From: Candidatus Heimdallarchaeota archaeon
Lineage (GTDB): Archaea > Asgardarchaeota > Wukongarchaeia > Wukongarchaeales > JBHIFL01
Length of the DNA stretch: 32,000 nucleotides
Direction: 5' to 3'
Assembly: GCA_046761065.1 (NCBI GenBank)
Contig: JBHIFL010000019.1
Coordinates: 1 to 32,000, forward strand
How positions within the stretch are numbered: position 1 is the first letter of the stretch; every line of letters begins with the position of its first letter. Made by a program: the position numbers and the translations under genes. A model generated the notes under the pieces. It was not told the origin of the DNA. It saw only the letters and a program-made list of their open reading frames with translations, and searched no databases. Below are positions 1 to 32,000 of the stretch, in pieces.

Positions 1-108
1 GCCCCGGCGGCAGTGGCGGCGGAAGAAGAAGTGGCCGGAGAACCCCCGGCGGAGGCCCCGGCGGCAGTGGCGGCGGAAGAAGAAGTGGCCGGAGAACCCC
101 CGGCGGAG
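1..108. repeat. perfect 54-bp tandem duplication (2 copies; may continue left of the window)
   Basis: nt 1-54 and 55-108 are identical (gccccggcggcagtggcggcggaagaagaagtggccggagaacccccggcggag). In frame, each copy encodes APAAVAAEEEVAGEPPAE. Visibly GC-richer than the rest of the window. Confidence 0.95.
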
Positions 109-234
109 GAAAACAAGAAGAAGAGAGAAGGAGAAAGGAGAAAAGAAGAGATTGCGGGAAAGGATGCCGGAGGAAAACAAGAGGAGAGTAAGGATGTAGA
201 GAAGTCATCGGATGCTCCTCCGGAAGAAAAATGA
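1..234 (+). CDS. 3' end of an upstream gene, probably ribosomal protein uS3, with a low-complexity Ala/Pro/Glu/Lys-rich C-terminal tail (partial, open to the window edge)
   Basis: The frame is open from nt 1 and stops at TGA 232-234. Identity is inferred only from conserved archaeal operon order (uS3 precedes uL29). The visible peptide is pure low complexity. Confidence 0.45.
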   Translation, partial: APAAVAAEEEVAGEPPAEAPAAVAAEEEVAGEPPAEENKKKREGERRKEEIAGKDAGGKQEESKDVEKSSDAPPEEK

Positions 235-250
235 AAAGAGGCAATGCAAG

Positions 251-463
251 ATGGTGCTCCATCCAGAAGAAATTCGGAAGATGTCTGTGGACGAAAGAAT
301 GAAGCAATTAAGCGAACTCCGAGCAGAATTGTTACGTATCCAAGGCAGTATAGGAATGGCGGGAACCCCTGAGAATCCAGGTAAGATCCGATTCATTAGG
401 AAATCAATCGCGAGGATATTAACTGTAAACCGGGAGGAAGAATTGGGCCTAGAACGGAAGTAA
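251..463 (+). CDS. rpl29: 50S ribosomal protein uL29
   Basis: MVLHPEEIRKMSVDERMKQLSELRAELLRIQG...ENPGKIRFIRKSIARILTV matches the uL29 pattern. ATG 251 is preferred over ORF-track start 212 because of the agagg motif upstream and the typical 70 aa size. Confidence 0.9.
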   Translation: MVLHPEEIRKMSVDERMKQLSELRAELLRIQGSIGMAGTPENPGKIRFIRKSIARILTVNREEELGLERK

Positions 464-813
464 TGAGAGATTATACTATCACGTATAGAAAAGAACGTGG
501 CGGGGAGTTAAAAATCCACTTTGTAGAGAGAGAGGACGTGCGTACCTCAAAGAACTTAATCAGACACGAGTTAATAGGATTAGAGGTTAAGATCATTCTG
601 TCGCCACGAACTACAGAAATTGGCCTACAGGGGATCGTCGTTAATGAAACTAAAAATACATTGACAATTCAAACCACCCGTAAAATCGTGATTGAGAAGA
701 AAAGCCGCACATTTCGATTTAAAGTGGGACAAAACAAGTTAACCATAGAAGGCACGGGCTTGATAGGTCGCCCTGAAGACCGATTAAAAATAAAAATATG
801 GAAAAGTAGGTAA
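463..813 (+). CDS. rnp1: RNase P protein component 1 (Rpp29/Pop4 homolog)
   Basis: LIGLEVKIILSPRTTEIGLQGIVVNETKNTLTIQT...LIGRPEDRLK is the Rpp29 OB-fold signature. Its ATG overlaps the uL29 stop (taATG). It sits at the canonical position between uL29 and uS17. Confidence 0.85.
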   Translation: MRDYTITYRKERGGELKIHFVEREDVRTSKNLIRHELIGLEVKIILSPRTTEIGLQGIVVNETKNTLTIQTTRKIVIEKKSRTFRFKVGQNKLTIEGTGLIGRPEDRLKIKIWKSR

Positions 814-1337
814 GTGAACACCTTCCCTCTTTTCCAGAGATCTTCTTGCGAGACATTCAATAAAATCTGTTCGATGTGAAAAAAGCTTGATTTCCAATTT
901 AAGGCAACGATTATCCTGGGGAGGTCTATTTCAGAGACTTTACTTAAGTAAAGAGGAGCCAAGAAGTTCTATGCATCCGAGTGGCTAGATACGAAAACTA
1001 CAGTATTCGAATTGTAGTGATAGTTAGACTTGATTTATATAGGCAAATATTAGCAAAAGAAAGAAATGAAATGCATAAATGGGTGTTTAATCAGACCTGT
1101 TTGGGATCCCATAACCCCATTGACTTTACCGATATAGGATCTCGTTCTCTCGAGGAAAGGTGCAACATACCATAACTTATAAACCACTAATATACTGAAA
1201 AGAAAGAAAGGAAGTAATCCAGCCCTTACTTGAAAAAAGGAGATTGTTTTAGACTTTCTTTAACAAACACAATCTTCTATAGGTAGTAGTGCAGCTGTAG
1301 AGTTAGGAACATTCAATTTAATAACCCGGTGTAAAAA

Positions 1338-1679
1338 ATGATGAAAGGACCCAGGGATATAGGGCTTGAGACGGTTATGCCGCCCCAAACATGTACAGAT
1401 AACTTATGCCCTTACCATGGCAAGTTGGCAGTACGTGGCAAGGTTTTGGAGGGAGTAGTGGTCAGTCACCGAATGCAACGAACCGTAACTGTTCAGCGGG
1501 AATATTTATTATTTCAAAAGAAATACAAGCGGTATGAAAAAAGACGAAGTAAAATCAAAGCCCATAATCCCCCATGTATAAATGTGATCCGAGGAGATAG
1601 AGTACGTATTGCGGAATGCCGTCCCCTCAGTAAAACTATAACATTTGTAGTGATTGCAAAACTAGAGGAAGAAGAATGA
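1338..1679 (+). CDS. rps17: 30S ribosomal protein uS17
   Basis: [38 protein letters not shown]...[25 protein letters not shown]; operon position. Confidence 0.92.
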
Positions 1680-2092
1680 GTGAAAAATTGCATTTAGGAG
1701 GCCCACTGCCCCGTTTGAGCAGAGGATTACCAGTTGGGGCGGAGATTAAATGTGCTGATAATACCGGAGCGAGGATTCTAGAGATTATCGCGGTAAAGGG
1801 AATAAAAACTCGACTAAGGCGGTTACCGGCCGCCACTGTGGGAGATATGGTAATTGTCTCTGTTAAAAAAGGAAGTCCCAAATTGCGACGACAAATCTTA
1901 CCAGCTATAGTTGTACGCCAGAAGAAACCCTTTCGTCGAGTAGATGGGACATGGATCCAATTTGAAGAGAGTGCGGCTATTCTAGCCACTCCTAGAGGTG
2001 AACCCCGGGGTTCTGAGGTTCGAGGACCCGTAGCGAAGGAGGCAGCCGAGCGATGGCCACGCGTCGCCAGTGCGGCAACAATCATTGTGTAA
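1676..2092 (+). CDS. rpl14: 50S ribosomal protein uL14
   Basis: [26 protein letters not shown]...[11 protein letters not shown]...[12 protein letters not shown]; ATGA overlap with uS17. Confidence 0.95.
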
Positions 2093-2111
2093 TTATAAAC
2101 AAAGAGGAAAA

Positions 2112-2510
2112 ATGATGAAAGCATCAAAACAACCAAGAAAACAGAGACGGACCTTACGGGATATGCCACTCCATCGACGGAGGCGGCGGATGTCAGCTCG
2201 ACTTACGCGTGAACTACAGCTAAAACACAGAAGAAAGCGGGTGGGCGTGATCAAAGGTGATAGCGTACGAGTGATACGAGGAGAATTTAAAGGAGTGGAA
2301 GGCGAAGTGACCACAATTAACACTAAAACTGAACGGTTATTTATAGATGGGGTGACTCGTGAGAAAGCAGATGGGTCAACCATGTATTATCCGATCCATC
2401 CCTCAAAAGTGGAACTTACGAAGCTGCAGGAAAAAGACCCTTGGCGGAGTAAAATATTAGGACCCAGGCGACAAATTGAAGCTACTAAGGCAAAAGAGCG
2501 TGAAAACTAG
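2112..2510 (+). CDS. rpl24: 50S ribosomal protein uL24
   Basis: KQPRKQRR...LHRRRRRMSARLTRELQLKH..VRVIRGEFKGVEGEV (KOW motif). ATG 2112 is preceded by agagga. The ORF-track GTG 2070 would overlap uL14. Confidence 0.9.
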   Translation: MMKASKQPRKQRRTLRDMPLHRRRRRMSARLTRELQLKHRRKRVGVIKGDSVRVIRGEFKGVEGEVTTINTKTERLFIDGVTREKADGSTMYYPIHPSKVELTKLQEKDPWRSKILGPRRQIEATKAKEREN

Positions 2511-2521
2511 GAGGAAGCAAA

Positions 2522-3265
2522 ATGGGAAGAAAGGGGGCAAAAAAACACCTAAAACGACTGCCTGCGCCCAAAACATTTCGCATCCCCAGAAAACAAGCTA
2601 AATTTACAGGGCGCCCCGCCCCAGGTCCACATCGGTTGAATGAATGTATTCCACTGTTTATTGTGATTCGTGATCTCCTAAGGTGGGCGAATACTGGAAA
2701 AGAAGCGAAGAAGATCATAACAGCTGGGAAGTGCAAGATTGATGGGCGGGTCATCCGAAATTATCGGTTTCCAGTGGGATTGATGGATATTTTAACTATC
2801 CCAAGTGTAGATGAACGGTTTCGAATCCTTCCGTATACAGGACCTCCTCTAGTTTTACACCCTATTTCAGAAGAAGAAGCCAATATAAAGCTAACAAAAA
2901 TTATTCGCAAGACAAAAGTCAAGGGCGGTGAAATCCAGCTTAATCTACATGATGGACGAAACAAGCTGTTCCTGGAAGAGGAATTTGAAGCCTTGGATCT
3001 GGAACTTTGTACTATAGGGAGTACTTTAAGATTGACTGTGCCCGAACAGCAAATTCAAGACCTTATCCCTCTCGAATCAGGGGTTAGTGCCCTTGTGACA
3101 GCAGGCAAGAATATTGGACTCCAAGGACGGATTCTTGAACTCGAAAGAAAAATGGGAAAAGGTACTGCAATTCTTCAAGCCACACAGGAGAAAATCTTTC
3201 GCACCGCTTTGGAATTTATCTTTGTTGTAGGACGAAACAACCCAGTGATTTCCCTTCCAACCTGA
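2522..3265 (+). CDS. rps4e: 30S ribosomal protein eS4
   Basis: MGRKGAKKHLKRLPAPKTFRIPRKQAKFTGRPAPGPH... is the canonical eS4 N-terminus; taggagg SD upstream. Confidence 0.95.
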   Translation: MGRKGAKKHLKRLPAPKTFRIPRKQAKFTGRPAPGPHRLNECIPLFIVIRDLLRWANTGKEAKKIITAGKCKIDGRVIRNYRFPVGLMDILTIPSVDERFRILPYTGPPLVLHPISEEEANIKLTKIIRKTKVKGGEIQLNLHDGRNKLFLEEEFEALDLELCTIGSTLRLTVPEQQIQDLIPLESGVSALVTAGKNIGLQGRILELERKMGKGTAILQATQEKIFRTALEFIFVVGRNNPVISLPT

Positions 3266-3531
3266 AAACCTGAAAAACGCGCCAAAAAAATGGAAAAAAA
3301 GGAATATCTAGAGATAACAGGGTATATAGAAAGTATTTATGTCCTCTAACATTTAACCCTTCCCGGTTCAATTATGTAAAAAAGGTCTTCTTATTTTTGA
3401 GAGAAAATAAGTAAACAATAGATTGTATTTGGAGACAACGGAACAATCAAAAGAAATTATGATGACTATATTTGAATCTACCTAGAACCAATCAGCCCTT
3501 TAATAAATTAATCAATAAGAAGGAAGCCTCA

Positions 3532-4113
3532 ATGAGTATACTTGAGAACAAGGAAGACAGTACAGGGGGAATTGTAAAGTATTTCCCCACCCCAGAAGAA
3601 TACGGGGGAAATCAAATGCGAATTCCAAAAGTTGAGAAAGTCATTGTGAATTTTGCAGTAGGACAATCAGGAATTCCATTGGAAAAGGCCAAAAAAGTAT
3701 GTGAACAGCTTACGCAACAAAAACCAGTGGAGAGTAAAGCCAAACAAACCATTCGGGAGTTTGGAATTAGAAAAGGAGAACCAATTGCATGCAAAACAAC
3801 CCTTCGTGGGCACCAGGCAGAAGTATTTTTAGAGAAAGCTCTGCAAGCGAAAGATAAGACATTGAGCAAAAAAAATTTTGATATCTATGGAAACTTCTCT
3901 TTTGGAATAAAAGAACATATTAATTTACCAGGAACACGTTATGATCCCGATATAGGGGTATTAGGATTTGAAGTATGTGTCACTATGGAACGATCAGGAT
4001 ACCGTATTAAGAGAAGACGACATCAGCCAAAAAAGATCCCAACAACTCATAAACTGACCAAAGAAGAAGTTATTAGGTTTATTACAAAAAAATACGATAT
4101 AACGCTTGAATAA
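3532..4113 (+). CDS. rpl5: 50S ribosomal protein uL5
   Basis: MRIPKVEKVIVNFAVGQSG...FGIRKGEPIACKTTLRG...FSFGIKEHINLPGTRYDPDIGVLGFEVCV. ATG 3532 (aaggaag SD) is preferred to TTG 3472. Confidence 0.93.
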   Translation: MSILENKEDSTGGIVKYFPTPEEYGGNQMRIPKVEKVIVNFAVGQSGIPLEKAKKVCEQLTQQKPVESKAKQTIREFGIRKGEPIACKTTLRGHQAEVFLEKALQAKDKTLSKKNFDIYGNFSFGIKEHINLPGTRYDPDIGVLGFEVCVTMERSGYRIKRRRHQPKKIPTTHKLTKEEVIRFITKKYDITLE

Positions 4114-4124
4114 AAGGTGATTAA

Positions 4125-4280
4125 GTGGGAGAATCACAAAGACAAGCCTATGGAAAGGGTAATCGGGCTTGTCGAAGATGTGGTACAACTCGTGGCCTAA
4201 TTAGACGGTATGGATTAAATGTTTGTAGGCGATGCTTCAGAGAAATCGCCAGAAAACTCGGTTTTACAAAATTTGACTGA
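4125..4280 (+). CDS. rps14: 30S ribosomal protein uS14 (zinc-binding type Z), 51 aa; absent from the ORF track because it is under 60 aa
   Basis: Own translation from GTG 4125: [51 protein letters not shown], stop TGA 4278-4280. CxxC...CxxC zinc motif, aggtga SD 5 nt upstream, canonical slot between uL5 and uS8. Confidence 0.88.
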
Positions 4281-4396
4281 ATAGCTGATCGCATATATGT
4301 CCCCCAAAACCTGAGAATCTTGAAGTAACCAGAGAAATCAGTCAAATAGAAGGAGGTTTATGCTAAAAAGCCCTTTCATGATAAGAGGTGTGTAGC

Positions 4397-4789
4397 TTGA
4401 CAATAATCGATCCCTTGGCGAATGCCTTAACAACTATAAAGAACAATGAGATTTTAGGTAAAAAGGAATGCTTGATCCGCCCCGCCTCGAAACTCATTGC
4501 GAACGTATTACGTGTGATGCAACAATATGGAGTCATCGGTGAATTTGAATTCATCGATGATGGGAGGGCAGGCATTTTCAATGTCCAACTCCTTGGCCGA
4601 ATCAATAAGGCCGGGGTGATTCGCCCCCGTTTTCCTGCGTCCCGAAAAACCCTGGAACAATGGGAAAAAGTCTATCTCCCAGCTCGAGATTTCGGAATTC
4701 TTATATTAACCACCTCTCAAGGTATTATGACTCATGATGACGCGCGATCGAAAGGAATTGGAGGACGTCTTCTTGCGTATATCTATTAG
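4397..4789 (+). CDS. rps8: 30S ribosomal protein uS8
   Basis: (M)[24 protein letters not shown]...[31 protein letters not shown] 4397 follows a gaggtg SD by 6 nt. GTG 4388 (ORF track) is the alternative. Confidence 0.92.
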
Positions 4790-4811
4790 GAGCAAAGGAG
4801 CATAAAGCAAA

Positions 4812-5366
4812 ATGGTATCCCAAATTATTGAAGAACGGATTCTTGAAATCCCCAAGGATGTTGAGGTCTCCTTGGAAGGGAGACAAATCTCGGTAAAAGG
4901 GCCAAAAGGGGAGGTTACCCGAGATTTTTCCTATGCCAGAAGACTTTTCATCCAAAAAAAAGACGAAGAAATAAGGGTTCACGCAAATTTCCCACAAAAA
5001 ACCACCAAAGCCTTAGTAGGAACGATATCATCCCATATCGCAAATATGATCCATGGGGTCACAAGAGGGTTCACTTATAAACTGAAAATCGTATCCAGCC
5101 ACTTTCCAATCTTTGTGGATGTTAAAAGGGATACCGTGACAATCCAAAATTACTTGGGGGAAAAGGCGGCCCGATTTGCGAAGATAGTAGGAAATACGCA
5201 AGTAAGGGTTGAAGAAGACAATATAATTGTTGAAGGCCCAGACATCGAAAAAGTCGCGCAAACGGCAGCTAATATCCAAGAAATTCCAAGACTACGAGGA
5301 AAGCGGAGAAAGGACACACGAGTCTTTCTCGATGGGATCTATATTTACGACCGGGAAAAAAGATGA
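4812..5366 (+). CDS. rpl6: 50S ribosomal protein uL6
   Basis: IPKDVEVSLEGRQISVKGPKGEVTRDF...GFTYKLKIVSSHFPI; operon position. Confidence 0.93.
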   Translation: MVSQIIEERILEIPKDVEVSLEGRQISVKGPKGEVTRDFSYARRLFIQKKDEEIRVHANFPQKTTKALVGTISSHIANMIHGVTRGFTYKLKIVSSHFPIFVDVKRDTVTIQNYLGEKAARFAKIVGNTQVRVEEDNIIVEGPDIEKVAQTAANIQEIPRLRGKRRKDTRVFLDGIYIYDREKR

Positions 5367-5382
5367 ACAGTGAGAGAGAATA

Positions 5383-5886
5383 ATGAAGAATAAACGGACC
5401 ATCCGAACAACGAGAACTCAGCGAAAGAAACCAAAGTTTCAACGTCCAGATAGTTGGAAGCTCCAGCGGCTTAAAGCCAGTTGGCGTCGCCCACAAGGAA
5501 TTGATAACAAGATTAGGAAACAAAAGAAGGGATATCCACCAAAAGTAAAATCCGGCTATCGAAGTCCATCTAGGAGTAGGAACCTGCACCCTTCGGGTTT
5601 TGCGGAGGTTCTCATCTATTCCCCTCAAGAATTAGCCCTTATTGACCGAAAAAAGCAAATAGTCAGTATTGCCAGCACGATAGGAGCTCGAAAGAAAACA
5701 AAAATTCTAGAAAGAGCGAGAGAATGGGCAATTAGGATTACCAACCCAGGAATGGGCCCAAGAGCTCTCGAAGAGGAATTAGAGCTGGAATTTAGCGAAG
5801 AAGAGTTAGAAGCCCTCGAAGAGTTGGAGGCTCTCGAAGAGAGCGAAGAAGATGTTAAAGCACGGGAAGAAGAACAAGAAGAATAA
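5383..5886 (+). CDS. rpl32e: 50S ribosomal protein eL32 with a long acidic C-terminal extension
   Basis: KPKFQRPDSWKLQRLKASWRRPQGIDNKIRKQKKGYPPKVKSGYRSP is the eL32 core. The C-terminal ~45 aa are E/L-rich (EEELELEFSEEELEALEELEALEESEEDVKAREEEQEE). Confidence 0.9.
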   Translation: MKNKRTIRTTRTQRKKPKFQRPDSWKLQRLKASWRRPQGIDNKIRKQKKGYPPKVKSGYRSPSRSRNLHPSGFAEVLIYSPQELALIDRKKQIVSIASTIGARKKTKILERAREWAIRITNPGMGPRALEEELELEFSEEELEALEELEALEESEEDVKAREEEQEE

Positions 5887-5906
5887 TTAAAAGTTTGGTG
5901 AGTGAA

Positions 5907-6362
5907 ATGGTTGATCTAAGGCCTCAACGACGAATCGCAGCAAGCATCATGAAAATTGGAGAACATCGGGTTCAAATAGACCCGGAGCTCATATGGGATG
6001 TGGAACTTGCCCTCACTCGGGAGGACATAAAAAAACTTATTGCAGATGGAGTCATCCGCGCAAAACCAAAAAAAGGTATAAGCCGTGCTAGAGCCAAAAA
6101 AATGATGTTACAAAGGTGGAAAGGACGAAGAAGGGGGCAAGGGAAAAAAAAAGGGAAGAAAACCGCAAGACGTCCAAGAAAACAGATGTGGATTGACAAA
6201 GTTCGCCCATTAAGAAGATATCTCAAAGGGTTAAGAAATGAGGGGCTAATTGATCGCCGAGCCTATCGACAGTTTTATTTGCGAGTAAAAGGGAACAGCT
6301 ACCGAAACTTAAGACACCTAAAACTTGTCTTGAATGAGGCAGGCGTTCTGAAAAGGAAGTAA
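5907..6362 (+). CDS. rpl19e: 50S ribosomal protein eL19
   Basis: MVDLRPQRRIAASIMKIGEHRVQIDPE... is the canonical eL19 N-terminus. ATG 5907 has a ggtgag SD. TTG 5895 (ORF track) is less likely. Confidence 0.9.
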   Translation: MVDLRPQRRIAASIMKIGEHRVQIDPELIWDVELALTREDIKKLIADGVIRAKPKKGISRARAKKMMLQRWKGRRRGQGKKKGKKTARRPRKQMWIDKVRPLRRYLKGLRNEGLIDRRAYRQFYLRVKGNSYRNLRHLKLVLNEAGVLKRK

Positions 6363-6373
6363 GAGGCGATAAA

Positions 6374-6988
6374 TTGCTGCGAATGGAAAAAATGGGGGCA
6401 CGATATCGAGTACAATTCAGGAGAAAGCGTGAGAATAAAACTAACTACTATTTACGCAGAAAGTTGTTAGAATCGAGAGAGCCCCGACTTATTATCCGAA
6501 GGAGTAACAAACATATGACAATACAAGTAACTACGGCACATCCTGAAGGAGATCAGACCGTTGTGGCCGCAAATACCATCCAACTTGTTCGGGATTATGG
6601 CTGGAAAGCCGGAACATGCAATTTACCTGCAGCATACCTAATAGGGCTATTATTAGGACTCCGAGCTCAAAACAAAAATATCACCCGAGCGGTTCTTGAC
6701 ATTGGTTTTCACACCGTGATTTATGGGAGTCGAATTTTTGCGAGTTTAAAAGGAGTCGTGGATTCAGGGCTTCAGGTCCCCCATAATGAGATTGTGTTCC
6801 CAAGCGAAGAAAGAATCCGTGGAGAACACATTGCTAGATACTCAGAGTTATTACAAGCTTCTGAGGAAGAAGAAATGATAAAAAATAAACACCAGTTTTC
6901 AAATTATAAGGAAAGGGGATTAAGCCCTAAAAACGTGCCAAAACACTTTGAACAGACGAAAAAGAAGATATTAACCATGCAAAAGTAG
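6374..6988 (+). CDS. rpl18: 50S ribosomal protein uL18
   Basis: [25 protein letters not shown]...[15 protein letters not shown]. Start is ambiguous: TTG 6374 with a gagg SD, or ATG 6383/6392. Confidence 0.9.
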
Positions 6989-7001
6989 TAGGAGAAATAA
7001 C

Positions 7002-7690
7002 ATGAGCTTTAGAAGACGAAAACCCCCGAGAATGCCAACTGAAAAAAAAGAATGGGTTCCAAAAACACGATTAGGACGTCTAGTGCAAGAGGGGGATATT
7101 AGTTCCATTGAAGAAATATTTCAACACCACTATCGGATTGCAGAACCCGAAATCGTCGATACGCTGATGCCAAACCTAGAAGAAGAAGTGGTTAACATCA
7201 GCCTTGTGCAGAGAAGCTGTTATGCCTGATTGACAACCAGCTCTGTAAACAAACTGACGCGGGACGAAAGTCGCGATTTAAATCCGTCGTGGTGGTTGGA
7301 AACCGTGATGGATATGTTGGTGTAGCCGAAGGCAAAGCCAAAGAAGTTGGCCCCGCCATCCGAATCGGCATCGCTCGAGCTAAGACGCAACTGACCCCCA
7401 TTCGGAGAGGGTGTGGAAGTTGGGAATGTTCATGTCATGAACTGCATTCCGTACCATTTAAGGTAACTGGGAGATGTGGTAGTACACGAGTTAAAATAAT
7501 CCCTGCCCCAAAAGGGTTAGGTCTGGTCATTGGGGAAAATGCAAAAGCGGTTCTACGTCTGGCGGGAATTGAAGATGCTTGGACTCAAACCTTTGGTGAA
7601 ACCCGGACAACAACCAATTACGTTAAGGCCACAGTTGATGCTTTAAAACAAACATATCGAGTTGTGCATCCAAGGGATTGGATTCGATAG
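7002..7690 (+). CDS. rps5: 30S ribosomal protein uS5, reading frame interrupted near 7214-7250 (two colinear ORFs, 7002-7229 and 7289-7690 in the ORF track)
   Basis: The 5' ORF reads ...[24 protein letters not shown]...[12 protein letters not shown], then SCYA-stop. The other frame is open from at least 7199 and reads [34 protein letters not shown]...RRGCGSWEC...PAPKGLGLV. Together these give a complete uS5 once ~32-35 nt are skipped. Confidence 0.85.
7215..7249 (+). other. candidate intervening sequence in rps5 (35 nt as drawn; a 32 nt alternative also restores the frame; exact borders unresolved)
   Basis: Deleting 7215-7249 joins cag aga | caa act gac, giving VQR-QTDAGRK. The flanks are complementary: cagag 7209-7213 with ctctg 7241-7245, gctg 7216-7219 with cagc 7238-7241, ttgt 7204-7207 with acaa 7249-7252. 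Confidence 0.45.
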
Positions 7691-7728
7691 ACCTTCCATA
7701 CCAGTTACAAAAATATCTAGTATTCTAG

Positions 7729-7759
7729 GAAAGACCACTTTCTTAAGAAAGTGGCTTTC
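7729..7759 (+). terminator. strong hairpin about 40 nt downstream of rps5 (contains a perfect 20-nt palindrome, 7735-7754)
   Basis: gaaag-a-ccactttcttaagaaagtgg-ctttc: up to 8 bp around the ttaa centre of the palindrome, plus 5 outer bp with one bulged A. It lies in a 219-nt spacer before rpl30. A terminator or regulatory role is only inferred. Confidence 0.3.
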
Positions 7760-7909
7760 ATGAAATTCATTAACTCACTAGGTAATTTATACGATTTAAA
7801 CCCTGCCCAAATACATCCTAGTAAAAAAAAGGACAGTCAGAAATTTAAACGTAATAGAAACCTTCACCCTTCAATAATTTAAAGAAAGAAGCTCCCGAAG
7901 GTGAATTAA

Positions 7910-8410
7910 ATGCCAAAGACTAGTAAAAGAGAAACTCCAACCAACCTTCTTGCCGTGATCCGAGTCCGAGGTCGCGTAGATGTTCGACCGGAGGTAAAAC
8001 ATACCCTATCCCTACTTAGATTACACAAACCAAATCATTGTGTCCTTGTGAAAAATGAAACCCCGATACAGGGTATGTTGCAAGTTGCAAAGGATTGGAT
8101 CACTTGGGGAGAAATTAATAGAGACAATCTGGAAAAATTGCTGAAAAAACGGGCTTATCTATCGGAAGGTCAAAAAGGGTTATCAGAGGAGTACGTAAAA
8201 GAAAACACTTCTCATGAGAGTATGTCTGACTTAATCGAAGCGTTACTTGCAACCAAAAATACTATAAAAGAGATCAAAGGACTGAAGCCAGTCTTCAGGC
8301 TTAATCCCCCAAGAAAGGGGTATTCAGGAGTAAAAAACGCGTATACTAAAGGCGGAGCACTTGGATACCGGGGAAAGGCAATAAATGAGCTTCTTCGGCA
8401 AATGATTTGA
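7910..8410 (+). CDS. rpl30: 50S ribosomal protein uL30
   Basis: LLAVIRVRGRVDVRPEVKHTLSLLRLHKPNHCVLV...PVFRLNPPRKGY...GGALGYRG; operon position after uS5. Confidence 0.9.
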   Translation: MPKTSKRETPTNLLAVIRVRGRVDVRPEVKHTLSLLRLHKPNHCVLVKNETPIQGMLQVAKDWITWGEINRDNLEKLLKKRAYLSEGQKGLSEEYVKENTSHESMSDLIEALLATKNTIKEIKGLKPVFRLNPPRKGYSGVKNAYTKGGALGYRGKAINELLRQMI

Positions 8411-8514
8411 AGTTTAAATAATAGAAATTAAGAAATGGATAATTCAAAACGTTTAGAACTGCTTAACACCTAATGCTCTTAACGTCTTTTAAATTTGATT
8501 TGTGTAAGAGGGTC

Positions 8515-9024
8515 CTAGGAGGATTTTTCTTTCAGAACCCGCTCATAAACTGTTTTTACCCGATCAGCAACAGGACCTGTTCCGTCTACTCCTTTTTCGG
8601 TTACTTTAACCCGCTCTAATACCATAATAATACCATTATCTAGATCGAGGCGAACCCCTCCTTTGGGAAATATCCGGGCAAGTTCATCAGCCAGACCCAC
8701 GAGATCAAAGGGTTCTTCCTCCAAAGCAATTTCAGATACTCTTGAACCTGAAATAAAGACTTTGTGGAACGTTTCATTCTTTGCCACTGCCTTATCAAGG
8801 CAAATACTTAATGTCCCAGGGTGATAACCTTGAAGACGTCCAATATATACTTTGTTCTCAGTGGATACCCTAACTAACTTCCCAATAAGCCGAGACAACT
8901 CTCGTTGAAATGCCCGCATAGCAGCACTTTCACTCATTAATTCAAGGAACCTCCTCACCGCCATATCTTGCCAAAAACCAATTTTAGGAACTAAATAGCG
9001 GCATCTATCTTTTATTGCCTCCAA
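8515..9024 (-). CDS. Sm-like (LSm) domain protein with an ~80 aa C-terminal extension
   Basis: LIGKLVRVSTENKVYIGRLQGYHPGTLSICLDKA (Sm1-like) and HKVFISGSRVSEIAL (Sm2-like). TTG start at 9024; internal ATG alternatives exist. Confidence 0.55.
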   Translation of the reverse strand: MEAIKDRCRYLVPKIGFWQDMAVRRFLELMSESAAMRAFQRELSRLIGKLVRVSTENKVYIGRLQGYHPGTLSICLDKAVAKNETFHKVFISGSRVSEIALEEEPFDLVGLADELARIFPKGGVRLDLDNGIIMVLERVKVTEKGVDGTGPVADRVKTVYERVLKEKSS

Positions 9025-9366
9025 TTCTTATCAATTTTGTGGTAAGTAGTTGTCATTAATCCTTCACTAAAGTGGTTAGGGTTACACTTGCTTTTCCCTG
9101 ATAGATGTATCAAGGGGAGTGCATTAAATGAGTTAATGGCAGCCCAAGCCGCATTTTTTTACAGGGCTTATCTGATAAGTGTTGAAATGGGTCCAGGAAG
9201 GCCTATGAGAATTATTTCGCTCCGATGGAATGTGGTTCGCGAGGAAGTGATTCTCTTTATATATAAGGTACCAATACTTAGTGTTGTGCTTGCTTAATTG
9301 CTAGCTTTCGCTATGTGATTTCAAATGGCTCTTGAAACGATTTAACAATCGTAGTAAATCTCATCT

Positions 9367-10086
9367 TTAAATATAAATTCGTCGAAGGTCGCTCGGTTCT
9401 CCTTTATCTTCTTGACTTTGCAATCGTGTCTCTTCTAACTCTCTTTCAATTCGCGCCGCATCCTCAATAAGACGCGTAGTATCAACATCTACTCCGATGA
9501 ATCTTGTAAGATCCTTAATAACCACTGATGCCGCAAAGGGATCCGGTCGTATAGGATCTGCATAGGCGAGTATTGCGATTGCGGGTATACCCCTTAGCTC
9601 ACAAAAACCCAATGTGAGAGCTAAAGGACCTGCCACTAAGAGACCAGGTTCTAATAAAGCCGTTTTAAAGGAAACTCCTTCATTTGGAAACTTCGAAGTA
9701 GGAACATAGCGAATATCGCCTTGGGATACTTTTTTTAATCTAGCATCTACCCCTCCTGCAAGAAAGACCCGTCGAAAGCCCACTTCGCTGATCCAATCGA
9801 CTAACGACTCTACAAATTGATGTTGATGTTGATAAGGTTGAAAATGGGTTACAAGGGAGATCAAATTTTCCTTTGCATATATTTCGAAAGGAAATACAAT
9901 CATTCGCCCTTTCAAAGAGATGAAAGGTGGGAAACCATCTTCGGGAATAACGACCCCAATCCTTTTAGCTCCAGTTTCTTCGCCAATATGCCGTACAACG
10001 AGATATCCGACTCGTCCAAGTCCATGAAAACCTACCAAAAAATCTTTCCCTTGAAACTTTTCTTCTATATCAAAAATAAATTGCAA
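9367..10086 (-). CDS. PAC2-family proteasome assembly chaperone-like protein
   Basis: ~239 aa with LVGFHGLGRVGYLVVRHI near the N-terminus, ...GLLVAGPLAL..., and an acidic helical tail. Pattern recalled for archaeal PAC2/DUF75 proteins, not verified by search. Confidence 0.55.
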   Translation of the reverse strand: MQFIFDIEEKFQGKDFLVGFHGLGRVGYLVVRHIGEETGAKRIGVVIPEDGFPPFISLKGRMIVFPFEIYAKENLISLVTHFQPYQHQHQFVESLVDWISEVGFRRVFLAGGVDARLKKVSQGDIRYVPTSKFPNEGVSFKTALLEPGLLVAGPLALTLGFCELRGIPAIAILAYADPIRPDPFAASVVIKDLTRFIGVDVDTTRLIEDAARIERELEETRLQSQEDKGEPSDLRRIYI

Positions 10087-10405
10087 TTTGCATTCACCTT
10101 TATTATATTTCTAGGGGAAGACACTACTCTTGTAGTGGTGATAAGTCCCGTTAGACTAAAGATGGTTGGTTCTCTTCATATACCTGTGGATACCCTCCTT
10201 ATTTTCCAGTCATTTCCTTGTTATAACTCTACACTCAAAATTTATCCCCAATTCTTCTCTTTATTCTAAGATATATGCTCCTTCGGCTCTTTTCTCCTGC
10301 TACTACATAGCTACTACAAATCGGGCTTCTAATACGCTACTTTGCTTTGGTGAGAAGGTGAATGGTGCTTTCATTATGCAACCACTAGATCATTAAGGAA
10401 CTCAA

Positions 10406-11341
10406 GTGAACTATTCCATCCTTAGGGACGGAGCTTCTCCCATCGCGTTATGAGTTCCATTTTATGCGAAATTTGCTGTGGGGGATCGGGATGGGTTCAC
10501 GGCCGCCCTATCTCGTAGGATATGCCCAAAAAGCCTGTTCAGAATATTTCACGCCCCATTCAGGTCGGCGTTATAATCTAACCCACAGGCACAGGGGAAT
10601 TGCCTCTTGGTTCATAGGTCTTTAGTGCGACAACAACGACTTAGCTGGGAACTGTAGGCTTCATTCATGAGGAGCCCCAGAATGTCTTCCCACAAGGCTG
10701 GATATGCGATCTCGGTGTTGATTTGGAACGAGGGCATGGGATGAAGGTAGCGATTATTCTTCTGACATCAGCGTGTTCCTTACCTCCATGGGATCTCGTG
10801 GTTCTTCAAGTCGTTGACAACGATTATTACCTGGTATGTGTCCTCCCTGAGTTCTTTTACTTTGTCCATTAAGGGAGAAATGATAGGATGTCCATTGAAA
10901 TATGTCGCCGGGGATCCACTGATATGGATTGATTCCAAAAGTTGATAAACTTCCTCGAGGTAGAACATGAATGGTTGAAACAATATTCAATGCACTACAT
11001 GACCCTCTGCACCATACCTTCTTTTCGGATCGAATTCCAATTGGAATATAAAACCCAGAGGGAATGTCTCCTTCTCTTCATGAATGAGTCCAATACTTCC
11101 CATCGAAGCCACCTGTACAAGGCTAAAGATGTATGCGCGAAGAGACAATTGCACTATGTCTGTGTCTTGGAATATAATGCGAATTTGAATAGCGCGTAGA
11201 ATATCCTCAACTGGCCTATCAGGTATATCATGCGAGATAGAACCACTCTAAATCTGTACAGAACCCCAAAACGAACATAGGTTTAGATAAGGCACAATTA
11301 ATGATGAGGAAAGCTCCTTCCCTCGGAGTGGAGTAGTTCAC
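10406..11341 (-). mobile_element. decayed TnpB-type (IS200/IS605 OrfB-like RuvC/zinc-ribbon nuclease) element remnant bounded by imperfect ~31-bp inverted repeats
   Basis: Minus-strand fragments in different frames: YQVIIVVNDLKNHE (RuvC-II-like, E replaced by N), EAYSSQLSRCCRTKD (like YTSQxCSxCG), and RQFPCACGLDYNADLNGA-TGA-NILNR (like FxCxxCGxxxDRDxNAAxNIL, with an in-frame TGA at 10549-10551). Ends: 10406-10436 gtgaactattccatccttagggacggagctt versus the reverse complement of 11311-11341, 24/31 identical. Confidence 0.55.
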
Positions 11342-11418
11342 ACTATCAAATACCCGATAAAAAAGTATTAAAAACCTCTTTAATCATTCCATCCTAGCCA
11401 TGAGATAACTATTCCTAA

Positions 11419-11593
11419 GCGGGGGTCTCCGAGCCAGGTCAACGCTCAGATCTACCGAGTGGCCTATAAGGAGCAGGACTGTCCATTTCCAATCTGGAAA
11501 GATAAGGGTCTAGAGGCTCCTGTGTGGTAGCACTTCGAGGGTTCAAAAAGAAAATAAAAAAATCTTTTCTGGAAAATCCCTCCCCCCGCACCA
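11419..11593 (+). tRNA. tRNA-Leu(GAG), class II, 175 nt gene with three intervening sequences (D-arm ~26 nt, anticodon loop 32 nt, T-loop ~29 nt); CCA encoded
   Basis: Acceptor gcggggg 11419-25 pairs with cccccgc 11583-89, followed by A73 and cca. D stem tcc 11428-30 / gga 11470-72. Anticodon stem cagga 11474-78 / tcctg 11518-22. The loop is ct + gaggc after removing 11481-11512, giving anticodon GAG with G37. Variable arm tgtggtagcacttc. T stem gaggg 11537-41 / ccctc 11578-82, with ttcaaa...t split by 11548-11576. Confidence 0.75.
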
Positions 11594-11887
11594 TTACATA
11601 CCCATCACAAGAAATCTCATAGATTATTTTTTCATTTTTGAATAATCAATTAATCAAGTAGTGAACTATAGAGAATTTATTCGAGGCATTTATTTGGCAA
11701 TTGAGTATTATTAAATTTTTTAAAAAGCATTTTATTTTCAGATAACTCGGTCACTTGGGAGAGAAATTTAATAGGTTAAATGGGTCAGAATAGACTTTTA
11801 ACAAATTATTTTATGCGAATGAGCTATTATTCGTGTAGTAAGAAAATATTCGAGGGTAAAAGTCTCATATTTTATTTAGGGGTATGC

Positions 11888-12982
11888 ATGAAATCAATTT
11901 TTCACCGACACTTACAAAATACGATACAAGACCCCCACCAGTGTGAGGAGTGTGGTGGGACTCTGATCCAAACAAGTTCGGGTATCACATGTTCCCAATG
12001 TGGATTGGTAAATTTCCAGATGTTTGATGATCCATTATTGAAAATTTCAGAAAGGGACGAAGAGGAGACTGGGGCATTTTCTTATTATGGAGAAAGATCT
12101 CACATCGTTGATGGGATGGGAAGTTTTGTCAGTTATTATGGCGTGAAAACCTTGAGAGATGCCAAGGGAAAAAGACTTAGTCGTGCCAATGAACAAAGGT
12201 TCTTGCGACTCAAGAGGATTAATGATCTTCAATTACATACAATGAACCGGGAATCAGATTATCGAGCGCTCATGGTTCTTAATCGAATGACAAGCTCATT
12301 TCAATTAACAAAGCAAATTCGAGGTCGTGCTGCATATCTGCTTCGTGTTATGATACCATTTATAGATAAAAGCCCAGGATTAAACCGAATCATCTTAGTG
12401 GCAACGGCACTTTACATTTCAATGAGGGAAAATCCTGATGGGAATCCCATCACCCTAACCGAGTTGGTAGAGGGTTTCAAAAAGCAAGGTCATCGTATTT
12501 CAAAAAAAATAATTGTTCGGGCATTATGGACCCTCCGACCAAAGCTTTCAAGAACTTTGGATTTTAATAAAATATTGTCGAAAAGTCAGGATTATATTGC
12601 AACAGTCCTCTACAAGCTCCAAATCGCAGATAAAATAAAAAGGCGGATTAATACACGAAATGTTGATGAACAAAAATATTACCAATCTCTTTTAAAGGAA
12701 ACACGAGATTTACTTCAACGAATTCCTTATCAAGTGCGAGGAGGGCGAAATCCATATATTTTTACAGTGAGTGCCGTGTACGCCGCGGATCACATTATTT
12801 CTCGAAGAGAATTAAAAATTCGCCCTGTTCTTTCGCAAAAAGTAATAGCTGAGGCCACAAATGTTGCAGAATACAGTGTTCGAGATCATTTTGCTCAAGT
12901 CATTTCGAAGTATTTAGATATGAACCCAGGTTCCCAATACAAAGAGAAATTGAGCGGTAGGCATGCTCCTAGCAGGGTTTAG
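11888..12982 (+). CDS. divergent transcription factor B (TFIIB-like) paralog
   Basis: N-terminal zinc ribbon CEECGGTLIQTSSGITCSQCG, then two cyclin-like repeats (QLTKQIRGRAAYLLRVM...RIILVATALYISMRENPDGNPITLTELV; ...RGGRNPYIFTVSAVYAADHII...SQKVIAEATNVAEYSVRDHF). ATG 11888 is preferred to ORF-track 11780. Confidence 0.7.
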   Translation: MKSIFHRHLQNTIQDPHQCEECGGTLIQTSSGITCSQCGLVNFQMFDDPLLKISERDEEETGAFSYYGERSHIVDGMGSFVSYYGVKTLRDAKGKRLSRANEQRFLRLKRINDLQLHTMNRESDYRALMVLNRMTSSFQLTKQIRGRAAYLLRVMIPFIDKSPGLNRIILVATALYISMRENPDGNPITLTELVEGFKKQGHRISKKIIVRALWTLRPKLSRTLDFNKILSKSQDYIATVLYKLQIADKIKRRINTRNVDEQKYYQSLLKETRDLLQRIPYQVRGGRNPYIFTVSAVYAADHIISRRELKIRPVLSQKVIAEATNVAEYSVRDHFAQVISKYLDMNPGSQYKEKLSGRHAPSRV

Positions 12983-12999
12983 GATCGAAGAGGGGCACG

Positions 13000-14517
13000 A
13001 TGGATCGGATTCACCTTGTGGACGAATATCCTGTGGCTCCTTATACTATTCAAATTTATAGTGGGTCACCTACAAAGTCCCTTGAAAAGCTATATGTGCC
13101 CCGTCTTGCACTAGGAAAAAGCCAAGACTTGCTTTTTCTTGATAAAATAAAAAAAGAGACCATAACAAGATTGAAGAGCTTTCAAAAAGCCCCTTATATT
13201 GTGAAACTTGAGGAGTTATCGACAGAACTTGATTATTTGATTAAAAAAGTAGTTGAAGACTTGAACATTAAAATAGACCTGTTTCTATTAAGATTTATCC
13301 GTTATCAAATCTTAGGCTTTTCTAAAATTTTGCCCCTTCTCCTTGATCAACATATTGAAGAAATCTATCTTGATAATCTCCAAACTCCTATATATGTTGA
13401 CCATGCGCAATGGGGGCGTTGTCAAACCAATATTTATCTAGCTAATGAAGACGCCCAGCGACTTATCACCCGCGCTAGAATCGAAGGAAATGCGCCCCTT
13501 AATCGGGGGAACCCCTCTTTAAAGACCGATCTGGTGACTCAAGATTTTACCACTCGAATAAGCATTGATATGGCCCCTTTGGTCATTGAAGGGATTCATT
13601 TCGACATTAGAAAGTTGTCATTACAGCCCCGGACACTTCAGGATCTTATTCAAAATCAGACACTCCCTCCTATCGTTGCTGCCTATCTCGTCTTCCTTCT
13701 CTTGCATCGTTGTAATATTGCTGTCATTGGTGAACCGGGATCTGGTAAGACAACCCTGATGAACGCTTTAGATTTATTAACTCCACGTCATTGGCGAAAA
13801 ATCACTATTGAAGATATAATCGAAAGTATTGATCAATCAAAATTGGGGTTTCATCAAGTGCGATTTAAAGTGGATCCTATAGAAAAAGAGCGCAAAACCA
13901 GCACAAAGAGTTTGGAGATAGTAAAACTTCTTCACAGATCCCCAGACTGGGTCTACCTTGGAGAGATACAGACAGAAGAACAGACTAAAGCCCTCTTTCA
14001 TGCGTTATCGACTGGGTTGAGAGGGATTTTCTCCTATCATGCCACCTCTCCTGAGCATCTTGTGATTCGTTCTACTGCACACTATAAAATCCCCCCCATT
14101 TCTCTCCATGCTTTAGATGTTATTGTACAAATGAAGAAAACATGGAAAAAAAATAAGTTACGACGTTTTGTTTACCGAATTTCTGAGATAGGAGAACTTC
14201 CAGAAGAGCAACTATCAACCGGTTTGCAAAACGCTTTCATTGAGATTAAGGATATTTTCAGGTTTCAACCCAGCACGTCTCAACTAGAACGGGTGGCAGA
14301 TCTTTACACAACCCCCACCCTCGAGCAGATTAAAACGGAACTATATATTAATAAAACCTCATTTTATAAAAAACTCAAAGCATTAAGTGGAACGCTTTCA
14401 GTCTCATATCAAACTGAAAATTTAAACCGAGACCTGAATAGAAAAATCAGAAAAGTAAACTATAATTTACCACAATTACTATTAAATATAATACACAACG
14501 AGGGAGGAAAATCTTAA
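13000..14517 (+). CDS. FlaI/PilB/VirB11-family type II/IV secretion (type IV filament) ATPase, divergent
   Basis: Walker A VIGEPGSGKTTLMNAL, Asp-box-like KITIEDIIE, Walker B/His box HRSPDWVYLGEIQTEEQTKALFHALSTGLRGIFSYHATS. FlaI-like N-terminal domain (IEEIYLDN...PIYVDH...TRISIDMAP...FDIRKL). Confidence 0.8.
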   Translation: MDRIHLVDEYPVAPYTIQIYSGSPTKSLEKLYVPRLALGKSQDLLFLDKIKKETITRLKSFQKAPYIVKLEELSTELDYLIKKVVEDLNIKIDLFLLRFIRYQILGFSKILPLLLDQHIEEIYLDNLQTPIYVDHAQWGRCQTNIYLANEDAQRLITRARIEGNAPLNRGNPSLKTDLVTQDFTTRISIDMAPLVIEGIHFDIRKLSLQPRTLQDLIQNQTLPPIVAAYLVFLLLHRCNIAVIGEPGSGKTTLMNALDLLTPRHWRKITIEDIIESIDQSKLGFHQVRFKVDPIEKERKTSTKSLEIVKLLHRSPDWVYLGEIQTEEQTKALFHALSTGLRGIFSYHATSPEHLVIRSTAHYKIPPISLHALDVIVQMKKTWKKNKLRRFVYRISEIGELPEEQLSTGLQNAFIEIKDIFRFQPSTSQLERVADLYTTPTLEQIKTELYINKTSFYKKLKALSGTLSVSYQTENLNRDLNRKIRKVNYNLPQLLLNIIHNEGGKS

Positions 14518-14543
14518 TCTGTTTATATTAAGCTTATAGAAAA

Positions 14544-16040
14544 GTGAAACGGGGAAAGTCACGGAATATGTTCTTGATGAAGCGTATTTTAAGAAGGCTT
14601 GGCTTTATTCCCCTTGGCGCCCTTTGCCAAAAAACTTCTCAGGAAAAATATATTGATCAATACTTGGAGGAAACATTTGGTATTAATAAAAGAACCTTTA
14701 CAAATAGTTTAATTACTCTACTATTATTATCCTCTTTGTTGATGGGAAGCCTTCTTCTTTTAAGTGGAAAATCACTTATAACCAGCTCTTTAGTCTCACT
14801 TGTCTTTTTTCTTTTTTTAATAAAAATTATCGATCATCTAATTCATACTTCTTATGAGTTACAGCGAACCAGAAAAGATATCACTTCGATTCTTGTTTTA
14901 GCCGAAATTTGGGCAGTTTGGGAGATTACTGGATCTATTTTTGATCTAATTCGATATATAACTCGAGGAAATTATCCAGAACTTTGTGAAAAATGGCAAC
15001 AGCTTCTCATAGACATCAATCTTGGCATGGATCCGGAGAAATCTCTTAGGAAGTTTTTTAAAAAAAATCAATATTTCGAGCTTGATCATGTAATTACTAT
15101 CCTACTTCACAGATCAACACCAGATGAAGCAATTTCCTTAAAGATTGAGGAAATCAAGAGGAATCTCCATGCCCGCTATTTATCAGGATTACAAAAACTC
15201 TCAGATCTGACCTCATTGATAATCGGAGCCAACGGAATTTTACCAATTAGTCTAATTTTAATCTTTTTGATTGCTGGTTTGGGAAATACTCCATTGATCA
15301 TGATCATTCCCACTCTAACAACGTTTCTTACGGCACTTGTTCTTCATCTTGGATTTCAAAACTTCTTTTTAGATCAGTCAAAAGAACACATACTCCAAGA
15401 GAATGAACTCGGTTGGTTTTTATTAAATCTCGGGAGAAAACTCGAAAAAATAGATTGCCAAGAGATTGCTCTCACAGATTTATTATTCGAAGAGGATACT
15501 TCATTCAAAATTGACTCCGAAACCATGGCAGATATTGTATATAACTTGGAAAATACACCACTTCTTGAAAAAACCTTTAATAAATTCCCAAACATCCGTA
15601 ATACAGCACGATTATGTGATAAATTCCTAACACTAGATGTTAGAATTGCTGCCAATAGCATTAAAAAGATTGGTGCCACATTAAATGAGAATAGTTCAAT
15701 TAAAATAAAAGTCCAAAAAGCTATTGATGCTGAGAAGAACCGTATAAAAATGATTCAAGCAATAAATGCTCCAATATTGGGGCTTTTAATATCTATAACC
15801 CCTATACTTTCGCTTATAGGAAATGTTCGCGACTTAGGGAGCCCAAACCTATTGATTTTTCCAAATATCACCCCTTGGTGGGGCCTAATGGCATCAGTAA
15901 GTATTATAATATTAGGGGGCATATACACGCTTAGGAAGCTTTCAGGCAAGACACTAGATACTGTTCAGCTCGGCTTTAATCTCATTCTATTTGTCAGCGC
16001 CTTTTATATCGGTACAAGCTTTATATCTCAACTTTACTGA
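14544..16040 (+). CDS. polytopic membrane protein, FlaJ/TadC/PilC-like platform candidate
   Basis: ~498 aa with several hydrophobic spans separated by two soluble helical regions. It follows the ATPase by 26 nt on the same strand. Family assignment rests on architecture and context, not a clear motif. GTG 14544 or ATG 14568 start. Confidence 0.5.
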   Translation: MKRGKSRNMFLMKRILRRLGFIPLGALCQKTSQEKYIDQYLEETFGINKRTFTNSLITLLLLSSLLMGSLLLLSGKSLITSSLVSLVFFLFLIKIIDHLIHTSYELQRTRKDITSILVLAEIWAVWEITGSIFDLIRYITRGNYPELCEKWQQLLIDINLGMDPEKSLRKFFKKNQYFELDHVITILLHRSTPDEAISLKIEEIKRNLHARYLSGLQKLSDLTSLIIGANGILPISLILIFLIAGLGNTPLIMIIPTLTTFLTALVLHLGFQNFFLDQSKEHILQENELGWFLLNLGRKLEKIDCQEIALTDLLFEEDTSFKIDSETMADIVYNLENTPLLEKTFNKFPNIRNTARLCDKFLTLDVRIAANSIKKIGATLNENSSIKIKVQKAIDAEKNRIKMIQAINAPILGLLISITPILSLIGNVRDLGSPNLLIFPNITPWWGLMASVSIIILGGIYTLRKLSGKTLDTVQLGFNLILFVSAFYIGTSFISQLY

Positions 16041-16074
16041 AAAACCCCCTCGTTAAGAATCATTAAAGAATTAA

Positions 16075-16180
16075 TGGTGCCCCGTGGGGGATTTTCCCCG
16101 AAACACACAATGTTTCGATTTTGAACCCCCGTCGCGAGATCGAGAGTCTCGCATGCTTGACCGTGCTACACCAACGGGGC
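16075..16180 (-). tRNA. tRNA-Glu(CUC) with a 28-nt T-loop intron; CCA encoded
   Basis: Minus strand: gccccgt tg gtgtagcacggtcaagcat g cgaga ctctcga tctcg cgac ggggg ttcaaa [atcgaaacattgtgtgtttcggggaaaa] t ccccc acggggc a cca. The intron is plus-strand 16092-16119 and contains a 7-bp hairpin cgaaaca/tgtttcg. Confidence 0.8.
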
Positions 16181-16568
16181 TTTACACTTTCGGTTTTTTA
16201 GATATAATTTTATTTTTTCAATTATACCTATCAATTGAGGTGAAAACCCTTTTAATATCACAGATAGTGGACCTCCAATTCTAAAACTTTTGAAGATCCT
16301 ACCTCTAAAAACACTGCTTTGATACAAAACTGATAGGCTAGATTATCTAGGTTTCCTCCTTAAATGTTCCTTTATTAACTTTGTTTTATTTAATCTGTCC
16401 ATATTTTAGCTTATTGTGAATCATTTGAAGTGAGTGGATATTCCTATTTTAAAAACGCATTCAAATCCTCTATGAACAAAAAATCTATCTGAGTCCTTGA
16501 AATCCAACTCTTGAAGATTGAAGTCTAGTGTGTGACTTATAGATTTTTTATTTTTTAAACATTGAAAG

Positions 16569-17294
16569 TTATGCAAGACTTTTAGTGTTTTTAAAGGATA
16601 TTATGCGGCGTAAAAGCCCAATAAGTGTATGAAGTTCTCGCCCCGTTAAATAACTTCGCCCCAAGATGCTTTTAAAAACCATTCTAGCAATCTGTTGTTT
16701 GTGAGCTGGATACTTAATTCGTTCAAGGAGATTCATAAAGACATTTAATGCAACCTTTTTTTCCATTCTATTCCCAAGCCGATATTTTTTGGGAGTGAAG
16801 GGGATCCAAGCTCTATAAAGAACGTACAAAACAATTGCTACAGCGTTCACTAAATTCAGTGTTGAATAGCTTGAGGCGGTAGGTATTGTCATCACTACAT
16901 CACATTGCTCTAATTCAATATTTGTAAGACCAGAATCTTCCCTACCGAATATAATGGCAATTTCCCCACGATAATCACAGAGAGGAATAAGTTCTTCTGG
17001 AGGGATAGCTATACGTTGGAGATTATAATCACCACCAATATTGGAAGTTGTTCCAATGGCTAGATCCATGTTTTCTATTGCACTTTTAAGAGAAAAAGTG
17101 ATCTCAGCCGAGTCTAATACTTCCTGAGCATGCATGGCAAAGCGTCTAGTGATTTCAGCATCTAAATCCACTTGAGAATTGACTAGCACAAGCGAACACA
17201 TATCAAAGTTCTTAATCACACGTGCGATAGCTCCTACACTCATTTCATATTTTGGTTCTACTAGCACTATATGAAATCGAGGGGTTTTTTGCAT
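16569..17294 (-). CDS. SPOUT-class (SpoU/TrmH family) RNA 2'-O-methyltransferase, TrmJ-like
   Basis: IVLVEPKYEMSVGAIARVIKNFD..., IAIIFGREDSGLTNIELEQCDVVMTIP...STLNLVNAVAIVLY are SpoU motifs 1-3. Confidence 0.75.
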   Translation of the reverse strand: MQKTPRFHIVLVEPKYEMSVGAIARVIKNFDMCSLVLVNSQVDLDAEITRRFAMHAQEVLDSAEITFSLKSAIENMDLAIGTTSNIGGDYNLQRIAIPPEELIPLCDYRGEIAIIFGREDSGLTNIELEQCDVVMTIPTASSYSTLNLVNAVAIVLYVLYRAWIPFTPKKYRLGNRMEKKVALNVFMNLLERIKYPAHKQQIARMVFKSILGRSYLTGRELHTLIGLLRRIISFKNTKSLA

Positions 17295-17367
17295 ATTGCC
17301 ACCTCAAAAATGCACATCGAAAAGAATAAACAATATTATAAATCGTTCAATCCTAGAATTTTTCGTC

Positions 17368-18291
17368 TTATAGCTGTAAAATTTCGGTGAAAGAAATTCC
17401 ATGAGATTGAAAGGAAACATGTAAATTATTAAATAACTGCAAGATTTCATGAGAATAAAGATGTAAAGGGCGTTTATCTTGCATCATGAGAAGATAAAGT
17501 ACTTTCTCAACTAGACAACTAATATGCTTGCCGTGACGCTTGAAATAAGGAATTAAATTGTTCACAACTTTTTTGTTTTTCCTAGAGAACAAAAGGGTAA
17601 GAAATTTTTCAAACAGATCTAAATTGATCTTAGGGATGTCTCTCCGAGGAGTTATCTTGACAATAGCAGATGTAATGTTTGGGGAGGGAAAGAACGCCTC
17701 CCGGCTTAGTTTGCGTAGCAATGTTGTTTTAAAAAAAAGGGTAGATTGAACGGAAATCCGGCTATATTCACGATCTCCAGCAGATGCTAGTAATCGTTGG
17801 GCGAATTCGAGTTGATATGTTATTATAGCTTCACTGAATTTTTCCCGAGTTAACTTCAATGTAATTGGACTTGAGATTTGATATGGTAGGTTGGAAACTA
17901 ATTTGTCAAACTGAGGCCATTCTATATTACAAGCATCTCCTGGGAGAATTACAACATTACTGAAATCTCTTAATAAAATCGACAAAATTTCAATCAAATT
18001 GTGATCATTTTCAATTATTATTAACTGTTTTGCTTTTGAAGCTAAAAATAATGATAGGGTACCGATCCCCCCCCCAATTTCCATGATAATTTCATCCGAC
18101 TTAGGATTGGTATTTAAAAGTATAAATTTAAGAACTTCGGGGTTAATGAGAAAATGTTGTCCCTTTTTTCGCCGAGGTCGAAATCCATAAGCTGAAAGGA
18201 TGTTCTTGGTAAATTGCAGCAATTCAGATTTTGTAATTTGATCTGGATCACATGGGAGTAGACTTCTTGCGAGCTCAATTCGATTCTGCAA
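17368..18291 (-). CDS. rsmA: 16S rRNA (adenine1518/1519-N6)-dimethyltransferase KsgA/RsmA/Dim1
   Basis: KKGQHFLINPEVLKFIL, EIGGGIGTLSLFLA (SAM motif I), VSNLPYQISSPI (NLPY catalytic motif). Confidence 0.88.
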   Translation of the reverse strand: MQNRIELARSLLPCDPDQITKSELLQFTKNILSAYGFRPRRKKGQHFLINPEVLKFILLNTNPKSDEIIMEIGGGIGTLSLFLASKAKQLIIIENDHNLIEILSILLRDFSNVVILPGDACNIEWPQFDKLVSNLPYQISSPITLKLTREKFSEAIITYQLEFAQRLLASAGDREYSRISVQSTLFFKTTLLRKLSREAFFPSPNITSAIVKITPRRDIPKINLDLFEKFLTLLFSRKNKKVVNNLIPYFKRHGKHISCLVEKVLYLLMMQDKRPLHLYSHEILQLFNNLHVSFQSHGISFTEILQL

Positions 18292-18490
18292 ATTATTTTC
18301 AGTCCTTTAATTATATTCCTTCATTTCAACCCAGAAAAGTTTCTTTATCTATTAATGAAGAAAGAATTAATCTTCTAACTGTCTTTAGGTTCTTAGGTAA
18401 TACAATTCATTCAGCAGATTAAAAAGATAATAAGAATAATATAGCTAAAAAGGATCCAATTCTAACTAAAATTGTGAAAGGCTTCAAACT

Positions 18491-19099
18491 TTATTCTGGT
18501 GGGGTGAAGAGTCTATATTTTTCATTTCCTTCAAGTTCTGATAAGATTCGCCCCCAAATTATTTTTTGGGGGTCAGATATGCCACATCTTTTACTTAAAT
18601 CAGAATAATCAACGAATGGGGCCTTTTTTCGCTCTTCAATTATACGCCACATATTTTTCTTTCCAATTCCTGGTAGGAGTTCTAATTGGTGCATTCTGGG
18701 AGTGATTGGGACTGCTGAATTGAAGAAATCAATGAAGTCGGCCTCTCGTTTTGTTAAAATGGTTTTGATAACATTTGGTAATTCAGATTTCGCTGTGAAA
18801 GTTAAATCATTTGCTTTTAATCGTCTCTTAACATGATTTACCACATCTCGCCCACCTCGTCCGATCTTGATCCGATCTAATGGTTGTAAACTTTGATTAC
18901 GTTTCACAATCAGCTCTAAAAGAGTAAAGAATGATTCACCAATAGCCTGAATTATTGGTTCACGTTGATGACGTGAACGTGGATCTGAAGGATAACCCTC
19001 AGGAAGGAAATCCAAGACATAAACAAATTCTTCATATTTTTTTCTTTTTTCAGGTCTGCGAGCACTTTTCAATATTTTCAACTCTTCTAGTACTGACAT
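18491..19099 (-). CDS. DUF655-family protein (conserved archaeal partner of KsgA/RpoF/eL21)
   Basis: YVLDFLPEGYPSD...PIIQAIGESFFTLLEL...FFNSAVPITPRMHQLELLPGIGKK (HhH-like). The conserved synteny eL21-RpoF-DUF655-KsgA is reproduced here. Confidence 0.7.
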   Translation of the reverse strand: MSVLEELKILKSARRPEKRKKYEEFVYVLDFLPEGYPSDPRSRHQREPIIQAIGESFFTLLELIVKRNQSLQPLDRIKIGRGGRDVVNHVKRRLKANDLTFTAKSELPNVIKTILTKREADFIDFFNSAVPITPRMHQLELLPGIGKKNMWRIIEERKKAPFVDYSDLSKRCGISDPQKIIWGRILSELEGNEKYRLFTPPE

Positions 19100-19135
19100 A
19101 AATAATGAAGTAGGACAAATAACCCAAATAGGAGA

Positions 19136-19471
19136 TTAATCCACTTCTTCGATATATTTAAAGATCGCATTGAGCTTGGTCCGATCCAAGTTAGGATATC
19201 GCTCAGAGATAATACTTTTGAGCTCTTCTAATGTTTCAGGAAGTATATTACAAATTTGAACAGCCGACTCCAAATCCAAGTCAAAATCAGCCTGTAATCT
19301 TGCGATTAGACGAGATGCTTGATCTGCACTCAATCGGGAAAATTTTGTTGCATGATCAAGAGCAACACGCTGGGTATAATTAAAATTCCCATCTTCTGCG
19401 CGTTGTTCCAACATCGCCTTTACTTCCGAGATAGCCAAAGGCTTTTGTTTCAAAATCTTTCTGGGCACCAC
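19136..19471 (-). CDS. rpoF: DNA-directed RNA polymerase subunit F (Rpo4/RpoF, Rpb4 homolog)
   Basis: ~111 aa with PLAISEVKAMLEQRAEDGNFNYTQRVALDHATKFSRL...AVQICNILPETLEELKSII. GTG start; synteny with eL21. Confidence 0.75.
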   Translation of the reverse strand: MVPRKILKQKPLAISEVKAMLEQRAEDGNFNYTQRVALDHATKFSRLSADQASRLIARLQADFDLDLESAVQICNILPETLEELKSIISERYPNLDRTKLNAIFKYIEEVD

Positions 19472-19495
19472 TTCGCCTCCTTAAATTCAATGGTG

Positions 19496-19789
19496 TTACA
19501 ATTGAGGACGTAAGTGTTCTGGTCGAGAAATAATGAGTTTTTCTCGTCCCATATCTTTTATGTTTATTAGATACGATCTTCCCCGTTTTCCCACAATTTT
19601 TCCGGTTTTTCCGTGAAATCGACGGTGTGGACGTCCTTTTTGAACACTTGGTTCAAGAATCACTGTTACTCTATCACCATTCGTATATTCTCGCAATATT
19701 ACACTAAGTGGCGGCATTCCTTTCTTACGAACAGACTTTTTTAGGAGGTTGCGAGATTTAAACCATGTTCCCTTTGATTTACGAACCAT
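19496..19789 (-). CDS. rpl21e: 50S ribosomal protein eL21
   Basis: MVRKSKGTWFKSRNLLKK...GDRVTVILEPSVQKGRPHRRFHGKTGKIVGKRG. ATG at 19789 is preferred; the ORF-track extension to 19894 overlaps pus10. Confidence 0.9.
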   Translation of the reverse strand: MVRKSKGTWFKSRNLLKKSVRKKGMPPLSVILREYTNGDRVTVILEPSVQKGRPHRRFHGKTGKIVGKRGRSYLINIKDMGREKLIISRPEHLRPQL

Positions 19790-19793
19790 ATAA

Positions 19794-21134
19794 TTATCCC
19801 CTAAAATGTATATCAAGTACATCAAGTGTTTTTGAGACAGCTTCTGTATGCAAGATGCAACTGACACTAGGATTTGTTCTCCCATTGTCACCATGAATCA
19901 ATTCTTTCACGTACAATCCACCTTCACAACGAATCCTCATCTCTAGCTCCTTTTTCCCCACAATGTTCGCTGAAAAGCTGCGGATCCTTCGTTTTCGAAG
20001 TTTATCAGTGCGACGATGGAGCACACGACTCGGGGTTCGTTGTTCAATCACTGCCTGCGAAAGCGTCTCTTCCAAGATTTTTATATCTTCCTCTCTAACT
20101 GGTCTACCTAATTCGACTCTAAGAAGATATGTTTTATCGATTGACCTGCTCTGAGTCTTCAATTTAACAATCATAAGTCGATTGGTGAATTTAAGAGAAG
20201 ATACCTCCACTTTTCCCGCTGCAAATTCATTTATCTGTCTTTTTAATATGTCAAGATCTATGTTTCTTATATGTGGGTTTTTCAATTCTATGACGAATGG
20301 GCGTCCAACCCCAAGGGTCCTGGCATCGATATCTTCTCGCCCTGCCGCATGAAATTTCGCTTTTTCAGCCTTTGTCGAAGAAACTGTAGGTAAAACAATT
20401 AATTCATCAATTGATGTTTCATATTTTCGCCCAGTTCCCTGACATTCTTCGCAACCTTCTCCGTCACAGCTCGAACAGATCCAAAGAGCTTGGGGAATAC
20501 CTGTAACTAGCTTACGGTATCTCCCAAAAATGAATAAAGGGTTTACCTGGAATTTAAAATTATTTTGTTTCAAATCATAGACGAAAACAACATTAGGAGC
20601 TTGTGTTATAGCTTTTTTCCCAGTTTTTTCCTGAATCTTTTTTCCTAATTCACGATTAAATTCAGATTTAATCGATTCACCATATAAGATATTGAATTGT
20701 GTGCGCAACTCATCTTCACGATCGATAAGCCTACCCATCCCAGCGGATCCTACAAGAAATGTATCAAAACTGTATGGCCCACTTGCTTGTATTGCAAGAC
20801 TTGCATATTCATCTAGTCGGGTGAATAGATCTTCACAAAGATAACATCTTATTGGATCAGGAGGCGTTTCGCCTAACACCTCCAGAGTAGATCGTGCTAT
20901 AACAAATCCACTTCGAGAGACTACTGTTAGGATTTCAATGGCTTTTTGTTTTTGTGTAGTTTTAAACAATGAATGCGCATGGATTGTTAAGATCAACTTT
21001 AATGCATTACCCCGCTCACAATTCGTTGTTCCGTGGGCTAGTTGGGCAAATTGCCGTCCCAAGCAGTGAGAACACAGAGAGTATTCATTGAGTAGCTGAA
21101 TCAACCCTTCGATCAAAGATCTGGCTCCTGTCAA
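19794..21134 (-). CDS. pus10: tRNA pseudouridine(54/55) synthase Pus10
   Basis: N-terminal CSHCLGRQF plus CxxC...CEECQGTG zinc motifs. The C-terminus RVLHRRTDKLRKRRI...GGLYVKELIHGDNGRTNPSVS is the Pus10 catalytic-domain signature. Confidence 0.85.
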   Translation of the reverse strand: MTGARSLIEGLIQLLNEYSLCSHCLGRQFAQLAHGTTNCERGNALKLILTIHAHSLFKTTQKQKAIEILTVVSRSGFVIARSTLEVLGETPPDPIRCYLCEDLFTRLDEYASLAIQASGPYSFDTFLVGSAGMGRLIDREDELRTQFNILYGESIKSEFNRELGKKIQEKTGKKAITQAPNVVFVYDLKQNNFKFQVNPLFIFGRYRKLVTGIPQALWICSSCDGEGCEECQGTGRKYETSIDELIVLPTVSSTKAEKAKFHAAGREDIDARTLGVGRPFVIELKNPHIRNIDLDILKRQINEFAAGKVEVSSLKFTNRLMIVKLKTQSRSIDKTYLLRVELGRPVREEDIKILEETLSQAVIEQRTPSRVLHRRTDKLRKRRIRSFSANIVGKKELEMRIRCEGGLYVKELIHGDNGRTNPSVSCILHTEAVSKTLDVLDIHFRG

Positions 21135-21708
21135 ATTCTATGTTCAACACTGAAGGTACTACACAGAGATTAAACGTGAAAGGAAAGTAAATCTTCCCAA
21201 AGAGAGGAAAATAAGATTCTAAGTTAGCCTTATCTGTCGATGGGACTCCTATTTGAATTAAATATTGTTCGTCTTTTGGAAGTGAAGTAAGACTTAGAGT
21301 TTGATCCCCATGTTCCACAATAATAAGTGAAAATTGATTAAGGGTGGCTCTCAATTCTTCTAGGCTTTTAAAGATTCTGATGCCTGACCGTTGGAAAAAC
21401 AAGTGATTTAATCGTCTTTTACACACTAACTTGATAGCTTTATCGAGGATTAATAGGATAGACCGAAAATCAGGTCGCATATTGCGAAGTCTATTCGAAG
21501 AAATTTGAATTATCTTATAGATATCATCTGATAAAATTAAAAAAACATTAACATCCTTGCGAATATCATGTGATAAGAAGAGCGATGAATAAACAAATAA
21601 CGGAAGAGAATAAGCATTCTTTCGGTAGTCAGATTTTGGGAAATTTAATTCACGCTTCGAAAAACGTAAGCTGGAAGCAGGAATGTACCTAATATAGTTA
21701 CGCGTCAA
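21085..21708 (-). CDS. trmY: tRNA (pseudouridine54-N1)-methyltransferase TrmY-like (SPOUT, DUF358)
   Basis: SSLFLSHDIRKDVNVFLIL and NMRPDFRSILLILDKAI resemble the TrmY motifs (LFLSHGIRRD / PDERS). It lies directly upstream of pus10, a known association. TTG start; the 3' end overlaps the pus10 ORF by 50 nt. Confidence 0.62.
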   Translation of the reverse strand: MTRNYIRYIPASSLRFSKRELNFPKSDYRKNAYSLPLFVYSSLFLSHDIRKDVNVFLILSDDIYKIIQISSNRLRNMRPDFRSILLILDKAIKLVCKRRLNHLFFQRSGIRIFKSLEELRATLNQFSLIIVEHGDQTLSLTSLPKDEQYLIQIGVPSTDKANLESYFPLFGKIYFPFTFNLCVVPSVLNIEFDRSQIFDRRVDSATQ

Positions 21709-21891
21709 GAACTGTCATCTCGAACCTATTCCTAAAAATATAAGAAAAGTATTCGGAGTTTACAGAAATTATTTTGTTTTTTAACAAATTTTACATAAGG
21801 AAGGGATTATGTTCGGAGAATAGGGTACTCCGAATAAACTGTCTGGGAGAAGCATCAAATACACGTCTGTGAAATGGGAGCCACCCTGATA

Positions 21892-22983
21892 TTATTTGAC
21901 AATGTTATAAGTATCTTTCAAAGGATTATCTCTGACCTCCTCCCCACCCTGAAGGGTTGAGGGTTCCGAGTTCGCTCGCGTTCGGGGCGGTGCCTCCTTG
22001 GGGGGATGAGTGCTCCCCTCGCATCTACCTCTTTTTGCATGCGATTGAGCAATACTTGGACGGCCTGTGATATTGAACGCCGCATTCACATCCGCATGCC
22101 CAAGCTGTCCACACTGGGGACAAAAGAACGCTTTCTCATTTCGAGTGCCTAGGTGTCCACACCGGCTACACGTTTGCGAAGTATAGACAGGATCAACATA
22201 GATGACGGGGATTTTTAGCAGCTTGGCTTTGTATTCTATCATCTGTTGGAGTTGATAGAACGACCAACTGTGCAAGGAATAGAGAAATGAGCGCGTTGAT
22301 TTGGCGGTTTGGCGAACCCCATTTAATTGTTCCATTTTTAAGCCGAGCTTGCTGAGCTAGAGTCATGCGTTTTCGGCTGATTTTATGGTTCGTGTCCCGC
22401 ATGATCCGCCGCTCGCGATCCTTGACCTTCTTGACCAGTTTGTAGGCTCCAGCTTTCTGCAGCTTCTTCCGGTGGTTCTAGTATTTCTTGTGGATATGCT
22501 CGCATTTTTTGCCGAGTTTCCATCTTTTCCTGTCGTAGGATTGGCAAACACCGCGAAATGTCCTGTAGTGTTGAGATCTACCCCAAGATAGCCCTTCGGC
22601 TACATAGGGGGTTGTTCAGGAATGGTCACTGCCACATAGATGTAGGTGTCCCCTACCTCAATTTGGTTAATCTTCTCAAAATGGTTAGGGAACTCCTAGT
22701 GGGAGGAGAACTTCAAGCAAGGTACTCGAATGAGCCGCTGGGCTTAATCCCCTTTAATCCCTTGATTGGGAATGGTCAATTTAACCGACGGCACCCGTTT
22801 GATGGTTTTATTTCGCCCATATTTCCACAAAATTTGGTTGGCAATCATAGACTTGAGTCCCAAATGCTTGACGTCTTTCTAGGAGAAGATACGATGTTTA
22901 AGGGTAAATACCGCCACTTGCCGGGCTTTGCGAAGGTCTTTCGAGAAGTCCCAGGTATGTTTAGCTTTGTAGGTGAGAATCAT
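21892..22983 (-). pseudogene. tnpB: tnpB (RNA-guided RuvC nuclease family) pseudogene
   Basis: Own translation from ATG 22983: MILTYKAKHTWDF... with in-frame stops TAG 22879-81, TAA 22744-46, TAG 22696-98 and TAG 22600-02. It continues YLGVDLNTTGHFAV (RuvC-I), has a frameshift in the ggaaaaga run near 22525, a further TAG, and a second frameshift near 22340. The 3' ORF keeps SWSFYQL...[15 protein letters not shown]...[20 protein letters not shown]. Confidence 0.85.
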
Positions 22984-23393
22984 TTCCCTTTCTGCTCCTC
23001 GATATATTTTTTCACAGCTTCGAGCGTCACTGCTCCCACTGAGGAAATAAACTTAGAATGCGTCCACAAGGTTGGAAGACGGCGCTTCAGCTGAGGAAAG
23101 TCTTCACGAAGGTGGCGAGAGGTATAGCCCTTGATTTTGTTCACGATCAGGAAAATGCCAATCTTCGGGCTTACATCTAGCAACAAATGCGCATGATCGG
23201 ATAATATTTCCATATCAAGAACCTCATAGCCGTACTCTCGTTGCTTTTCAAGAACCAAGGCTTTCAGGGCAGTAGCAATATCCTCTTCGAGCACTGGACG
23301 GTGATACTTCGGACAGAAAATCATATAGTTTTGACAACTATAGACAAAGTGTTTAGCTGAATGATACTTCTTGGTGCGTTGTTTGATCGCCAT
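22980..23393 (-). CDS. tnpA: IS200/IS605-family Y1 (HUH) transposase TnpA, apparently intact
   Basis: 137 aa: YSCQNYMIFCPKYHRPVL, HUH motif SDHAHLLLDV, LPTLWTHSKFISSVG, and the C-terminal helix VKKYIEEQ carrying the catalytic Tyr (compare IS608 KQYIENQ). Confidence 0.9.
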   Translation of the reverse strand: MAIKQRTKKYHSAKHFVYSCQNYMIFCPKYHRPVLEEDIATALKALVLEKQREYGYEVLDMEILSDHAHLLLDVSPKIGIFLIVNKIKGYTSRHLREDFPQLKRRLPTLWTHSKFISSVGAVTLEAVKKYIEEQKGK

Positions 23394-23670
23394 GATTTTA
23401 TTATACTACAATGCTTCTTATATCCTTTTTAATACGTCGCAATTCAGCCTTTCCTTGAAAGGATGGGGCTTTCTTGCGACTTTGCTTGTAAAGAGGGCTT
23501 TAACTGGGTGTTAATACACCCCTTTATAGTTAGAAATCTTTATCCGCAAAAAGTGATAATAAGGAATCTTACAAACCTGTTTTATAGAATGATGGAAAAA
23601 AAGATTCGGATGATTGCATTATCGCTCTATTGAAGGCAGTGCTTTCTTGTTCTATTATGAATATTTATAA

Positions 23671-25008
23671 TTATCCCCAAGGGAATTTTTGGCGGCGAAA
23701 ACGACGGTCTCCCCTCATCTGTTTCATTAATTTCCTTGTCTGATCATATTGTTTCAAAAGTTGTTGAACAACTGGTACAGAAGTTCCTGATCCACGGGCT
23801 ATTCTATTAATCCTTGAACTCTTCCGAAGAATCCGTGGGTTGTCTAATTCTTCATCTGTCATGCTTTCAAGAATGGCAATCCATTTTTTCATGTTTTCTT
23901 TGCTCATATCATCAAATTCCGGGGGCAAACTGGGCCCAATCCCTGGCAGCCCAGATAAAAGCCGACTTATTCGACCCATCCCTTGAAAATGCTGGATTTG
24001 CTGATAAAGATGGCGTAAAGTGAACTTTCCTGACATAATAGCTCGCATGACTTCTTCTTCTGAGATGACTCCTGCCTCTTGGATTCGCTTCAGAATGGAT
24101 TCAAGATCCCCAAGTCCTAGAAGAGTCCCAACAAATTTTGGAGGAGAAAACTTTTCAAGGTCGTCTATTTTCTCACCCATACCTATGAACTTGATAGGAG
24201 CTCCAGTAGCAGCTGCAGCAGAGATCGCACCACCCCCTTTAGCTGCTCCATCCAACTTAGTGACGATAATTGATCCGACATTTGTCGCATTGTTGAATGC
24301 AGCTGCTTGAGAGTAAGCTTGTTGTCCTATTGTCCCATCTAGAACAAGAATTATCTCGTCAGGGTGCGTCAGATCCGCTATCGCCTTCATCTCTTGGATC
24401 AAGCCATGTTCATCTTTGTGTCTTCCTGCTGTATCTATAATAATTACATCAACTGCTCGTTGAAAAAATTCTTCAATCCCTTGTTTTGCAATTTTGGCAG
24501 GATTTTGTTCCCGTGGATTAGAGAATAGTGGAATATCTATTTTTTTTAGAAGTTGGTATAATTGATCACTTGCGCCAGGGCGATAGGTATCTGCACAGAT
24601 CACTGCCACCCGGTATCCGCGCTTTTGGAGGAATCTTGCCAGTTTGGCTGTAGTTGTTGTCTTGCCCGAGCCTTGGATCCCTACAAGCATAAGAAGGGTA
24701 GGACCTTTTGATTTAATACTAAGCCTATGTTCTTTGGTCCCAAGAAGAGTAGCTAATTCTTCGTAGAGGACTCTTATCACATGATATCGCGGTGATATCC
24801 CTCGTGGGATTTTCTCATCTAAAGCACGCTTTTCAACCGTCGTACATACCCTATCCACAAGTTCAATATTAACATCTGCAAGGAGAAGAGATCTTTTAAG
24901 ATCTTTTAGAAGATCTGCAATCAATTCTCTATTGACATAAGACATTTTTCGTACTTTACTAGCGATCTTTGCAAGAGCCGCACCTAGTCCACCTAAAACT
25001 CTACTCAA
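23671..25008 (-). CDS. srp54: signal recognition particle protein SRP54
   Basis: VGIQGSGKTTTTAKLA, ADTYRPGASDQL, IIDTAGRH, VTKLDGAAKGGGA, plus a C-terminal Met-rich M domain. TTG start. Confidence 0.95.
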   Translation of the reverse strand: MSRVLGGLGAALAKIASKVRKMSYVNRELIADLLKDLKRSLLLADVNIELVDRVCTTVEKRALDEKIPRGISPRYHVIRVLYEELATLLGTKEHRLSIKSKGPTLLMLVGIQGSGKTTTTAKLARFLQKRGYRVAVICADTYRPGASDQLYQLLKKIDIPLFSNPREQNPAKIAKQGIEEFFQRAVDVIIIDTAGRHKDEHGLIQEMKAIADLTHPDEIILVLDGTIGQQAYSQAAAFNNATNVGSIIVTKLDGAAKGGGAISAAAATGAPIKFIGMGEKIDDLEKFSPPKFVGTLLGLGDLESILKRIQEAGVISEEEVMRAIMSGKFTLRHLYQQIQHFQGMGRISRLLSGLPGIGPSLPPEFDDMSKENMKKWIAILESMTDEELDNPRILRKSSRINRIARGSGTSVPVVQQLLKQYDQTRKLMKQMRGDRRFRRQKFPWG

Positions 25009-25390
25009 AATTTAAGTCCTCCACAAATCATTTTTTAGCTATTTAATTGGTTTTGATATTAGTGGATTTCGAATGTGCCTTTAAACTTCTTTGCTTCCAT
25101 CCCAAGAACATCCACTCCTTTTATAGAAATTATCGAAGCTCTCTAAAAGTATCATCTGAATCGGCATGATTATTTGTATAAACCGCCCCAGATTTGTGTG
25201 ATGTATGTTTACGACTTGAATATTTTTGAAAAATCTAGGAGAAGTTTCCTAAGCCGCGTATATAGGATCGAAAAAAAAGAATGCGTTCTCCACCCTTGAA
25301 ATAAAACAAGGCATAAAGGGTTTTTATTTTTTTATTCAAACATATAAACGAAAACCACGCTATTGAAAACAGGTCAAGGGATATGGTGCG

Positions 25391-26332
25391 ATGATTTATA
25401 TCTCAGGAATTGTACTTATTGGTATTTTAGCACTATTTCCACAGCTAGGATATTTTATTTTTAATTATATATCCAAAAAAGGACTAGTAAGAGCTCAAAT
25501 CTTGGAAAAATCCTTGTATATTCTTTCACGTGAAAGGAGAAGAATCTTTATTGGAGGAATCATTGTTTATGAACCATGTACAATACATGAAGAAAGCGCG
25601 TTGGAATTTGTACATAAAATCCTAGAATATCTCCCGTTGACCTTCAAACTTGTAAAAAGTTGTGATCACTCGTGTATTTATGTTTACACCTTTATATACC
25701 AAGCAAAAACAAATATGAAAAGTTATTTTGATGAGAAGATTCACAAAATCGCGAATATATTAGAAACTCTTTTTACACCACGAAAAATCCAGATAATGAC
25801 TGGAGGAGAACTATATAAGAAGATGCAAAATGAATATGGGGAGATACTTGACACAGAAGAAGAAACATGTATAATAACTAGAAAATCGTTTGCAAGTATC
25901 TTTGAATTAATAAAACTCTATCAGAGAGAGAATTGGAAACAAAGGATCTTTTTATTGAATTGTTTGTTAGAACTTGGGTTGGATATTAGTCTATTATTTA
26001 CAATTAGAATGAAGAACACTCATGTTTACTCAACAGGGCAAATACGGATTAATGGAAACACGAAGGAAGCTTTGATGGAAGGGATCAAGATTCTGAAAAA
26101 AGGAGGATCTTCATTACTTGCGAGTTCTACAAGCCAAAAGCGTGAAAAAAAAGATTTGAGCCATGAATTGGTTGATAGTGCTTTACAAATAGTACCGTAT
26201 TTAGGACAAGAAATCAATCTAAAAAATTTTGCGAGTTTAATACAGTTTTGTGTACAAAATGCTTCTAAAATGAAAAAAAAATTCTTTTCTGCTCCAGAAA
26301 ATTACATCTTGACCCCTCTCCATGGAAATTAA
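25391..26332 (+). CDS. hypothetical protein with an N-terminal transmembrane helix (no family recognised)
   Basis: Long ORF (313 aa) in an otherwise ORF-free stretch. N-terminus IYISGIVLIGILALFPQLGYFIF is hydrophobic; Lys/Ile/Glu-rich; no motif recognised. Confidence 0.4.
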   Translation: MIYISGIVLIGILALFPQLGYFIFNYISKKGLVRAQILEKSLYILSRERRRIFIGGIIVYEPCTIHEESALEFVHKILEYLPLTFKLVKSCDHSCIYVYTFIYQAKTNMKSYFDEKIHKIANILETLFTPRKIQIMTGGELYKKMQNEYGEILDTEEETCIITRKSFASIFELIKLYQRENWKQRIFLLNCLLELGLDISLLFTIRMKNTHVYSTGQIRINGNTKEALMEGIKILKKGGSSLLASSTSQKREKKDLSHELVDSALQIVPYLGQEINLKNFASLIQFCVQNASKMKKKFFSAPENYILTPLHGN

Positions 26333-26424
26333 AAAATCTCGCATTAAAACATATTTAACAGTTAGATTTTGGATATCCTGTTAAGACCGGTCAGGAATAT
26401 TGATAAGCAAGGAAGGTTTCTAAA

Positions 26425-27222
26425 TCAAGACGAAGTTGAAAAAATTTTTCGAATTGCTGACGTATTAAACACAGACATAGAGACAGCTGGGAGATAAGGT
26501 CCAATCCTTTGGAGAAGGAGCTTAGCATTTATTCCAAAAATGCAAGCAATAGCATGTTCCATTAGGCCGAGTCGTTCAATTCTGTAAATATCTCTTAACG
26601 CACCCGCTTTCACTAGTGCTCGCCTTATTTCTTGCCGAGAGGCTCCATAACATATTAATCGTTCTAATCGATCATGACGCCACTTTTCAAATAACTCCAA
26701 GGATGATTTAGCTAGTTTAACTTCGATAGTGCCCTTATCTTTGTCTGTTGAGATGACAACAACATTAACAGGAAAATTCTCTAAGAATCCATAGATACGA
26801 ACAATACGTGGTAAAGAAAACGTCTTTTCGTTTACAAGCTGTTCACGCAAGGTATAAAGAGGAAGAAGGGCATCTTTTTTTGGATTAAAAACACCAATAT
26901 CAACAAAAACACCAAATCCAACGTTTCCTGGAGAAACTAAGTGACCACGTCTAACATCACCTATTTTTAATTCGTTAAAATTTATAACAGACCCAAATTT
27001 CCACTTAAGATAGTTCTTTGCACCATGAAAATCATCTCCAAATATAGAAACAGCCAAGTACCCATCCATCCCTATACTAGTTTCAACTCGTTTTAAACGA
27101 AGAGACCCCACTTCATGCTGTAAAATATCCCGTGCAGAGCGTAAAGCATTAAGTTGAGAGATTTTATTTCCATAAATCTTTTCCAATAGTAATACATATG
27201 ACCCATTCTTCTCAGTAACCAA
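26425..27222 (-). CDS. conserved-archaeal-type hypothetical protein with an S1/OB-like RNA-binding motif
   Basis: GDVRRGHLVSPGNVGFGVFVDIG resembles the S1-domain core. 265 aa, TTG start. Possibly DUF2110-like; not verified. Confidence 0.45.
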   Translation of the reverse strand: MVTEKNGSYVLLLEKIYGNKISQLNALRSARDILQHEVGSLRLKRVETSIGMDGYLAVSIFGDDFHGAKNYLKWKFGSVINFNELKIGDVRRGHLVSPGNVGFGVFVDIGVFNPKKDALLPLYTLREQLVNEKTFSLPRIVRIYGFLENFPVNVVVISTDKDKGTIEVKLAKSSLELFEKWRHDRLERLICYGASRQEIRRALVKAGALRDIYRIERLGLMEHAIACIFGINAKLLLQRIGPYLPAVSMSVFNTSAIRKIFSTSS

Positions 27223-27511
27223 CTAACGAACCCCTCCACTTTAATGAAAAATAGAATTACTTGTGTGAATCAAAAGTATTTTCAAATGCACACATCAACT
27301 TATAATAGCAGCCATTTAGGCATAATACTTTCTACGAAGATATGTGAATGATCTTGGGAGATTCAAAACCCTTGGAGATTCGGATGTGTCAATAAATCAT
27401 CACGGAGAGAAGTTTATGGTGTATTGTATGTTTCCACACACTAAATATATAAGCTATACAATCTGTATTACACATTATTTTAGGATTTTTCCTATTACAC
27501 TTTCAATCTTC

Positions 27512-27981
27512 TTACAATAACATTTTCCAGTGTTTGAACCACCAAAAAAATAAACGGGCGACTGAAGAAAGAGATTTATCCTGGTTAATTGCCATATGAT
27601 AATATTCTTCGCTTTTTGAAATTTGATCTGTTTTATGATAACAATCAGCTAATCCTTCCCATGCACGAGTGATATTTAGAATCCAACCATAAAACTTCTT
27701 CATAGCATTCCTTGGCTTGTTCAAATTGTCTTCGTTCGCGAAAGATGTGTCAGATTAAGTAGTGTAGTTAAAAGCATCGTGAGAATTCCTTTTCTGCACA
27801 GTGTTTGTTTACTGCAGATCGCAATTATATTGTGGCAGGAAATATTTATCGCATGCATCAAGAACAATGGGAAAGGTGATTTAATTGAAAATAGGCAAAA
27901 CCGGTGTCCTCTACAGGGACAAGTATCCCACTCAACTGTCCTAGCGTGGCCTTTACTCCAAAGGTTTTGGTAGGTAAACAT
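27512..27981 (-). pseudogene. frameshifted TPR-repeat gene fragments
   Basis: Minus-strand pieces FRERRQFEQAKECYEEVLWLDSKYH (one frame) and RAWEGLADCYHKTDQISKSEEYYHMAINQD (another frame) look like consecutive TPR units broken by a frameshift near 27690-27720. Confidence 0.3.
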
Positions 27982-28321
27982 TGAAATAAATGTCTATTAT
28001 GAAAGGTACGGTATTTCGGATATTCATTGACAACACATCCTTTTAACGAAAGCGGGGGACGTTCTCATAAGGATTTGTGTAAAGCAAAGTAATGTTTATA
28101 ATGTTGTAGTTATATAATTTATTAGAAGAAGAATTCGTGTAAAAAAGAGTTTGAGAATAGGGATATCTAATACTATCAGCTATGAAGGATTTGGAGTTGA
28201 CTATTAAGATTTTAATAAAAAACTTTCATGAAGTATTAGCATATTATAGAACTTCTATTTTAAGATTATTTGATTCTTTCCTGAATATATTGTTTTAACA
28301 ATTAAAAAATGTTTATGTGAC

Positions 28322-28876
28322 ATGTCTGTTATAGCGAGAGTAAGTATGTACAAAGGAGTTGACTGCAGAATGCCTCCACACAGTGCCCTTAGCATGATTG
28401 AGGAGATAGGTGGTCAAGATGCTGTCAAGGTCGTCCAAGTTCTAAATTCGAAAAAGGATATAACCGATGAGCAAATTGCAGAAATCACTGGTCTAAAACT
28501 AAATATGGTCCGAAAGGTTCTTTATAAACTAAATGAAAGTCAAATTGCCACCTATCGGCGCGAACGAGATTCAGAAACGGGTTGGTTTGTGTATTTTTGG
28601 TTCCTTCGACAAGAAAAGCTTGAAAACTTGATAAAGGGGCGACAAAAAGCTGTTCTTAGAATATTAAAACAACGTTTTGATTTCGAACGACAAAATGACT
28701 TTTATATCTGCGAAAACAAATGTCAAAAGTTAGTTTTTAATGAAGCATTTGAAGTAGGTTTTACTTGTCCTAAGTGTAACTCATTATTGGTCCAAATTGA
28801 TAATGGAACGCTGATTAAAGTCTTAGAAAGGAAAATTTCTCAACTTTCTAAAGCTATAAACGATTTCGAAGAGTGA
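28322..28876 (+). CDS. tfe: transcription factor E (TFE, TFIIE-alpha homolog)
   Basis: Winged helix ITDEQIAEITGLKLNMVRKVLYKLNESQIATYRRERDSETGWFVYFW, plus zinc ribbon YICENKCQK...FTCPKCNS. The true start may be ATG 28370. Confidence 0.82.
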   Translation: MSVIARVSMYKGVDCRMPPHSALSMIEEIGGQDAVKVVQVLNSKKDITDEQIAEITGLKLNMVRKVLYKLNESQIATYRRERDSETGWFVYFWFLRQEKLENLIKGRQKAVLRILKQRFDFERQNDFYICENKCQKLVFNEAFEVGFTCPKCNSLLVQIDNGTLIKVLERKISQLSKAINDFEE

Positions 28877-28952
28877 TGGTTTAGTTGGTGCGGATGAACA
28901 ATTTGTACGTTTTCTAAAAAATTGAGCTCGAAATGATAATAATCAGCTTTGA

Positions 28953-29441
28953 TCATTCCGATTTTTCGCCTAGAACCCGTGCAATATCACCTAATGTCAT
29001 TTTAGAAAGAGGTTTTTTGGATGGCGTAATGTCGACTGGTTCAATTGGTGATAACAGTTTAATTTCTAACATTTTTTCAATTTTTTTAGCCATTTTCTCA
29101 CTTGGACGTATTTTTTTCAGTTCAAGTTTAGCAAGATACGATTCTTTCATCTGTAGTTTTTTGGCTAATACTTCCCGTGTCCAACCTTTACTCTCACGTA
29201 CATTCCGAATTCTTTCACCATAATCAGGAACTAATCCATAAATATCTTCTTTTTGGTTTTTCCTTTTTGGAGAACGCAGTACCTTAGGACGTAAAATTTT
29301 TTTATGTCGGGAATTTGTTCTTGGAATAGAGACTGGTTCACCATATTTAGCACACTTAAGACACGCCATCATGATTGTTCTTTCAACTATTATTGGTTTA
29401 AGATCAAAAGAAGATTGACCACATATCTCACACCGAGCCAC
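28953..29441 (-). CDS. mbf1: multiprotein bridging factor 1 (archaeal MBF1: zinc ribbon + HTH)
   Basis: MARCEICGQ...ACLKCAKYG zinc ribbon, then YGERIRNVRESKGWTREVLAKKLQMKESYLAKLE (XRE-type HTH). GTG start. Confidence 0.8.
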   Translation of the reverse strand: MARCEICGQSSFDLKPIIVERTIMMACLKCAKYGEPVSIPRTNSRHKKILRPKVLRSPKRKNQKEDIYGLVPDYGERIRNVRESKGWTREVLAKKLQMKESYLAKLELKKIRPSEKMAKKIEKMLEIKLLSPIEPVDITPSKKPLSKMTLGDIARVLGEKSE

Positions 29442-29784
29442 AAATGGTTTCCTCCTTTTTCCTAGAGTAACTCAACTTAGAATATTCATGTTTAAAACTA
29501 AAATTGCTAATTAATAACAGGTATCCAAATCATACGTCTTAAATTAGTTATATTCATGTTTATGATTATTAAGATAATAATCTTTTTTATCCTCTGATAT
29601 AATCTGACAGCTAAAGTGTTTGGGAGATTTATATTCCTCTACAGAAAAAGAACAAAAGATATCCCTATTGAATAGTAAAAATTTAGAATGTTAGGGCACG
29701 ATACAACATTTCTTATGGTATAAATGACTATTATAGAACCATTCAGACCTGTCGTGTCACGTTTTCAGTATTCTTGCTTGACAA

Positions 29785-29794
29785 TATATAAATA
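29785..29794 (+). promoter_or_regulatory. TATA-box-like element upstream of pan
   Basis: atatataaat lies 36-45 nt upstream of ATG 29830, compatible with an archaeal TATA about 26 nt upstream of a short-leader TSS. No experimental support. Confidence 0.3.
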
Positions 29795-29829
29795 ATATCA
29801 GTGAAGAAGATAAAACAGATGGGGATAAT

Positions 29830-31047
29830 ATGGTTTCGGAGTTCACAGACAAGGAAACAAATTATGATTTGTCAGAAAGGTATATAGATTCATCATACTT
29901 GGCATCCTATGTGCGACAACTTGAAAAGCGAGTAAAGACCCTCGAAACGGAGAAAAAACTCTTGGATGCTGAACGAATGCGGCTTGAACGCGAATTAAAC
30001 TCTGTAAGAGCCGAATTAGAGCGATTGCGATTACCACCGCTATTTACAGGAACAATGATAGAGGTTTTAGAAGAAGATAAAGGTATTATCAAAAGTTCTA
30101 CAGGCCCAACCTTAGTTGTGCAGATCGCAAAACACCTTCCAAAGGAACTATTACATGCTGGTGCTAGAGTTGCACTAAATCAAAGAAGTTTCGCCCTCAT
30201 GGATGTGCTTCCGACGTCTAAAGATCCAATGGTCTTAGGGATGGAGGTAGAAGAGCGACCAAAGATAACATATAACGACATTGGAGGCCTAAAAGATCAG
30301 ATTCAAGAGATTCGAGAGATGATAGAACTACCGTTACTAAAGCCTCACCTTTTTGAGGAGGTGGGCATTGATCCACCAAAAGGAGTGTTACTCTATGGAT
30401 CCCCAGGAACAGGAAAGACTCTACTGACTAAGGCTGTAGCTCATGAAACAAAAGCAACATTCATTCGAATTATTGGAAGTGAACTTGTTCAGAAGTATAT
30501 AGGTGAAGGCGCCCGTTTAGTTCGTGAAGTTTTCAAAATGGCCGAGGAAAAAACGCCTTCCATTGTTTTTATAGATGAACTTGATGCAATTGGGAGTAAA
30601 CGCCTCGATATGGCAACAAGTGGAGATCGGGAGGTCCAGAGAACTCTTTTGCAATTATTATCCCAAATGGATGGATTTGATCCGAGAGGTGAGGTGAAAA
30701 TGATAGGTGCTACAAATCGACCCGATATGTTAGACTTAGCTCTCCTTCGTCCAGGAAGATTTGATCGTATTATTGAAATTCCAATGCCAGATTCAGAAGC
30801 TCTACAAGAGATCTACAGGATCCATACACGAAAAATGAATATTTCTTCTAATGTCAAAATTTCTGATTTAGCCAATATGAGTAGTAATGCAAGCGGAGCA
30901 GATGTGAAAGCTATAACTACTGAAGCAGGAATGTTCGCAATTAGAGAGGGACGATCAGAAGTCATTTTAGAAGATTTCAAAAAAGCAATTGATAAAGTGT
31001 TAATTAAGAAGAAAATTAGCTCCAAAGAAGTAAGATCATATGTTTAG
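29830..31047 (+). CDS. pan: proteasome-activating nucleotidase PAN (AAA+ ATPase, Rpt homolog)
   Basis: N-terminal coiled coil, OB region, Walker A GSPGTGKTLL, Walker B IVFIDELDA, second region of homology GATNRPDMLDLALLRPGRFDR. Confidence 0.95.
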   Translation: MVSEFTDKETNYDLSERYIDSSYLASYVRQLEKRVKTLETEKKLLDAERMRLERELNSVRAELERLRLPPLFTGTMIEVLEEDKGIIKSSTGPTLVVQIAKHLPKELLHAGARVALNQRSFALMDVLPTSKDPMVLGMEVEERPKITYNDIGGLKDQIQEIREMIELPLLKPHLFEEVGIDPPKGVLLYGSPGTGKTLLTKAVAHETKATFIRIIGSELVQKYIGEGARLVREVFKMAEEKTPSIVFIDELDAIGSKRLDMATSGDREVQRTLLQLLSQMDGFDPRGEVKMIGATNRPDMLDLALLRPGRFDRIIEIPMPDSEALQEIYRIHTRKMNISSNVKISDLANMSSNASGADVKAITTEAGMFAIREGRSEVILEDFKKAIDKVLIKKKISSKEVRSYV

Positions 31048-31231
31048 AACAGAAATAATATTTCACTTACTAGACATGACATGGAGAATGAAATCTATAG
31101 CAACGGGTGGGGGGAAACATGTTACATCATGATACCTTTTTTAATTAAGGTAGGGGGTTGGTCAAAATAACATGCTGGGCTAGTGAGGGATGTGATCATC
31201 CCCCATATAGCCCGCGACGCGTTGGCGTCGC

Positions 31232-31462
31232 ATGAATATCGTGATTCTCTCCTCGATTGCTACCTATTTAAGAGCGGCGGTTACCCCGGGATCATCCCTA
31301 CCCCGGAAACCAGGTCGCCCTCCCTTTGATCGGGGCTCGATGCTCTGTGCCTTTGTGTTCAAAGCCCTCCTTGGTCTTCGGTCAGAGAGTGCCCTCCATC
31401 GGGAATTGACCCGGAATCCCCTGCTCCGGGAGTTCTACATCGTGGGCAAATTAATTCTTTAA
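31232..31462 (+). pseudogene. N-terminal fragment of an IS5/IS4-type transposase (DUF772-like), truncated
   Basis: GRPPFDRGSMLCAFVFKALLGLRSESALHRELTRNPLLREF resembles the GRPxxD...LxxxxGLSxRxLxxxLxxNxxxRxFCG N-terminal domain. No DDE domain follows. It lies in a visibly GC-rich ~260 bp patch (31190-31450). Confidence 0.5.
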
Positions 31463-32000
31463 GGACTGGAATGTTACATAAATCACACCAACGAAGAATA
31501 TTCCGCCCATGATAAGGAGCTTCGTTAGCCTTTTTGGGCAACACATAAACCTCAACATAACCAGTATAAATATTGTTTTGCTATAAAATTCATTTTTTTC
31601 CAATAGGTATGTTTGACTATTCTGTTACGGGTAGTGTCTTATATGCCAGAGAAATATCAGGTTTTATGGAACTGTGGTAGCCAACCTTTTTACTTAGTTA
31701 TATAAAACTCCAAGAAAACCCAATAAACCCCTATAATGAAATATGAGTTCTGTGACCATTCAGTAAACTAATATATGATGGAAATTGTTTTTTACAGAAA
31801 AAGAGATTCATAAATTGCGGTAATATTTAAGGAGCTTTTTCCTTGTTCTCTTTATGAACAGTTTGCCCCATCTGGTACATTTTAATTGCTTGAACTGGGC
31901 TCAGTAAGTGTATTTATAATAGTATAGTATTGTTTAGAGGAGCAATCCAGATAAAACTTTGGAGATCAAGCTATTTCCGACCATTCATCTCGAGAACGGT

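Follow-up and report, generated by a model that had tools for sequence, protein, structure and literature searches.

The rps5 locus of a Heimdall-type Asgard archaeon raises the question of how ribosomal protein uS5 can be made from a gene whose reading frame breaks off within a conserved motif. The window analyzed here is a stretch of 32,000 nucleotides (contig JBHIFL010000019.1, positions 1 to 32,000 of the forward strand). Judged from comparison with related loci, rps5 very probably contains a non-coding intron that is short and belongs to the bulge-helix-bulge (BHB) class, and the hairpin-forming insert is most likely removed from the mRNA by the tRNA-splicing enzymes.

The interrupted rps5 gene

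The 5′ open reading frame (7002-7229, + strand) follows the uS5 frame up to ...NISLVQR and then runs into a TGA stop at 7227-7229. A second frame, that of position 7250, is open through the junction and ends with the stop codon at 7688-7690. This arrangement had been described in a first-pass annotation of the same DNA and was found again on re-reading. The interruption sits within the codons of the conserved VQRQTD motif, and the locus is divided as follows:

7002 to 7213, + strand: uS5 exon 1, starting with ATG at 7002 and ending two bases into an Arg codon (..GUG CAG AG)
7214 to 7248, + strand: predicted intron (hairpin), 35 nt, containing the in-frame stop TGA at 7227-7229
7249 to 7690, + strand: uS5 exon 2, beginning A CAA ACU GAC ..., stop codon at 7688-7690

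Exon 1 shows homology to solved uS5 proteins over their N-terminal 70 residues, and the two uS5 halves, when joined, align with solved uS5 proteins over the full length (E = 1e-71). Excision of 7214-7248 in silico yields ..VQRQTDAGRK.. in frame and gap-free against the uS5 family, and the closest homologues read VQRQTDAG. The first-pass annotation had obtained VQRQTDAGRK by removing 7215-7249, which is likewise correct. The 3′ boundary of exon 1 is ambiguous by ~2 nt because the junction is rich in A and G.

Gene callers give two open reading frames at the locus, of 75 aa and 133 aa. In the NCBI annotation of the contig, MFQ6124280 is L6 and MFQ6124284 is L30, with just three accessions left for the genes between. 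From this numbering, the annotation apparently contains no uS5 protein.

Recurrence of the insert among relatives

Examination of related rps5 loci, a check proposed in the first-pass annotation, revealed an interruption at the same site of uS5 in over 20 contigs, which represent many different samples (NCBI MAGs and ENA, Logan, and JGI assemblies). The sources include SRR34261176, SRR33785000, SRR12235902, SRR10836661, DRR850084, and the ZHAO22, BAEC19, and ZORZ22 assemblies, and variant L026 stems from a contig of 243 kb. Twelve distinct insert sequences were found at the identical site, with lengths of 34, 35, 36, 42, 43, and 44 nt, so that all three classes modulo 3 are represented. Inserts of 36 and 42 nt do not shift the frame, yet they contain in-frame TAA stops. 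When everything between GTGCAGAGA and CAAAC is removed, all 12 variants read ...VQRQTDAGRK..., across the six different lengths. The interior of the insert is divergent, while the changes in both exons are almost solely synonymous, a pattern indicating that both uS5 exons are under purifying selection.

RNA fold and the bulge-helix-bulge motif

The predicted fold of the pre-mRNA around the insert comprises the following elements:

7208 to 7211, + strand: 5′ strand of the central helix H (GCAG), pairing with 7243-7246, 4 bp
7212 to 7214, + strand: 5′ bulge (AGA), predicted cut between 7213 and 7214
7215 to 7219, + strand: 5′ strand of the inner helix h′ (AGCUG), pairing with 7238-7242
7238 to 7242, + strand: 3′ strand of the inner helix h′ (CAGCU)
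7243 to 7246, + strand: 3′ strand of the central helix H (CUGU)
7247 to 7249, + strand: 3′ bulge (AAA), predicted cut between 7248 and 7249, with no conserved outer helix closing it

In the 12 variants, three pairs of the central helix are invariant and the fourth, 7208:7246, is G.U in 10, G-C in one, and G.A in one. The inner helix is present with 4-6 bp and covaries: 7218:7239 is U-A in six variants and C-G in the other six, and 7219:7238 is G-C in eight, G.U in two, A-U in one, and U.U in one. Altogether, 95% of the cells are paired as against 24-38% in slid controls, and four pairs have changes on both sides. A 4-bp helix with two opposed 3-nt bulges at the junctions was observed in 11 of the 12 variants. 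The exception is the most divergent variant, L025, which has the G.A at the closing pair of the in-frame register and in which an out-of-frame register is perfect.

The outer exon-exon helix h amounts to 0 bp in the in-frame register and the strict hBHBh′ motif is not formed; the site fits only the relaxed HBh′ class (PMC5829648). An alternative outer helix, UUGU/ACAA (7204-07 with 7249-52), has a C.A mismatch in seven of nine variants. A long-range helix, GCCUCGU/GCGGGGC, appears in some minimum free energy (MFE) folds, and no covariation was seen for it. The pairings listed in the first-pass annotation (ttgt 7204-07 with acaa 7249-52, cagag 7209-13 with ctctg 7241-45, and ctg 7217-19 with cag 7238-40) all exist. 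Three overlapping 4-bp registers excise 35, 33, and 31 nt, and only one of them is in frame. The claim that the strict 4-bp register removes 33 nt and breaks the frame had overlooked this canonical in-frame register (GCAG/CUGU, 35 nt). In most relatives, its energy differs from the MFE by no more than 0.3 kcal/mol.

Folding had also been put forward as a check of the intron. It recovered the hairpin and an in-frame relaxed BHB, but the outer helix is weak and the local fold in this window (MFE −17.1 kcal/mol) has a z-score of −0.2 against shuffles, that is, it is no more stable than shuffled sequence. Relaxed BHB-like motifs, defined by a 4-bp helix and an inner helix of 5 bp or more, number 609 on the + strand of the window. 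The chance of such a motif is ~1.7e-4 per specific pair of cut sites and ~7e-4 for any of the four frame-restoring 35-nt excisions. The evidential weight is comparative, coming from the 12 variants, their variable lengths, and the compensatory helix changes, and not from the fold of a single sequence. The earlier proposal of a candidate BHB-type archaeal mRNA intron draws its support from this comparative evidence.

A different register of the same intron has to be considered, namely a 5-bp helix CAGAG/CUCUG with bulges AAG and UAA and cuts at 7215/7216 and 7247/7248, which would remove 32 nt and leave an extra Lys. It was the model preferred in the first-pass annotation, which rightly stated that removal of 7216-7247 also restores the frame. 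In this register, 100% of the cells of the 5-bp helix are paired, and the position at which L025 has its U-to-A change, 7246, belongs to a bulge, so that the change does no harm, whereas it breaks a pair in the 35-nt model. Nevertheless, a spacing of 5 bp breaks with the defining 4-bp rule of the motif (PMC5829648). In all 11 variants compared, the 32-nt register is less favourable than the 35-nt register, by 0.5-9 kcal/mol, and its outer helix has a C.A mismatch in seven of nine variants. The extra Lys forces a gap against all four best solved uS5 structures and is absent from the closest homologues. Moreover, the U-to-C change at 7246 in L028/L029 produces a Watson-Crick G7208:C7246, as expected if this pair forms. 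Taken together, the 32-nt excision is unlikely and the 35-nt excision is favoured. The two differ in their predicted spliced junctions, ..CAGAGAA/AACAAAC.. (5′-GTGCAGAGAAAACAAAC-3′) for 32 nt versus ..CAGAG/ACAAAC.. for 35 nt.

An intron-containing tRNA as internal control

The same window provides an internal control for the proposed cut rule in the form of a tRNA gene:

16075 to 16180, − strand: tRNA-Glu(CUC) with a 28-nt T-loop intron (16119-16092), detected only after in silico excision

In its intron motif, the T-stem serves as the outer helix (5 bp), the central helix H is UUCA/GGAA with three of four pairs formed, the bulges are AAA and AAU, and the inner helix has 9 bp. Excision by the same rule, between the second and third bulge residues, gives a normal 7-nt T-loop, UUCAAAU. 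The first-pass annotation had stated that both tRNAs in the window carry non-canonical introns. This holds for tRNA-Glu(CUC), but a second tRNA was not found, even when all possible single deletions of 11-69 nt were tried throughout the window. In the intact window, ARAGORN reported no tRNA, whether run with its defaults, with introns permitted in the anticodon loop, or at reduced thresholds; Rfam gave no tRNA at gathering thresholds or at E ≤ 1 in the window, nor at E ≤ 10 in two sub-regions; and a custom scan for T-arm and acceptor found no tRNA.

Joins of open reading frames across BHB-like sites in the window number 230, and nearly all of them are fusions of neighbouring genes. The segments 10614-10648 and 22535-22570 were tried as further introns and rejected, as the translated joins are implausible proteins.

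Other explanations of the interruption

Translational bypassing in the style of T4 gene 60 would need no splicing: ribosomes would leave the mRNA around the Arg codon and resume 34-44 nt further downstream, with the hairpin acting as the take-off structure. The conserved hairpin directly 3′ of the take-off region would suit such a scheme, and a variable gap length is tolerable in principle. The details of the junction make it highly improbable. The codons for take-off, AGA (7212-14), and for landing, AAA (7247-49), are mismatched, and the sole matching pair, CAG 7209-11 and CAA 7250-52, would lose two conserved residues. In addition, the codon after take-off is AGC rather than a stop, which comes four codons further on, and the junction obeys the BHB cut rule applied by the tRNA-Glu of the same genome. 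Translational bypassing is not known in archaea.

Split genes occur in some archaea, and a genuinely split uS5 would consist of an N-terminal polypeptide of 75 residues and a C-terminal one translated from an internal start (GTG 7289 or by reinitiation). The two gene-caller frames of 75 aa and 133 aa match this arrangement exactly. What argues against it is the stretch from the junction to GTG 7289: the first 13 codons of exon 2 show 4-8 nucleotide differences from relatives, all but one synonymous, and are conserved at the protein level. In eight of ten variants there is no start codon in the exon 2 frame 5′ of these 13 codons, so that translation has to enter them from exon 1. The short open reading frames, 75-99 aa long, end in ..ISLVQRS followed by a variable tail and fall into seven protein clusters. 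Their read-through tails after VQR (SCYA, SCGA, SFGA, SWDV, SRGV, SQGV, SRSVLSSYWHPAL, and others) are conserved in neither sequence nor length. Two independent polypeptides are thus a very unlikely form of this uS5.

An assembly or sequencing indel, a decaying pseudogene accompanied by a functional copy elsewhere, and programmed frameshifting or stop readthrough are scarcely credible: one window taken alone cannot exclude an indel, and the accession numbering hints at a missing uS5 annotation, but the 12 variants come from more than 20 independently assembled contigs, the purifying selection on both exons speaks against a pseudogene, and the frame change that recoding would require differs by variant (+1, −1, or none with in-frame stops), so that no single recoding mechanism fits. 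A functional copy elsewhere is further contradicted by the protein collections. No intact uS5 of more than 66% identity was found among 5.8 billion proteins; the best full-length matches are 64-66% identical, and all those at 79-98% are fragments. In a search of representative-genome contigs, a set without this clade, only relatives of at most 63% identity were obtained, all of them uninterrupted.

Programmed frameshifting or readthrough was rejected on its own account, since a constant shift at a slippery site is not seen across six insert lengths. A group I or group II intron or an intein was rejected as well, the insert being 34-44 nt long and either out of frame or stop-containing, with no match in Rfam. 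Reinitiation and insertion of a mobile element without splicing were considered and rejected alongside the other rivals. Assembly error, frameshift, split gene, and bypass had all been kept as alternatives in the first-pass annotation, and each is contradicted.

Proposed splicing mechanism

In the preferred reading, a BHB-class intron excised from the rps5 mRNA, splicing itself, the enzymes, and the exact cut sites are inferred. The pre-mRNA would fold into the intron hairpin, whose base AGCUG/CAGCU would be stacked on the 4-bp helix formed by GCAG at the end of exon 1 and CUGU at the 3′ end of the intron. Such a fold would leave two 3-nt bulges, AGA and AAA, and EndA would cut each of them after its second nucleotide, at 7213/7214 and 7248/7249. 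The cut position known for EndA lies between the second and third bulge residues (PMC2738675). Asgard archaea are reported to have EndA of the (αβ)2 type, whose L1 loop gives it broad specificity, and relaxed HBh′ motifs serve as substrates (PMC5829648). From the literature on Asgard archaea, the EndA of the host would be expected to be of this broad-specificity (αβ)2 type. The T-loop intron of tRNA-Glu(CUC) indirectly supports a host endonuclease able to process non-canonical motifs. Genes for EndA and RtcB were not found in the window or in the flanking sequence examined.

An RtcB-type ligase would then join the exons to ..CAG AG/A CAA.., encoding ..VQRQTDAGRK.., while translation of the unspliced mRNA would end after 75 residues. 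For the 35-nt excision, the predicted spliced junction is ..GUGCAGAG/ACAAAC.. (5′-CTYGTGCAGAGACAAACYGA-3′), the predicted junction of the circular intron is ...CUCUGUAA/AAGCUG..., and the predicted exon-spanning peptide is ..NISLVQRQTDAGRK...

It is conceivable, though doubtful, that rps5 splicing serves as a control point. The output of uS5 would be tied to the capacity of EndA and RtcB, the three registers could act as a valve on the productive fraction, and the lineage might hold further BHB introns in coding genes. Ribosome production would be linked to EndA and RtcB in this way because uS5 would be made solely from spliced mRNA. If further BHB introns do exist, mRNA splicing by tRNA enzymes would be a regular trait of some Asgard archaea.

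Comparison with known systems

A close precedent is the intron in cbf5 pre-mRNA of Desulfurococcales and Sulfolobales, which mostly forms an unconventional BHB and is cut by hetero-oligomeric EndA between the second and third bulge residues (PMC2738675). Like the rps5 insert, it is short, of BHB type, and located within the coding sequence. Both lie in the most conserved motif of their protein, the codons of the catalytic Asp motif in cbf5 and those of VQRQTD in rps5. Both also have a relaxed BHB, and both occur in one clade while its neighbours lack them (PMC2738675 for cbf5). On the other hand, cbf5 encodes an RNA-modification enzyme (a pseudouridine synthase) of Crenarchaeota and rps5 an essential ribosomal protein of the Asgard/Heimdall lineage. 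The cbf5 intron is backed by cDNA and in vitro cleavage, while the rps5 intron is known here from sequence. Unlike cbf5, rps5 has three competing overlapping registers with only one in frame.

With the non-canonical tRNA introns of archaea, which are processed by (αβ)2 or ε2 EndA and adopt HBh′ or hBH forms, the rps5 insert has in common the architecture, the predicted cut rule, and the size range. The difference lies in the host RNA, here an mRNA, in which the exon-exon helix is built from codons and is weak, and in which a mis-registered cut ruins the reading frame.

In Haloferax volcanii, the HVO_1309 mRNA carries a BHB intron in its 5′ UTR that is an EndA substrate; its circular form was detected, and splicing is apparently needed for expression (PMC7714728). 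That intron is located in the untranslated leader of a euryarchaeal mRNA, in contrast to the rps5 insert within the coding sequence.

The proposal for rps5 further resembles two systems outside the archaea. As in T4 gene 60, the coding sequence contains a short untranslated gap that includes a hairpin, but the matched take-off and landing codons and the immediate stop of gene 60 were looked for in rps5 and are absent. The cytoplasmic splicing of HAC1/XBP1 employs the endonuclease Ire1 and a tRNA ligase (RtcB in metazoa) and is regulated by stress. Common to it and the rps5 proposal are a short intron in the coding sequence, a dedicated endonuclease acting with a tRNA ligase, and a change of the reading frame; the difference is that Ire1 is not a tRNA-splicing enzyme.

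Significance

In 2020, the BHB introns listed for archaeal mRNAs were those of cbf5 and one in a haloarchaeal 5′ UTR only (PMC7714728), and a later report of further ones was not found in the open-access literature. If confirmed, rps5 would be the second coding-gene family with an EndA-type intron inside the coding sequence, after crenarchaeal cbf5, and the intron would be the first of its kind both for a ribosomal protein and for Asgard archaea. Asgard archaea are the closest known relatives of eukaryotes. Confirmation would also mean that an essential and highly expressed gene of translation can rely on the tRNA-splicing enzymes, in parallel to HAC1/XBP1.

There is a practical side as well. 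uS5 is a standard marker for phylogenomics and for genome completeness, and in this clade it appears to be silently lost or truncated, because gene callers yield two fragments and the NCBI uS5 protein is apparently absent. Finally, the rps5 site offers a concrete candidate substrate for Asgard EndA.

An interrupted uS5 gene

The uS5 gene (rps5), which encodes an essential ribosomal protein, is interrupted in a Heimdall-type Asgard lineage. The interruption is real and well conserved, and comparative sequence data make a bulge-helix-bulge (BHB)-type mRNA intron its best explanation; the archaeal mRNA intron proposed in the first-pass annotation finds support in 12 variants, an intact predicted product and a covarying hairpin. 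The parts of the gene are:

7002-7213, forward strand, uS5 exon 1
7214-7248, forward strand, insert
7249-7690, forward strand, uS5 exon 2

As the first-pass annotation had described, the frame opened by the ATG at 7002 encodes a normal uS5 N-terminus followed by SCYA and a TGA stop (7227-7229), and a second frame is open over the junction and runs to the stop at 7688-7690. The joined halves match solved archaeal and eukaryotic uS5 proteins over the full length (E = 1e-71). When the extra Lys left by a 32-nt excision is retained, a one-residue gap appears in the four best alignments (VQ-KQTDAG, VQR-QTHAG, VQR-MTDSG), so the family has VQ(R/K)-Q/M-T with nothing added, and the closest full-length homologues read LVQRQTDAG or LVQRQSDAG at the junction. 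Both observations speak for a 35-nt rather than a 32-nt excision.

The gene order around uS5 is that of a normal archaeal ribosomal protein cluster (uS3 end, uL29, RNase P p29, uS17, uL14, uL24, eS4, uL5, uS14, uS8, uL6, eL32, eL19, uL18, uS5, uL30). Exact look-up of the window proteins at NCBI identified L6 as MFQ6124280 and L30 as MFQ6124284. As only three accessions lie between them, for eL32, eL19 and uL18, the deposited MAG apparently has no uS5 protein record. Elsewhere, gene callers split uS5 into ORFs of 75 and 133 aa.

Recurrence of the insert in relatives

A search with the spliced protein gave 4,473 uS5 homologues. The best full-length ones, from Heimdall-, Baldr-, Bathy- and Wukong-archaeal MAGs, are only 64-66% identical, and the only closer matches are fragments (133 aa at 98%, 172 aa at 90%). 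Exon 1 alone retrieved seven clusters, all of short ORFs (75-99 aa) in which ...ISLVQRS is followed by a terminal tail that varies; clustering at 90% puts the window's own fragment in a group of 12. Inserts of relatives were collected from fetched contigs encoding uS5 fragments and by a DNA-pattern scan of JGI metagenomes. Related rps5 loci, where the first-pass annotation had proposed looking for the insert, are interrupted at the same site in more than 20 contigs, which come from a wide range of samples and assemblers and carry 12 different versions of the insert. The same flanks, GTGCAGAGA and CAAAC(Y)GA, enclose every version, and wherever the contig is long enough an intact uS5 results once the segment is taken out.

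Insert lengths in the window and in related contigs (labels beginning with L)
34 nt: L025
35 nt: window, L010, L012, L026, L028
36 nt: L021
42 nt: L020
43 nt: L018, L024
44 nt: L022, L031

RNA structure at the junction

In the alignment of the 12 variants the interior of the insert evolves fast and its two ends are conserved. A 14-pair structure reaches 95% pairing, sliding the 3′ partners by one to three columns lowers this to 24-38%, and both-side changes are seen at four pairs. Pair 7218:7239 is U-A in six of the 12 variants and C-G in six, pair 7219:7238 is G-C, G.U or A-U, and the upper hairpin holds two further covarying pairs. The conserved ends and the covariation show the insert to be a hairpin, with the two junctions drawn together at its base.

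The junction sequence CAGAGAAG/CUCUGU is able to slip. Each variant offers three overlapping registers in which the central helix has 4 bp; those of the window (7204-7252) would excise 35, 33 and 31 nt, the 35-nt one alone being in frame. Such overlap could give unproductive splicing products or serve as a tuning mechanism. The in-frame register consists of:

Central helix (H): GCAG 7208-11 with CUGU 7243-46
5′ bulge: AGA 7212-14
Inner helix (h′): AGCUG 7215-19 with CAGCU 7238-42
3′ bulge: AAA 7247-49

Introns of cbf5 are cut between the second and third bulge nucleotides (PMC2738675). Applied in silico to uS5, this rule removes 7214-7248 and leaves ..CAG AG|A CAA.., coding VQRQTD. At the closing pair 7208:7246, ten variants have G.U, L028/L029 has G-C and L025 has G.A. 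In most relatives the 35-nt register is no more than 0.3 kcal/mol above the MFE, and in 11 of 11 variants tested it is better than the 32-nt structure of the first-pass annotation, which had a 5-bp central helix and bulges AAG/UAA; the outer helix UUGU/ACAA proposed with it carries a C.A mismatch in seven of the nine variants counted. The site thus has the 3-4-3 core and, in silico, a cut that yields the correct product. A conserved exon-exon outer helix closing the 3′ bulge was not found in the in-frame register (h = 0), which places the site in the relaxed HBh′ class only and not in the strict hBHBh′ class.

A tRNA gene as internal control

No tRNA was matched by ARAGORN or Rfam in the unmodified window. 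After in-silico excision of candidate BHB introns, ARAGORN reported one:

16180-16075, minus strand, tRNA-Glu(CUC) with encoded CCA
16119-16092, minus strand, its 28-nt intron, in the T-loop at position 59/60

The outer helix of this motif is the T-stem (5 bp) and the inner helix has 9 bp; the central helix UUCA/GGAA forms three of four pairs, with an A.G mismatch beside a bulge, and the bulges are AAA and AAU. Cutting in silico after the second bulge nucleotide gives a normal T-loop, UUCAAAU, so an intron that is non-canonical, with A-rich bulges and an imperfect central helix, must be processed in this host by the rule applied to rps5. Two tRNAs with non-canonical introns had been claimed for the window; tRNA-Glu(CUC) bears out half of this, and a second tRNA was not found with every single deletion of 11-69 nt tried.

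Alternative readings

Synthesis of uS5 as two polypeptides, the genuinely split gene considered in the first-pass annotation, is unlikely. In exon 2, 13 codons precede GTG 7289, the earliest internal start available, and these differ from relatives at 4-8 nucleotides, all synonymous but one; in eight of ten variants there is no ATG, GTG or TTG in frame between the preceding stop and exon 2. These conserved codons are therefore translated and reachable only from exon 1. A pseudogene with a functional copy elsewhere conflicts with the purifying selection on both exons, and no intact close homologue occurs in a protein collection that includes several MAGs of the clade.

Recoding had also been raised, as a −1 frameshift or a translational bypass. 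Every class modulo 3 is represented among the insert lengths, and the two halves accordingly do not stand in one fixed frame relation: some variants have −1, others +1, and the 36- and 42-nt inserts keep the frame but contain an in-frame TAA. No single mechanism of frameshift or readthrough could serve them all. A gene-60-type hop fails its defining tests at the junction, as AGA would need to re-pair with AAA and the codon after take-off is not a stop. An assembly or sequencing indel is contradicted by the 12 versions at one site in contigs of such varied origin.

Proposed splicing and known systems

We consider it very probable that the insert is an intron of the type processed by the tRNA-splicing endonuclease EndA and, within that reading, clearly prefer the 35-nt register to the 32-nt one. 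Host EndA would cut the rps5 pre-mRNA at the two bulges and an RtcB-type ligase would join the exons; full-length uS5 would come from spliced mRNA only, and unspliced mRNA would give a 75-residue peptide. EndA and RtcB genes are absent from the window and the fetched flanks. An (αβ)2 EndA with an L1 loop conferring broad specificity is reported for Asgard archaea, and enzymes of this type take relaxed HBh′/hBH motifs as substrates (PMC5829648), which makes such an intron in uS5 plausible.

Among known systems, the pre-mRNA intron of cbf5 in Desulfurococcales and Sulfolobales comes closest; it is short, mostly of unconventional BHB form, located in the catalytic Asp codon and cleaved by hetero-oligomeric EndA (PMC2738675). 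Before a 2020 study, which added a BHB intron in the 5′ UTR of HVO_1309 of Haloferax, cbf5 was the only archaeal mRNA reported to contain one (PMC7714728). Our search of the open-access literature turned up no report of a BHB intron in Asgard archaea or in a gene for a ribosomal protein. The uS5 intron would represent a known mechanism rather than a new one, and would widen the range of EndA-dependent mRNA splicing to include the translation apparatus and the archaea related to eukaryotes. It would also account for the apparently missing marker gene, a standard marker lost for this clade, and its junction offers a precise substrate for experiments.

Other features of the window

At the start of the window (1-120, ~75% GC against ~40% for the window as a whole), a 54-nt unit (GCCCCGGCGGCAGTGGCGGCGGAAGAAGAAGTGGCCGGAGAACCCCCGGCGGAG) is repeated in tandem within the Ala/Pro/Glu-rich C-terminal tail of the upstream gene (uS3 end). 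Between the RNase P p29 gene and uS17 the otherwise tight cluster has a gap of ~525 nt with no credible ORF (813-1338), of the same size in L026 (3818-4345); an unrecognised RNA gene may lie there, or a gene that is heavily interrupted. The C-terminal tail of eL32 (5383-5886) is long and acidic (EEELELEFSEEELEALEELEALEESEEDVKAREEEQEE). A spacer of 220 nt separates uS5 from uL30, and the cluster stops after uL30, without uL15 or SecY (region 7690-8515); Lsm_C and PAC2 genes follow on the opposite strand.

Further on, ~1.7 kb (10086-11780) contain no convincing ORF, and the corresponding gap of L026 measures just 852 nt; a BHB-joined ORF candidate at 10614-10648 was rejected for its implausible protein. 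A GC-rich patch at 31250-31440 (~60-66% GC), with strong self-complementarity and no Rfam family, overlaps a 76-aa ORF. On the minus strand, GC-rich 21919-22020 matches the HgcC RNA family of Rfam below threshold (27 bits, gathering score 50; local-search E = 4e-4) and sits within a 147-aa ORF (21892-22335, minus) that may not be a real gene.

Follow-up and report, generated by a model that had tools for sequence, protein, structure and literature searches.

Results

A three-gene cluster bordered by tRNA genes

The window (the whole 32,000-nucleotide stretch of DNA that was analysed) carries a trio of co-directional genes, bordered on each side by a tRNA gene and flanked by housekeeping genes. 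The features of the locus are as follows:

11419-11593, + strand: tRNA gene, upstream boundary, with non-canonical inserts and encoded CCA
11594-11887, + strand: interval from the tRNA to the TFB-like gene, mini-pilin ORF absent
11780-12982, + strand: TFB paralogue ORF (gene 1), 400 aa as listed, probable true start at 11888 (364 aa)
13000-14517, + strand: T2SSE/TadA/FlaI/GspE-family secretion ATPase ORF (gene 2), 505 aa
14544-16040, + strand: polytopic membrane protein ORF (gene 3), 498 aa, assigned as fused T2SSF-like halves
16075-16180, - strand: tRNA-Glu(CUC), downstream boundary, with a T-loop insert of ~25-28 nt and encoded CCA

An ORF check reproduced the tight spacing described in an earlier note, with intergenic gaps of 17 and 26 nt, and the three genes are probably co-transcribed. 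The upstream tRNA, whose inserts include one of 28 nt in the T-loop and whose isotype candidates are Leu, Ser and Gly, was missed by both ARAGORN and Rfam. Pfam annotation of the window turned up neither a prepilin peptidase nor a pilin nor any Fla accessory gene, and a dedicated mini-pilin HMM gave zero matches in it, confirming what the note had said of the surroundings. In Heimdall relatives, the interval between tRNA-Glu and the TFB-like gene houses a mini-pilin gene, which is directly preceded by tRNA-Glu(CTC); here, tRNA-Glu(CUC) lies downstream of the trio, which shows that the locus was rearranged in this lineage.

Gene 1 encodes a divergent TFB paralogue

Gene 1 matches the NCBIfam TFIIB model (NF001658) over its full length (E 2.3e-12), but its 46.6 bits fall far short of the cut-off of 384. 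When the profile of its family was compared with the PDB, P. woesei TFB and human TFIIB were matched (9e-11), and TFIIB and TFB were also the best Foldseek matches of its AlphaFold model (mean pLDDT 71, 80-93 in the cyclin region). The protein combines a zinc ribbon in which all four cysteines are conserved, a variant B-reader (HIVDGMGSF), two cyclin folds and a variant BRE-recognition helix (NVAEYSVRDHF), and its earlier description as a divergent TFB with a zinc ribbon and two cyclin folds is upheld. These variants recur across the family: the canonical B-reader HDKGLST becomes [HV]DG[ML]GS[YF]I and the canonical BRE-reading helix VTEVTIRNRY becomes VAEYSVRDHY, with the Arg retained, while TACK members have motifs intermediate between the canonical and divergent forms. 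With homologues of 335-355 aa and an AGGGG Shine-Dalgarno-like element ahead of Met37, gene 1 probably starts at 11888.

Genes 2 and 3 resemble the motor of a type IV filament-like machine

Gene 2 matches Pfam T2SSE (1.2e-15, 57.5 bits against a cut-off of 24.9) and its nearest solved structures are AfGspE (2OAP, 1.6e-31), FlaI (7e-22) and CpaF (5e-16). Gene 3 itself has zero Pfam or NCBIfam matches, about 6-7 TM segments being predicted; its single-sequence AlphaFold model is not usable as evidence. Its residues 1-270 are orthologous to one protein of ~250 aa (M1) and residues 271-498 to another (M2), which are encoded separately in other lineages and are weakly related repeats. Pfam T2SSF is matched by 6 of 14 M1 orthologues (best 6e-6) and by 5 of 15 M2 orthologues (best 3e-5). 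By these matches, gene 3 is assigned as two diverged T2SSF (TadB/TadC/FlaJ-like) halves fused in one protein, and the proposal of a type IV filament-like machine with gene 2 as its ATPase and gene 3 as its platform is supported.

The unusual motifs that had been remarked on in the ATPase (TIEDIIES, GEIQTEE and STGL...YHAT) are real, but they are not individual oddities. They correspond to conserved subfamily signatures, IED[VI][IV]ES, GEIQT and (A/T)GL...H: across an alignment of 121 sequences, the Q of GEIQT is found in 115 and the L of (A/T)GL in 110, with no variation at the Walker A Lys, the two Asp-box Glu, the catalytic Glu or the last His. In the subfamily, the GE[IV]R Arg and the first His-box His are both missing, such that ATPase activity could be altered. 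Gene 2 scores 100 bits against the FlaI equivalog model (cut-off 550) and 84 bits against that of BasE (cut-off 1000); these wide misses and the housekeeping flanks place the trio outside the archaellum, Ups, Aap, Bas and Ced operons. On its alignment, we assign gene 2 to a distinct subfamily of TadA/FlaI/GspE-family ATPases.

The TFB-like gene and the ATPase gene are linked across Asgard and TACK archaea

The TFB-like family was found in at least 256 species genomes, with most Asgard classes covered. A survey of related genomes showed that the linkage is kept, as the note's reading requires: of 92 loci, 85 have the ATPase gene adjoining the TFB-like gene and 81 have the two on one strand, these counts being dominated by Thor loci, which are not independent. 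The linkage is seen in Thor, Heimdall, Hod, Odin, Hermod, Atabey, Jord, Frey and Loki, and also in the TACK lineages Methanomethylicia, Nezhaarchaeota and Thermoprotei. The pair is retained while the remaining neighbours change between classes. Its members stand as little as 1-60 nt from each other in many lineages, and are transcribed divergently with 1-1.7 kb between them in Loki, Frey and Jord. In about 60 loci, an Rpo8 gene is found immediately upstream in the same orientation, and translation and transcription genes conserved from TACK to Asgard surround the pair (an r-protein operon, Lsm_C, PAC2, aCPSF, Rpo8, RpoF, L21e and KsgA). The platform genes are not adjacent in Thorarchaeota, Odin and Hermod loci contain a MinD/ParA-like gene, and no prepilin peptidase was present in any locus examined. 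Altogether, we identify the trio as the form that an ancient module, common to Asgard and several TACK lineages, takes in the Hodarchaeota lineage.

Related loci encode a mini-pilin with a distinctive promoter

In 78 related loci, we found a Flp-like mini-pilin of ~54 residues with the signature [KR]-[GA]|[SG]-[PQ]-L-[IV]-E-E, in which Glu occupies +5, and then a single TM helix; it reached none of the Pfam pilin models (best, Pilin_N at 0.015). The module had been called pilin-less, which is true of this locus but not of the system. The mini-pilin is absent from the locus only in this Hodarchaeota-like lineage, where the locus has lost the mini-pilin gene, which is either encoded elsewhere or absent in the genome. 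The ATPase is less conserved than either the mini-protein or the TFB-like protein (main-bin identity is 76% for the mini-pilin vs 45% for the ATPase). Such conservation of a mini-pilin above that of its ATPase is atypical for a surface pilin.

The mini-pilin promoter has a G-rich element at the BRE position, beside a strong TATA box. In 2.75 Mb, this G-run and TATA motif was counted 18 times, 14 of them just 5' of the mini-pilin, and three or more G within the 5 nt preceding a TATA-like box are found at 25/39 pilin-upstream sites vs 6/126 sites before other genes of the same loci. In the source window, the motif is not above chance.

Discussion

Comparison with known systems

The earlier note knew of no described system in which a TFB-family protein accompanies a PilB/PilC-type pair, but there is a precedent: in Thermoproteales, Makarova, Koonin & Albers (2016; PMC4858521) described a 'subclade 4D' operon of an ATPase, a membrane protein and a TFIIB homologue (arCOG05559) beside RPB8, for which they preferred a non-pilus, transcription-related role. 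A 2026 preprint restates this description (bioRxiv 10.64898/2026.04.22.720090). Compared by published description, not by Pyrobaculum sequences, the two systems share a secretion ATPase, a membrane protein and a TFIIB homologue (zinc finger and cyclin) in one predicted operon, the RPB8/Rpo8 linkage and the absence of a recognised pilin from the locus; the 4D membrane protein, with 4-5 TM and scant similarity to known families, has a comparable part here. However, subclade 4D was described as Pyrobaculum/Thermoproteus-specific whereas the present family spans Asgard and several TACK lineages. The 4D ATPase has 335-343 aa with a Cys-rich N-terminus and lacks the C-terminal domain (505 aa with a full C-terminal region here), one cyclin domain is present in the 4D TFIIB homologue in place of two cyclin folds, and a conserved mini-pilin accompanies most lineages of the present family.

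The CpaF-like ATPase and two paralogous T2SSF platform proteins are also found in Tad/Flp and archaeal Epd-like pili, and Flp resembles the mini-pilin in its ~50 residues, short basic leader, cleavage after Gly/Ala and Glu at +5 (G|XXXXEY vs G|SPLIEE). Unlike the bacterial Tad/Flp (CpaF/TadA, TadB, TadC, Flp) and archaeal Epd-like systems, the module here includes a linked TFB paralogue and an ATPase without the canonical Arg and His, and its mini-pilin is unusually conserved and falls below every Pfam pilin model. Genes for a prepilin peptidase, a secretin and TadZ are missing from the locus, although Odin and Hermod loci have the MinD/ParA-like gene. The archaellum (FlaI/FlaJ) and bindosome, Ups and Aap systems share a same-superfamily ATPase and a polytopic T2SSF-type partner, but their archaellins, FlaF/G/H/X and other accessory genes are absent here. 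On the transcription side, Sulfolobus TFB2 drives a specific (cell-cycle) regulon and TFB3 switches on ups pilus and ced DNA-import genes (PMC6101594, PMC6101591); both are TFB paralogues with promoter- or regulon-specific transcription, and the TFB3 regulon includes type IV pilus genes. TFB3, however, is a truncated protein without the cyclin core that works in trans with TFB1, its gene does not neighbour that of the pilus ATPase, and TFB2 is the gar1-linked copy, whereas the present family, set apart from both by description and not by sequence, consists of full-length proteins whose genes are physically linked to those of the ATPase and Rpo8.

Alternative explanations

We think it improbable that gene 1 is simply a general alternative TFB (acting, for example, in growth phase or cell cycle, as Sulfolobus TFB2 does) that came to lie beside the ATPase in an old housekeeping super-cluster. 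The translation- and transcription-rich neighbourhood is compatible with such inherited synteny, as archaeal gene clusters of this kind often combine unrelated functions, and so are the retention of the TFB-like gene in the window with no pilin nearby and the divergent, separated pair of Loki, Frey and Jord. Yet the pair persists though all other neighbours differ between classes, it is closely spaced in many lineages and was noted independently in Thermoproteales, and the promoter peculiarity sits exactly at TFB-read DNA. Far less credible is a sole housekeeping TFB evolving fast in Asgard archaea, a question for which about 38 kb of source-genome sequence was covered: the family does occur in essentially every Asgard class, but gene 1 misses the TFIIB cut-off widely, motifs near-invariant in canonical TFBs are replaced, NCBI labels family members hypothetical proteins and some MAGs have two copies (ACFFCD_10525/17445; ACFFA5_01065/05005). 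Canonical TFBs are moreover known in TACK lineages that carry the family, and those of Hecatellales and Bathyarchaeota fall in a group apart from it. The note's suggestion of a mobile-element-borne module, like the possibility of an anti-phage defence system, finds some echo in the tRNA genes on either side and an IS200/IS605 element 6 kb off, but GC content is unremarkable, integrase and repeat boundaries are absent, and inheritance is vertical across phyla in a syntenic housekeeping context. With zero relatives among 2.9 million viral contigs (IMG/VR), weak PHROG matches and no meaningful PADLOC match, we regard this origin as effectively refuted.

A different possibility, unlikely in our view, is that the ATPase, platform and mini-protein have been repurposed for a transcription- or nucleic-acid-related membrane process, the TFB-like protein (and Rpo8) being a physical partner or substrate adaptor of the ATPase and not a regulator, much as Makarova et al. 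proposed for subclade 4D. The upstream Rpo8, reported likewise in Thermoproteus, the changed active-site periphery throughout the ATPase family, the lack of platform genes near Thor loci, the HerA-like ATPase and XPD-like helicase that follow the module in two TACK loci, and the higher conservation of the mini-protein and TFB-like protein, as intracellular complex partners would have, all point in this direction. However, the small protein shows a textbook signature for class III/Flp-type processing and has a strong promoter to itself, as a major pilin would, the platform halves are T2SSF-like, the TFB-like protein retains the elements for ordinary initiation-factor function, and no TFB-like::ATPase fusion exists among 150 representatives.

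A candidate promoter-specificity factor for a putative filament machine

We favour, with a probability of about 0.45, a Tad/Flp-like filament machine that has the TFB paralogue as a dedicated promoter-specificity factor. The parts of the module are this paralogue, the TadA/FlaI-family ATPase and the TadB/TadC-like platform, joined in most other lineages by the mini-pilin and often by Rpo8 upstream. The hexameric ATPase would dock on the platform and use ATP to pull processed mini-pilin out of the membrane and to polymerise it into a thin Tad/Flp-like filament or a short pseudopilus. In this lineage, where the trio is kept with neither mini-pilin nor motif, the paralogue would have other targets or the pilin would be encoded elsewhere in the genome. 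The idea of a dedicated regulator, already raised in the earlier note, remains the best reading of the TFB paralogue, and the special promoter upstream of the mini-pilin lends it indirect support. With its RNAP-docking zinc ribbon, variant B-reader, both cyclin folds and altered BRE-reading helix, the paralogue may recognise promoters together with TBP and bring RNAP to those of the module, chiefly the mini-pilin promoter with its G-rich BRE-position element and TATA box, and would then be functionally akin to an alternative sigma factor.

A three-gene module among housekeeping genes

The module is made of three co-directional, tightly spaced genes, with gaps of 17 and 26 nt:

11780-12982 (+), TFB-like gene
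13000-14517 (+), ATPase gene
14544-16040 (+), gene for a fused membrane protein

As the earlier note had described, the window lacks genes for a prepilin peptidase, a pilin and Fla accessory proteins. The trio has a GC content of 0.35-0.39, close to that of the neighbouring sequence. Its best database matches are proteins of Heimdall/Hodarchaeota MAGs, with 100% identity between the ATPase and an NCBI 'Candidatus Heimdallarchaeota' protein and 85% between the TFB-like protein and a 'Candidatus Hodarchaeota' protein, which places the window in an Asgard archaeon. Housekeeping genes flank the trio: on the upstream side a ribosomal-protein operon whose last gene is L30, followed by genes for an Lsm_C protein and PAC2, and SpoU methylase, KsgA, DUF655, RpoF, L21e, Pus10, SRP54, TFE-alpha and PAN downstream. 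The 32-kb window holds unusually many transcription-machinery genes, among them TFE-alpha (28322-28876, +) and RpoF (Rpb4; 19136-19471, -). A transposable element is also present:

21892-23393 (-), IS200/IS605-type element
22980-23393, its Y1 transposase
21892-22335, its TnpB C-terminal fragment (Cas12f1-like TNB domain)

The element overlaps a local GC bump (0.474) and is missing from the syntenic relative L091, and so was inserted recently.

The proteins encoded by the trio

The first gene encodes a strongly diverged TFB-family protein. Its alignment to the NCBIfam TFIIB model NF001658 covers the full length but scores 46.6 bits (cut-off 384), thus missing the curated score for canonical archaeal TFBs (NF001658 / arCOG01981); in Pfam, Zn_Ribbon_TF reached no better than E 0.31 and no TFIIB repeat was reported. 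When a profile built from 19 family members was run against the PDB, it matched P. woesei TFB and human TFIIB at 9e-11. An AlphaFold (AF2) model (mean pLDDT 71; 80-93 in the cyclin region) gave TFIIB 7nvu_M (6.8e-8; pre-initiation complexes) and P. woesei TFB 1d3u_B as best Foldseek matches, followed by Brf2 and Brf1, with cyclins lower still. At the level of the fold, the protein thus belongs to the TFB/TFIIB superfamily, with a zinc ribbon, whose four Cys (CxxC...CxxC) are conserved in the family, and two cyclin-fold repeats. No specific affinity to Brf1, Brf2 or Rrn7 was found, as fold and profile matches both put TFIIB/TFB first.

Two motifs, HDKGLST in the B-reader/linker and VTEVTIRNRY in the BRE-recognition helix, are near-invariant in canonical TFBs. 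In the TFB-like family they are replaced by strongly conserved variants, [HV]DG[ML]GS[YF]I and VAEYSVRDHY (the Arg being kept), and TACK members carry intermediate motifs. Since homologues are 335-355 aa long and an AGGGG element precedes Met37 of the window ORF, translation probably starts at 11888. Some Promethearchaeota MAGs carry two TFB-like copies (the protein pairs P0018/P0019 and P0032/P0034, each with a shared locus-tag prefix). A natural TFB-like::ATPase fusion was sought among the long matches and none was found: one representative, P0266, joins a TFB-like protein to leucine-rich repeats, and the others have no ATPase domain.

The second gene encodes a secretion ATPase that belongs to a distinct subfamily. 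The protein passed the Pfam T2SSE model PF00437 (57.5 bits, gathering score 24.9), and among solved structures it comes closest to AfGspE, FlaI and the Tad ATPase CpaF. It did not reach the FlaI equivalog NF058587 (100.4 bits vs 550) or the bindosome BasE model NF053672 (84.3 bits vs 1000), and the window contains no archaellin/Fla or Bas accessory genes. The departures from consensus motifs pointed out in the earlier note are real, but they are subfamily signatures common to Asgard and TACK members rather than individual oddities. Across a 121-sequence alignment of both groups, the signatures IED[VI][IV]ES, GEIQT (Q in 115/121) and (A/T)GL (L in 110/121) recur; throughout the family, the GE[IV]R motif has exchanged its Arg, and the TGH motif its first His, for other residues, and the Walker A Lys (GEPGSGKTT), both Asp-box Glu (IED..ES), the catalytic Glu (GE) and the last His are invariant.

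The third protein had no family match of its own, including Pfam T2SSF (PF00482). Its N- and C-terminal halves are orthologous to separate membrane proteins of ~215-325 aa, M1 and M2, encoded by individual genes in Heimdall, Odin, Hermod, Loki, Frey, Jord and TACK loci. T2SSF was matched by 6/14 M1 (best 6.1e-6) and 5/15 M2 proteins (best 3.1e-5), and the two are weakly related to each other (hhalign E 3.8e-4, 36% probability). By transitive homology only, this supports a fused, diverged double-T2SSF platform, TadB/TadC- or FlaJ-like. Searching the PDB with a profile of the M1 alignment found nothing, and a single-sequence structure model of the membrane protein reached a pLDDT of 38.

The TFB-like/ATPase pair is conserved across Asgard and TACK archaea

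With one genome taken per species, the TFB-like family was found in 256 genomes of Thor-, Heimdall-, Hod-, Odin-, Hermod-, Jord-, Frey- and Atabey-archaeia and of Loki/Promethearchaeota. An exhaustive profile search (E<=1e-30) yielded 189 TFB-like clusters at 50% identity, and basal clades include Thermoprotei and Verstraetearchaeota MAGs. Linkage to the ATPase holds in related genomes: the ATPase gene adjoins the TFB-like gene in 85/92 loci, on the same strand in 81, at a median offset of ~1.1 kb from the TFB-like start, while all other neighbours vary from class to class. The linkage is ancient and strong, and the absence of conserved linkage that the earlier note had named as a refutation does not apply. 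In TACK loci (Methanomethylicia, Nezhaarchaeota and one further lineage) the order is Lsm_C, TFB-like, ATPase, M1, M2 and a small ORF.

The earlier note knew of no described system with a TFB-family gene beside a PilB/PilC-type pair, yet subclade 4D of the Thermoproteales is a precedent: one operon by RPB8 encodes an ATPase, a protein with 4-5 TM segments and a homologue of TFIIB (arCOG05559), with no pilins, and a transcription-related role was suggested by Makarova, Koonin and Albers (2016; PMC4858521). A 2026 preprint repeats this description and considers TFF systems widespread save in Asgard archaea, where only 'core machinery' is reported (bioRxiv 10.64898/2026.04.22.720090). The distribution found here, spanning Asgard and TACK archaea, is much broader than the literature states.

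The window trio has the same three components in a putative one-operon arrangement. The RPB8 link has a counterpart in related loci: a co-directional Rpo8 homologue lies directly upstream of the TFB-like gene in 64 related loci (Thor, Odin and Nezha, including all Thorarchaeota), though not in the window. This ORF matches Pfam RpbG in Odinarchaeia (1e-8) and Nezhaarchaeota (4.5e-6), and a Thor-only HMM retrieves the Pfam-validated Rpo8 proteins. Examples, all co-directional with the TFB-like gene, are:

L080, 7481-7837
L089, 4188-4562
L028, 7414-7800

Unlike subclade 4D, the window ATPase is 505 aa long, against 335-343 aa for arCOG05558 (PAE2119-like, with the C-terminal domain missing and a Cys-rich N-terminus), and the TFB-like protein has two cyclin folds against one in arCOG05559. 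We thus regard the trio as a variant of the subclade 4D kind, not a proven member, set apart by lengths and domain counts as described.

Additional genes accompany the pair in some lineages. In Odin and Hermod loci, the interval between the TFB-like and ATPase genes (L080 9185-10655; L079 3366-4015; L064 8943-10663) encodes a protein of 131 aa whose N-terminus is classically prepilin-like (LEKA|FSLTLSL...), a ~80-aa 3-TM protein, a 117-aa protein and a MinD/ParA-like ATPase (CbiA 1.7e-8; TadZ/FleN-like). A 131-aa ORF upstream of the TFB-like gene of L091 was weighed as a possible pilin and discarded: it lacks a TM segment, includes an ambiguous residue and shows no relationship to the prepilin-like protein of Odin and Hermod; its window counterpart is fragmented and non-coding.

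Related loci encode a Flp-like mini-pilin preceded by a promoter motif

Small ORFs in TACK and Loki loci share the motif [KR]-[GA]|[SG]-[PQ]-L-[IV]-E-E-[GS]-[IL]-L, followed by one hydrophobic helix. This predicted prepilin signature is class III/Flp-like, with Gly/Ala at -1 and Glu at +5, and an HMM of this mini-pilin detected it in 78 related loci. The term 'pilin-less module', used in the earlier note, is thus true of the window and L091 and fails for these 78 loci. Pfam pilin models gave no significant match (best Pilin_N, 0.015), which may explain why surveys overlooked it.

Examples of mini-pilin genes in related loci
L028, 10789-11064
L055, 7481-7675
L004, 6603-6818
L080, 14460-14645
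L087, 9664-9897

The gene lies 3' of the ATPase gene in Thor, 3' of M2 in Odin, Hermod and TACK, and in the interval between tRNA-Glu and the TFB-like gene in Heimdall; in Loki, Frey and Jord it separates the ATPase gene from the TFB-like gene, which are divergent. In two TACK loci (L089 9939-12958; L090 11999-12966) it is directly followed by a gene for a HerA-like DUF87 ATPase, and in Nezhaarchaeota an XPD-like DEAD_2 helicase gene also follows; these neighbours could hint at a DNA-related role. The mature mini-pilin (~54 residues) has a median identity of 75%, vs 45% for the ATPase and 64% for the TFB-like protein of the same genomes, and is nearly invariant across Thorarchaeota species, a conservation that is unusual for a surface pilin. 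As in the Tad/Flp pilus, a Flp-like G|SPLIEE protein is encoded in these loci, where no gene for a peptidase lies close by; the window, unlike a Tad/Flp locus, has neither a Flp-type prepilin (G|XXXXEY) nor a dedicated prepilin peptidase.

In five Asgard classes, the mini-pilin gene is preceded by the element GGG(G)[TC]TTAAATA (promoter of this G-run + TATA kind: GGGTTTAAATA), a putative promoter in which a strong TATA box follows a G-run exactly at the position of the BRE, which is read by TFB.

Examples of the G-run + TATA element upstream of mini-pilin genes
L004, 6503
L008, 7063
L080, 14418
L079, 7660
L073, 996

The corresponding regular expression matched 18 times in 2.75 Mb (both strands), 14/18 matches lying just upstream of the mini-pilin. 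Three or more G within the 5 nt that precede a TATA-like box were found at 25/39 mini-pilin-upstream sites vs 6/126 sites before other genes of the same loci, with G fractions of 0.59 vs 0.14; Thor loci, which are not independent of one another, dominate these counts, but the motif recurs across classes. The single strongly G-rich control site (L032, 13426) precedes a PolD DP2-like gene. Both the mini-pilin and its G-rich-BRE promoter were previously unrecognised.

The window departs from the Heimdall arrangement

Two HMMs and motif scans found no mini-pilin in the window, the ~6 kb of contig beyond it or L091, and the G-run/TATA motif does not occur above chance in the window. Heimdall relatives have the order tRNA-Glu(CTC), mini-pilin, TFB-like, ATPase, M1 and M2. 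In the window, an insert-bearing tRNA is followed after 294 nt by the TFB-like gene, M1 and M2 are fused, and tRNA-Glu(CUC) is inverted directly after the fused gene. On this comparison, the 'pilin-less' state is derived and specific to this lineage. The two tRNA genes are:

11419-11593 (+), tRNA with inserts; GCGGGGG pairs with 3' CCCCCGC; ACCA encoded
16075-16180 (-), tRNA-Glu(CUC); T-loop insert of ~25-28 nt; CCA encoded

Both came to light when the window was compared with L091 and inspected by hand; searches of the window and the 1.7-kb gap with Rfam (gathering and E<=1) and with ARAGORN returned nothing, missing both. In the first tRNA, the T-arm GAGGG-TTCAAA[28-nt insert]AT-CCCTC has an interrupted T-loop, with the insert at the same position as in the second, and at least one further insert is present. 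Its identity to L091 is 92-94% (flanks 70-76%), with a compensatory change in one hairpin, and brute-force insert removal leaves the isotype ambiguous (Leu-GAG, Ser-AGA or Gly-ACC). Given this tRNA, the 51-aa ORF at 11439-11594(-) is spurious; likewise, the 66-aa ORF at 16084-16284(+) is tRNA-Glu(CUC) read as protein.

Discussion

The trio is a variant of a known, uncharacterised kind of system; what the earlier note observed is confirmed and its interpretation partly supported. The mechanism that we infer is as follows. The TFB paralogue would act as a dedicated promoter-specificity factor, a concrete, testable mechanism in which a G-rich BRE-position promoter meets an altered BRE-reading helix. 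In a bolder reading, it would be a sigma-like factor that reads the G-rich BRE and switches on an ancient Flp-like mini-pilin system of the TACK and Asgard ancestor, and hence of the eukaryote-source lineage, being co-inherited with Rpo8 and maybe physically coupled to the ATPase. We give this bolder reading a tentative probability of roughly one in four. If such coupling exists, filament assembly would feed back on transcription, as flagellar export controls sigma-28 in bacteria.

Several other explanations have to be weighed. The machine may have been repurposed for a non-pilus, transcription-coupled function, along the lines of the Makarova suggestion, an account that is plausible but to which we give a low probability. 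Just as plausible, at a similarly low probability, is that the gene encodes a general alternative TFB whose linkage to the ATPase is mere inherited synteny. That it is the sole housekeeping TFB is unlikely, given its score far below the TFIIB cut-off, its altered canonical motifs and the two family copies of some MAGs. A mobile-element or defence origin, the former raised in the earlier note, is not supported by the tests for viral, phage and defence origins.

If our reading of the module is right, a single conserved type IV filament-like module, with a dedicated general-transcription-factor paralogue, is common to nearly all Asgard archaea and to several TACK lineages, whereas current surveys hold such systems to be largely absent from Asgard archaea, pilin-less and confined to Pyrobaculum/Thermoproteus. 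With its defined promoter (G-run + TATA) and defined factor, it would provide a clean, testable example from nature of a TFB paralogue selecting promoters through the BRE. The thin filaments observed on the surface of cultured Asgard archaea would be candidate products of the module, which might also be related, on the archaeal side, to the Tad/Flp pilus of bacteria. Finally, the co-inheritance of a TFB paralogue and Rpo8 in the lineages closest to eukaryotes bears on the diversification of the TFIIB family.
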